Shown: one piece after another, positions 1-64,000 of the stretch | How positions within the stretch are numbered: position 1 is the first letter of the stretch | Layout of the letters: each line of letters starts with the position of its first letter | Notes under the pieces: generated by a model | What the model saw: the letters and a program-made list of their open reading frames with translations, nothing else | Told to the model about the DNA's origin: nothing | The model's database searches: none | Translations under genes and position numbers: made by a program | NCBI GenBank assembly: GCA_951406725.2 | Contig: OX597817.1 | Location: forward strand, 56,110,001-56,174,000 | From: Octopus vulgaris | Taxonomy: Eukaryota | DNA length: 64,000 nucleotides | Reading direction: 5' to 3'

Positions 1-1
1 A

Positions 2-38
<37 letters not shown>

Positions 39-230
39 ATATTGTTAGCACGCCGGACAAACTGTTTAGTACCATTTTCTCCGACTTCTTTATACGTTCT
101 GTTCAAATTTGACTTAGCGTTTCGCTCTCTTAATATCGATAAAATAAATACCAGTTGCGTACTGGGGTCCATGCAATTGACTACGACCCCCACTTTCTAT
201 TGCAGGCATTGTACCAAAATATGAAACCCC

Positions 231-284
<54 letters not shown>

Positions 285-1219
285 CGTCATCATTATTATT
301 AATTGAATGCCTCCGTCTCTTCCTCTCCCTCTTCCTCCGCTTTCTCATCAACATCATTGTAATCGCCGTCTCCATCAATAGCAGAGTTATTCCTTTGAAG
401 TTTACATACCAACCCTCCCTACCCATCCTCACCCCACGTGAGTCCAACAAGGCTCCCTCTTACTCCACGTTTCATCACCACCCTCTCCCCCTAACACACA
501 GCAAAATCAATAATATCACACCCACCACCATCGCCGCCGCCACCACCACCACCGCCAACGCCGCCGACAACTTCGTCATTCATCAACCGCAGCCTCGGCT
601 AACTTCATCGTCACATCCTCATCCTCACACCACAGCATCGCTCTTACACACACATACGCACAAAAAAAAAACTCATCTAACCAGCCAATCAACCAGCCAA
701 CCAACCAGCGAAAACCGTCCCTCCCTCCCTCCCCCACTACCTTCCTTCGATCGATCGAACCGCCATCCATCCATCCATCCATGCTTTCATTCATTCATCC
801 ATTCATCAAATCTGTTCCGACTTCCACGTCCCACCGCCAACAAGCCAGCCAGCCAACCAGCCAACCCACCAACCAACCAGTTGGTTGGAAAATGCTGACA
901 GACAGACAGACAGACAGACTGAAGGACTGACAGAAAGTCACACAGACAGTCAGACAGATAGACACAGAGTGGCAGACGAACGGATAGACGGGCAGACAGG
1001 CGACCGGTAGAGATATCGTTCAGTTAAATGTTATGCAGTGAACCGACACAGGCAGTGTTGGGAGCTTTTACACAATCGAAGCTGCCAAGGGGGATAAAAA
1101 AATAATAATTATTATTCCTAAAGTCAGCATTCCACTCAGCGTCCATATTGATGACCCGTATAACACGTCAAACCAGCAATGTCTTTCCATTTTGTCCTCC
1201 TCATAGCACTTCAATACCT

Positions 1220-1258
<39 letters not shown>

Positions 1259-1557
1259 CCTTCTGAACACATACATATATGACACGAATGTACACGTAAG
1301 CGTATAAACGTTGGATTTCATTGGAGTACAAAGTACATTGACTGCTATACGTACATGGATACTCTGTGAGAAGAATATAGAAGTACGTTAGAAAAATGGA
1401 GTACACTTCATGTTTTGTAGAACAGGATTACAGGATACAGAGTACCAGATTCTTCGGATTTTGGGAGTATATCTTTGGAGTAAAACGAAACTGAAAATTG
1501 TTTCATATACAGCGGCAAATACGTTATGTCTACATTTTCATAGAAACATACACCTGC

Positions 1558-1645
<88 letters not shown>

Positions 1646-1918
1646 ATAGAAAGGTGTCTGTGTGTATGCTTGTATGTTTATGACAAATATTTATGGCTTT
1701 ATTCAAATATAATTTATTTTAAAAGAAATGAGAAGCAAACAGAAAATGAAAGGATTCGCTCCATTAGAGAAAGACAATATTTAGAATATCTGCAATGGTG
1801 AAATTCTTCAAAGATTAATATCTATCTATCTATCTAAAGATCTATCTATCTACCTACCTACTATATATTCATTCACACACACACACATACATGTATATAC
1901 ACAATGCACACACATAGT

Positions 1919-1989
<71 letters not shown>

Positions 1990-2046
1990 CTATGAATGTA
2001 TATGCGTATACATGCATATATACGTGTGTATGGATGTGCATGTATG

Positions 2047-2090
<44 letters not shown>

Positions 2091-2124
2091 AAAAAAACAT
2101 ATGCATATACATATATAGAGATAA

Positions 2125-2179
<55 letters not shown>

Positions 2180-2198
2180 TAACTACACATGTGTGTGA

Positions 2199-2229
<31 letters not shown>

Positions 2230-2447
2230 TAATAATATTTGCAGGCATACATATTAATAATCGGTTCCATTGTCTTCCCGTTGCGTCATTGAAATTATGT
2301 TTGTGAGACGGAATATTTTACTCACTTCAATCAGGAATGTTGCATCGAAACCACCAGTAAGTCTAGTCTCCAACCATTTTATTGCATTTTAGTTCAAACG
2401 TTATATTTGTTTTGTAATTTACTCATCCTTGTAACAATGCTTGCGTC

Positions 2448-2517
<70 letters not shown>

Positions 2518-2533
2518 CATGTAGATATAGATA

Positions 2534-2621
<88 letters not shown>

Positions 2622-2655
2622 TATATATTTATTTATTTATTTATATATATGCATA

Positions 2656-2699
<44 letters not shown>

Positions 2700-2977
2700 G
2701 CGTATGCATGTATATGTATATCTATATATATGCCCACAAACATTTATTACCACACATATACATATACATACATATATATATATTATATACTTTATTAATG
2801 AATTCCTACACGATGCCGCATTCACGGTAAATCTACGCTTCTCACTTTATATACATACATATAACTATATACATACATGCATGCACGCATACTCACACAT
2901 GCATGTATATATATAAATATATACACACACACATAGATATACATATATATATTATATATATATATATATATATATGC

Positions 2978-3039
<62 letters not shown>

Positions 3040-3745
3040 TTGTGTGTGTATGTATAATATTACAATGTATAGGACTGCATTAATATGGTGGCGTCATGTT
3101 ATGTCCTCAAAATATCTTGCACCATTTTGGATTTGAGTTCTATAACATAATATCTATGTCAATGTGTATAAGTGTGTGTATGTGTGTGTTAGTGCGTGTG
3201 TGTGTGTGCTTGTGCGTGTGTGCGTGTGTGCGTGTGCGTGTGTATATGTAATGTGCATTTGAGATCACGGCCATGCTAGAACAGTGACACGGCAAAAAAT
3301 AATACAATTAACATTTCATGTATAGTGTATACATAGATACATCTGTATAATTATACACACACATATACACCCACACATATGTACATACACACGCACACAC
3401 ACACACATATATACGTAAAATCACACACAAACATACACGCATATGTCTATGCGTATATGTATACGAGGGACCTAGTCGGGGACAGAATGGAGCGTAATAT
3501 TTCGTCACGATCGCGACTGGCAGCACCTTGTTGTATTAACTCTCCCTTATACATCTGTCCATGTCACCTTCCTCTTCTAAATTTTTTAAACTTTTTCTGT
3601 GCTTTTTCCCCCCCATTTCACTTTATTCATTTTCCATGTTTAAATACTAAAGTGTATATACATTCGTATAACTGTATATATTTAAACACACATATCTAAT
3701 TACATTTGTGTGTGTTTGTGTGTGCGAATGTACAGACTCACACAC

Positions 3746-3816
<71 letters not shown>

Positions 3817-4084
3817 CATTATATATTATATATTATATATATAAGTACATATATATACATGTATGTATGTATGTTTGTATATGTATATTCCTTGTATCCA
3901 GATCCTTCATTTTCTTGTTCTTTCAACATCTCTTATTGGATATCACGTGTTATACAATCGTCTCATGTGAGCCCTTTTTTCTCATGTGACCCCTATTACG
4001 TATCACAATCTACATAATCAGCACCATTACTTTCGTCATCAACCACGCCAATAATTGTACTATCATTAATATTACTACTACTAC

Positions 4085-4147
<63 letters not shown>

Positions 4148-5359
4148 CATTACCACTTTGGCAAACGGGCAGAATCGTCACCGCACCGGACAAAAAGCTA
4201 AACGATATTTCTTCCGTCTTTGTGTTTGTGTCCAAACACCGCCGCGATCGACTTTGCATTTCCTCGATCTATTTTGAGCACTAGGATCGATTTGATGGAC
4301 TTAGCCCCTTCTCCGAAATTGCTAGCCTTGTGCCAAATTTTGAAATTGTCATTATTCATTTTAGTTAATTAAAAATTAAACCTTTTATTTAATATATGCA
4401 TTTAATTGAATGCTAGTTTTTCGTTTGTTGGTATTTTTGCTGTTTAGCCCTCGGTCATCGCTGGCAGTACGAAACCATCACTGAATACATTCCACCTGTA
4501 ACCGTTTCGTTTTTTGCTCCTTTAGCCAAGGGACACATTATCCAACTTGTCCTTTTTCGAAGAAGGGTTAGAGTAATTCGGGGCAAATTTAGCTGCTAAT
4601 TCTTGCAGGCCTGGCTAAGTAACTCTATAATCAAGGACCTTCCAGCGATGACCATCCACTCCTTCCCTAATGCGTTGAATACCTGAGACTACATAGTTTG
4701 AATGTGCTCGTCAATTTTGAAGTCGGTATAGTGTGATTTGAGGAGAATTCAGCTGCTATTTCTAGCAATCGTAATGGCTCGGTAAATGTTCTCTTGTTGT
4801 TGTCTGTTATATTCTAGGTTCAAATTGATTTAGGTTTTGACTTTTCCCTCAGCCCTCTGAGGCCGATTCATTCATTTTTTAAAACTTTTTTCTGAATTAA
4901 TGTTTACCCTGAGTGAAGTTTAGGGTCCATATTTTAAATTGCACATATAGTCATGCAAATAACATATTTTTCGAATCACTCCATCGATTTTTCTAAGAAT
5001 GGAGAACAATCATTAATCCAGGCCCCGTAATCTCCTTTTCCAGCCACGTAGAGGCTGGTAAGAAGAGGCATAACTTGAACTCAGAACACAGAAAGCAGAA
5101 ACGGATAACGCAGGCGTCTTGTCCGTTTCTCAAGCTTCTACGCTTATTCTTACTTCTTGATTAGCACACTTTTATCAACCCCGAACGGATAAAAAATTGT
5201 GATGATCACGCCCGCATGTGAAATCAGCTTCTAGAAATTTAAAACGAGTAGACCAACCCATTTTGTACGACAATCCAACAACTCTCTCAGTTCACTTTCT
5301 GCGACATATCAGACAGATATATCAGCCATACACTTGGTTTAATATTAGCCAAGGATTTG

Positions 5360-5569
5360 AAGGCGGCGAGCTGACAGAAACGTTAGCACGCCGGGAGAAA
5401 TGCGCAGCCGTATTTCGTCTGCCGTTAAGTTCTGAGCTCAAATTCCGCCGAGGTCGACTTTGCCTTTCATCCTTTCGAGGTCGATAAATTAAGTACCAGT
5501 TGCATACTGGGATCGATATAATCGACTGGGCCCTGCCTCCCTAAAGATTTTGTGTCTTGAGCAGAAAAG
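5360..5569 (+). mobile_element. tRNA-derived SINE group 1 (Meta-domain-like core), full length
   Basis: GGCGGCGAGCTG.CAGAA head, B-box-like G.TCAAATTCC, core GTCGACTTTGCCTTTCATCCTTTCG.GGTCGATAAATTAAGTACCAG. TSD AATATTAGCyAAGGAT at 5341-5356 and 5570-5585. Confidence 0.9.
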
Positions 5570-5842
5570 AATATTAGCTAAGGATAAATTTATTTGTGCC
5601 CGTTGTATTCTAATAGCTCTTCTTTTGCTGTTCATGTTTTAAGGTTCTAAATTAAATAGAAACCGCATGCTAAGCTACAGATTATCTTTCAATCCTAAAT
5701 GCTACTAAAAAAAAAATAACGAAACGAGAGACACAGGCACAGTTACAAAAATAAACCTTGAAATCTGCTCGAATTTACGTCAACAGTTTATCCCACACTA
5801 CAAAGGGGTCTATTTTCACTACTACTACTACTACTACTACTA

Positions 5843-5885
<43 letters not shown>

Positions 5886-6353
5886 GCTGCTGCTGCTGTT
5901 GCTACATAGGTGCTACGTGGCAATATGTTAAAGAAGCTTCCTCATGGATCACCACGCTTCGGACTCGATCCCACTTCGTGTAAGTTAAGGGCGTGACTTT
6001 TACCACGGTCACGCTCCGACCCCAGCCGTGTGAGTGACATTGTATAAGTAGAATTTGTGTGGGTGGATTGAAGGGTCGGACGACTGCTGATATCGGTAAT
6101 TCCAAGGGTACGGCCGTGTCCTATTTCACGTTAGGTTGATTATGTCTGACTGTTGCGTTAAGATTACATCATCACACACTTGAACGTTAGTACCTAGAAT
6201 TCCAGGACCCATACGGCCTAGGGCCTCTTACCCTAATTCTATGGCGTTTAAATGGATGAGGTCCCAACATGCCTCCGCTTCCCCACCTCCGAACGGGACG
6301 CTAATCCATGGTGCGGTCACTCACAGCTGAGTATACTGGAGCGAGATGAAAGG

Positions 6354-6770
6354 AATGTTCCACCTTCGAATTAGAGCATGTATCCCTGCCTCGTAAAATT
6401 CTGTTGACTGTTCTTTGAATCACTTCTTGACTACAATTTTCACTTCCTCATCACTGGAATAATTTAGTGCCTTCATCTCTTCAGCCCCATGAAAGACGGT
6501 TTGAGGTGCATACATTATTCCAGTGACAAGGAAGTGAAAACTGTAGTGAAGAAGTGGCTCAAAGAACAGTCAACAGAATTTTACGGGGCAGGGATACATG
6601 CTCTCATTCGAAGGTGGAACATTGCTATTGAGAGAAACAGTGACTATGTTGAGAAGTAGGGATATGGTCCACAGAGGACCAGCTTCATTTTGATGTATGA
6701 TACATGTTCCTGTATTGATAATTATACCTGTCCTAAACAAAATGGCATTACTTTTTGACTCATCCTCGTA
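6354..6770 (+). mobile_element. Mariner transposon 3' relic with an internal inverted duplication
   Basis: HLFSPMKDGLRCIHYSSDKEVKTVVKKWLKEQSTEFYGAGIHALIRRWNIAIERNSDYVEK*. Terminal ACTTTTTGACTCATCCTCG-TA is a mariner-type TIR plus TA. Confidence 0.85.
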
Positions 6771-7517
6771 GTTTGAGGACTGGCAGGGTTTACGACCGTC
6801 AAATTCTTTGTGTAATTTCTTTTCAGCACTTATTTTTCCATGTTCAAATATCACTTGTTTCGGTTTAGCTTTTCATCCTTCTAGGGGGTCTATAAAATGA
6901 AATTCCATTCAAGTGCCGGAGTCGATTTTTGCATCTAGCCTAGTATTTCCCAATAATTTTCTCCGACGCACCCGTTTGATTACCATTTTACTCGGATGGA
7001 CCCTCTTAAACATTCGATATCTAAGAAAATCTTTTGTTTTTATATTTAAATAATTTTAAGAATTGTTTTTGAGAAATTGATAAAATATTTTGCGAACTGT
7101 AGAAGTAGAACTAGCTTGTTGTAGATAAACGTCAACAACAAATTCTTGTGGTCCCTATTTGAGAATCGCCGGCCCATCCCCTAAATACCAAGATTTCTGG
7201 TATTGTGGTTATATTAGAAATAATTATTTATATTAGAAAGAGTAATAATTAAATCTTTGAGAACATAACTGGAATCGACGAGATTTTTTTTGCTATTGAG
7301 TTGGATGTTGTCGCTGGTAGTGTCTTTGATGATGATGAGGAGGAGGAGGAGGACGACGACGACGATGATGACGACGACGACGACGATGATGATGATAACG
7401 ATGATGATATTGATGATGATGATGACGATGATGGTGACGAGGACGGCAACAATGACGATTGTAATTGTGATACGCGTGGTGGCGTTGATGGTGATAAACG
7501 ACGACGATGTCGATGAC

Positions 7518-7564
<47 letters not shown>

Positions 7565-8322
7565 GATTTTCGCGTAAATATTTTTTTCCTGCTCTTCCTC
7601 ATTTTTGTTCATATGTTGTAATCGGTAAAGCGCCCCCAAGAAAATTACATTTGGTATCTAGCAGCCCCTCCAAATTTCACAGCTGAAATCCCACCAAGCC
7701 AGGCTTCGTTTTTTTTTTTTTCCTTAGTTTTTATTATTCTTTATTTTTGCTTCCAGCAGTCTTTCATAATCAACTGAAACAAAATACAAATCCAAGAATA
7801 AATTCGATTTACTCCGTTATTCTCTTCACCGCTGCCCGAAATACGACGAACTGTGCCCCACTCGTCCTCAGTAACAGTTATGCAGCAGCGTGGTACACGA
7901 TGTAATCTTTCATCTAATGCCTGTTACTTGTTTCAGACATTAGAATGCGCTCATGCTAAGGCACTGCATTGAAGAATTTTAGTCGAACGACTGGTATCTA
8001 TTCTATTGGTCTTTTTCGCCAAATCAGTAAATTGCGGAGACGTAAACACACCAACACCGGTTATCAAGCGGTAATAGGACAAACACAGACACAAAGGCAC
8101 ACACACACATACGGCGGTCTTCTTTCAGTTTCCGTCTATCAAATCCACTCACAATGCTTTGGTCGATCCGAGGTTATAGTAGAAGTCACTTGCCCAAGTT
8201 GCCACGCAGTGGGACTGAACCCATAAACATGTGGTTAGGAAGCAAACTTCTTACCACACAGCCACGCCTGCAATAGTTATACAATGTTATACAATGCCAT
8301 AGCAATGTGTTATACAACAATA

Positions 8323-8540
8323 GAGCGGCGAGCTGGCAGAATGGTTAGTACGCCAGGCAAAATCCTTAACGGTGTTTCGTCTGTCTTTACGTTCTGAGGT
8401 CAATTTCCGCTGAGGTCGAATTTGCCTTTTATCCTTTCGGGGCCAATAAACTAAGTACCAGTTGCATAGTGGGGTCGATCTAGTCAACTGGCCCCGCCCC
8501 TAAAATTTCAGGCCTTTCGCCTAGAATAGAAGAGAATATG
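8323..8540 (+). mobile_element. SINE group 1 copy. Other plus-strand copies or fragments: ~42-225, 4166-4345, 17725-17945, 18095-18240, 20113-20262, 21753-21965, 26118-26312, 58200-58385.
   Basis: Same head, core and tail as 5360-5569. Confidence 0.85.
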
Positions 8541-8667
8541 TTATATAGTAGCGAAAGTCTATGTTCGGCTTTATATCAGTGTCAATGACTCCATTGTACG
8601 TTATGACCAGCAAGATTAAGAAAGAATATTCTGCTACGAAACAAACGCTACACACACTCATGTATCG

Positions 8668-8702
<35 letters not shown>

Positions 8703-9275
8703 GCTCGGAAAAGTACACACACACACATGCATACACACACACAATGAGATTCCTCTGTACACATTTCATATTGCGTATGTGTGTTTGTGTGTGTATATAT
8801 ATGTATGTATGTATGTACGTATGTATGTATGTATATTACATATGTACATGTACTGTTACCAAAAGCCTGGATGCATGGTTTTCAGTTATTCCATTAATGA
8901 AAAGTGCATTACATGTACGTTTTATAGTATTTATTTTCCCTATATTCCTATATAATTATATTACTTTCTCTACACATCCGATGTCATAGGCCAAGCAGTT
9001 TTCATGGGTTTCCACCGCTGGACTTAAACCCTCCAGTCCCCGTTCTTTTAAGTTCCATAATTTCTCATTCTTTTTGTTGTTTGGTGTTAACTTTTCGTTC
9101 CCAAATTTGGATTTCGAATTTAGGCACAAGGTCAACAAAATCAGGGGAGAAGCTAAGTTGATTATATCGACATCCCAACGTTCAACTGGTGCTTTTTTAT
9201 CGACCTCGAAAGGGTGAAAAGCAAAGTCGACCTCGGCGGAATTTAATCTCAGAACGTAACGGCAGACGAAATACC

Positions 9276-9509
9276 TATTTCTTTATTACCCACAAGGGGC
9301 TAAACACAGAGAGGACAAACAAGGACAGAAATGGGTATTAAGTCGATTACATCGACCCCAGTGCGTAACTGGTACTTATTTAATCGACCCCGAAAGGATG
9401 AAAGGCAAAGTCGACCACGGCGGAATTTAATCTCAGAACGTGACGGCAGACGAAATACCGCTAGGGATTTCGCCCGGCGTGCTAACGTTTCTGCCAGCTC
9501 GCCGCCTTA
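9276..9509 (-). mobile_element. SINE group 1 variant with a Tx1-like 3' tail, nested in another group 1 copy (host 9110-9275 and 9510-9552)
   Basis: Full head and core. 14-bp TSD GCrGACGAAATACC at 9262-9275 and 9510-9523. Confidence 0.9.
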
Positions 9510-10410
9510 GCGGACGAAATACCGCTAAGCATTTTACCGGTCGCGCTAACGTCTCTGCCATCGCGTCGCCTATTTCTTTCCCAAACATGTTCATGGGAAG
9601 AGGTTTTATCTTCTAATTACGGAGATGATCCAAGTCCATACAAGATTTCCGGTTAACATTCATGAGACTTTAACCACATTTACATATAGTCTGTCGAACG
9701 TTCCCTTGTGGTATTTTCTCTGACATAGAACTGCGTGTGTCTTACTCTTTTTCAACGACAATATATATATATTTCTAGTTAAATCTTTAAGCCTCCACGC
9801 ATTAAATACTTTCATACTAACTCATATATTTCTGAAATATAATTAAGTGAAATATAATCCCACTTTTTCCTTAAATTTCTGTTTTCTGAAACTCATTGCC
9901 ATTTTCTCTTCTGCTGACCTATAATATTCACTCATTTGAGCTTTCTATTCTTCCACATCATTTCGATTTTTAGGGCCTTTTTTTCCTTCTTTATAATCGC
10001 TTATGCTACAGTAGTGGACTCAGGTGTTGTTTGAGACAAAATTTCATCAAATATGTTGTTTTTTTTTTGCTGTTGTCGTTGTTCTTGTGGTTGTTACTGT
10101 TTAGTTCTGTTCGAGCTGTCTGTACTTAAAGGCGTTCCAGTTATAACCTCTCCATTATAAAACAACGAAAGGGTAAAAGGAGAATTGGGGATTTTATGAG
10201 GGGTGATATTTCTGTCGGAATGAGTAATCCCAAGGTGACCACCTCGTTGACATAAACTCGTTATTCATAAAAAACAAAGCTTTTAAAAATTATTTCTTCA
10301 AATCTTTCGAAAACCTGATCCTAGTCACCGTAAACGTTCAACAACTGTTAACGCATCATCCATCAGTTACCTCTGATCTTATATTTACAGAATTCTTTGT
10401 ACCATTAATA

Positions 10411-10673
10411 GTGGAGGCGCGTGGCTTAGTGGTTGGGGTGTCAGCATCATGATCGTAAGATTGTGGTTTCGGTTCCTGGACCGGGTGACGCGTTGTGTCC
10501 TTGAGCAAAACACTTAATTTCACGTTGCTCCAGTTCACTCAGCTGGCAAAAATGAGTAACGCTGCGATGGACTGGCGTCCCGTCCAGCTGGGGAACACAT
10601 ACGTCATAGAATCCGGGAAACCGGGCCCATGAGCCTGGCTAGGATATAAAAGGGCGCATTTATTTTTATATTA
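10411..10673 (+). mobile_element. tRNA-derived SINE group 3, body B plus tail 1
   Basis: GTGGAGGCGCGTGGCTTAGTGG head with A/B boxes. 13-bp TSD TTGTACCATTAAT at 10397-10409 and 10674-10686. Confidence 0.88.
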
Positions 10674-11869
10674 TTGTACCATTAATCATCTCCGATAAAA
10701 TCCTAGTTATTTTATTTCTACTTTGTTTTAACTACCATAGTCTTAATGATGCTAGACCTCCACCTGGTGTAAAGCACATGTTTTCAAGCTATATAGGGCA
10801 AAGTGTAACCCCACGATTTGCCAAATTTCAGTTCTTAGTTGTAATATATTTCACGTCACTCACACGCGTGTAACCAATACGTAAAAGAAAAAAAAATCTG
10901 CGTAAAACAATTTCTTTTCATTGTCCTATAAATAGACATCTTTGAATTTAATTTTGCTTGTTTAATTAACATATTGGCAAGCTTCGCAATCTCCTTCAGG
11001 TCAAATCTTGGCTAGACGAGAGTCTGAGGTTTCAATGCACACACAAAACTACACTTAATTTTACATTTTAATTTTCTTTTTAAAGCAAAGTATTGGCAAG
11101 CGATGAGAAGAAACCTTAGTACACCCATGAAATCGGTCTTTGTCTAATCGAAATTTAGCATTGAGAAAACTTCAGTACACCCCCCCACACACACACTCAT
11201 ACACGCTCACACATACAAACACACATGAAGCTTGGAGTTAAATGTTTTTACCTCACACGTGTGGCCGATCACCAAAGAGAAACCACAGTCAGCATTATAT
11301 CATATGTCCAGCTCACCTCGCCTAACTGATGTCTAGTAATTTATACAACTTTACAAGGTCTCAGAAGGACCGACAGGATCTTGGTAACATGTTGCATAAA
11401 CCCCCAAAATTTGTTGTTTGCTTGTTGTTGTTTTGGCGTTTAGTTACAGATAATTCCTGACCCAACAGGTTACGTTCAATGGCGTTCAAGCCACGCCAAT
11501 CTCGTCTTCTTGTATATCACAAACTACATTATCGAATATAACACTTCTGTTAGTCACTAGGATTATGATTTGGGGTTAATTAACAGCGTTTTTTTAGTAA
11601 GCAGAAAATTCCCCCTTAATCCTCAGGTGTATGCTTGTAATATTTAAACTAGGGTACGGTTTTGGTTTTAGTGATAAGCATTTGTTTGATTTAGGCCGGC
11701 AATACCACCATATAAAATATACAGAGTAATTAAAATTTGAAACTAATACCAGTAATTAACACATCAATCGATTCTGTAGATGGGAAATTGTTAGAACTTG
11801 AAGACAGGTGTGCTAGAGCTCTTGACTCTGTCAAATACATTATGTGTATCATATCTATCCATCTGTCTG

Positions 11870-11941
<72 letters not shown>

Positions 11942-12719
11942 CACACACACACACACACATATATATATACAAATATCTATCTATCTAACCGTCTATTTAT
12001 TTATCTATCAATCTATCTATCTATTTATCTATCTATCTGTCTATCTATTTGTGTGTGTGTGCGCATACACACACACACACATATGTATATGTATGTATAT
12101 TAAGCATGTAACAATTGTGATAGTGGAGACACATTGTTTACCGTAAATTGTCCAACAAATAACATTTTACACACACACACACATACACACACACACACAC
12201 ACACACATACACACACACACATACACACACACACACACACATACACACACACTCATCTACATCTATAATTATTTCATTGTAAGAGTACTATGTCGATCAT
12301 CTCTGAATCATACGAAGCCTATTACATTCACATTCTGTCTTTTCTTTAAAGTAACTGTCTACTTTAAAGACTGAAAAATTTTCGTCGCATTTCTGCGTCC
12401 TACAAAGTCATATATAGAACATCAACAGAATGGTGTTCCGGGCATCCGCTATATAGCTTTTAACACCGTTACATGTTTAAATGGTTAAAATAACTTTCCA
12501 ACAAATTATTTGGCCCTCAACACATGCTGTCGCATTAAGTCACTTGACAACCAGGTAAAGTCCCACATCATATACTTATACACACACACGTGTAAGAGAC
12601 ACACACACTGGGTCATTGTTATGTATGTAGCCATATTACGGTAACGTCAACTCCGAAGAAGAATTTGTGAAAATATGGTTGGTTTTATTAAAAAGCATGT
12701 GTGTGTGTGTGTTATGTAA

Positions 12720-12814
<95 letters not shown>

Positions 12815-12823
12815 TATATACAC

Positions 12824-13128
12824 GTGGAGGCGCAATGTCCCAGTAGTTAGGGCAACGATTTCGCGGTCGTAGAATCGCGGTTTCGATTCCCAGACCGGGC
12901 GTTGTGAGTGTTTATTGAGCGAAAACACTTAAAAAGCTCCACAATCTCCGACAGAGGGTGGTGATCCCTGCTGTACTCTTACACCACTCTTTCTCTCATT
13001 CTTTCTTCTGTTGGCCTGTTCGCTTAGCCAGCGGGGTGGCGCCATTCGGAGGCTAAAACAATGCGAACGCATTGTGACCAGCGATGTGTAACTGCATCTG
13101 ATGGAATGGTCGGTCACGTGATCACGTG

Positions 13129-13130
<2 letters not shown>
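12824..13130 (+). mobile_element. SINE group 3, body A plus tail 3
   Basis: GTGGAGGCGCAATG.CCCAGT head and GGTTTCGATTCC B box. Ends (TCACGTGA)2. Confidence 0.85.
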
Positions 13131-13184
<54 letters not shown>

Positions 13185-13230
13185 TTCAAAATGTAACCAC
13201 ATGTCTTCCGTTTCTATTAGACTCTCCTCT

Positions 13231-13265
13231 GTTTCTGAAGAAGTGCTTTGCTCGAAACGTTAAAC
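13231..13265 (+). ncRNA. Minimal hammerhead motif, probable Penelope pLTR relic
   Basis: GTTT-CTGAAGA-AGTGC-TTT-GCTC-GAAACGTT-AAAC. Stem I is GTTT/AAAC, stem III is the loopless palindrome AACGTT, and stem II is imperfect. Confidence 0.55.
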
Positions 13266-13363
13266 CATCTTTCTTTCCTTTCCTGAGCGTCTGTTAATAC
13301 TTTACATGTACCACGTCCACGCGTTGCTGTTTTTCTACGTTTGTTCATCTTCTTTTTGGGATT

Positions 13364-13433
<70 letters not shown>

Positions 13434-14694
13434 GTATACATGCATATATGTATGTATGTATGTATGTATGTATACACACACACTCTTGCATAAGATCCAA
13501 TTTTATAATATTTCATATACTTGTGTGCGTGTGTGTCTGTGTTGCTGTGTCTATGTGCATGTATGTGTGTATGTGTACACCCTGGTATATGTGCACACAT
13601 ATATTCTTTTATTTGTTTCAGTCATTTGACTTCAGCCATGCTGAAGCACCGCCTTTAGTCGAACAAATCGATCCCAGGGCTTATTCTTTGTAGACCTAGT
13701 ACTTATTCTCTCGTCCTCTTTTGCCGGACCGCTAAGTTACGTAAGCGTGAACACACCAACATCGATTGTCAAGCGATGGTGGAAGGACAAACACACACAC
13801 ACACACACATACACACACACACACATATACGACGGATTTCTTTCAGTTTCCGTCTACCAAATCCACTCACAAGGCTTTGACCGGCCCGAGACTATAGTAG
13901 AAGGCACTTGCACAAGGTGCCACGTGGTTGGTAAGCAAGCTACTTACCACACAATCACTCCTGCGCCTATGTAGCAGGGATTTTTGTTCGACCCGCTCAA
14001 ACTTTGTTCAGTTGCCAATATACGAACCCAACCAACCTAGGATGACAATGAAACGAAATCACTTGCTGTACGTAGCGAACCAAAGCTTACAAATTGTTCA
14101 AGTAATCGTGTTACCTTCGTGTTTATACCCGTTCTGTATCTCCGGCCATGTCCAGGTCAACTCCTGCTCGTGATTCTATATGAGACATGACCTTGTGTAT
14201 TGTTATCTAACGTTTATGTACATCCCCATGTTGCTTCCGATCCAGCAGACCTCCAACCGTGACCATCCATATTTTCTGTTGTCGTTTCTTGTATCTGGAA
14301 TACTAAAGGTACTGTCTTGTCACGCTTTATTACGCTGATTCCGTCCGAGGATTTTCTTTAAGAGTACACGTGTCTGTGGAGTACTCAACCCGCTTATTCA
14401 TTCCAGAGCGAGCAATTTTTTCCTTTTTATTGCGCCCATGCTGGGGCAACACCTTCAACGTGTTTTGTGTCTTTTATTTTATTTTATATTATTTGTTTAT
14501 CTTTTATTGGAATAGATCAACCTCAGTATATATTTTAAAGCCTGGTGCTTATTCTACCCGCCTCTTTTGCCGAACCGCTAAGTTACGGGGACATAAGCAA
14601 ACTGACGTCGGTTGTTAAGCGGTTGTAGAAAACAAACACAGGATTCACACATGGGTGTAAATACACACGTACACACACACACACACACATACAT

Positions 14695-14780
<86 letters not shown>

Positions 14781-14952
14781 GCTGCGTACCGGTTTTGACC
14801 ATACTCCTCCAGGTAGTATAGTCTGTGCCCAGTGTTTCAAGTTCACCAAGGGTGATTTTGCAGAGCTTCAGGGATTTCTTGAGATGATCTTTATATCGCT
14901 TCTTTGGACCGCCGTGCGGTTGGTTACCCTCTGCTAACTCCCCAAGAAGGGT
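14781..14952 (-). mobile_element. RTE-clade LINE ORF C-terminal fragment
   Basis: LLGELAEGNQPHGGPKKRYKDHLKKSLKLCKI..LETLGTDYTTWRSMVKTG matches the RTE post-RT motif. Confidence 0.8.
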
Positions 14953-15961
14953 CATTAAGCCAATAATAAACACACGTATTGGTTCTATTTCCCATCATTC
15001 GATTTTATTTGCTAAACCTAATTCAAAATTTAACGTATTATTATATTATTGCTGTTTTCAAAACCGTAAACGTTAAATATCATTACCGCGTCATTGAAAA
15101 GGTTCGTCTGGGCGCACAGTTGGTGGTGAGATCAAAACAGTGCAACGATCAGTTATTCATTAATGAATTCGTGTCATAAACGGACGATATTTCAGAATAC
15201 TGGAATATTGAAGCTAATACTATCAGCTATCGTTAGCGAACCTACTGATACGTTTTATGTATGCTTGAATGTATATATATATATATATAAAAATGTGGGA
15301 AAACGTATTTCCCAATGAATCAGGTACAACCCCTTAGCATTACATGCATCTGCATGTCGTACAGTGAAGTTTTGAAATTAATATATTTGTATATATCTAT
15401 CTAGGAATATACAAAGTATATTATAATAGAAAATAATAATAGTTCAGTTTTGGGGATTTATCAAAAATATATGTGGGTATACTATTTCAGATTAGGTAAA
15501 AAATAAAACAACGAGTATATCTGAAGGAAAAAAATCTTGGTATCTATATACACACCAAGAAATAATACTTTAAGGGTAAAACCAGTACACCAGCAGGGTA
15601 TAAAAAAATATACTTCCTTAATTATCTCCTACTTAGGTTTAAATTATCATTAGAAAGGAACAACACGTGTTTCAGTATGACGGAGGATAGTTCTGTGTTT
15701 GTGTGTGAATGTGTACACATGTATGTAAGTGTGTGCACTTGCGTGCTTGTGTGCGTGTGTGCTACCAGATATTTAAATTATAAAATTTGGAAGAGAGGTT
15801 ACATAGATATTGGGAGAAAGTGAGAGAGATAGAGAGGGGGTGAAGCAGAGAGACTGAGAAACAGAGAGAGCGAAAGAGATAACCAATCAGTAAAGACGCT
15901 CGTAAAACAGAATCAGGTTAGATGAGTTAAATACTATGACATCTCAATAAATGGCAATGTT

Positions 15962-16175
15962 CAGTTCTGCTCTAGGCACAAGGCCCGAAATTTTGGGGGA
16001 GGGGGCCAGTCGATTAGATCGACCCCAGTATGCAACTAGTACTTAATTTATCCACCCCGAAAGGATGAAAGGCAAAGTCGACCTCGAGGGAATTTGAACC
16101 CAGAACGTAAAGACAGACTCAATACCACTAAGCATTTCACCCGGCGTGCTAACGTTTCTGCCAGCTCGCCGCTTT
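15962..16175 (-). mobile_element. SINE group 1 copy. Other minus-strand copies or fragments: ~29365-29503, 29775-29905, 55340-55512, 57250-57455, 57825-58020, 58038-58195.
   Basis: Reverse complement of the group 1 consensus, with an imperfect TSD AAATGGyAATrTT. Confidence 0.85.
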
Positions 16176-16626
16176 AAAAATGGTAATATTGCTGTTTACT
16201 TAACTAGACAAGTGTAGATAAACGTAACAAGGAAGAGAAAGACAAACTTGGTAGACTGTATATATATATGTATATAATGTACTGTTCCGTGATAGAATTC
16301 AACAAAGACAGTTCGCCATCTGGTGAGAGATAAATATTATTTATTTAAAGGGCACCATACTGTATATGTCTTCACCTGTTCGAGTATTTCTCAACATATG
16401 AAACTATTAATGGCACTTAAAGACATGTTGCGTGCTTGTATTCTTTTTTCATCTACGCAATACCTGGAACCAAACTCGAGTCGTATCATCAGTTTATATT
16501 TGGCATGTTCTCAGCACAGGAAACTATTAGAAGCACATAAAAATCCTGTATTGTTTCTGTTAAAATATGTCTCACCATATAGAATGCTTTTTTGTTGATC
16601 TTATCATTGCGAAACAGTAGACTTTA

Positions 16627-16769
<143 letters not shown>

Positions 16770-16828
16770 TTATATACATATATATATATATATATACATA
16801 TATATTTGTATATATATACATATATATT

Positions 16829-16899
<71 letters not shown>

Positions 16900-17149
16900 C
16901 TCACTGTGAACCCAATATTATGTTAGCTAGCCAGTCTTGGGGACCTCAGTCTTGATGCGCCTAGATTCTAATGATTCCTGTAACTAAACCCTCTAGCTTT
17001 CTCTCCCTCTCTCTCTTTCTCTTTCAATCTCTCTCTCTCTCCATATATATTTATCTATGTATATGTATATATACGCTTACATACGTGCATACACGTATAC
17101 ACACACACACGCACACACACACACACACACTATCTTCTCTACTCCACTA

Positions 17150-17400
17150 TTCCTGGAAGTGTCATAGGGTTAGAAACTTCAGGCACCTCTTCAACAGAGT
17201 CCTATCAGAATCAACCATTATTACACTTTCCCATTGGGTTCCCAAGCGTGACCAAATGAAGCTATGAATATTATCGAACCATCTCGTTCTTGGTCGACCC
17301 CTGTGTCTCCTGCCGTTTGGCTCGGCTTGAAGAATCCGTCTTGCGATTCTTCCAAGTCCTTATGCCCGTCGCAACGAAGCTGTGACCTCTCTCAGTGCCA
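17150..17400 (-). mobile_element. RTE-clade (Expander/Rex3-like) LINE 3' fragment
   Basis: Manual translation: ERSQLRCDGH..GRIARRILQAEPNGRRHRGRPRTRWFDNIHSFIWSRLG..DRTLLKRCL. Confidence 0.8.
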
Positions 17401-17946
17401 TACATTGCTTCCACATTTAAATACATAATGAGGAGCAATAATTTTTGTTTATTGTGCAGAAGATCGGCAGGTGGCAGATGGTGTGGACAGCTGGAGGCCG
17501 TAGCACGCTTAGCCGTTATCTTTCTTCGCTGCAGGGGGTAAACTTTCCCTTCTATCCATGAAGGGTCAGTAACATAAACGCAGTGGATTGAATCATTCGT
17601 TTATAAACACTCCCCTAATACTACCACCACCGCCTTCACCACGGCTATCCCAAACAGTGTGAATTTAAACTAATGTTTGATAGGTTGTTTATACTGTTAT
17701 GAAATTTCACTCTTATTATTATTAAAGGAAATGGTGCAGAGGCAGAATGTTTAGGGCATCGGACACATATGCCATGCGGCATTTGTTCCGGCCCTTAACG
17801 TTCTGAGCTCAAATCTCACAGAGCCGAGGTATGCTTTTCATTCTTAGGGACTCTATAGCATAAAGTACCAGTCAAGTACTGGGGCCGATACTATCGTTTC
17901 ACTCTGTTGCCTGAAACTTACTGGTCATTTGCCTAAATCAGAAACC

Positions 17947-18008
<62 letters not shown>

Positions 18009-18042
18009 CATTATTATTATCAGCAGCAGCATCCTCATCCTC

Positions 18043-18093
<51 letters not shown>

Positions 18094-18248
18094 CTTCAAA
18101 TACTGTCGGGATTGGCTTTTCCCTTCATCCTTTTGATAGCGATAAAATAGATACCAGTTGAATACTGGCTCAATGTAATCGACTAGCGCCCCTCCTAAAA
18201 TTTTCCTGGCTTTGTGTTTATAATGGAAAGGGTTGTTACTATTATTAA

Positions 18249-18323
<75 letters not shown>

Positions 18324-21018
18324 CATCATCATTATTAATATTGAAGTTGCTATATGTGATGTTGTGGTCTTCATACTTTCTTCAAATTTGGTTGCAAAAA
18401 TAAGAACATCTTTGTTTTTTTTGTTTTGTTTGTTTTTTTCGCCTTACACGTAATGAACGCACATTTGAGATTATTACAAAATGAAAGCTGACAGGCTATA
18501 AATTAATTAAGTTGTTTAATATTGCAACCTGTCAGGAGAGTGTGTGTAGAGATTAAAAATGGCATCCAGGTGTATAATAAATAAATAATCAAACAGGTGA
18601 TAAAAGTATGATGAAGCTCGTTAATTCTATTTTGATGTCTTCTCGGACACGACAGTTTCCTCAAGCTTTGTTCACCATAGTTGTCACTAGTTGCTATAGA
18701 GGTGGCTCAGCCCTCCTAGTTGTAGCTAGTAACCATGGTGTGCTGAAGATCAACAATGTTAGGAACGGAAACCTTGAGTATCTGCAGGATATTTTATTTG
18801 TAGTTGTTTAATCCCAGATAGACCCTGAACTCGTGAACCTACGATAAAATCTGTTCCAGCTACGACCAATCTATGTTTTAACGTATGAGTGACTACTTTA
18901 CCCGCTGTATTTTTACTTTCATTTTTCAAGAAGGTGGGGACTTTGCCGTGAAAGATAGCAGGTATAGCGTCCATGCAGAGATTTCCTCAAAGAGAGTAAG
19001 GTTCTGTAAAAATGGCGGTTAAGTGTATATCAGTCGACTCAATGATGAGGGTGAATGCTTGCACCAACGTTGTTGTAATTGCTGTCTGTCGAAAGGTGCT
19101 GGATCCTGTGTCTGAGAAAGCATGTATCTTTGATAATGTGCCGTGCTTACCTCAAATGGTAATATAATTAGCATTCTTTGATAATTAGCAGATATTATCA
19201 CATTTTCGGGGATAAGTTAGATTATTAATATTCAAGCAGTTGACCTCATTTATAGATACGTGCAGGTTCGATTTTTACTGATTATTTATTAATCAATACA
19301 GAAAAGGAATTACAAGAAAGCAATAAGTATAACAAAACACCAGGTGTAGCTGGCTCAGTAGGTAGAATGACAGGCTACATAGTGAAGAGTTCGTTTCTCG
19401 TTGCTGACACAGCAAATACCGCCTAATTCCTAATGTATTTGATTTTTAAATGGTTAATCCCACATGTAAACAGATATCGTAATAGGACTTCTGATCCAGT
19501 CTAGTTTTAAGTAGATGTCATCTAGTGGTTCACTTTTTTAAGGCCTCTTCTTGCGTGGTAAGGAGTTTGCTAACTAACTACACGGTTCCAGGTTCAGTTC
19601 CACTGCGTGGCACGTTGGACAAGTGTTTTCTACTATAGACTTGGGCTGACCAAAGCTTTATGAGTAGATTTTGTAACCGGAAAATGAATGAAGCCAGTTG
19701 CTAATATATATATATCTATGTGTATGTAAATATGTATGTATGTATGTGAGTGTGTGTGTGTGTATATATATATATATGCGTGTATGTGTCTTTGTGCATG
19801 TGTTTGGTACACACCACCACCTGACAACCGGTGTTCGTTTGTTTACGTTCCCTAACCAAAAGAGACCGAAACAATAAGTACCAGGCTTTAAAAGTAAAAA
19901 TAAGTACCGGAGTCGATTTGTTTGACTATAAACTGTTCAAGGCGGTGCCCCAGCATGGCCGCAATCCAATGACTGAAACAAGAAAAAGATAAATGATCAA
20001 AGATATTGTGTTGTAAATAGGTACCATGAGGTGGTGAATATACAAAACGACAATAAATATGCGTGAAGTCATCACGTGTCTGTAATAAGTCATTAAGTGA
20101 GATATAGATATGTTGTGAGTTCAAATTCCGCCGAGGTCGACGTTGCCTTTTATCCTTTCGGGGTAGATAAATTAAGTACCAGTGAAACATTGGGGTCGGT
20201 GTAATTGACTAGCCCCCACCCCCTCAAAATTTCAGGCCTTGTGCCTATAGTAGAAAGGATTAAGTGAGAGATAGAAATATGGACTGGATGACAAAAGACA
20301 GCAAATGGTATGGAAGTTATTAAGTAATAGTAAATACGTCAGTTACGGGGGTAAGTAGATCGTAAGGTCTGTTAAAGGTATTAGTCTCAGTCGACTAATT
20401 TTATATCACAGTACTATATCGTGTTACTCAGATAACAATTTTTGTCATGACTTTCAAATAGCGTAAAAATCCGGGAGGAGAAGGAAAGAAAGAAGGAAAC
20501 TGAAAGGGAGAGTAAATGACAGAGTTTGACGATCTATGAATTTTTTCGTTATTTTTCATAAGAGCCAAGAAATTCGATAACTAAATTACAATTCTTGCAT
20601 GAATGCCATATTTTCTATTATCCACGGTGGCATATTTTCTATTATCCTATAACGGATAACCGAAAATTGCTTATATTTCTAATGCTGTAGACTCCACCGG
20701 ATTGAACGGTAATGCTTAGGTGTCGAAAACGTCGTGATATTTGCTAGGGCAGCTGATGACGGGAAAAAAAACATATGTTCTGCTCCATTTTTGATTCTTG
20801 TACAGTGGAAAGTGTTTGTGGATCCATAGTCTGTGGGAATCGCTTATTCTGGCATTTTTAATTTTCTTCATGAATAACCTAACTAGGCTTGGACAAGGGT
20901 TACATGCTGGTGTTTAGTTATGGTAGGTTCTCTGGTATACATACGTGGGTGTATAAGTATTTTTATATATCAATATGCGTGTGTCTGTGTGCACGTGTAT
21001 GTATAAATAAATATATAC

Positions 21019-21102
<84 letters not shown>

Positions 21103-21258
21103 ATACACATATATAGTCATTGCACGGTGATCGCCATAAGCTTTAAGCTTATATAAATATGCCATTATTATTATTTACAGGATTGTAAAACACGGAACCA
21201 TATAACAAAACCTTCGCTTCTAAAGCATATATATACATACATATATGTATATACATAC

Positions 21259-21289
<31 letters not shown>

Positions 21290-21381
21290 CATATATGGGC
21301 GCCTATATGTATACGTATACATAATTACATAAATAAGTATTCGCAGGTATTATATTTTTGTTGTCTACACATATAAATGCA

Positions 21382-21416
<35 letters not shown>

Positions 21417-22098
21417 ATATGTTTATGTAAAGACTAAATAATGTAATGTTTTTCTGTTCCATCCATCTTGTCTTGTAGGACTGCATTGAATATAACTTTT
21501 TCTTCCATTTTTGTCTTTGTAGATTCAAAAGGAGAGATCTGGTGTTACCCTCAGCAGCATCGTCAATAGGAATCGCAGCATCCCCATCGTTTCTATTCCA
21601 TCCATCCCCAAGAATTCATACAGACCGTCAGACCAATGTCCAGCTTGCTGTATAAATACGATGTGTGACCTATCCTGGTTGAAGATTTACAGGAATTAAT
21701 CTTAAGTGATTCTTGGATTATCCTTAGTTTTATTCTAATTATTAGATGAATTATGGTGATGAAATGGTAGAATCGTTAGCGAGTCGAACAAAATGCTTAG
21801 CGGCATTTCGTTCGTCTTTAAGTTCGGAGTTCAAATCCTGTCGAGGTCAACTTTGTCTTTCATCTTTTCGGGGCTGATAAAATCATGGTACCCGTAAATT
21901 ACTAGGGTTGATTAATCGACATGCCCCCTCCCCTTAAACTAAGTGGCCTTGTGCCAAGATTAGAGGCATAATTAAATGAAATGGCAAAATCGGTACAGTA
22001 TCGGATTAATGTCCTTAAAGTATTCAGGTATGGTCATTCACGTTGTGGTTTCGAATCCAACATTAGTCGATTCAGCCTTTCGCATTTCCTCTCTGCAA

Positions 22099-22169
<71 letters not shown>

Positions 22170-22355
22170 CAGCAACAACGACAATAATAATCTGGTACTG
22201 CTCTTATGAAATTGTTTAAGATAATAGGTTTGCCGATTCGGTAGAGCGTCAAACAAAATCTCCTTTGGGGTTTTTAGATACAACCGTGTACGTTCTGAGT
22301 TCAACTCTTGCCGTTGTTAGCTTTGTCTTTCCTTCTGCGGTCGATTATATAAAAA

Positions 22356-22740
22356 GTGGAGGCGCAATGGCCCAGTAGTTAGGGCAGCGGACTCGCGGTA
22401 ATAGGATCGCGGTTTCGATTCCTAGACCGGGCGTTGTGGGTGTTTATTGAGCGAAAACACCTTAAACCTCCACGAGGCTCCGGCAGTGGGTGGTGGCGAA
22501 CCCTGTTATACACATTTACCACAACTTTCTCTCACTCTTTTTTCCTGTTTCTGTTGTACCTGGATTTCAAAGGCTGCCAGCCTTGTCACACTCTGTGTCA
22601 CGCTGAATCTTCTCCGAGAAGTACATTAAGGGTACACGTATCTATGGAGTGCTCAGCCACATGCACGCTAATTTCACGAGCAGGCTGTTCCGTTGCTCGG
22701 ATCACTTGGAACCATCGTCGTCGTAACCGACGGAGTGCCT
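22356..22740 (+). mobile_element. SINE group 3, body A plus tail 2
   Basis: Same head and body as 12824, with a tail ending CGTAACCGACGGAGTGCC. Confidence 0.85.
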
Positions 22741-22999
22741 CGCTATGTAAAGTACTTGACGAGTACGGGGAAATATAATCGTCAGGAATTATTATGTTAT
22801 GGAGGCAGTGGATTGAAATATAAGAAATATTGTCTTGAATTGGATATTCTGGTCTTTTTAAGTCGTCTGGCCAAATTCCACCAAGGTCTACTTTGCCTTT
22901 CATCGCTCCACGGTGAATAAACTATGAACGCGGTTTTGGAAATATATAGAAAACAACGCATTGGACTTTTGGATCACACTTTCTTGCTCCACCGATCAG

Positions 23000-23047
<48 letters not shown>

Positions 23048-23679
23048 TCAGCTCTAAACTGATTCAGAACAACACACGACTCACTGAAGATAATGAATCC
23101 TGGACTGTTGCGATAGGGTTCACGGGGCAAATTCGTCTCAGTCTGCAGTGTAGGGACTTATCTGTGTCTCCTTTAACTATGCGTGGTGGTGTTTTGGTGG
23201 AGTGTTAATATATGGAACGGGAGGAAACTGATGATGGTGTGCAGAGTTGATAAGTGGTTCAAAGGTGAATTCATAGAAGAGTTTCGGTGTAAATTTTTAT
23301 GATTGAAGAATATTAGCCTTGGTCTGGCAACGAGGAAGAGAGAGAAGGAGGGAGGGAGATAGAGAAGGAGAGAGAGAGAAGGAGAGAGATAGAGAAGGAG
23401 AGAGGTGGGAGAAAGAGAGATGGAGAAAGAGGGAGAGAGAGAGAGAGAGGAAGCGGTGTTGTAGTTTGGTTTGTACTTTTTGTTCGTCGCCATTTAAACT
23501 AAGACTATTTGCACGTCCCAAATTATTGATTCGATTCCCAGCATAATCGATTGGGTGTGTGTATGGGAGGGTGTATGCGTGCGTGAAAATGAATTCGCAC
23601 AGAAACATAATTTTTTGTCTCCTTCGCAGACACAAATCGTGTGTGGGAATTTCGTTGCGAACGTTCCCTCTGCAAGAAA

Positions 23680-23992
23680 ATTACTGCGCGGAGCTGCTGA
23701 GTACGGTAGCCAATACGCGTTATAATACTGTATAGATCCACAAACTACGGTAACCAGAACACGTCATATCATTACTACGTTGGAGCCACATACTGACATG
23801 GTCAGCACATGTTCTATTGCAGTTTGTGGCCACTGACCACAATACCCAGTACATCGAGCGGATCCAGTGACTACATTGGTCAGTAAACGTCAGATTACTG
23901 CGTAAATCCACTGACTACGATAGTCAATAAGCGGCATATCACTGTGTAGTTCCACCGACTACGGTAGCCTCTACGCATCATATTACTGTGTG
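23680..23992. repeat. Degenerate ~44-bp minisatellite, about 7 units
   Basis: Recurring unit like ATTACTGyGTAGATCCACTGACTACGGTAGCCAATACGCGTCAT. Confidence 0.7.
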
Positions 23993-24807
23993 AAGAGACC
24001 GAGAAAAATGCATAAAACATTCCTGTCTGTGAATCAGAATATTCCTGCAGGGGCAAACAATTCGAACCTTGGAAGTATATCAGGGAATGTATTCATACAA
24101 TATGACAAGTGCGTGAAACATTAATGGAACATCAGATGAAGTTATGTGTTATGGGCAGGGGCAGTAGCCGCAGCAGCAGCAGCGGTTGCAGTACATCAGT
24201 TGCTGTTTAATCCCGGTGATTTATGCAGTTTATGTGCGCCTTCCGCGAACTTATTTCAGACTTTTGCCTCTGCCGGTGGCTATACATCAATTTTGTGTGA
24301 CATTTCCGGCGGTCAAAAAGAGTGATGTCGACATACAAATGTATTATCCGATGTCTTGGTTCTTACATTAGGAGCTTTAACTCTCGTTCTCTCTCGTTCC
24401 CTCTCGTTCCCTCTCCCTTTCTCTCTCAAGAGATCTGGTGGAGTTTCCTTCGGAATTATTCCCCAACATTAGACGCAACCCGAGGGGAAATAAATAAATA
24501 TATATGTATATAAACAAAAACAAAAGACAAAAAATTAAAATGATAGAGAAAAGAATTTGTGTAGCCGGCTGTCTAGTGGTACCGAATAAAAACAATCTAC
24601 ATCGAAGAGAAGAAAGCCAGTTGGCAACAGAATTAATCATGCAGACATTGCTCCCTTGGCACAGATATAAGACGACGGATGTGTTAAGTTAACAATGACA
24701 CAACAACATATTATGAGTCACCTTCAGATAAACTCTTTCATGAAACTGACTGTACACACACAGGAGAGTTATACACACACACAGAACGAACTACATATAT
24801 GCGGTAG

Positions 24808-24843
<36 letters not shown>

Positions 24844-25136
24844 ACGAAAGCTATACACAGGGTACACAGAGAACAGCGGTGGTACGCGTAGGGCAGTTCT
24901 ACGGAGAAGGTTTATATTTGTGTGGCGTTGTGTCAATGGTATCGATGCCGTAGACTTGGAACACGACGCTTATCTACGATCAGCTGTGAATGTCGTGGAT
25001 GGTGAAACGGTGAAAATAAATACCGAGGGAATAAGTTTGAGCCACACACCGCAGGCATGATCCACAGAATTTGATCGGTACGAGTAAATCTCAGATCAGC
25101 AGGACAGATCTCTCTCTCTCTTTCTCCTTCTCTCTT

Positions 25137-25179
<43 letters not shown>

Positions 25180-25220
25180 TTCTCACTCCTCCTCAATCTT
25201 TTCCAATGTAAATATATATG

Positions 25221-25253
<33 letters not shown>

Positions 25254-25542
25254 ATACATACACACAAGGGCACGCATACACGCACATATGTATGGATTAT
25301 AAGTATGTATTTGTGAATATATATATATATGTGTGTGTGTATGTGTGTGTTTGTGTTTATATATATATATATATATTTATATATACATACACACACACAT
25401 ACAGAGAGGGACATAGACAGACAAACAGACAGACAGATAGACAGACAGATAGTTTGCGATATACAGAAGGAATAACAAAGATAAGATCATAACATCTATG
25501 TTCAAAGGGACTCCAATGAATATGGTACACACGCACACACAC

Positions 25543-25579
<37 letters not shown>

Positions 25580-26715
25580 TAATTGCACACAGGAAAGATT
25601 TCACAATAATTTACTCGTAGTGACATACTGAAAGCTGTTAGTCTCTAGGTATTGTCTCACTTAAAATAAAGGAACCGACACAGCACAACTCCTAAATGAA
25701 TGGAGGAAGTGCTCAATCCCTCATCCTAGAGCCTCATATTGTTAGAGAAGAAAAAAAAATTGTTTGGTAGCTCCTAATTTCACTGGTGGCCGTTTTCATC
25801 ATATGTGTGAGTGTTTGTATGTGTGTATGTGTGTGTGTGCGTGTGTATGTGTGTGTGCGTGTGTATGTGTGTGTGTATGTGTGTGTAGTTATGTCTCACT
25901 GGCAGGAGTCAGTGGAATAGAAATGGTTAACGTGTACATGTGTGTGTATGTGTGTATGTATGTGTGGAGGGGCACGTGGGTTGCTGTATGTGTGCTTACT
26001 TTTCTACAGTTGTATATATGCACAGACCCGTGTAAAGTTATTTTCATCACATATACACACACAGTCCCATAGTCGTATCGTATCTTCCTTCATAACATTT
26101 TGTATGAGAATCAGTAAGACAGCGAGCTGGCAGAATCGTTACCGCGCCGGGCAAAATGCTTCAAGGCATTTCGTTCGTGGTTACGTTCTGAGTTCAAATT
26201 TCGCCGAGGTCGGTGTTGTCTTTTTTATCCTTTCATTGTTGATAAAAGAAGTGGTTGTTAATCGATTTACCCCGTCCTCCGAAATTGCTGGCCTTGTGCT
26301 AATATTTGAAACCGATAGAGGAATCAATTAAAACATCGATATGGTTCAGTCAGCCAGGGGCGAAGGCACGCAGCGAAATGAATAAATATTAGCTACGGGA
26401 TGGTGTAAGGGAGATAACTGTTGTTCGTATAATTCGTGTTTAGCCCAGAGACAACTTTCACCTAAAGTTTGTAGGAGAAAAAAAAACAATTGGAGGGGAA
26501 AAATGGGGTTAAAAAACGTTGCCTTTGATACATGAAAGATTATTTAAAGTGGGAAAAAAATAAATAGTAAAAAAAGAAAATGGGTTTTTAATAAATTTTT
26601 CAAAGAAAAATGCAAAAGTAGGTTTCGTTAATGGTGAATCTTCACAGGTTAAAGTAATCTACGGTTGTGTGAATGTGTGTGTGTGTGTGTTTATGTGCGT
26701 GTGCGTATGTAAATA

Positions 26716-26783
<68 letters not shown>

Positions 26784-26788
<5 letters not shown>

Positions 26789-26910
26789 TAGAACCTCGGT
26801 TTCCGAACAACTCTGGTCACGAATATATCGTACTGTATCTCCTATCTTTCTCATATTCATTTAATACAGTAGTACCTCGATTTATAAACGCCCCTGATCA
26901 CAAATAAATC
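26784..26910. mobile_element. pogo/Tigger-like terminal fragments
   Basis: TA-CAGTAGAACCTCG (26784) and TA-CAGTAGTACCTCG (26865), with an inverted TACTG-TA at ~26831. Confidence 0.4.
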
Positions 26911-26922
26911 ATGCTTTATATA

Positions 26923-27016
<94 letters not shown>

Positions 27017-27039
27017 AACACACACACACACACACATGT

Positions 27040-27600
27040 AGGATGCTTCTGTTAGCTGAGTGCTCTCCTTATTGGTCACTTCTACCAGTTGCTAGCCTGT
27101 CCCACTAGAATCTTCTCTTTGCAATCAGTTGCAGAATGTCTTCATAGCTCATAGGGTCCACCTCTAAGATTGTCCAGCATTTGGTTGAGTGTTCGTTAAG
27201 CGTTGGCCGAATGTTAGCGCTAAATAGGAAACGAGTGGCCTTCCAATTTCCAGGCTAAACCCTTTTAGTCTTTTCTTGCTTCTTGCTTCATTATAATCGT
27301 TGTCTAATCAAGAACATTCCTTAGAAAACTTATTTCTACGCTTATCTTGTAATGATATCGCAAATGTAGACCGCAAGAATAGCGTTTCAAAATCTTATAA
27401 TCTTTGATTCTGATCAGATTTTCGCTTCCACATTTCTGAATTGTAGGTTCGGATTCTTCGCATAAACACGTTGACCAGTTAAACCTTGTGTTGCTGGCTA
27501 ATAGCTGTCCTATTCATGACTGTGGTCTTTTAGCATTCCAAATAGTTTTGACACTAGCAAGACACGTTTCTAAACCACCTCAGTTCCGTGCGGTGCAATA
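27040..27600 (-). mobile_element. Highly decayed RTE-like fragment, possibly the same element as 28555-28830
   Basis: FETLFLRSTFAISLQDKRRN resembles the RTE FExxxLRxIxxISLxDKIRN motif. The rest is poorly readable. Confidence 0.4.
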
Positions 27601-27816
27601 CTGCTGAGATAATACAAACTCTATAACATATTTCATATTTCATAACCATCCCACGTAATCACTTCTCCGCCATGTCACATCATCCTCCGCTCTAAGTCAT
27701 TTGTTTCCTTGTCTCAGTTTTTCTTCAGGTTTCGTCAAACCGTTCGGTCATTATTATCAACTTGTCAATTCTTGTGAGTATTAGGTTTGCTGTTGTTAAT
27801 AGATCTGTTGTTGCTG

Positions 27817-28045
<229 letters not shown>

Positions 28046-28060
28046 TATCACTGCAGTTGT

Positions 28061-28347
28061 GTGAAGGCTCATGGTTTATTGGTCAAGGTATTGAGCTGAC
28101 GATCGCAAGGTCATGAGTTCAATTCCCGGCGACGCGTTGTGTCCTTGAGCAAGACACTTAATTTCGCGTTTGCTCCAGTTCACTCAACTGGCAAAAGTGA
28201 GTTGTACCAGTAATTCAAAGGGTCAGCCTTGTGACATTCTGTATTGCCTTGTATCCCCTTGAGAACTACGTTAAGGGGACACGTTAATTTCACAATCAGG
28301 CTGTTCCACTGATCGGGTCATCTGGAAACCTTGTCGTAACCGACAGG
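28061..28347 (+). mobile_element. SINE group 3, body B plus tail 2
   Basis: Body as in 10411 (GTTGTGTCCTTGAGCAAGACACTT..CTCCAGTTCACTCA). Tail as in 22356. Confidence 0.82.
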
Positions 28348-28554
28348 TTTTATCCTTGAAATATTCAAACCCTGATAGACTAGATCCATGATTAATCATT
28401 ACATCCATAACCAATCGTAATTCATTGTCTACCTAGGGCAACATTACACAGTATGTCATTCTGTAAATCATACACAAAAAAAGTTTTGCTATTATTTCTA
28501 GTATTTCAAGCGACCACATAGAAGTGGCTTCTGAGGCCGGAATGTGTATTCAGT

Positions 28555-28830
28555 CTCACTCAAGTATGCTGTGTCACCAACATATCTGATATCCATGAGA
28601 GGGATTCAATGCCACTCCTATAATCTAAGTTCTGGCATCTCTCATGACAAATTCTTCGAATGTATCATAGACATTGGAGTGAGTATGGCCAATGTGTCTT
28701 CAAACATTCCCTCTTCGAAACCAATACTTCAGCTGCCCACCCACCACGATGCCACACAGAGGATTTTTGTAGAGCGCTTCTATAATTCGCATTATTTTGG
28801 TGCCAACACTTCCAAAGGCCCTTACAAAGA
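28555..28830 (-). mobile_element. Decayed RTE-like reverse transcriptase fragment
   Basis: KIMRIIEALYKNPLCGIVVGGQLKYWF..ILTPM..TFEEFVMR..MDIRYVGDT (degenerate YADD motif). Confidence 0.65.
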
Positions 28831-29992
28831 TTTAAAATCTTATTCTGAAGAATAAGATCTTATTCTGAGGAATAAGAATGCTGGGTGTCTTTCTGGTTTA
28901 TCGATAATTACTTCGACAAAAATTGACATCGATTGAAGTTGTGCTAGATTTAAAACCAAATTTATTCTCTCTTGACGGATAGTTTCTTGGGAAAAAATTA
29001 TTTATAGAAACGATGTCAACAACATGAAAAGTTAAAAAAATACGCACACACACACACACGCATGCTGAGTATTCCACCAATTCTAACCCTCTCCTGCCCC
29101 ACATTTAACTAAACTTGTCACATCATCAAATTTCGAAGCTTTTCTTTTTCTCCAACTTTCAATGTGCTGTGGTGACCAGGGCCCATCATACCGCACAGGG
29201 CTGCCAGAACGTAGAGAAAAGGATGGGACGTATCCTCAAAGTGGACATCTGATTTATCCGGTTATATCGATAGGGAGCCACAAAACGCCTCCAAGATAAC
29301 CAGGTTTGTGGTGTTAAATTGGACGATGGGTGAAGTCTGCTACACAAGTAACCTTTTCCGATCTCTGGTACTTACTTATCTACCCCGAAAGAATGAACGG
29401 TAAAGTCTACCTCGGTGGAATTTGAACTCAGAACGTAAAGACAGACGAAATACCGCTAAGCATTTCGCCCGGTGTGCTAACGCTTATTCCAGCTCGCCGC
29501 CTTATGTAAACAAATTATTGGAGTAATGCGGTAAGGCCATGCCAATATTACTCACCTCACCATACAAAAAAGCATGCTTTGTGGGGTTGCCGACTTAATT
29601 TGTCCTCGTTGAGTATATTTCTGCCATCTCAAGCCATGAGACCTTATCTCCTCGATGGAGTCACAAGGACCGTCGTGGCCTAAGGCGTTTCTGACCATAG
29701 CTGATTGCCTCGACGAAACATGAAAGGGGCAGATAGAAAAAAAAAAACTGAGAGAAGAGTATACCTTCGTACAGCACTGGTACTTTGTTTATCGAACACG
29801 AAAAGATGACAGGTAAATTTGACTGCGGCTGGATTTGAACTCGGAGCACAGAGACGGAATGATTACTGCAATCCAACCTGTCCAACGCTCTGACGATTCT
29901 GCCATTTGACCGCTTCTAAGAATATATATACCATATGCCCAACAATCCAAATTTATGCATATACCCAGCTCTCTCTCTCTCTCTTCCTTTTA

Positions 29993-30027
<35 letters not shown>

Positions 30028-30483
30028 TTATCACTATATATATGTATGCGCGTGTTGTAAGAACGTATATGCATCAGAATATATATATACATATATATAT
30101 ATATAAATATGTATGTATGTATGTATATATGTGTGTGTGTGTGTGTATAATGACATATGCCTAAGTCCACCTCGACCATAGGGGGTTGCCTATACGTGTT
30201 CACTGTGTTGGCTTTAGTGAAAAGCTTACAATTAAGGCACGCGGTGAATGCGTAGGGGAAGTCCATTAAGCAACTTTAAATAAGCCGTGTCGTTTCCAAG
30301 ATGGCGTCGATTGGATGAAACTGTAAGTAATTATTGACGTTTTATTCCATCTCTAATATATTTCTGTATTTTAATATGATTTCTGATTAAGAAATAATAA
30401 AGTTTAACTCTGCTTTTAATTCTATACATGTACCTGCATATACTATATCTCCGATCATTTTTCTCAGTATTTCTGGCCGTCTA

Positions 30484-30539
<56 letters not shown>

Positions 30540-30588
30540 CCTACCTACCTACCTACCTACCTACCTACCTACCTACCTACCTTCTTAC

Positions 30589-30654
<66 letters not shown>

Positions 30655-31511
30655 TTATATATATATATATATATATGTCTGTCTATCTATTTATCTATGT
30701 CTGTCTGTCTAACTATCTATCTATCTTTCTATCTATAATTCTATCTATTTATATATCTATCTATCTGTCTATCCATCTATTCATCCATCTATCTATCCTT
30801 ATCTATCTAGCTGCCCCACTTTCTCCCTCTCGATCTATCTGTCAATCGATCAATCGATCTATCTGCCTAGGCAGCTATTTACTAATCTGTACATTTCTCT
30901 CCTCCCACCCTTTCTCTCTCCACTCCTCCTTCTCCCCTCTCTCTTTTCTTTATTTTATATACACATATATATATTTTAATAAATGTATGCAATCCTATAT
31001 GTATATCACATTTGATAATCAATAAAGCGAAACACTTGAAAATTATATACGAGTTTGTTATCAATATTTCTACTTTATTTTATTTTATTTTATTTTATTA
31101 TTTACTTCATCATTTGTAATTATTTTTGTTTTATTATTTATTTCATCTTCATTTTCAACATCATCACCCTCACCATCACCACTACCCTTGTCTCCACCGC
31201 CCTTATCACCATAATCCTATTTAAAATTAAAGAATAAAACATCTTCAAAGACTTCTTCGGAAAGACTGCCGAAAAATCAACATGACATAATATCGGTAAG
31301 TTCTTCACGTGGTTGTAGATTCCAAGGAGTTCACAAATGCTTCGATATCTTGGAGAGAAATAATAGTAGAAGAATAGAAAGACGCTAGACATGATGACAG
31401 GAATGTGAGTTAGGAAATGGTGACGATTCTTAAGAAAGATTTCAACCGGAAAATGTTAACCAGAAGCGATAGATGGAAATGCGTGCACGCACACGCACGC
31501 ACACACACACA

Positions 31512-31552
<41 letters not shown>

Positions 31553-31772
31553 ACACACAAACTCACAGACACATACACATACGCACAACCTCACAGACAC
31601 ATACACATACACACAAATACACACCCACGCACACACACATACGCTCACGCACAAACACTCATGCACATACACGATCACATACAATCGCACACTCTCGTGC
31701 ACAACTCGTTGTGCATATACAGTCATACGCATGCATACACACATACATATAATCACACACACACACACACAC

Positions 31773-31828
<56 letters not shown>

Positions 31829-31843
31829 TAAACATACATATAC

Positions 31844-32048
31844 AAAATATGGGTGTTTAGTTCACAGGTGATCCAATCTTCTAGGTACGTTGCGTAAGTG
31901 CTGCAACGGATTACCAGGGCTCCAAGCCCATAGCCGAGACGGGATTTATGAAGTCCTTGTAGATTTCCGATATTGCCGACATATACTAGTTTAAGAGTAC
32001 AACAGACGCTAAGTCAAGGCAAGCACCTCAAGTCATGTACGTTATTAT
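31844..32048. repeat. 205-bp dispersed repeat, copy 1 (unclassified)
   Basis: Aligns without gaps to 59259-59463 at 160/205 identity (manual count). Confidence 0.85.
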
Positions 32049-32122
<74 letters not shown>

Positions 32123-32233
32123 TATATAATTTAATAACAATAATAATAAAAATAATTTGACAACAAAATAATGAATGAGACTTCGATATTATGTAAATAT
32201 TATCTATAAAGATAATATATGACAATTAGTTGG

Positions 32234-32308
32234 TTGTCATAATAAAACTCAGTGTTTCGGATGCTGGGGCGGAAGTCTGGTCCGGCATCTCATCAGTTAT
32301 TAAGACAA
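32234..32308 (-). ncRNA. Second minimal hammerhead motif (inverted copy)
   Basis: The minus strand reads TTGTCTTAATAA-CTGATGA-GATGC...GCATCC-GAAAC-ACTGA-GTT-TTATTATGACAA. Confidence 0.75.
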
Positions 32309-32311
32309 ACC

Positions 32312-32386
32312 TTGTCTTAATAACTGATGAGATGCCGGAGCAGACTTCAGCCCTGGCATCTGAAACTCTGAGTTTCATTATGACAA
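32312..32386 (+). ncRNA. Minimal type I hammerhead ribozyme motif (Penelope-like)
   Basis: Stem I TTGTCTTAATAA/TCATTATGACAA, CTGATGA at 32324-32330, stem II GATGCC/GGCATC, GAAAC at 32362, palindromic stem III ACTC-T-GAGT, and a GUU cleavage triplet. Confidence 0.75.
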
Positions 32387-32401
32387 CCAACTAATTGTCA
32401 C

Positions 32402-32461
<60 letters not shown>

Positions 32462-32627
32462 ACAAGATGATGGAACGAACATGATTTATTGCTTTGTGTA
32501 TTGGTAACAGCTGTTATTTGCTGATTTCCACATGTATAACCAGTAAAAGAGATACGTCAGCAGTATAATAGCCGATAACTGTATAAGTGCTTTAAAATGC
32601 ACGTTATGAGAATTTTGCCCAGACGAT

Positions 32628-32677
<50 letters not shown>

Positions 32678-32702
32678 TATATGTATATATATATATATAT
32701 AT

Positions 32703-33066
32703 AGGCACAGGAGTGACTGTGTGGTAAGTAACTTGCTTACCAACCACATGGTTCCGAGTTGAGTCTCATTGAGTGGCACCTCGGGCAGGTGGCTTCTACT
32801 ATAGCCTCGGGCCGACCAAAGTTTTGTGAGTGCATTTGGTAGACGAAAACTGAAAGAAGCACGTCGTGTATGTTTGTCCCTCCAACATCTCTTGACAACC
32901 GATGCTGGTGTGTTTACTTACATCTTAGCGGTTCGGCAAAAAGAGACCGATGGAATAAGTACTAGGCTTACAAAGAATAAGCTCTGGGGTCGATTTGCTC
33001 GACTAATGGCGGTGCTCCAGCATGGCCGCAGTCAAATGACTGAAACAAGTAAAAGAATAAAAGAAT
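32703..33066 (+). mobile_element. SINE group 2 copy. Other plus copies: ~19553-19990, 37339-37820, 58713-58875.
   Basis: Same consensus as 39283-39701. Confidence 0.88.
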
Positions 33067-33426
33067 TAAAAAATATACATATGAAGGAGAGAAGACTATC
33101 GTGAGTGATGTGAGTCTTACTTAAAAATCCAGATTACACCTCTGATTGACTGATCGTTAATTATTTTCATTTACTTACATTCAGACATTTCATTAATATA
33201 ATGCAATTATTGGCAGTATTTATATAACGAAAAAAATTTAAGCAGGTGTTAGGCAAATTATCTTTTATCTCATTAAAACAAATTCTTAACTCTTTCATTA
33301 TATCCTCGTAAAATCTATTTTGTTGGGTAAACAATTTAACAAGAGAAATAGCAAAGCACTTTTATTAATAACATAAGGTAAAATGTTGTTTTTGGACGAA
33401 AGCTGTTTAAATTTGATACTAAGTAA

Positions 33427-33742
33427 TCAATTTCAATTTCATCGCCCCTTTTCAAGCCTAGCCAGGTTCATGGCCCCGGTTTCCCGGTTTCCGTGGCGTA
33501 TATAGTCCCCCCAGCTGGACGGGACGCTAGTCCATCACAGCGTTACTCAAGAAACAGCAAGTGAGAGAAAGGTGTGGCCAAAGAGTACAACAGGGCTCGC
33601 CACCACCCCATGCCGGAGCCTCGTGGAGCTTTTAGGTGTTTTCGCTCAATAAACACACACACAACGCCCGGTCTGGGAATCGAAACCGCGATCCTCCGAC
33701 CGCGAGTCCGTTGCCCTAAGCACTGGGCCATTGCGCCTCCAC
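33427..33742 (-). mobile_element. SINE group 3, body A plus tail 1
   Basis: Head and body as in 22356, tail as in 10411. 13-bp TSD TGATACTAAGTAA at 33414-33426 and 33748-33760. Confidence 0.88.
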
Positions 33743-34481
33743 AAAGCTGATACTAAGTAACAGCTGTGTGTATTTCTTATGATCCAACATCTTCGATGAT
33801 GGTAGGTTGTGCCTAAGAATTGAATGCTGTCATGTGATCAAGACTCTTGTAGTTGAATGAATTGAAGTATGACTTGTTCCAACGCGTGTGATTTTGGCTT
33901 CGTACAAGAAAATAATTTTACTGAGAGAATATGAATACAGAAGTTAAATATTCTTTCCTACTCTAACCCGGAAATTACGGATAGCAACGTCATAGAGCGG
34001 GGCTGCTAGTCTGCAAAAGAGATCGATCCTGGAGATCGGTTCAGTGATATAATGTGAACAATAGAAAAAAAAGTTGGAGAACTTAGACAACACTATGCTA
34101 CCAGGGGTCAATTGGACCGTCGTGGATTTTTCTGACATGAAATCGACCGGAAACTACAGAGTTGAAATAATCCAGTAATTTATCAAAAGCAGAAGAAACG
34201 ACTGCTCTAGTATTTAGATATTCAAGCTTCGATGCATGTGTACGTGTGTATATATATACCCGAGTGAGCACATAAATATGAAACAAGGTGGGAAAAAATA
34301 GTGCTCGAATACCGGAGGTAGAGTAATATGAAGCTGAATAATAATGTGCGTGCGTGCGCGCGTGTGTGTGTCTGAGTGTGTGCCTGTGTGTGTCTGTGTG
34401 TGCCTGTGTGTGTGTGTGTGTTTGTCTATGTATGTATGTGTGTGTGTATGTAAAATGAGATGGGAGATAGATAGAAAGATG

Positions 34482-34529
<48 letters not shown>

Positions 34530-35428
34530 TGTTTCTTTATTAGCCACACAGGGCTGCACACAGATAGAACAAATTACAAGGTAGAGCTTTTCTTTTGAGG
34601 GTAAAAAAAGGAGAGTGGTGGTTTTCGATCAAAAGGGATCGTAAAAGGAAAGAAAAAGGACAAAAAAAAGGGAGGGGTTAAAAAAAGGGGGGGAGAGAAA
34701 AAAATAAAAATAAAAAATAAATAATAATAGGGATCGTTATCACAGAAATGTCAATATGAAGTGTAAAGGGGAGGACAGGTGAGGTTTACCCGTGGAAAGA
34801 AAAGCCTACGGAAAAGACCACGGTAACCTCGGTCAATGAAGTCACATGTTATATTTCTTTTTTTTTTTTTTGCAAATAAGCAACTCTCTGTATTAATTTT
34901 TATGGTTCATAGAATCATAGTCAAGGTGGCTTCGTCATTCATACGTGCCATCCTTGCTACATTCACCCATCTTTTTTTAAAACATTCACTAGACAAAACT
35001 TGCCTCTCTACTCTCACTTTCCTCTTCAAGTGATACTTGAAGAAGTTGATGAGAGATTGACCAGAGAGGAAAGTGTTTGTCTCTAATCCTTTCAGGCGCG
35101 TCCACCAGATACATTCTTTCGCCATAGCCACAAGTATGATAAAAATAGCTCTTCCTTCCAGTTTGAAGGAAGGAGGTGTGACGATATTAACGATAGACTC
35201 GGCTGATAAACTGACACGTCCCACACGTGACAGCAGTCGTTCGACATAAGCCCACAGGTCGGAAATTGCTGGACACTGCACGATTGCGTGCAGAGCGGTT
35301 TCGTCGCTCTGCCCGCATCTCGGGCAGGTCGGCCCCGTGTTTCTCGAGCCATGCCTATAGAGCTTATCCCGAACGAGTAGCGCTTCTCGGTAGCACCGCC
35401 AGGCCAGGGATCTCTGGAAATTATCCAT
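34530..35428 (-). mobile_element. Tx1-clade LINE 3' end: ORF2 C-terminus with CCHC zinc knuckle plus 3' UTR
   Basis: FQRSLAWRCYREALLVRDKLYRHG...CPRCGQSDETALHAIVQCP...LW, stop at 34907. The pyrimidine-rich 3' UTR ends AGCC-CTGTGT-GGCT-AATAAAGAAACA. (GATA)n lies on both sides. Confidence 0.88.
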
Positions 35429-35515
<87 letters not shown>

Positions 35516-35776
35516 TGTTTCTTTGTTGGCCACACAGGGCTGAACACAGAAGGGACAAAATACAAAGTAGGGCTTTTCTTTTTGGGAAGAGAAGGAAAGA
35601 GAACAAAAAAAAAGAATAAAAGGGAGGGTAGAAATTCAATCAAAAGGGATCGTTAAAAAACAAAAAAAAGCCGATCAATAGGGATCGTGTATCTGGCCAC
35701 ACATGGCTGAACACAGAGAGGACAAAATACAAAGTAGGGCTTTTCTTTTTGGGAAGGAAAGAAAAAAAGGGGGAGT

Positions 35777-35777
<1 letters not shown>
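35516..35777 (-). mobile_element. Two abutting short 3'-UTR fragments of a variant Tx1 subfamily
   Basis: 35516-35693 and 35694-35777 each begin (plus strand) ..GGCCACACAkGGCTGAACACAG..GACAAAATACAAAGTAGGGCTTTTC, homologous to the end at 34530. They are bounded by GATA/GACA arrays. Confidence 0.8.
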
Positions 35778-35868
<91 letters not shown>

Positions 35869-35901
35869 CAGACGACAGATAGATAGATAGATAGATAGAT
35901 A

Positions 35902-36225
35902 TGCTTCTTTATTAGCCACACAGGGCTGCACACAGATAGAACAAATTACAAGGTAGAGCTTTTCTTTTGAAGGTAAAAAAAAAAGGGGGGGTCGATCAAA
36001 AGGGATCGTAAAAGGAGAGAAAGAGGACAAAAAAAGGGGGGTTAAAAAAAAGGGGGAGAGGAAAAAAAATTGATCAATAGGGATCGTTATCACAGAAATG
36101 TCAATATGAAGTGTAAAGGGGAGGACAGGTGAGGTTTACCCGTGGAAAGAAAAGCCTACGGAAAATACCACGGTAACCTCGGTCAATGAAGTCACATGTT
36201 ATATTTCTTTTTTTTTTTTTTTTTT
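35902..36225 (-). mobile_element. Tx1 3'-UTR copy, near-identical to 34530-34870
   Basis: Direct repeat of 34530-34870, truncated at the internal T-run and flanked by (GATA)n on both sides. Confidence 0.88.
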
Positions 36226-36293
<68 letters not shown>

Positions 36294-36519
36294 TTCACGA
36301 GTGAGTGTGTGAGTGGGTTTTCTAGCATGGACAGCACTGTCCATATCTATGAATCTGATATAAATGATTTCGGAATTAGGCTAACACAAGTATTCAAGCA
36401 CGGAAATCCAGGAACTTCACTGAACATAATCGAAAAATGGAAACAAATTCCAAATCAGAGAATGAAGCTCATGGATTCATAATCTAGTACTTTGGTTATA
36501 AACCATTTTTTTGTTTTCG

Positions 36520-36935
36520 TTATCAATGGACCCGTTTAATTAATACTTTATTGTCGTGGACCCCACCTCCCTTGTCGTTTAATGTTTAACAAACTATGAA
36601 ATTATTTCATAGGTCCTACTTTCAAGATTCCTCATTTTGTTTTTCACACGTTCACTTGTTTAGGTTTGCGACGGAACTCTTTGAGAGAACATGATTCAGT
36701 GACTGGACACATAAACGATGTAAATCGTTTCAGAAAGAAACCCGTTTCTTACAATAAATATATATAAAGCAAAATACAACCATGGGAACACACTTTACTG
36801 CTTTGCTTGCGGGAACTCCACAAAATCATTACGAAACCCTAGGGGTCACACGGAGCCCAATTGAGAACAGTGCTTCCCAAAGAGGGCGGTAACGCCCCCG
36901 GGGGGTAGTGGAATGATTCGGGGGCAGGACGTTGT
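36520..36935. mobile_element. hAT/Charlie-like relics
   Basis: An end resembling GGAGCCCAATTGAGAACAGTG runs directly into CAGTGCTTCCCAAAGAGGGCGGTAACGCCCCCGGGGGG, a Charlie-type terminus. Confidence 0.45.
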
Positions 36936-37559
36936 AGAAAAAATGGGGCATGAATGGGGTGACCAAAACGAGGCAATGGATGTAAAAAAAAAATGGATGT
37001 AAGAAACAAAATAAAGGGTTAAATAGGTTGGGTTTTATTTGTGAAATACTGTTGTTTTGAGTTTGCCGCAGAAAATGGTCTGTTTGTGATGGTGAGTGGG
37101 AGGTGAGTACTACGAATGTGGCCTTAAAACCAAGGAGGCGGCAGCGTGAAAAAGTTTTGGAACCAATGTTCTTTATAGCGAATGGGCCTGTGAGGATTGA
37201 AAAACAGGGCAGAAAACTTACCATATTTAGAAAGAAAATGAAGATCGTTTTAAATTTTCTAAAATCGTTCAAAACCCACAACAAGAGAGAATTATAGCAA
37301 TACATTTTCTTGTAAGGCTGTTCACTAATAAAAGTAGGGTGCAGGAGGAAAGAAACTCTCTTCCTAATCATATGGTTCAGGGTTCAGTCCCACTGCGTGG
37401 TGCATTGGGCAGGTGTCTTCTACTAAAGCCTCGGGCCGACCAAAGCCTTCTGAGTGGATTTGGCAGTCGGAAACTGAAAGAAGCCCGACGTGTATACAAG
37501 CACACACATACACACATATTTATATATATACTGTGTTTGTGTGTGTGCGTGTGTATGTG

Positions 37560-37633
<74 letters not shown>

Positions 37634-38257
37634 TCTCTCAACGCCACTTGCCAACTGGTGGTAGTGTGTTTACGCCCTCGTAACCAAGATTTTCGACAGA
37701 ATAAGTATCAATCTTAAAACAGAAAATAAGTCCTGGGTCCCATTCATGGGACTAAAAATTCTTCAAAGCGGTGCCCCAGTATGGCTGCAGTCTAATGACT
37801 GAAAGAAGTAAAAGATCAAAGACAAAGGACAATATTTGTTGCGAGATATGGCATTTGGTATACATCAACTTCAGAACCAAAGATTTTGGAAATGCGATTC
37901 CATTTTCCGTTTTGAAAATTTTCAGACAATCGACCACGAATTATTTTTGTATTTTTTTAAGAATTTTCCCCGTGTTAAACGTATACATTCGCTGCTCACA
38001 ATATACTTAAATGAACTAAAGTTCATTTCTGTGCCGTTATTGATATATTGATAATTGTATTAGGCAAATTTAGAAATTTCTATTTAAAATTAAATCGTTT
38101 AAAATAGAAAAGCATAATTCTTTCTATTCAGGTATAGTTTGAATTGTAAATAATTAATTGGGTTAAATTGACGTCTATCATTAGAGCAGAATACTTAAAT
38201 TGACATGGCTGTGTGTGTGTGTGCGAGTTAGTGTGCGTATGGTGAATATGTGTGTGC

Positions 38258-38288
<31 letters not shown>

Positions 38289-38342
38289 GGTGTGGTTGTC
38301 TGTGCGTGTAAGTATACGTATATTCATATATGTGTGTATGTG

Positions 38343-38396
<54 letters not shown>

Positions 38397-39222
38397 TAGA
38401 CAAGGAGAGACGCACAGAGATAGACAGATAAACAAAATGACAGATAGGCAGACAGACAGACAGATAGATTGATAGACAGAGAGACAGACAGAAAAACAGA
38501 CAGACAGAAAGATAGATAGACAGACAGACAGACAGAAAGATAGATAAATAGATAGACAGATAGACAGACAGAGAGACAGATATATAGATTGATTAATTAA
38601 GCGATTGACTAATTGGTTGCTTGATTAAATGATTGATTGATTGATTGATTGATTGAATGATAGATTGGCTGATTGATTGACTGACTGACTGATAGATCGA
38701 TTCATCAATTGATTGATTTTGCAAAACAATCTTCAAGTTCGATACATCGAGTCGCCTCCCATTTTGAGATGGAAACTATTCATGAAGCCGGTAACATTCC
38801 CTAATGCGCACAAACAGGCAAAGGAAGGCAGCTCCGATAACAAAGTCAACATCCATGGACCAAGTTGAGTAAGGAACGAAAATTATGGGAATATATATAT
38901 ATATGAATAATAAATGAGTGGAATTTGAACCAGTGAGTGTGTTAGATATTAAGGCATTAAGACAGTATGACTCCCAGTATGACACAACAAAATTTGTTTC
39001 AACACACGCCAACACATATTGGCGATTAACGCTTGGAGCTTTACACAATTAAAAATGCGGCTTACGTACAATGTCTCAGGTGGAATAGATTGAACTCATT
39101 TTCTGTCAGTTGCTTTCATGAGAAACAGTCACATGACAAGAAATGTCCAAATCAGTGAACATTACACAAATTTTGAGACGAAACACGAGTAATAGGCTAG
39201 TATCTATATAGGAAAACAACAA

Positions 39223-39271
<49 letters not shown>

Positions 39272-39282
39272 TATATATATAT

Positions 39283-39699
39283 TACTCTTTTTCTCTTTAC
39301 TCTTTTACTTGTTTCAGTCATTTGACTGCGGCCATGCTGGAGCACCGCCTTTAGTCGAGTAACTCGATCCCGGGTCTTATTCTTTTTGTAAGCCCAGTAC
39401 TTATTCTATCGGTCTCTTTTGCCGAACCGCTAAGTGACGGGGACGTAAACACACCAGCATCGGTTGTCAAGCAATGCTAGGGGAACAAACACAGACACAC
39501 AAACACACACACATACAAATATATATATACATATATACGACAGGCCCCCCCTCAGTTTCCGTCTACCAAATCCACTCACTAGGCATTGGTCGACCCGGTG
39601 CTATAGCAGAAGACACTTGCCCAAGATGCCACGCAGTGGGACTGAACCTGGAACCATGTGGTTGGTTAGCAAGCTACTTACCACACAGCCACTCCTGCG

Positions 39700-39701
<2 letters not shown>
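39283..39701 (-). mobile_element. tRNA-derived SINE group 2 (CORE-like, internal microsatellite, (GTAAAAGA)n tail). Other minus copies: ~7920-8271, 13603-13967, 14420-14690, 40070-40212, 43040-43165, 56608-57063, 59049-59118, 60833-60976.
   Basis: Head GGCGCAGGAGTGGCTGTGTGGTAAG...GGTTCAGTCCCACTGCG, CORE-like CTTGGGCAAGTGTCTT, and 3' GGCGGTGCTCCAGCATGGCCGCAGTCAAATGACTGAAAC. Confidence 0.9.
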
Positions 39702-39742
<41 letters not shown>

Positions 39743-40524
39743 GTGCTTATGTATGTATGTACGTATGTATGTATGTTTTGCTTTACGTGTGTCTTCTCAT
39801 ACATATACTTGCATATCTAGACATGCTCATATACATTTAAATGATAAAATTCAGGACAGTTTTACAGATTTTTGCAGTTCCAGTGATAGATTGGATCTGT
39901 AGCCTTCGAATTAGCTTTCTTCTTTTTTGTTTTAAAAGGCTTAATTCCTCAAGATTGATATTTAGGCAGTGTTATGCACGTATGTATGCCTATATGTATG
40001 TATGAATGTATGTATATATGTATGTATGCATGTATGTATGTATGTATGTATGTATGTATGCACGTATTCGAGATTCTTTCAGTTTCCGTCTACTAAATCC
40101 TCCGTCCGAGGCTATAATAGAAAATACATGCTTAGGTTGCCACGCAGTAAGACTGAACGTGGAACCATATTTTCAGGAAGCAGGCTTTTTTACTACACAA
40201 ACACGCGTGCACCTAACATTATATTTATTATGAATTTCCTTGAGAGGATATATAAAAATGTTTCAAGAGACAAACAATTAACCGTAATTTTGAGAATCAA
40301 AATGGAAACGATGAGAATTATGAAAAAATCTTTTTACTTACTTCTTAATCAATTCATATTGTAAATAATCCATAGAATGAGATAATGTTTAAAAGGATTT
40401 ATGTCTGTGATTTTTACAGACATATTTTCTCATAATGGACGGGTATATAAATAAATAAATATGATCTGATCAGCAACTGAAATCAAAATAAATGTTAAAA
40501 ATGTGAAGAAAAATATAAAACATG

Positions 40525-40574
<50 letters not shown>

Positions 40575-41692
40575 ATTGGAACAAGAATGCAATAGAGGAC
40601 ATTAAAACATTCAGACAGATAGAGGATACAAAGACGGTCTGAGAAACACAATTAGAAGGACAGGTAAAAAAAAAGGAGGGTTATTAGTGGGCCTCATTCC
40701 TCAGTCAATTACCAGAATTCACGCCCATTTCGGACAGTTGCACTTGAGATGGTTCGATCTGGTTGCCCCAGATATCTGTATATATATATATACATACATA
40801 AATATGTATGTTTGCGTTTGTGTGAGTGCGTGAGTGTGTGTATGTGTGCGTGTGTGCGTGAGTATGTGCGTACATCTATGTGTGTGTGTGTAAATATATA
40901 TATATATATTTATACATATGTATATAGAGAGTGAGAGAGAAAGAGAGAGTGAAATAGAGACAGACAGACAGACAGACAGATAATGATGCAAATAAGCAAA
41001 TAAAACTGCTTGGGTTAGATATAAAAAACATATATACATCTATACATGAAAACTTAGGGAAAGCACAAGCAAAAAATTCTCAGACGATGACTATTGATGT
41101 AGAAATATATAGATATTTATATACTTCTGCGTCTTTATATATACTGTGTCTTTGTACTCTGTGTAAATTTTCTCTGTTAATAACAGAGCAAATTTACACT
41201 GAGTATAAAGACACAGAAAAGTAAAAGCAAGAATGTATGGTGTTACAGGCACGACAGCTGTTTCTGGGGACTCGGAAATACTTCATAATGTCGAGAGATG
41301 TAGTACACAAAAAAATGCTGGCTTCGAGCCAAAAATTTGGAAGCATTGTTATCAGATGATTTTCAGGGATGAATAAACATGGTACGAGTGAAGGTAGCTT
41401 TACTGGCATTGCCGTTCACCGGATTCTAGGGAAATGTGCAGAGAAACCGGGGAGAGAAGGAAAAGAGAAAAAGATATAAATAAAAAAGAGACACAAGAAT
41501 ATATATATATTCGTGGAACAACGAGACTACCATTGGTTTCACGTTCAGAGCGACATCTCTCAATAGTTACTAAAATCTGCTACGTGGAACATTGATGTTC
41601 GTTTCCATTTTCGATGAAAATACAATGTATGTATGTATGTATGTATGTATGTATGTATGTATGTATGTATGTATGTATGTATGTATGTATAT

Positions 41693-41748
<56 letters not shown>

Positions 41749-42764
41749 AACTTACTTGGAAGAGAAAGCGTGGCGTTCAATCATATAATAGTATAAATAA
41801 TATGTATGTATATACATATATATGCATATATACATACGTATATATACATACATCTATACGTATATATATATGCATATGTGGGCACAGGACTTCACGAAAC
41901 GTGTACAACAAAAAATATGAAGAACGAGTACATGGAACATGAAATATTCTTTCGAACAACGGAAGACACAAATGGAAAACAAAACAAAGAACGACCCTTC
42001 ATCAATTGTTGTCTGTTTCTCTACTTTCATATTTCGAGCATTTAACCACAATATACGCTTTCGATAAAACAGTTGGTCCCGCAAAGCAAATGAAATAAAA
42101 TTTGGGATTTTGCAGAGGGTCAAAATTGGTAACACAAACAGGATAGTGAAAACAAACAGGAAGAGCTGCTAAGCATAGACGAGGTTGTGGTGGCTAACGT
42201 GCAAATCAAGCTTGGACAGCAGACAAACAAGAACACGTCTTACTTGTTCTAGCTACAACGGAGAAAAAAAAAGAAACACAAGTTAGGAAAAGAAAGAAAG
42301 ATGGCCGATTATCACGAGGGAACCACGTGATGTATGTAGGTATGTACGTGAAAAGTGTATGTAAGTTGTAGAACACGAATTTTCTTGTCATTTAACGATA
42401 TTCCACGAGAAAACGATTCATTAAAACAACAACAACATTCTGTGAGAGTCAAAATGTTTATCTGGAACAGTGTATTGATGTGTTAAATATCTGTTACCTA
42501 AATCTATTTAGCACACTAAAATAGGATATTGGTTAACTAAATCAACACGCTCGTCGCCTGGCAACAAATCATATAGGCCTCCAGGTAATTTCGTTATTAT
42601 GCAATTTGATTTCGTTAACTAATGTCCCATATTAGTGCGCTAAATAGATTTCAACGCCATAGATATTATAGACATAGATACATGTGTGTGTTCCAGTGTA
42701 TCTCTGTGTATGTAAGTATATATGTCTATATATGTATGAGTGTACGTGTATGAATGTATATAGG

Positions 42765-42986
42765 ACGGGGTGTGGCGAAAGTTTCCTGGCTTCATGGGTG
42801 TCGTGAAAGGCCTGGTTGGAGGCCAAACCTTCCGAGGTCTTTTGCAGGGATTAGAAACAACTGAAGGAGCGCTGCAATAAGTGTGTCAATCTGAGAGGGG
42901 AATATATTGAGTAAAATTATAATTAAATAATCTTCCTGTATTTTCTTTTACTCAAAACCATGATCTTTTCGGCACCTCCCGGGGTA
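42765..42986 (+). mobile_element. Mariner-derived MITE
   Basis: Imperfect TIRs (CGGGGTGTGGCGAAAGTTTCCTGG / CCATGATCTTTTCGGCACCTCCCG) enclose QLKERCNKCVNLRGEYIE*, a mariner C-terminus. Confidence 0.7.
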
Positions 42987-43870
42987 CATATATAAAATAC
43001 ACACATACAAATATATATAGTTTTAAATATACATTGTTGTTCATCTCAGTCATCAGAGTTCAGCCACGCTGAGGCATCGCCTTAAATGGCTTTAGTCGTT
43101 CACATGAATCTCAGTACTTATTTTCTCGATTGACAGTTATCGCACCGCTAAGTTACGGATCATAAACACAGACTTATTCCTGAAACAGTATGAAACGTGT
43201 AGTCAAGCATAGAGACATTGTTTTGAGCTGAGTTGGGGGTGCTAGATACCCTTGTTCGAAAATATAAGGACACAAATCGTATCGTATAGCCAGCTGTAGA
43301 CGATGGCTCCTAGGGCTAAATTACAGCAACATTCGTCCTAAAACAGGTTTGCCAGGTTATGTTGGCATACAATCTTTATTACAATATAGAATTTGTTTTG
43401 TCTTGGGAGAGACATTATACCAGTAATAGTAATAACACACGCACATGTTCAATTCCACAATGACTCCTCCAAGGCACAACAAAATTTGTTTCAACATATG
43501 AAATAACATCAAGAATCTTACAATCCTAATAGAAAAATGAAATATAGAATTGATTCTTGACCAATTTCGTTTCATATTTTGTCTGAAAATCGATAAACAT
43601 GAGTCGACAAAAAAATTATCGATAAAATAGAATCCTTCAACATACAGAGAATTCAAAAATTACCAGGATTCAAAATCCAATTTGAGTATATTTTTAGGTT
43701 TTATAAATCGAAGAATTTCACATAATGAAGAGCACGTGTTTCCTGTCTTTACTGCTAACTATGGATTCTTTTGGAAGAAGGAACCAAATTGGCAAATGCC
43801 GAATTATATGTTTTTTGCCATTAAACACACACACACACACACAGAGGCATTCATATACATACATAGATGC

Positions 43871-43912
<42 letters not shown>

Positions 43913-44075
43913 TATACATAATATAAATATACATCAAAACACACTCATACACACACACACATATATATGTACATTTGTACATGTGTGAGCATGTGTGTGC
44001 GCGCATGTTTCATATATGTAACTACATAGATAGGTAGGTATGAAGGAAGGTCGAAAGGCCTGTAGGTAGGTGTGA

Positions 44076-44104
<29 letters not shown>

Positions 44105-44106
<2 letters not shown>

Positions 44107-45088
44107 CTTTGATACTTTGATAGGTTTCGGCCATTATTGGCCCAGGCCATGTCTAACTTAATAGCACCACCTGGTGAAGTCTTTCAAGTCAGAATTTGGG
44201 CACTATGGCCCACTCAAGTAGAGAGTTATTGTTTACAGAGACATATCCGGGTGTAGGGGGTTTATCCGGGATTTCTTGAAGGAATCTGTCCAAAGACTTC
44301 TTGAACCCTATAGGGTCAGTTTCTGTTTTAATGTGTTTTGGTGTAATGTTAAAGAGAGCGGGGCCAATTGAGGTGAAATAATTGTGCCGTATTGTTGTTA
44401 TGAGATGAGAGTGCGATTTTTGTTTTGGGCGGATGGCACGAGGCCCAAGCCTTGGATGTACCTTAAAGGTGATGCCAACATCATTTGGGCAATGCTGATG
44501 GAATATTTTCCACATCATGCAGATGATGTAGCGCTCACGACGACGTTGGAGAGAATAGAGTTTTAGCTTTTCTAGTCGACCCCAATAGTCGAGGCCTGTC
44601 ATGCCATCTATCTTTTTTGTGATTGCCCTTTGAGGTGCTTCGACTTTTATGATACCTTGTATTGTGTGGGGAGACCACAGTGGACAACAGTATTCAAGGT
44701 GGGGTCGGGCAAAAGTGGAGAAGAGAAGGATAATGGTGTGGATATCTCTCGACTGGAAAGTTCTGAGAATCCAGGAACACATTCTGCGGGCCATGTCAAC
44801 TTTGGTGTTTATATGAGTGGCCCAGCTTACGTTGTTGTCCACAATTACTCCCAAGTCTCTGATGTTGTTGGACGCCGCGAGAGTTTCACCTGAAGGAAGG
44901 GAGTATGGGAGTTTCAGGGCATCCTCTTTTCCAAAGTGGATTAGCTCAAATTTATCCTCGTTCAGCGGCATATTGTTTTTTTCTGCCCATTGGATAACAG
45001 CCAGTAGATCTGACTGAAGGCATGTCCGGTCACTCGCCTCATTTATGACCTTCTGTAGCTTGGAGTCATCTGCAAAGATTTTTATGTT
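44105..45088 (-). mobile_element. 5'-truncated CR1-group LINE (C-terminal RT region, short 3' UTR and tail)
   Basis: Open frame KIFADDSKL...WAEKNNMPLNEDKFELIHFG...RDLGVIVD...RPHLEYCCPLWSPH...RLEKLKLYSLQRRRER, stop at 44189. The 3' UTR has a GGCC-AATAAT-GGCC hairpin and an (ATCAAAGT)2 tail. (TA)n lies on both sides. Confidence 0.9.
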
Positions 45089-45103
45089 ATATATATATAT
45101 GTT

Positions 45104-45163
<60 letters not shown>

Positions 45164-45268
45164 TATATATATATGCATATATATATATATAATTACATAC
45201 ATATATACATATATATACATACATATACATATATATTTCATATATATATATGTATGTGTATTTATGTA

Positions 45269-45306
<38 letters not shown>

Positions 45307-45435
45307 CGGAGGGCTGTTAGTCGTGCTAATCCACCAATAAGGTTTATCTACCAAATGCTGTGTTGAGCATTTATTCTCACTTTGAGATACAATCCTATCT
45401 CTCTCTCACTCCCTCTCTCTTTCTCCACATATATG

Positions 45436-45475
<40 letters not shown>

Positions 45476-48400
45476 CTAGCAGCATAGCCCGGCGTTGCCC
45501 GGGTCTGTAAGAGCCCCTAGTAGGCAACGACTAATCCCAATGTAGTCCTTTCCCTCCAGGGAACGAAGGTGCATGTGGACGTTGCAATGTCTTGTCTTCA
45601 CTGGAATACTTCTGTATATACGATGTTCCTAGCTGTCCGTTTGGGCGAAAACATGAAAACATCATTGCGCCTCCCAACGCGTGAACAGCCCACGTAGAGT
45701 TGACCGTGGGCGAAGCACTGTTCGCCCAAATGTAACCCAGCGACTTGTAGCGTTTGGCCTTGGGATTTATTGATGGACATTGCGAAGCAGAGTTTAACAG
45801 GAAACTGAGAACGCCTGAAGTGGATTGGTAGGTCAGCGCCCGACGGTTGAAGGTGCATCCGTGGAATGAAGACGTCCTCTCCCTTCCCACAACCGGTAAG
45901 TATTGTGGCCGTTATTAAATGTGGTGCCAAATGTTTCACAACCAAACGTGTGCCGTTGCACTGTTTAGGTGGAACCAAATTCCTGATGAGCATAATGGGC
46001 GCACCGACTTTTAACTTCAGGATGTGTGGTGGCAGGCCTGGCGGTTCAAGTGAATTCAGGAATTCAACAGGATAATCGGCAAGCTGGGCGGGGTCTGCTG
46101 TCCTATCTATAGATTTGTAGACGTGGACATCACCAGGAATAGCTTCAAGTAGCTGGATATTGATGGAGTTGACGGTTGTATTTTGGGGTGCGAGAATAGC
46201 TCTGCCTGCCAGCCATTTTAGGTCGCGTAAATTGTTTTGTAGGTCGTGGAAGACAGCGTCCCGGAGGATAGCAGGGGTGTCGACAATGGTGCAAAGTGAG
46301 TCCAATTGAACGTAGCCATCCGCATCAGACAGCATCCTATTTTCACCGAGCGATAAGAGGTCCCTGGAGAATGCAGCGGATCCGCTGTCACCAATTAACT
46401 GCGCGCACATGTTAGCTTGGAGGTGCAAGGGCCGCACATGTGCCCAAAGAGCTGACGACTTAAGGCACGCGCGCACGGCATCGGCACGGGTTCCTTTTGG
46501 AATAACAGGTAGAGTCTGCCTGAAGTCTCCTGAAAGAAGTAAAGTTAATCCTCCCATGGGGGCCATAGAGTCTCTGATGTCTTGCAGGGACCTGTCCAGT
46601 GCCTCAAGGGCGCCTTTGTGTGCCATAGTGCACTCGTCCCATACGATGAGTTTGCATCTGCGCAGAATGTCGGCCTGTTCTGAGTTCTTGGCGATGTTGC
46701 AGATAGGTGACTCGGACTTTGCCAGATCGAGCGGGAGTCTGAAGGCAGAGTGGGCGGTTCTGCCACCCGGAAGCAACGTGGCCGCGATACCAGAGGAAGC
46801 TACAGCCAGGGCAATGTCCGTGTTGTGTCTGACCTCTGCCAGAATTAGTTTAGTGACGAAGGTTTTGCCAGTGCCGCCGGGTGCATCAAGGAAGAAAATC
46901 CCCCCACGTTGCTGTCTGACAGAGTCTACGATGGTGTTGTAGGCTATGCGCTGGTCTGGAAGCAGCCGTGGTTCATTATCTTGGACGTACTGGTGCAGTT
47001 CCTCAATGCAGTAGGAAGTTTCGCGTAACAATTCAACAGACATAACATTGGCGTGTTCACGTGTGGGTGGTGGAAGGCCGTACTCTGTTAAAGCAGACCC
47101 ACCCATATCGATGACAGCGTCTTCGAGTTGAATGAGCGCAAAATTGTAAATGAAGTTGGTGAACGTGATCTCGGCGGAAGGGCAGTGTTGCTGAGCCGTA
47201 CGTAAGAAGTCGTGCGACATGTCATCCCTGTATTTCATCCAGAGACTTAGTGGATCACTAAGCTGACATTTTTGAAGAAGGATTGCGAAAAGATGTCGTA
47301 GGGCCGAATGCGTTTGCAGTAAAGCACCCTCTGCCATCGTGGCGTCCCACTGGGAGTCATCCTCTAGAAGGCCAAGTCTCATACATGCTTCCCTGAAGGT
47401 GTCGCACAGAACCCCATTGACGGTACGTATATTGGCGAAACCTGTTGGACCAGTGACCTCATGTAGAAGGAGACGGAGGTAGAAGCATTCTTGTTGGTTT
47501 GGCGGGATGTTGTAAACTCGACCCAGGCAGGAGTCAAACTTGACGCCTGGGAAGCTTTCGACGTTTTTGCCGGATTTCCGTCGAACCCAGGTGTTTTTAG
47601 ACCACACGAAGTACGATGGGACCTGTGGGTACAAAAGCGTTCGAGCGAAGTCATCACGTTGGCATAATTTGAAGAAACCAGTCAACGTTGTGTCTTTAGG
47701 GCTGGTGGCTATCTGCACAGCACTTTGCTCTGTGAAGTAAATCCGCTGTCCATTTTCCAAGTGTACAGCAAGCTGCACCACAGCCGGGTGTCTCTGATGG
47801 AGCGGGAAGCCGTAAATGCGCCAAAACGCTTCGTTGCTGCTGAGGTACCGGCCAGCCAAGTAGTTGGACACTTCGTCACGACTGGTGGTCCTCTGGATGC
47901 TGAACATGGCAGCATCGCTGCCTTTGTTGATATATTTGCAGACATATTGTATTGACCTGATGGAACTGCAGAACTCAACGTTGACGTGGGCTTTGAATAT
48001 CTTCGACAGGAGAGGACAGTAGGGGACAATGTAGCTGTTGTCCACTTGATGTCGCCCAACCGTAATCGTGCGGCCTCCATTGGCTGGACTCCTTCGTTTG
48101 TACAGCGGATACCCATCGCCGCCTGTTTGAGTCTCCAAAGTGAACCGTTTAGGGAATCCCTTTGAGCAGGCTAATCCGTTTTTGTAGCATGGTGTGTTGG
48201 CGTAATTTGGTCCACAGGGCCCGTGTACCATGGTAGTGCGGACAATTTCGTAGAGTCCGGGGTCCTCATCGGGGTCAGGAATCTCGGCGGAAATGAATTT
48301 GTCAATGTCATTAGTCTCGATTTTATGAGTGAGCCAAATTAAGATGTGAGCATGTGGCAAGCCCGTCTTTTGCCACTCGACCGAAAACATGTGGCACCTG

Positions 48401-51400
48401 ACATGCCCGAAAATCTGACCCTTAACTATCAAATCCTTCATTTTGCCCAAATTCAGACGGAAAACCCAAGCAACGATGTCGTGTCGATGGGTGTGAGATT
48501 GACCCGGGAGGCGTTCGCGAGTGATTTCGTCGCAGCTGGGATTGCACGTGTAGGTGATAAAGAGGTCCGGCCGGCCGTAAATGCGCACGTAGGTCAAGGC
48601 GTCTTGGGTCCTTTCACGCATATATCGCGGTCCTCCCGTGAAGGTGGAGGGTAGAATGCATGGCTTGCCGATGTTGCGAGGGTCATTTTCTTGTTGCAAA
48701 CCGTCACGGAGATGAATGTAGGAGTCGGAGCGAAGTTTGGCCTGATTAAGTTTAACGTATAGCAGCCTTTCCGATTCCATTTTTGCGGCCATGTCGACGG
48801 CGAACTGGTTGAATAGCTGACGACAACGGGGCAATAAGTTGAACTCACCCTCCCTGACCATGAACCGGTATGAGTAGAACGCCCTGTAGGAAACCGTCTT
48901 TGATGCCGCAGTAGTTTGATTGAAGGGCTGCCGTAAAGGAATTCCGAAGTGGTAGCCGTCTTCCCCATAAGGGAAAAGCAATGGATACTGAAGCGCGTCA
49001 TAAGATCTGTGAGTCTCGCTGATCCTGTGTAGGTTGTTACCACGGGAGGAGATGATTATGTCACGGCTGTTGTGTTGCTCTTCGTGTATGACTGCGGCAA
49101 TTTCGTTGCACGCAGGTGCGTTGAAACGGCGTTCGTGCTCCCCGTGGGGTCGTTTATCAGCATCAATGACAACGGTGAAGTTTGGAGATGGAGCACTGTC
49201 CAAGGCATATCTGAAGCTGCAGACGTAGCTGTTGATATCATGAAGCATGGTTTGGAGACGGAGAAGAATGTCTTTGCGGGGAACATAGCTTGTACCCGGT
49301 ATTATTCCAAGGCGTGCATCAACCTGGTGGTTGTAGTCGGCAATGAAGTATATTTGGAGGAAAGAAGACTGCTGAATCTCGTCTGGCAGAAGTGACCTAA
49401 TAAGATGGTAGACCTGTCCCTGCACTTTGAAAGTAGGCATCCAGCCTTCTCTGGGAGGAATTTTGGCCCCGAAAGAGGTCATTTGGAATGAGCAGTTGTA
49501 CTTTCGAATTATTTCAAGGAATTGTGACGAATCGGGGGTTAAACCCGCTGCGAGATCCTTCAGTGGTTGAGGTGGTTCCCGTAGGGGTGGCAGGTCCACT
49601 TTGCCACCAGAGCAGCACAAACCAGGTGGCTCTCCGGGCCATTTCTTGGCTTTGCAAAACTGGCATACAATTATCATTGACCCTATCTTGATGTCGTCAC
49701 GCAAGGAGAAGTTAATTGTGGCGTCGTAGTTGAATGCTAGTGACAACCAGAAAGCGGGGGCAGGGGTACGTACACCACGAATGATATCCCGACGTTTGTT
49801 GATACTCTCAAGTCGAGTGCACCGTGCCTCAGCAGATTCAGATGCACGTGCGACAGCGGTAGCAGTGGCATCCCTTGAAAGCCTTTCAGCTCTCGCCTCA
49901 GCACCCTCTGAAGCCCTAGCAGAAGCAGTGCTAATGGCATGTCTGGATGTCCGAATAGTCCGTTGGTGTGGAGTTTCGGCAGATCGAGCCCTGGCTGTTT
50001 GCGGCGTTAGCAGCTTGGCGAGCTCTCCTCTGTTGAGGTGTTTCGGCAGCTTTGGCCATGGCTTTGTTTGCGGCGTCAGCACATTGGCGAGTTCTCCTCT
50101 GCTGTGAGGTTTCGACAGATCATGTCCTGGCGGTGCTAGTGGCGTTAGCCGCATTCCGAATGGCCCTTTGTTCGGGGTTCTCGCGAGCTCTGCGGATGGA
50201 AGCACAGTAAGAAGCCCGCATGTTTTGGCTGGACTGTTGCTCTTTCGTCAACCTCGAGCGGAGGGAAGATCTGTACGCTGCGACCCTTGCAAGTCGGGTA
50301 GAACGGTCGCTAGTAGTTTCAGATGCCTGAGCAGCGGCATAACGGGAAGCTGTTTGCGAGAGGCGCAAGGCGGTTTCCTCGTGGGTCTCGCGTGCCCTTC
50401 TAGCCCTAGCAGCCGATGCCTTGGCCGTCCGAGGGCTGAGGAGGGTCCTTCTCTTCTTGGGTGGCATTTTGGTGGATAGCAATGTGTTTGGCAAAGGTGT
50501 AATAAAAAGGAACACGTGGGGTAAGTATTTTGGTGGATAGCAATGTGTTTGGTAAAGGTGTAATAAAAAGGAGCTCGTGGGGTAAGTATCCGAAAATGTA
50601 TAAAAATGTACAAAAACGGCCAAAAAGCTGGCAGCAATGTGAGTGACAACAACGAAAAAGTCAAAAGTGATCAAACTGAACAAACGAAAGGAAAAGTTTT
50701 TTGATGCACACGACAAAAGTGGTTTATAATAAACCAAGAGTTTGCAAGTAGCGTCCGAGGACCGTTAGGGTACGTCAAAAATTGAAGGTAAAACGTTTGG
50801 GGTGGTAGTTATAAAGAAAGTTTAAACAAATAAAGTATTCGAATAACTTGCGGCTGCAGCAGCTATTAGCAGAAGTGGCGGTGTTGGGGGTAAAGTCTCG
50901 AATGTAATTTCTTCCTGGTAGGAATTGGTTGGATCGAATTATCGATAGCTAAAAAGGTCAAGTTGCGTCCCCTAGACAGTCTGGTTTGTGTTTAATACAC
51001 AAATTTGTTTGCTATGTGTGCCACATATGATTAAATTAACCGATTTTTTCCAATAATGTATCCTATTGGAATAAAAAGGGCTATATAGCTCCTTGGAGCA
51101 GACATGATGCTCGTTGTGAAAAAAAAAAAAGATTCCTGCCAATTTGTGAAAGATATTGTCGAAAATATGTCATCTTGAATTTGAACGCGATTTCCCAAAA
51201 TGGCATGATTTTATCGATTGTTTCTGATGGTAAGGTATTGCATGGAAAACTAAAGTCAGAATTGAGTTTCTTAGGGTAACATTAAGCTTCACCATGAGTT
51301 TGGTGAAAATCGATTGCAAGTCGTGAAAACTATAGATAATGCGTTGCATAAAAAAGCTTAGATTCTCGAGTTGCGTCCCCTAGACAGTCTGTGGTTCATG

Positions 51401-51609
51401 TTTATGATTCTCGACCCCATGTCGAATTTATCAATTTTTTTCAGAACTGGGGGAACTTTTCAAAATTTTCGCTGCGTTAGTTTTGAATTATGACATTGGG
51501 CTATGTGTGTGTCAAGTTTCATCAGAATCGGTTGAAAGCCGTGGTCAGGGTGAGGGTACGAGAAAACAGACACACAGAAGCACGCACAGACAAACTGCCG
51601 TTTATATAT

Positions 51610-51614
<5 letters not shown>
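45476..51614 (-). mobile_element. Full-length Helitron (rolling-circle transposon), ~6.1 kb, inserted in an (AT)n array
   Basis: On the minus strand it starts A|TCTCTATATATAAA (5' TC at 51614) and ends CCCGG-GCAACG-CCGGG hairpin ... CTAG|T (CTAG at 45476-45479). It is inserted between A and T, as Helitrons do, and contains the Rep/helicase ORF. Confidence 0.95.
45598..50205 (-). CDS. Helitron Rep/Pif1-like helicase transposase. The core is intact. The true N-terminus probably starts at ATG 50467 and is disrupted.
   Basis: Zn-finger CQFC...LCC. Rep motifs YGRPDLFITYTCNP, VEWQKTGLPHAHILIW (HUH) and YVCKYINKG (two Tyr). SF1/Pif1 motifs LDAPGGTGKT, IVWDECTM, GDFRQTLPV, MSINKSQGQT and HGQLYVGCSRV. 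Confidence 0.95.
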   Translation of the reverse strand: MLPSAELARTPNKGPFGMRLTPLAPPGHDLSKPHSRGELANVLTPQTKPWPKLPKHLNRGELAKLLTPQTARARSAETPHQRTIRTSRHAISTASARASEGAEARAERLSRDATATAVARASESAEARCTRLESINKRRDIIRGVRTPAPAFWLSLAFNYDATINFSLRDDIKIGSMIIVCQFCKAKKWPGEPPGLCCSGGKVDLPPLREPPQPLKDLAAGLTPDSSQFLEIIRKYNCSFQMTSFGAKIPPREGWMPTFKVQGQVYHLIRSLLPDEIQQSSFLQIYFIADYNHQVDARLGIIPGTSYVPRKDILLRLQTMLHDINSYVCSFRYALDSAPSPNFTVVIDADKRPHGEHERRFNAPACNEIAAVIHEEQHNSRDIIISSRGNNLHRISETHRSYDALQYPLLFPYGEDGYHFGIPLRQPFNQTTAASKTVSYRAFYSYRFMVREGEFNLLPRCRQLFNQFAVDMAAKMESERLLYVKLNQAKLRSDSYIHLRDGLQQENDPRNIGKPCILPSTFTGGPRYMRERTQDALTYVRIYGRPDLFITYTCNPSCDEITRERLPGQSHTHRHDIVAWVFRLNLGKMKDLIVKGQIFGHVRCHMFSVEWQKTGLPHAHILIWLTHKIETNDIDKFISAEIPDPDEDPGLYEIVRTTMVHGPCGPNYANTPCYKNGLACSKGFPKRFTLETQTGGDGYPLYKRRSPANGGRTITVGRHQVDNSYIVPYCPLLSKIFKAHVNVEFCSSIRSIQYVCKYINKGSDAAMFSIQRTTSRDEVSNYLAGRYLSSNEAFWRIYGFPLHQRHPAVVQLAVHLENGQRIYFTEQSAVQIATSPKDTTLTGFFKLCQRDDFARTLLYPQVPSYFVWSKNTWVRRKSGKNVESFPGVKFDSCLGRVYNIPPNQQECFYLRLLLHEVTGPTGFANIRTVNGVLCDTFREACMRLGLLEDDSQWDATMAEGALLQTHSALRHLFAILLQKCQLSDPLSLWMKYRDDMSHDFLRTAQQHCPSAEITFTNFIYNFALIQLEDAVIDMGGSALTEYGLPPPTREHANVMSVELLRETSYCIEELHQYVQDNEPRLLPDQRIAYNTIVDSVRQQRGGIFFLDAPGGTGKTFVTKLILAEVRHNTDIALAVASSGIAATLLPGGRTAHSAFRLPLDLAKSESPICNIAKNSEQADILRRCKLIVWDECTMAHKGALEALDRSLQDIRDSMAPMGGLTLLLSGDFRQTLPVIPKGTRADAVRACLKSSALWAHVRPLHLQANMCAQLIGDSGSAAFSRDLLSLGENRMLSDADGYVQLDSLCTIVDTPAILRDAVFHDLQNNLRDLKWLAGRAILAPQNTTVNSINIQLLEAIPGDVHVYKSIDRTADPAQLADYPVEFLNSLEPPGLPPHILKLKVGAPIMLIRNLVPPKQCNGTRLVVKHLAPHLITATILTGCGKGEDVFIPRMHLQPSGADLPIHFRRSQFPVKLCFAMSINKSQGQTLQVAGLHLGEQCFAHGQLYVGCSRVGRRNDVFMFSPKRTARNIVYTEVFQ

Positions 51615-51668
<54 letters not shown>

Positions 51669-51968
51669 TGTGTGTGTGTGTGTGTGTGTGTTTGTATGTT
51701 TGTTCAAACTACAGACCTCTAAACACTTCAATCCCCTCCTTTATGATAGCCAAACCCCTACTCGCCCTCCTCCCGTTCGTTACTTTACCCCACGCAAATA
51801 TATCGATATTTACATCCCCAGCTTAGCATCGACCTCTCTACCACACTCTGCGTCACTCTACTTTATTTACACCGGTTTTACACCGAGTTTCTATAAATTC
51901 AAAACACCGCAGTCAATGCGTCTTATCAGCATTATATACCATTATATACACGCATACATACGTGCGTA

Positions 51969-52042
<74 letters not shown>

Positions 52043-52151
52043 CATACATACATACATACATACATACATACATACATACATGCATACATACATACATATG
52101 TATGTATGTATATATATATATATATATATACAAGCATATATTTATAAATAT

Positions 52152-52186
<35 letters not shown>

Positions 52187-52208
52187 CATATAATTAAATG
52201 CAACACAC

Positions 52209-52282
<74 letters not shown>

Positions 52283-52373
52283 TACATATATATCTAGAGG
52301 GAGAAAGAGAATTTATACAAGTGTAAATATAAATATTTAAATATATATATATATATATATATATACATACATA

Positions 52374-52434
<61 letters not shown>

Positions 52435-52537
52435 ATATATATATGCATATATGTATATATATATATACGTACATGTATGTATGTATATATAAACACATAC
52501 ATAGGTACACACACGCACAAACTCGAACACACACATG

Positions 52538-52586
<49 letters not shown>

Positions 52587-53143
52587 ACGTATGTATGTAT
52601 GTTATGACGACGTGGTATTATGTTTAAATCTGGAAGTAGATCAATAGAGAACAAGAGAGTTAACAAATATCCCCACAATGAACGCTAATGAGGTGTATTT
52701 AGATATAAATCCTTCTCGTCTTTCATTTCGCAAGCTTCTTTCCTATCTTCTGTTTTGTTGTTGTTGTTGATGTTGGAGCAGTTACTACTGCTGCTACTGC
52801 TGCTGCTGCTGTTATTGTTGTTGGTGTTGTTGGTGTTGTTGTTTGATGATGTTGCTGTCTTTGTGGTTGTCTTTGCTTTTCGCTTCTTTTTCTCTTTTTC
52901 CTTTCCATCCCACTGCTTCCTTGCCTTCTTTCTTTCTTTCTTTCTTTCTTTCTTCTTTCTTTTTCTCTCTCTTTATTCATTTCTTTCTCTCTGTCTTTCT
53001 CTCCTCTCTATCTTGCTTCCTGCTTCTGTGATTTTGTGGTGATTCCAATTTTATACATACACCCATACACACATATATACACACATACATATATACATTG
53101 CATATTCACACATATATTTACATCCACTCATATATCTGTATGC

Positions 53144-53194
<51 letters not shown>

Positions 53195-53195
53195 T

Positions 53196-53234
<39 letters not shown>

Positions 53235-53250
53235 TATACATACATATATA

Positions 53251-53281
<31 letters not shown>

Positions 53282-53883
53282 ATGTATGTATGTATGTATG
53301 TATGTATGTATGTATATACATGTGTGTGTGTGTATATATATATGTATAATATATACGAGTGTGTATGCATGTGTGTGCGTGTATTGATGTGTGTACCACT
53401 GTGGTTTGTTGACATGGAATCCTATTTCACCACCAACAACAACAGTAGTAGCAACAACAGCAACAACAACAATACCGACAATACCAAAACTAACACCAGA
53501 AGCAACCACAAAATAACAACAACAACAACAACAGCAGCAACAACCGAAAATCTATTTAACAAGCATCTCTGAAATCTAAGCATGGCCACCGAATGAAGCG
53601 AAATGATGGCAGGATGAGGGGATTAAAGTAGGTTAAAGATAATAAATATGTCCTATATTGTACGGAGGAGAGAATGACAAACAGACAGACAGAGAGATAC
53701 CCACTTCCACCTTCACCTTACAACTATCACTACCACCACCACAACTACTACTACCTATACCATCTCTGTCAGTATGACTGTTATGTCCTATACTGTTTGA
53801 AAGGGAAACTGACAAACGGATAAAGACAGCCATCGACATCGTCGCTTTCAAAACGACCATTGGCACCACCAACAACAACAACA

Positions 53884-53978
<95 letters not shown>

Positions 53979-54660
53979 CACTACCACCACCATTACTACC
54001 AACGCTGTCTTCCTTACTTTGTAATCACTGCTAACACCAGCGACTCACTGCCAACAACGTCTACCATCCACCATTTTTGTTCCATTCTGGTAAGAATACT
54101 GCAGCGCTTGCACTCATGCAAATACAATTACCACCACCACCACTATTACTACTGCAACTACTACAACTGCTACTACTACTATTACTACGACTACTACTAC
54201 TACGAGGAAAGCAGTCTGGGATTCTACGACAACCAGCAGAGTGAGCCCTTGCGTGTCGGTCTTAGAAATAGCAAGATGATACCTACTGAAGATCTGAGGC
54301 ACCCAAGACTTTTGCTGATAATTCCCAACCTCACCAAGAGATGAAATCTCAGGTGAAAAGGAAGATCCCAGTATTTCGTCCTTTCAATTCTTTTCCCTGA
54401 ATAATACAATTTTCCTGTTCATTTCGGTCAAAGGAATGCGGTGATTACAAAAATGGACTCGGCTAAAGACCAGATCTGACGTGCAGGCAACAACAGCTTG
54501 TCGATAAAGCTCCATAAGTTTTCAAAGATCTAATACTAACGAGTGTGTACAAAAGGTTTCCACGTTGTGCCACGACGACCTCCATTAGACTCTATGAAAT
54601 ACAACTAGTGACTCACATAAATCCTATCAGTAATAAGACCGAACTTGAGCCAAACCAAAA

Positions 54661-55330
54661 ATCTTAGCACCAGTGGAGAATAAATCAAGATATGGCAGAA
54701 TTGCCTAATATCTGCACTTTGTTAATATGCAGACATTATAAAATCAAAGCCGCCGACAATTGGTATAATCAACACTCTATGTCTGTAACTGAGGGAGAAG
54801 ATAGAATCATTCTCTGAGACTTTCCAGTAAATACAGACTGGACCATCAAAACTAATAAGCTGGATACTGTTTATTGATCGTCATGAGTATTCCTGGTGAT
54901 CATAATATCTCGGCAAAAGAATTCGACAAGCTCGGAACATATAAAGATTTAACTCATTAAAATTGCAAAAATGTAGCATTTCAAGGCGGTTACAATACCA
55001 GTGATTGTAGGAGCTCTAGGAATTATCAAAAACGCAACTGAAAATTATTTGCGAATGATCTTTGGTTTATCATCCTTACAAGAAGAGCAAAAGATGGTTT
55101 TAACTGGTACGTCACACGTATTGAAAAGAGTATTGTCCAAGTGAGAACGGTTGCTACCCATGTTGTTTTAATTGCTGTTTTCTTTCACATAGCTTCATTT
55201 TATTTTGTAAACGAATAATCTATTGTGTTTATTTTAATGGCTTATCAATGTATACAGTGAGTTTCTTTGCCCTAGGAGTCGGGAAGGCACTCAAGAAGAA
55301 ATGGAAACAAAGTTGAAAGAAGAAAAACTC
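54661..55330 (+). mobile_element. Decayed R4/Dong-clade non-LTR retrotransposon 3' end (restriction-like endonuclease domain plus 3' UTR)
   Basis: Manual translation across stops and frameshifts: ILAPVENKSRYGRIA*YLH..ICRHYKI..WYNQH..IL*DFPVNTDWTIKTNKLD..CLLIVMSIPGDHNISAKEFDKLGTYKDL..IPVIVGALGII..QKMVLTGTSHVLKRVLSK* (stop 55142-55144). Followed by ATAATAA. Confidence 0.85.
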
Positions 55331-56121
55331 ATAATAAGAATCCTCTTCTATTATAGGCACAAGGCCTGAAATTTTGGTAAAGGGTAAAAGTCTTTGACAT
55401 CGAAAATATGATGAAATGCAGAGTAGACCTCGGCGGAATTTGAACACAGACCGTATAGATGGATGCTGCGAATCAATTTACCCGGCATGCTAACGATCCT
55501 GCCAACTCGCCATAGAGATAATAAAGACAATTATATTCTCCATGGTGAAAAAAAAATGAAAATAGCGAACTAATTATTGAGATAACAACGCTAAATGATT
55601 AGAAAGATGTATAGAAGTGAACTGAGATGAAATAATAGCGACTTAGTTATTGAATTAAACACATAATGACAATTAAGGAATGCGTCTATCATCTCCTTGG
55701 TAATTAGTACAACTGGAATGAGACACAAGCCTAGGTCCACGTGCACTGCAGTTCATGCGTGCGCATGTGTGTGAAGGGTTGTTGCGCGTGAACGAGTGTA
55801 AGTGTGTGTGTGAGTGTATTTTTGCACGAAGAGAACGTGCATATGAGTGTATATGAGTGTATATGTGTGTGTTATAGTGTGTGTGTGTGTGTGTGTGTGT
55901 GTCGGAGTGTTTTTTGCACGAAGAGAGCGTGCATATGAGTGAGTGTGTATGTGTGTGTGTTTGTGAGTGTATGTGTGTGCGCGCGCATGCGCTTATTTGT
56001 GTCCATGTCTGCCGGTGCACACGGACAGAGGGTTACATAAAGGTTTCGACAGGTTTTCGTGAAACGACCAGCTATAAATGTAATTGTGTCTCAATGCGCG
56101 TGCGTGTGTGTGTGTGTGTGC

Positions 56122-56161
<40 letters not shown>

Positions 56162-56847
56162 ACGTGTGTGTGTGTGTGCACGTGTGTGCCTGTATGTTTC
56201 TTTCTATCGTGTGTACAGAAAGCTCAGCTTGTTTCTGTTTTATGCATTTCAATTTCCTGCGCGTACTGTCCTTTAGTGGATGTCAGGACGACAGATTCCA
56301 GACGAGGAAAATAGTTGAGATTCTTATTCGCTGCTCTTCTTCGACTGTTTATGATTCCATGAGGATCAGTATTCCAATGGTAGAATATTCCACATGACAA
56401 CGTCTCGGACTGTCCATATATATATATATATATTGTGCTCTCATCATATGATATATTATTGTGAATCCCTTGAGAGTATGTATACACACACACATACACA
56501 GATATACACACACACAGACACACACACACACATACTCATACACACACACTCATATACACAGATATACACACACACACATAGACTCACATACACACACACA
56601 CACACATATTCTTTTATTCATTTGTTTCAGACTTTTGACTGCGGCCATGCTGGAGCACAGCATTTAGTCGAACATATCGATCCCAGGACTTATTCTTTGT
56701 AAACCTTGTACATATTCTATCGGTCACTTTGCTGAACCGCTAGCTTGCGGGAACGCAAATACACCAACATCGGCTGTCAAGCGATGTTTATAGGGGTGAG
56801 GACAAGCAAATGCACACAAACATACACAAACACACACACACACACAA

Positions 56848-56902
<55 letters not shown>

Positions 56903-57064
56903 CGACAGGCTTCTTTCAGTTTCTGTCTAGCAAATCCACTCACGAGGCTTTGGTCAGCCCGAGGCTAAAGTAGAAGACACTTGTCCAAGACACTTGCCCA
57001 ACCCGGAACAATGTGGTTGGTAAGTAATCAGGTAATCTGTTTACTACACAGCCATTCCCGCACT

Positions 57065-57171
<107 letters not shown>

Positions 57172-57557
57172 GTGTGTGTGTGTGTATGTATTCATGTATG
57201 TATGTACGACGAGCTTCGTTCTGGTTTGATAATGTTGATAATGGTTCCAAATTTTGCCACAAGCGCAGCAATTTGAGGGGAGGGGCCAGTTGATTATATC
57301 AACCCCAGTGTTTCACTGGTACTTATTTTATCGGCCCTGAGACGATAAAAGGTGAAGTCGACCTCGGTGGAATTTGAACTGAGAACGTAGCAACGAGCGA
57401 AATACTGCTAAGCATTACGTCCACCGCTCTAACGATTCTGCCATGCTCGCCGCCTTCATGGTACTGCTGATAAGGACGGCGAAGACGATGATGATGATGA
57501 TAATGTTGAAGATGGTGATGACGGGGGGGATGATAACGATGACATAGCTGCAACACC

Positions 57558-57601
<44 letters not shown>

Positions 57602-58391
57602 CAGCAGTATCAGCTGTATAGTAGTGTCAATACAAGCGGTGAGAATCGCGCTGCAATAGTAACAAGAACACACGATGCAGAAATATATTGCAGCAACTAA
57701 TGCACATACAACAGTGCAGTTATGTCACTGCATTTGACAACGCAACACTACCCTGCACCGCGGTGCACTATGTCGCCACCCGATTTTACTCAGTAGCTCT
57801 ACCCTGCCGTATAACACCATAATTCATTCTATTATATTGCACAATGCCTGAAATTTTACAAAGTGGGAGGTTAGTTGAGTACATGGATGCCCTGTCCCCA
57901 ACTGGTACTTATTTTAGCGACCCTGAGAGGACAAAAAGCAAAGCTGACTTCGGTGGAATTTGAACTCAGAACGTAAAGACGAGCGAAATGCCACTGAGCA
58001 TTGTGCTAAAGATTCTATCACCTAGACACCTTAATAATCCTTTCTACTGGAAGCACAAGGCCTCAAATTTGGGAGAAGAGATTAAGTCAATTACATCGAC
58101 CCCAGGACTCGACTGGTACTTAATTTATCGGCCTCGAAAGGATGAAAGGCAAAGTCGACCTCAGCAGAATTTGTACTCAATACGAAATACCGCTGGAAGG
58201 ATCATTAGCACGGTGGGCGAAATGCAAAGCTGTATTTCGTCTGTTCAAATTCCGCCGAGGTCGACTTTGCCTTTCATCATTTCGGGGTTCTATAAATTAA
58301 GCACCAGTAAAACACTGGAGTCGATGTAATCGAATTAATCCCTTCTCTCACACAATTTCAGGACTTGTGCCTTTATTAGAAAGGAGGAGTG

Positions 58392-58474
<83 letters not shown>

Positions 58475-59130
58475 TCATATGAGCCAGCCACCTTTTGCGT
58501 TAACAGTTTCCCCGACAGCGTTAAGGATGAGGCAGGAGTATAGGCGGCGGGTGGAAAGTGAGGTAATTTCTTAATTAATTTTTCAATTATTTTTCGAAAA
58601 TTTTATTTCACTTTTATTTCGTTTTCTCTTTAATTTCATTTTCTCTTTCCAAATGAATTTTATTGCTTTGCAATTTTGTCATTTCTTATATTTTCTTTGT
58701 TTTCCTCTTTATAAGCGCAAGCGTGGTTGCGTGGTAAGATGCTTGCTTTCCAATTATATAGATCGGTGTTCAATCCTGCTGCGTGATACCTTGGGAAGTG
58801 CCGTCTGCTATAGCCTCGGGCCGACCAAAAGCTTGTGAGTGGGTTTAGTAGACAGAAACCGCAAGAAGCCCGTCATATTTATATATATGAGGCCAACTAT
58901 GAAATGGGAGAATGACCAACAAAGTTAGCCGTTGAGGTTAAGAATATAGTTCGTGAAAGGGTGTAATATGATATCTAAGATCAGCGACCCGGGTGAGAAG
59001 GGAGTCTGATAGATTGCTTATATATATGTGTGTAAGTATGTATATACATACTCTTTACTCTTTTACTCTTGCACTTTTTTCAGTCATTTGACTGTGGCCA
59101 TGCTGGAGCACCGCCTTTAAAAAAACATAT

Positions 59131-59195
59131 TGGCCAGTATGGGGCTCGAACCGACGGCATTCGCGTTATTAGCACGACGCTCTAACAAATTGCTA
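59131..59195 (-). pseudogene. tRNA-Ile(AAT) pseudogene
   Basis: Minus strand TAGCAATTTGTTAGAGCGTCGTGCT-AAT-AACGCGAATGCCGTCGGTTCGAGCCCCATACTGGCCA. The anticodon arm, T-loop and 3' acceptor strand are present. The 5' acceptor strand is lost and the D-arm is shortened. A T7 run lies 5 nt downstream. Confidence 0.85.
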
Positions 59196-59202
59196 TACAT
59201 AT

Positions 59203-59258
<56 letters not shown>

Positions 59259-59263
<5 letters not shown>

Positions 59264-59463
59264 ATGGGGTTTTAGTTCACAGGTGATCAAAACGACTAGG
59301 TTCGCTAGGTAAGTGCTGTGACGGCTTACAAGAGCTCCGCGGTTACAGCCGTTACGGTAGTTATGGAGCCATTGCTGATTTCCGATACAGCGGATATATA
59401 ATTGTTAGAGAGGACAACAAACGTTAAGGCAAGGCAAACATCTCAAGTCATATACGTTATTAT
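59259..59463. repeat. 205-bp dispersed repeat, copy 2
   Basis: See 31844-32048. Confidence 0.85.
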
Positions 59464-59687
59464 TACGTTATGTTATGTTAGGAACGTAGAAGAGTACAGT
59501 ATAAAGCTCGACAACCTTCAGATTTCACCCTGTGAAATCCAGTAGTAGTACCAGTATTCTATCTACTTCCAGATTTGAGTTTGGTCTTCTGACGTTTGTG
59601 GTTATTATATATATATACAAGAATATAAATATATTTGTATGTGTGTGCATGTGTATATATAAATATATAAATATATATATATATGTG

Positions 59688-59719
<32 letters not shown>

Positions 59720-60449
59720 AATATACATAAATATAAATATATATATATATATATATGTGCATGTATATATATATATATATATATATGAATATATATATAT
59801 ATATATATATGTGCGCATGTATACATATATACATATATATATGTATGTGTGTGTGTTTGTAAGTATGTATATATATATATGCATAGATATATGCTTATAT
59901 ATATATATACTATAAGTGTGTATGTGAGTGTGCATGTGAGTATGCGTGTATGTAGGTGTCAGTATATATATCAATATGTGTATCTTGTATCTTGGCAGTC
60001 TCCATATATAAGTGTGTGCGCGCTCGTGCGCGTATGTCTATACGTGCGTTTGTGTGTGTGTATCTTTATCTGAGCAGACAGCGACTTGGCTTTTATCGGA
60101 ATACACAAAAACCTGAACACCATTGATTACCATCAAAGAAACAGCTGCGAATGATACAGAAGAACAACAACAACGAGAAGAAGAACATGAATTATTTACA
60201 ATTAATCATATCCAAGAACGATGGTGCTGGATAAGAGCATCATCCAAGCAGACAAGTCAGCTAGCAATCCAGCCTAACAGATCGATAAATGAAGAAATTA
60301 ATAGAGACGAAAATCGATGACTAAGAAGAAATGGTGAAGACGATTTAACGGCATTTTGTATTTGTTAAACGAGGTTAATTGAGGAGAGGAAATGTAGACA
60401 ATCACCTGTAAATACTAACACGTACAGATATGCAATAGGTGTGCACGCG

Positions 60450-60539
<90 letters not shown>

Positions 60540-60620
60540 GAGATGTATTACTATGTATCTTTGAATGGATGCGCGTCGCGTCTATATATATATACATTTA
60601 TATTTACATACATTAATAAA

Positions 60621-60665
<45 letters not shown>

Positions 60666-61006
60666 ACAAAGTGAGATAGGGGTTGTGAGTGTAACCCTCT
60701 ATGGGATAACATATATCCAATATACTGCCAGTAAATTACCCAGTAAAGTTAATACATAAATGCTGATGATTGATTAAAGTGCATTCCTCCATTTTCTTAT
60801 TTTGTACATATATATATATATATATACACATATACGACGGGCTTCTTCCAGTTTCTATCAAATCAACTCACGAGGCTATAGTAGAAGACACTTGCCTAAG
60901 GTGCCACGCAGTGGGACTGAACCCAGAACCATGTGGTTTGTAAGCAAGCTACTTACCATACAGCCGCTCCTGCGCCTACTATTTATGGTTATGTAATATG
61001 TATGCG

Positions 61007-61040
<34 letters not shown>

Positions 61041-61286
61041 TGTATGTATGTATGTATGTATGCATATATATATACATACATATACAGAGAGAGAAACACA
61101 GACAGACAGAGAGATATATAGGAAACTTACTGAGGGGTGTCTTGTAATAATCTGTATGCGCCAGAATCGATCGATCGATCCATCCATCCATCCATTTATC
61201 TATCCATCCATCGGTCTATCTATGTATCTATCTATCTATCTATCCATTCGCCCATCCATCCATCTATCTACCGATAGATAGATACT

Positions 61287-61354
<68 letters not shown>

Positions 61355-61912
61355 CAGACAGATTGTTGTATGTATATGTACATATAATTTTAGATATCTG
61401 TACGTATATACAGATATATACATATGTAAAAATATATACGAAAATATACACCTCCACACACACACTCACGCACAAGCACACACGCACATATATATATATA
61501 CTACACGATTTTCACGTCTTTTTATATCAATATATGAAAGGTGTCATTTATATTTTAATGGTCGACATTCTAATATAATACACACTCACACACACACAAA
61601 CACAACAAGGCACATAAACTTATCCACTGACAACACCTAAACTCGAGCACATTTTCACACACACACACACACACATACTTATGTACGTATTTATGTATAT
61701 ATGCTTCTTTGACATCAAATATTGGCGAATTTTATCACAGATGCAATAAATATAGAAATATTTATTGTATCTACCCCTCATTGTCTGCTGCATATTTACG
61801 TGTGTGTGTGTATGTGTGTGTGTGTGTGTGCGTATTTGTATCTGTGTCTCTGTGTCTTTGTGTATGTGTTCGTATGTGTATGCCTGTATGTCTGTATGTG
61901 TGTGTGTGTGTG

Positions 61913-62082
61913 CAGGTGCGTTCCCATAAATTTTTCGAAGGGAGGGCAGAGGGTCGGAAGGGAATACAATTCCAAGAGAAAAGGGCGTAATAACATTATT
62001 TAGAAATGTGCACTTCTTTTCTAAAGGAGGGGGGGCACGTGTCCCCCCTATTATTAGCCCCCCCCCCCCGAGCCCGCTCCTG
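61913..62082. mobile_element. hAT-like MITE
   Basis: Imperfect TIRs CAGGTGCGTTCCC / GAGCCCGCTCCTG with a subterminal GGGGGGCAC..CCCCC hairpin, inside a (TG)n array. Confidence 0.55.
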
Positions 62083-62098
62083 GTGTGTGTGTTTGTGT

Positions 62099-62139
<41 letters not shown>

Positions 62140-62165
62140 TGTATGTGTGTGTGTGTGTGTGTGTT

Positions 62166-62200
<35 letters not shown>

Positions 62201-62229
62201 TAAGCGTTGACATGGCTGTAAGGTGGGGT

Positions 62230-62880
62230 AGCTCGGTTCTTGAACCACGTTGGATCGCGGATGTCTAGTGCTCCAGTCACTTCTCCAAAGGTACAGAGTC
62301 TAAAATCTTGTTGATATTCCATAAACGAGGCAAAGCTAGTTCCGATAAGTATAATTTTGGACTGAACGCAAAGTTCACTGTAACAGACAGTTTGTCTATA
62401 GAACTACGACAGTACAATTGACATCAGAACAGAACCACAAACGTGTCAACCCTGTGAGAATCAAAACCTTCTGTCATGAACTTCACAGACGTTCGATACT
62501 TTGGGAAGAGTGCAATTGCTAAACGTCTTCTATCACCCAACAAGATTAATAAGCAAGGACGGGAGAAATGGTTTCTAGTCTATTAAGAGATGGGGAATTG
62601 CTTCTAGTCAATTAGAAGCGGCCGATGGCTCACTGGCATATTGTAATCTTTGGTAATTCCTCGTCCATATTTTTCTGCCAAATGCGGGTGAATTTACGTG
62701 TGAGATGCAACTCAAAGAAGCCTTCAACCCTAATTGTTTGGCACCTGTCGTAAATGATAAGGGTGGTTTTGTGAACATTCGCACACTCAAATCTCGGGAT
62801 CTTCTTGACTTTTTAGTTGCTCAACACGGCTAAGATTGTCCGAGGAATTTGGCTGTTCATGTCCATCCTACGTAACATTG
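62230..62880 (+). mobile_element. Decayed Tc1-family transposase
   Basis: YFGKSAIAKRLLSPNK and KEAFNPNCLAPVVNDKGGFVNI resemble the Tc1 motifs R.A.KKPLL and CL.PTVKHGGGSVM. Confidence 0.7.
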
Positions 62881-62941
62881 TTAAAAGATATAGATGTACA
62901 CATACACATTATACAATGACTAATATATCGAAAGAAACAAG

Positions 62942-63010
<69 letters not shown>

Positions 63011-64000
63011 GGGCGGTAGTGGCACCGCGGTACTTTTTCACAAGAGTCTGGATCTCAAAGTAAGGACAATATTCGTAGACCCGGAGGGTAGACTGGTCGT
63101 CCTGGATGTCGACGGCAGCAATGGGTGCGCTTTTCGACTCGTATCAGTCTACGCACCGCCCTTAACAGGTCGGGCGGATTTCTTTCAACGTCTAGAAGTA
63201 TTCTTGGGAACGTCTCGTCCTTTACTCTTAGTGGGGGATTGGAATGCTACCTTGGACACGCATGTAGACTACGTGGGTAGAGATAGGAATAGACGGGGAT
63301 GCAAATGCCTCAGAGACCTGCTCAGACGCTTTCAACTGTCTCGACAGGTTCCGACTAGACCACCCGAATGCGCCAACGTGGACATGGAGCAACCGCATCG
63401 GGTCGTCGAGATCGTATCTAGATAGGATACTGTGTAGGACAGTAGACAGAGATAGCATAGGATGTCCACAATTCCACATAGTCAGCTACACGGATCACAA
63501 ACTTGTGACATGTACGCTAGACTTAGGTAAGACACTTAGGCAGGGTCCAGGATACTGGAAACTAAACGCGTCTTTCCCATCGAGACAGGTTTTCAGAGAC
63601 CGGATTAGCACACTAGTAAAGAGGGCTTTGACGGGAGCCATCATCAACAACAAATGGTGGTTTGCCCTCAAGAGAGCAGTAAAAAGCAGAAGCGATTAGG
63701 TACAGCAAAGCACTAGCCATAGATAGAAATAGAGTAGAGGGTGAGCTAGTTAAGAAGCTAGAAGAGGCAATTAGAAGCGGTATCGTATCCGACGTTTTGG
63801 CGGCGAGGTTGGCCCTCGACCAACACTTCAACGCCAAACACGAAGGATGTGCTGTAAGAGCTAGGATGCGTGCTCTAAGGAACGAAGGTGTTGGAGCCGC
63901 GAGAGAGGCCCGGGTGGCAGAGGCGCAACAGGGCAACAAAGCCACCATTCGGTCCCTGGTAGATGAACAGGGGCGCGAATTGCTCGAGCCAAGTAAAATG
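63011..64000 (+). mobile_element. Tx1-clade (L1-like) LINE ORF2, 5'-truncated within the APE endonuclease, running off the window
   Basis: GTAVLF...DPEGRLVVLDV...VSVYAP...LVGDWNATLD, then across a frameshift (~63342) WTWSN...SYLDRIL...YTDHKLV...GPGYWKLNAS. A second frameshift lies at ~63685. The 5' junction abuts (TCTA)n at 62942-63010. Confidence 0.9.

What the first reader, a model, noticed from the sequence alone, without database searches (positions are those of the whole stretch)
9262..9523. SINE carrying the 3' tail of the Tx1 LINE, inserted into a copy of its own family
Seen: this SINE has the group 1 head and core but a different tail. Its last 44 nt (plus strand TATTTCTTTATTACCCACAAGGGGCTAAACACAGAGAGGACAAA) match the Tx1 3' end at 34530 at 36/44 without gaps. 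They also share AACACAGAGAGGACAAA exactly with the Tx1 variant at ~35709. The SINE sits in the same orientation inside another group 1 SINE, with a 14-bp TSD (GCrGACGAAATACC). Known: SINEs borrow LINE machinery through shared 3' tails, and Tx1-clade endonucleases are often sequence-specific (Xenopus Tx1L targets another mobile element, Tx1D). Inference: this is a Tx1-mobilised SINE subfamily whose target is a fixed site (GGTATTTCGTC) in the SINE itself. Each insertion would then carry a new target, giving a self-seeding system. There is only one example in this window.
Basis: partly seen in the sequence, partly recalled or inferred. Interest (0 to 1): 0.78.

Follow-up and report, generated by a model that had tools for sequence, protein, structure and literature searches.

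The report
Self-targeting SINE with Tx1 tail
A very abundant short mobile element, likely copied by a Tx1-type retrotransposon whose tail it shares, sits in about half of cases at one exact base inside copies of its own family, building head-to-tail 184-base arrays, likely because its RNA matches the target rather than because the enzyme cuts only there.

Summary
Observation confirmed, and it is genome-wide. The Tx1-like tail has 71,131 exact copies, and 22,985 are exactly joined to the SINE core start GGTATTTCG. In an unselected sample, 56 of 100 tails (47 of 85 loci) sit at that site. These are real insertions into older copies. Rare two-headed loci carry host-specific TSDs, downstream units are twice as diverged, and TSDs around arrays are host-aged. 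The window's two-headed form is the exception, 4 of 98 arrays; usually one head precedes (core+tail)n. The matching Tx1 lands in (TATC)n (5,678 ends, 0 at GGTAT), no LINE with the exact tail was found, and 42 of 100 tails sit elsewhere, at a loose DRTAT motif. Best model: a loosely specific Tx1 nick plus RNA/cDNA-target homology, as in R2 (inferred). Some units arose by local duplication or conversion, including part of the window locus. I found no description in the ten literature searches run; the scan noted only looser LINE-in-SINE cases in other genomes.

The parts
9460..9509 (-). Head of the inner (inserted) SINE, with an A-box-like motif (box consensus recalled, not tested)
   Evidence: head module
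9341..9459 (-). Core of the inner SINE; starts with the target site GGTATTTCG and holds a B-box-like motif; carries a locus-private variant at 9426-9434
9276..9340 (-). Tx1-like tail with a predicted GCCC/GGGY hairpin; the element ends sharply at AAAGAAATA
9510..9523 (-). Upstream copy of the 14-bp target duplication (host-derived)
9262..9275 (-). Downstream copy of the duplication = start of the host core; one CpG transition versus the upstream copy; may be insert-homogenised
9524..9571 (-). Head of the old host SINE (78% identical to the inner head)
   Evidence: HHCTC chain
9106..9261 (-). Rest of the host: first ~55 nt of core look young and share the private variant (9242-9250); the remainder is old, ending in the old-type tail
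9573..9585 (-). 5' copy of the host SINE's own TSD
   Evidence: 12/13 match to 9093-9105
9093..9105 (-). 3' copy of the host SINE's own TSD
34530..35428 (-). 5'-truncated Tx1-type LINE (ORF2 C-terminus with zf-RVT 34907-35428, then 3' UTR), flanked by (TATC)n on both sides
35516..35776 (-). Two further Tx1 3'-end fragments of a variant subfamily in the same (TATC)n tract; contains the shared 17-mer at 35710

Best explanation
A SINE subfamily with a Tx1-like tail, likely copied by a Tx1-lineage LINE protein, sits at one exact base inside older copies of its own family in about half of its insertions, likely because a loosely specific nick is backed up by RNA and cDNA pairing with the homologous target. 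Steps: (1) Shown: the element is head (~50 nt) + core (119) + tail (65) and ends at AAAGAAATA; outside SINEs it has 10-18 bp TSDs that start at a loose DRTAT motif, which the family's own core start fits. (2) Inferred: Pol III reads through the unit (no TTTT in it), so RNA from arrayed copies carries the target sequence right after the tail and primes well at core starts. (3) Shown: young units lie in front of old cores at loci whose outer TSDs are host-aged. (4) Inferred: the cDNA of the head anneals to the host head and replaces it, giving one head + (core+tail)n + host rest with no visible TSD; only occasionally is the 5' end joined non-homologously, giving the two-headed form seen in the window. 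(5) Each added unit supplies a new site and a new read-through template. Local duplication and conversion then lengthen and homogenise some arrays (shown for a minority).
For: Fixed junction: 121 of 139 tail-core joints are exactly TAGG+TATTTCG (sample partly selected for joints); 56 of 100 unselected tails; 21 of 31 tails followed by a SINE module in 564 kb of random DNA. A motif alone is not enough: 47 loci at the SINE site versus 11 tails at non-SINE GGTAT, though core starts are 79 against 825 GGTAT per 564 kb, roughly 40-fold (two different samples, rough); antisense GGTAY site 1,231 versus 22,985. Host pre-existed: terminal group-1 units 0.062 diverged versus 0.032 for the unit before, older in 22 of 26 pairs and younger in 3, p=1e-4; solo group-1 0.067. 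Outer TSD mismatch 0.159 (old-ended arrays, n=28) versus 0.079 (solo T, n=53) and 0.188 (solo old, n=32) (holds in two other settings). True TPRT at the same base: two-headed loci with host-specific bases in both TSD copies (L231, L233, L234, L239, L243, L245, L254, L259, L260). Head is donor-like at position 22: A in 31/49 versus 46/67 solo T and 13/60 solo old, p=1e-5. RNA-side GGTAT: where TSD copies differ in the first five bases, the 3' copy has the GGTAT base 12 times, the 5' copy 2 times, 9 other (p=0.013). Flank follows the RNA: the Tx1 with the near-same tail uses TATC.
Against: No LINE with the exact tail was found, so the true partner and its enzyme specificity are unknown; best match 37/42 to an older Tx1 copy. 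The antisense control differs at base +5, so it is not a clean motif control. The first TSD-age test was inconclusive (0.056 versus 0.048 and 0.067); the likelihood version was designed afterwards and could be inflated for group-1 ends. Young 5' tracts in the host core, expected from long read-through pairing, are rare: 3 of 34 versus 1 of 51. Hosts of two-headed loci are more diverged overall (0.074 vs 0.042, p=4e-4) but not among non-T hosts. A donor signature next to the nick is intermediate (6/50 vs 18/68 solo T and 3/65 solo old; neither difference significant). In arrays ending in a T unit, first and last units are equally old (14 vs 16). No RNA data and no empty orthologous site were obtained.
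Confidence: 0.58

Rival explanations
1. One reading: an unseen or extinct Tx1 has an endonuclease (or a tether to Pol III factors bound on SINEs) specific for the SINE site. Insertions are first two-headed with a TSD, and the two heads later collapse by recombination.
For: Two-headed loci with true TSDs exist at exactly this base (49 exact matches). Tx1 families often target other elements (PMC4494074 passages). At least two Tx1 families with related tails and different repeat flanks occur here, so a third is possible.
Against: 0 of the Tx1-A ends at GGTAT versus 5,678 at TATC; no LINE with the SINE tail; 42% of tails outside the site with only a loose motif. Collapse by one crossover should leave the 5' half of the head mostly host-like, but position 22 is donor-like. 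The 15 youngest entries of the non-targeted array list include only one two-headed chain.
Confidence: 0.2
2. Arrays are made mainly at the DNA level: tandem duplication, unequal crossing-over or conversion between the core repeats, or re-integration of 184-bp circles, after a few founding insertions.
For: Neighbouring units share 55 of 284 rare variants versus 20 of 1,418 in controls; long arrays are homogeneous; the window's two cores share a near-unique variant; L151 shows a permuted, duplicated host segment. SINE-derived satellites are known in reptiles (PMC10702118 passages).
Against: Duplication cannot put a young T unit and a young head in front of an old group-1 core at so many separate loci. 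About 80% of rare variants are not shared, and units within short arrays often differ at subfamily sites. The junction always matches the retro-insertion end AAAGAAATA.
Confidence: 0.12
3. Composite copied as a unit: a dimeric master, or reverse transcriptase switching from an old SINE RNA at the core start to the 3' end of a T-tail RNA, inserts head-core-tail-core-old tail in one event at a fresh site.
For: Single, donor-like head; TSD flanks the whole array; shared variants between units; one locus ends 28 nt into the second core with a TSD right after (C1:1207124).
Against: Terminal units are as diverse as solo old copies (pairwise 0.116 vs 0.125; nearest neighbour 0.073), which excludes one master. 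Outer TSDs are host-aged. The same base is a DNA target in two-headed loci.
Confidence: 0.1

Closest known systems
SINEU / Tx1-Mar of crocodilians (Kojima 2015, PMC4494074; passages and section 20 read)
   Same: A SINE mobilised by a Tx1-clade LINE with strong preference for one site in another repeat (SINEU-3 90%, SINEU-1 23% next to Mariner-N4_AMi).
   Different: There the SINE and LINE share the target, and the target is a DNA transposon. Here the target is the SINE's own family, the matching LINE uses (TATC)n, the link is a shared 3' tail, and insertions fuse to one head.
Kibi/Koshi-type microsatellite-targeting Tx1 and Xenopus Tx1L (as described in PMC4494074; primary papers not held or not read)
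   Same: The LINE here is APE-RT-zf, groups with Xenopus Tx1 and is confined to a microsatellite.
   Different: The repeat is (TATC)n; a second family ends in (ATT/ATC)n. No named Kibi, Koshi or Keno sequence was compared.
R2 insertion aided by flanking target homology (Eickbush 2000; Fujimoto 2004; seen only as cited sentences and titles in PMC4494074; papers not held)
   Same: RNA that carries target sequence strengthens site-specific integration, and homology can complete the 5' end.
   Different: R2 is an autonomous element with a restriction-like endonuclease in rDNA. Here a non-autonomous SINE would use homology to its own dispersed copies.
Tandem SINE multimers (jerboa Dip/B1) and SINE-derived satellites of squamates (PMC10702118 passages)
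   Same: A large share of copies in head-to-tail arrays; 150-180 bp units with a leading SINE part.
   Different: Dip multimers are full-length units, and squamate satellites are ascribed to duplication. Here units are headless, begin at one base and end at the LINE-derived 3' end, in front of older hosts.

Membership tests
Tx1 clade (the LINE) | ORF2 with APE endonuclease, RT and C-terminal zinc finger | tested here: met
   1152-aa frame in 6 of 6 long copies; PF03372, PF00078, PF13966
Tx1 clade (the LINE) | RT phylogeny with Tx1 rather than other L1-group clades | tested here: inconclusive
   Groups with Xenopus Tx1 and fish elements against plant L1-like rows, 99/99 (all 38 rows used), but no mammalian L1 or named Keno/Kibi references were in the tree, which is midpoint-rooted
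Tx1 clade (the LINE) | Target preference (>20% of flanks one sequence, Kojima's criterion) | tested here: met
   29 of 30 3' ends and 6 of 6 5' ends in TATC repeats
LINE-partnered SINE | 3' tail shared with a LINE | tested here: met
   Scores 49, 60 and 49 against Tx1-A, an older Tx1-A copy and Tx1-B; 0 of 500 shuffles each
LINE-partnered SINE | Dispersed non-coding copies with TSDs | tested here: met
   71,131 exact tails; TSD in 36 of 58 solo copies, control 2%
tRNA-derived SINE (SINE2) | tRNA-related head with Pol III A and B boxes | tested here: inconclusive
   Box-like motifs seen by eye against recalled consensus; ARAGORN 0 genes in the window; no tRNA family in Rfam on L234
SINEU/Tx1-Mar-type shared-target pair | SINE and partner LINE prefer the same target | tested here: not met
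   Tx1-A: 5,678 ends at TATC, 0 at GGTAT; exact partner not found
True dimeric SINE (Alu-like composite master) | Both units the same age and uniform across loci | tested here: not met
   Terminal units twice as diverged and as diverse as solo old copies
Named octopus SINEs OR1/OR2/OK or Repbase/Dfam entries | Sequence identity to the deposited consensus | not testable with these tools
   No repeat library on hand; OR1 seen only as a named CORE-SINE in PMC4824008 passages

The most novel reading that the evidence does not exclude
The SINE RNA acts as its own guide and repair template. It redirects a Tx1 protein that by itself lands in (TATC)n to one base in dispersed SINE copies, and is integrated with homology at both ends, replacing the host head. 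This is a natural, self-amplifying, RNA-programmed targeted insertion that has hit tens of thousands of loci and seeds satellite-like arrays.
Probability: 0.3. Interest if true: 0.82.

Novelty: new variant of a known kind. Interest (0 to 1): 0.6.

Why it matters
It is a high-copy natural case in which the RNA cargo, not only the endonuclease, appears to set where a LINE protein inserts: near-identical tails, different flanks for LINE and SINE. That question is usually studied in R2/R1-type rDNA elements and matters for retrotransposon-based insertion tools. It also gives a direct route from a dispersed SINE to 184-bp tandem arrays and a harm-limiting 'insert into yourself' strategy. Nested pairs provide an internal clock for SINE subfamilies in this genome. 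Repeat annotation would likely split or mislabel these arrays as many SINE families or satellites.

Tried and rejected
Search for the exact partner LINE: Tx1-type upstream plus SINE-type tail gave 0 matches. Tail without the normal SINE upstream gave 501 matches; of 30 loci, 27 had SINE core or head directly upstream and none had ORF2. Of 77 ORF2 C-terminal hits in held DNA, none was followed by a SINE-type tail without a core (hits not deduplicated). These probes are exact-match or sample-based, so an old or rare partner is not excluded. Empty-site test with public runs: contigs of four runs on L013 were swamped by paralogues and its flanks proved repetitive, so no orthologue could be read; the test on a second locus was not obtained. 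No RNA holder was listed, so expression is untested. Score-threshold TSD ageing was inconclusive. Ribozyme or tRNA origin of the cut site: no meaningful Rfam match. Group-1 tail versus Tx1 ends: not significant (123-219 of 500 shuffles reach it); the oldest tail type does match Tx1-B (1 of 500). RTE-type insertion signature (PMC6007223, abstract only) was considered, but the tail matches Tx1; an upstream T-stretch was not tested. Literature: ten searches ran and none showed this SINE-Tx1 link or the self-targeting. PMC13282606 (first third read, plus passages) lists families without it; its supplements, Repbase, Dfam and Ohshima & Okada 1994 were not seen and may already hold the consensus. 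PMC4758252 and PMC4824008: passages only.

Full report
Setting. The window is G000:C4:56110001-56174000 in a 2.8-Gb genome. It is octopod-like by inference: the closest named ORF2 relative is from Argonauta hians, 65% identical. I did not identify the assembly.

Observation. The nested structure is as described. On the minus strand: host TSD, old host head (9571-9524, 78% identical to the inner head), 14-bp repeat (9523-9510), full inner SINE (9509-9276), second repeat copy (9275-9262), host core and old tail, host TSD (9105-9093). The tail match is 36/44 (35/44 in my one-base-shifted window), and the 17-mer lies at 9303 and 35710. The similarity exceeds all 500 shuffles for three Tx1 ends. 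One detail was missed: both cores share a variant whose 24-mer occurs only 13 times genome-wide, and the first ~55 nt of the downstream core look young while the rest is old. So this locus was partly homogenised with the insert, at or after insertion.

Scale. The tail 29-mer has 71,131 exact matches, control 0; tail plus GGTATTTCG has 22,985 (slightly different tail span, so not a strict ratio). Of the first 100 exact tails on contig C1, 56 run into the sense core, 1 into a second site in the head, 1 into the antisense core and 42 elsewhere; 47 of 85 loci have a tail-core joint. In 51 random stretches (564 kb including the window), 21 of 31 SINE tails are followed by a SINE module. The joint is exact in 121 of 139 cases (sample partly chosen for joints). 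The usual form is one head followed by 184-bp core+tail units, often ending in a group-1 or older unit, with up to 11 units. Single-headed arrays outnumber two-headed ones 94 to 4; an exact two-head pattern finds only 49 loci, a lower bound. In contigs of four runs from four coded organisms the tail was covered, and joints going back 184 bases were seen.

Are they insertions? Yes, for arrays ending in old units. In two-headed loci an old head and host-specific TSD flank a young insert; the insert is younger than the next unit in 18 of 22 pairs and older in 2. For single-headed arrays, terminal group-1 units are 0.062 from their own consensus, against 0.032 for the unit before them and 0.067 for solo group-1 copies, and are as diverse as solo copies. 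That excludes one composite master. A first TSD-age test was inconclusive. A likelihood version designed afterwards gave mismatch 0.159 for old-ended arrays (n=28), 0.188 for solo old (n=32), 0.079 for solo T (n=53) and 0.073 for T-ended arrays (n=34), after dropping 137 elements for truncation, low complexity or unclear ends. Two other settings kept the order. The host was therefore most likely in place first. Against a pure insertion story, neighbouring units share 55 of 284 rare variants versus 20 of 1,418 in controls, and first and last units of T-ended arrays are the same age. Local duplication or conversion accounts for part of the arrays.

The LINE. The fragment at 34530-35428 belongs to a young family with a 1152-aa APE-RT-zf frame that groups with Xenopus Tx1 in an RT tree with limited references. 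It sits in (TATC)n: 29 of 30 3' ends and 6 of 6 5' ends, with 5,678 exact ends at ATATCT and 0 at AGGTAT. A second, older family (about 40-60% protein identity) has a related tail and ends in ATT/ATC repeats. The SINE tail is equally near both families (score 49 each) and nearest an older copy of the first (37/42). No LINE with the exact tail turned up. Tx1 mobilisation is well supported by tail, predicted hairpin and TSD size, but the exact partner is unidentified.

Target choice. At 53 non-SINE sites with a TSD, the upstream copy starts with a loose D-R-T-A-T (G25/T15/A12, G26/A22, T36, A36, T28). The core start fits this, which explains the exact base. It does not explain the frequency: 47 loci at the SINE site against 11 tails at other GGTAT sites, when core starts are about a tenth as common as GGTAT, is roughly a 40-fold excess (rough, two samples). 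The antisense GGTAY site gets 1,231 exact joints, about half of them in SINEs (5-6 of 10 loci), though it differs at +5. Where TSD copies disagree in the first five bases, the downstream copy has the GGTAT base 12 times, the upstream copy 2 times, and 9 are neutral (p=0.013). This fits RNA that reads on past the tail; the unit has no TTTT. The single head is donor-like at position 22 (31/49, versus 46/67 solo T and 13/60 solo old) but intermediate next to the nick, and long young tracts in host cores are rare (3 of 34 versus 1 of 51).

Mechanism. Shown: fixed element end, loose motif, fixed joint, older hosts, host-aged outer TSDs, mostly one head. Inferred: Tx1-lineage protein; nick at the motif; priming helped by read-through RNA; 5' end completed by cDNA annealing to the host head. 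Precedent for target-flanked RNA strengthening integration comes from R2, which I saw only as a cited sentence and titles in PMC4494074. I put this at 0.58, a site-specific enzyme or Pol III tether with later head collapse at 0.2, mainly DNA-level duplication at 0.12 and RNA-level composites at 0.1.

Comparison and novelty. It works like SINEU/Tx1-Mar (PMC4494074, passages) but fails the shared-target test and targets itself. It resembles jerboa SINE multimers and squamate SINE satellites (PMC10702118, passages) but with headless units at one base. Ten searches showed no description; repeat databases, supplements and subscription papers were not seen, so the family itself may be named. The scan's notes had no look-alike sequence and only looser analogues by words. 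Verdict: real, genome-wide, a new variant of a known kind; interest 0.6.

Noticed in passing
L132, L135, L136 (Tx1 5' UTR): The Tx1 5' UTR holds a perfect hairpin with GCCCCTTGTGGGC, identical to the hairpin in one SINE tail variant and closer to it than the LINE's own 3' hairpin. It may be a protein-binding motif at both LINE ends, or the source of the SINE hairpin.
   Followed up: partly
L136:3635-3779: A 5'-truncated T-tail SINE sits inside ORF1 of a young Tx1 copy with a 7-bp TSD starting TATC, the LINE's own motif; the empty site is seen in sister copies.
   Followed up: partly
L150:7520-8900 and L192-L220: A second, older Tx1-like family ending in ATT/ATC repeats; its 3' end matches the oldest SINE tail type (1 of 500 shuffles), suggesting this SINE lineage changed Tx1 tails more than once.
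   Followed up: partly
C1:1551347, C1:1819572, C1:1903497, C1:3791001, C1:59052 (merged loci); L188: A second, minor fixed insertion site in the head (tail joined to AGAA[A/T]CGTTAG), again with a single upstream head.
   Followed up: partly
L143 and L173: Two independent T-tail SINEs lie at the same GGTATTG site of another, unidentified repeat.
   Followed up: no
L131-L136: Long Tx1 copies share ORF2 but carry two different ORF1/5' regions (L131 differs from L132-L136 upstream of a common junction), hinting at ORF1 swapping.
   Followed up: no
window 62934-64000 (+): Another Tx1 ORF2 fragment (N-terminal part) at the end of the window, continuing into L142.
   Followed up: no
L139 (G000:C1:4676000-4678200): An 11-unit homogeneous array with 185-187 bp period ending in a group-1 unit, on its way to a satellite.
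   Followed up: partly

Follow-up and report, generated by a model that had tools for sequence, protein, structure and literature searches.

Within the 64,000-nt window of the Octopus vulgaris genome that we analyzed, positions 34465-36293 carry, on the minus strand, four 5'-truncated LINE pieces (A, B, C and D), which form three blocks divided by (TATC)n and (TGTC)n runs. The layout follows from direct reading of positions 33800-37000, from Tandem Repeats Finder and from self-BLAST, and all of its parts share the minus-strand orientation. At the low-coordinate end, a (TATC)16 array (34465-34529; GATA on the plus strand), found by sequence reading and the repeat finder, adjoins the 3' end of block A, an 899-nt, 5'-truncated copy of a younger subfamily (34530-35428), delimited by self-BLAST and by its match to the full-length copy L046 described below. 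Block A retains the last 173 codons of ORF2, with a zf-RVT motif (34910-35428; Pfam zf-RVT, E 5.5e-8), the stop codon (34907-34909), and, within 34530-35428, a 377-nt 3' UTR with the terminus GCTAATAAAGAAACA. From the 5' end of block A, a (TATC)22 array (35429-35515; (ATAG)22 on the plus strand) extends to the 3' end of block B, a 178-nt piece of the 3' UTR of an older subfamily with the terminus GGCCAACAAAGAAACA (35516-35693). The 5' end of B is joined without an array to C, an approximately 83-nt 3' UTR piece of the older subfamily (35694-35776) from which the final 11 nt are absent. A compound (TGTC)n/(TATC)n array (35777-35901; (TAGA/CAGA)31 on the plus strand) then lies between the 5' end of C and the 3' end of block D, a 324-nt 3' UTR piece of the younger subfamily with a AAAGAAGCA end (35902-36225). 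The 5' cut of D falls inside an internal A-run of the 3' UTR, and upstream of it a (TATC)17 array (36226-36293; (GATA)17 on the plus strand) closes the stack, with unique DNA beyond.

Blocks A and D have different truncation points and are 89.5% identical over 342 nt in self-BLAST; A corresponds to positions 5163-6049 of L046 at 95.8% identity, and D to positions 5720-6049 at 91.3%. Blocks B and C match the older subfamily at 82-88%, and C is 93% identical to the corresponding part of B over 72 nt. At the 3' junctions the element ends in AAAGAAACA (A and B) or AAAGAAGCA (D), followed by TATC. Three of the four 5' ends (A, C and D) adjoin TATC or TGTC repeat, and B adjoins C directly. An earlier note on this DNA had described four 5'-truncated pieces of two variants in the same orientation, in three blocks with GATA/GACA runs between them, and this is borne out by sequence reading, self-BLAST and the subfamily matches, and by the repeat layout of 34465-36293. 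Its account of the junctions holds for the 3' ends, and for the 5' ends of A, C and D next to the repeat, but not for the 5' end of B.

Subfamily, identity and truncation point all vary among the pieces, which points to three or more separate insertions in a single array, and not to a tandem duplication. The simple tandem duplication that the note had held up against its own reading is likewise at odds with two subfamilies of different age and unlike truncation points. The fusion of C to B without an array may reflect a template switch or a later deletion. Co-oriented stacks are also present at a dozen other loci (L010, L011, L012, L016, L023, L024, L032, L033, L036, L038, L039 and L053); the one at L053, which is 1 of 20 arbitrarily chosen stretches, comprises three 3' ends.

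The window holds a further copy of the family, on the plus strand. This 5'-truncated copy (63010-64000; L049; 95.3% identity over 991 nt) begins inside the endonuclease domain, where the reference has its position 2440. It extends for 3.6 kb beyond the end of the window, and its 3' end there is normal, with (TATC)n after it. Immediately before the copy lies a (TATC)17 array (62942-63009, plus strand), which confirms the earlier observation of an independent copy near 63011 with the repeat at its 5' junction and the same polarity.

Structure and classification of the element

A search of the 2.8-Gb Octopus vulgaris genome with the last 371 nt of block A returned 796 first-look candidates, a figure that is not a copy number, and the 40 matches that were scored were 92-96% identical to the query. 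When 18 long copies were extended to 10 kb, one 5' terminus, ...GGACAGACAGACGCAAGTCAAATGGG, proved common to several copies. The natural copy L046 is full-length, with 6049 nt from the 5' terminus to ...AAAGAAACA, and this single natural copy, rather than a consensus, was taken as the reference. The element has no poly(A) tail: AATAAA lies 6 nt before its end, and ...AAAGAAACA is followed immediately by TATC.

ORF1 is about 660 aa long, counted from the first ATG in L034, and in that copy it holds a CX2CX4HX4C knuckle, CYLCNSEAHLRYEC; a Pfam search returned no family for it at E <=0.01. Tx1-clade ORF1 proteins carry an RNA-binding domain and a CCHC zinc knuckle. ORF2, which is open over at least 1147 aa in L047, matches Exo_endo_phos (1.2e-14), RVT_1 (4.2e-29) and zf-RVT (5.8e-7) in Pfam, and its endonuclease motifs align with L1-EN. 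The closest solved structures to ORF2 are human L1 ORF2p chains (E 4.8e-54, residues 8-859), and the solved chains of R2 proteins match at 3e-20 and weaker. The features that define the L1 group are thus present, namely an N-terminal APE-type endonuclease, a reverse transcriptase and a C-terminal Cys/His motif, in a protein closer to L1 ORF2 than to R2. Because of this domain plan, and because the best solved relative is L1 ORF2p, we classify the element by its sequence as an approximately 6-kb endonuclease-type (APE) LINE of the L1/Tx1 group. The label 'Tx1', which the earlier note had given it, stands on the same two grounds to the level of the L1/Tx1 group only.

Among named proteins the closest is one from Argonauta hians, annotated as hypothetical, with 68% identity, which accords with an octopod host. 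Homologue searches otherwise returned unnamed proteins, a hypothetical protein of Paramuricea clavata and some JGI entries labeled 'exonuclease III'. A repeat annotation of Octopus vulgaris (2026) lists 13 'L1-Tx1' families in its Table 1 (PMC13282606), and a term search of the main text of that paper found neither 'GATA' nor 'TATC'.

A genome search for the older subfamily yielded 2151 first-look candidates, and the matches that were scored were 80-88% identical. Older copies are homologous to the L046 reference across the 3' UTR and ORF2, at 68-83% identity. They have the terminus GGCCAATAAAGAAACA. Judged by eye, some 14 of 19 loci have TATC-type repeat next to this terminus, mostly the flank of the younger subfamily again; 3 of the 19 have (TGTA)n, (TATG)n or (TA)n there instead, and in another 2 the runs are very short.

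Repeats at the 5' junction across the genome

We scored a 5' junction as carrying the repeat if at least 14 nt of TATC-phase repeat lay within 40 nt upstream of the copy. Among 30 copies sampled by their 3' ends, 28 had (TATC)n directly upstream; removal of block A of the window and of one member of the duplicated pair L013/L019 leaves 26 of 28 independent copies with the repeat. The two exceptions were L008, which has no upstream repeat, and L015, in which the repeat is degenerate and only 8 nt long. For a second sample, the query was the 300-nt 5' end of the full-length element, and 2 of its 30 loci were already among those analyzed. Here (TATC)n stood upstream of every copy (30/30), and in most of these full-length copies the array was joined to GGACAG via T, TCT or TCTCT. 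The repeat was never antisense, either in the loci sampled by 3' end (0/44 copies) or in those sampled by 5' end (0/30). The earlier note had named a confinement of GATA to the 3' ends genome-wide as contrary to its reading. Such a confinement is not seen, and the sequence-specific insertion into (TATC)n that the note had proposed is supported by sense-strand repeats on both sides and by arrays of equal length.

The background for this score was low. In 20 arbitrarily chosen 10-kb stretches, 0.27% of 40-nt windows reached it on the TATC strand and 0.56% on the GATA strand, and in the rest of the window the values were 0.89% and 0.61%, respectively. The binomial probability of 27 such junctions in 29 at p=0.009 is 2e-53. 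Since only 0.3-0.9% of 40-nt windows per strand reach the score, chance is excluded as the cause of the repeat at the junctions.

The arrays on the two sides of the copies were alike. Their median length was 83 nt upstream and 87.5 nt downstream, with the upstream array longer in 14 copies and the downstream array in 16. Perfect runs were not longer on the 3' side (19 nt at the 3' junction vs. 56 nt at the 5' junction; Wilcoxon p=0.48, n=29). One copy, L041, sits between unique flanks in a short array, with 21 nt of repeat upstream and 9 nt downstream. Young copies, which are mutually 96-99% identical, show the same flank pattern, and many TATC/GATA arrays are without any copy. Short-read contigs from four runs, compared with L041:6980-8860, gave no joint across the element; they matched mostly repeat copies and speak neither for nor against an empty allele.

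Junction phase, outer flanks and array length

The two junctions differ in register. At the 3' junction the phase is fixed: in 42 of 44 copies ...AAACA is followed directly by the four bases TATC, the other two being TATA (L008) and an alignment offset, and an A-run was found in none of the 44. At the 5' junction all four phases occur (8, 7, 6 and 4 of 25 copies), and microhomology there amounts to 0-3 nt. A single microhomology value of 12 nt was set aside as an alignment artefact.

We also compared the sequences outside the arrays. In the six copies with both outer flanks non-repetitive (L006, L011, L015, L017, L018 and L029), no shared word of at least 7 nt was found that would mark a duplication outside the arrays, and shared words at outer flanks occurred only where the flanks were of low complexity. 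Both outer flanks of L034 hold 'tatatatgtat', within a compound microsatellite, and from its sequence this word could be a duplication outside the arrays. The arrays of L034 and L007 lie in or beside a compound microsatellite of an abundant SINE-like repeat, and such SINE-like repeats may supply targets.

Occupied arrays had a summed median length of about 184 nt, approximately 1.4 times the length-biased expectation of about 133 nt, which is a rough figure that comes from only 20 empty arrays. This excess hints at room for some repeat brought or added by the element and is too rough to count. The further suggestion that the family propagates GATA arrays through target-site duplications (TSDs) found no support: the 3' side shows no excess of length or purity, and TSDs outside the arrays were not found in the six copies.

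Discussion

The element belongs to a real, well-supported LINE family associated with (TATC)n/(GATA)n, and this family is most likely target-specific. In our judgment it very probably inserts specifically into (TATC)n/(GATA)n by target-primed reverse transcription, and the stack in the window would then be four 5'-truncated copies from two subfamilies. In the mechanism that we propose, the endonuclease of the element would nick the GATA strand, and cDNA synthesis would start at the 3' end of the RNA, with the ...GATA-3' end left by the nick in the bottom strand as its primer. What keeps the 3' register could be a nick in one specific phase, or else a short read-through (UAUC)n tail on the RNA, whose pairing with the primer would probably help; imprecise joining of the second strand would produce the variable 5' truncation and phase. 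Each insertion would leave (TATC)n on both sides, the arrays would remain targets, and an array that is hit several times would come to hold a co-oriented stack like that of D, C-B and A.

The same junctions can be read in another way, with (TATC)n as a 3' tail encoded by the element, upstream arrays and stacks arising when the reverse transcriptase, its first template completed or abandoned, moves on to the (UAUC)n tail of a further RNA, and insertion sites that need no repeat. The fixed phase of TATC at the 3' junction speaks for such a tail, as does the position of AATAAA, with which transcripts would plausibly end inside the repeat; the array-less C-B fusion resembles a template switch, L034 has its possible 11-nt duplication outside the arrays, and occupied arrays are somewhat longer than expected. 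However, 58 of the 60 sampled copies have an upstream array, among them single copies with unique DNA on either side, and these arrays are as long as those downstream. In some copies the downstream run measures only 8-13 nt (L018, L010 and L023). The 3' arrays are no purer than the 5' arrays, an outer duplication is lacking in all six copies with non-repetitive outer flanks, and the many copy-free arrays are available as potential targets. Given the repeats at the 5' ends, the symmetry of the arrays, L041, the flanks without duplication and the empty arrays, a model with a tail only is contradicted and insertion into pre-existing arrays fits; we regard the tail explanation as quite unlikely.

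Still less probable is a passive association, in which the element inserts without preference and its copies survive mainly in microsatellite-rich, weakly selected DNA. The genome is indeed very rich in simple repeats, and Waldo-A/B near CA repeats in Drosophila offer a precedent (PMC3812793). Yet the junctions are exact to the base and involve one repeat type in one orientation, TA, CA and TC microsatellites are abundant in the same DNA and are not those found at the junctions, and the young copies show the pattern as well. For the stack itself, one might suspect that it was misassembled, such arrays being hard to assemble, or that a single insertion was duplicated locally in tandem. When short-read contigs (Logan) of four runs were compared with 33700-37000, the flank contigs ended at 34296 and restarted at 36301 in all four; no piece ran across the stack, and the joints found there were cross-matches between repeat copies. 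B and C, moreover, are 93% alike over 72 nt. Against this, the sequences of A and D are 10.5% apart and are cut at different points, B and C come from the older subfamily, and similar stacks occur at the dozen other loci, one of them in arbitrarily chosen DNA, which makes an explanation particular to this locus highly improbable.

Specific insertion into (TATC)n/(GATA)n thus remains the preferred reading. An extension of it, which we think doubtful, is that the element homes by pairing of its read-through (UAUC)n tail with nicked (GATA)n, beyond the specificity of the endonuclease. Insertions would then split and lengthen arrays, and the LINE and the GATA arrays would co-amplify, which would explain part of the abundance of GATA in octopods.

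Several LINEs with microsatellite targets have been described. The most similar are Kibi, which targets (TC)n, and Koshi, which targets (TTC)n, both Tx1-clade LINEs of teleosts (Kojima and Fujiwara 2004, cited in PMC4494074 and PMC3812793). Like them, the octopus element is of the endonuclease type, with the L1/Tx1 domain plan (APE, RT and a C-terminal zinc motif), and it occupies a single kind of microsatellite in a single orientation, lacks poly(A) and is bordered by the repeat at either junction; compared by description only, it differs from them in targeting a tetranucleotide, TATC/GATA, that is not a pure pyrimidine/purine repeat. Tetranucleotide targets, (TTCC)n and (TTTC)n, are known from crocodilian Tx1 families (Kojima 2015, PMC4494074), from which the octopus element differs, again by description only, in repeat motif and host phylum. 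In the same work a family counts as target-specific if the sequence is present in >20% of flanks; in the octopus family the figure is 93-100%, with (TATC)n in 28/30 and 30/30 of the 5' flanks and 42/44 of the 3' flanks.

Microsatellites of mixed purines and pyrimidines are targeted by APE-type elements outside this group as well, namely Waldo, (ACAY)n, and Mino, (AC)n, which are R1-clade LINEs of insects (Grandi and An 2013, PMC3812793). Unlike these, the octopus element has a zf-RVT C-terminus and L1 ORF2p as its best solved relative.

LINEs of the R4 and NeSL clades use a restriction-like endonuclease. Microsatellite-specific non-LTR retrotransposons among them are Dong of the R4 clade, with (TAA)n as its target (PMC3812793), and Togen of the NeSL clade, with (TG)n (Kojima and Jurka 2015, PMC4640811); the clade grouping in the latter paper is consistent with this type of endonuclease, whereas that of the octopus element is APE-type.

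Full-text searches of the open literature, as distinct from Repbase, Dfam and subscription papers, found no LINE that targets GATA/TATC. The Tx1-type microsatellite targets reported in the two sources consulted (TC, TTC, TTCC and TTTC; PMC4494074, PMC3812793) are all pyrimidine-only on one strand, and a family aimed at TATC/GATA would, if true, widen the target range of Tx1-type elements, as an incremental step. Target-specific LINEs can reach high copy number without harming genes, and they are natural models of site-directed integration. With its many young copies, the octopus family would be good material for asking how an endonuclease or an RNA tail reads its target. If our reading is true, it would also tie a LINE to the behavior of a tetranucleotide repeat that ranks among the commonest in this genome.

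Junctions and joined copies of the LINE

In most of the 30 copies sampled through the full-length 5′ end (L090–L119), where the array joins the LINE near position 1500, the upstream array and GGACAGACAG are bridged by one of three short sequences (T, TCT or TCTCT). The varying length of this CT stretch may come from transcription that starts at different points, or from extra bases added at the 5′ junction. A different kind of joint is found between blocks C and B, the 3′ UTR pieces of an older LINE subfamily on the minus strand of the window. At 35690–35700, block C, without its last 11 nt, runs straight into block B's 5′ end, no repeat intervening. Either the reverse transcriptase switched templates here, or a deletion later joined the two blocks.

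Two loci that lie about 13 kb apart on one sequence of the same genome (L013 and L019, G000:C6) hold the same 5′-truncated LINE copy. Their junctions are identical, as is the interrupted array at the 3′ end. Judged by sequence, the pair is a segmental duplication that carried one insertion along, rather than two insertions.

Neighboring elements and a possible origin of the target arrays

An open frame of 1549 aa (window 45598–50247, minus strand) matches Helitron_like_N (6.8e-49), PIF1 (1.3e-61) and the Pif1 2B domain in Pfam, and is apparently an intact Helitron-type Rep/helicase gene, as predicted from these domains. Immediately adjoining it is a 375-aa open frame (44189–45316, minus strand) with a FADD motif, whose long C-terminal part looks conserved. 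This frame matched no family in Pfam, and may be the ORF2 tail of a different LINE.

Two neighboring SINE-like units occupy window 9130–9450. The minus-strand 3′ end of one (9278–9319) is 83% like the last ~42 nt of the LINE in a self-BLAST of the window, and no TATC follows it. The resemblance would fit a SINE whose tail was taken from this LINE. Elsewhere in the genome, an abundant tRNA-like, SINE-type repeat contains a compound (TA/TG/TATC) microsatellite, and the LINE and its arrays lie within or beside this microsatellite at two sampled loci (L034, 2380–2570 and 8570–8700; L007, 1040–1215). Such SINE-type repeats may supply many of the target arrays of the LINE family.
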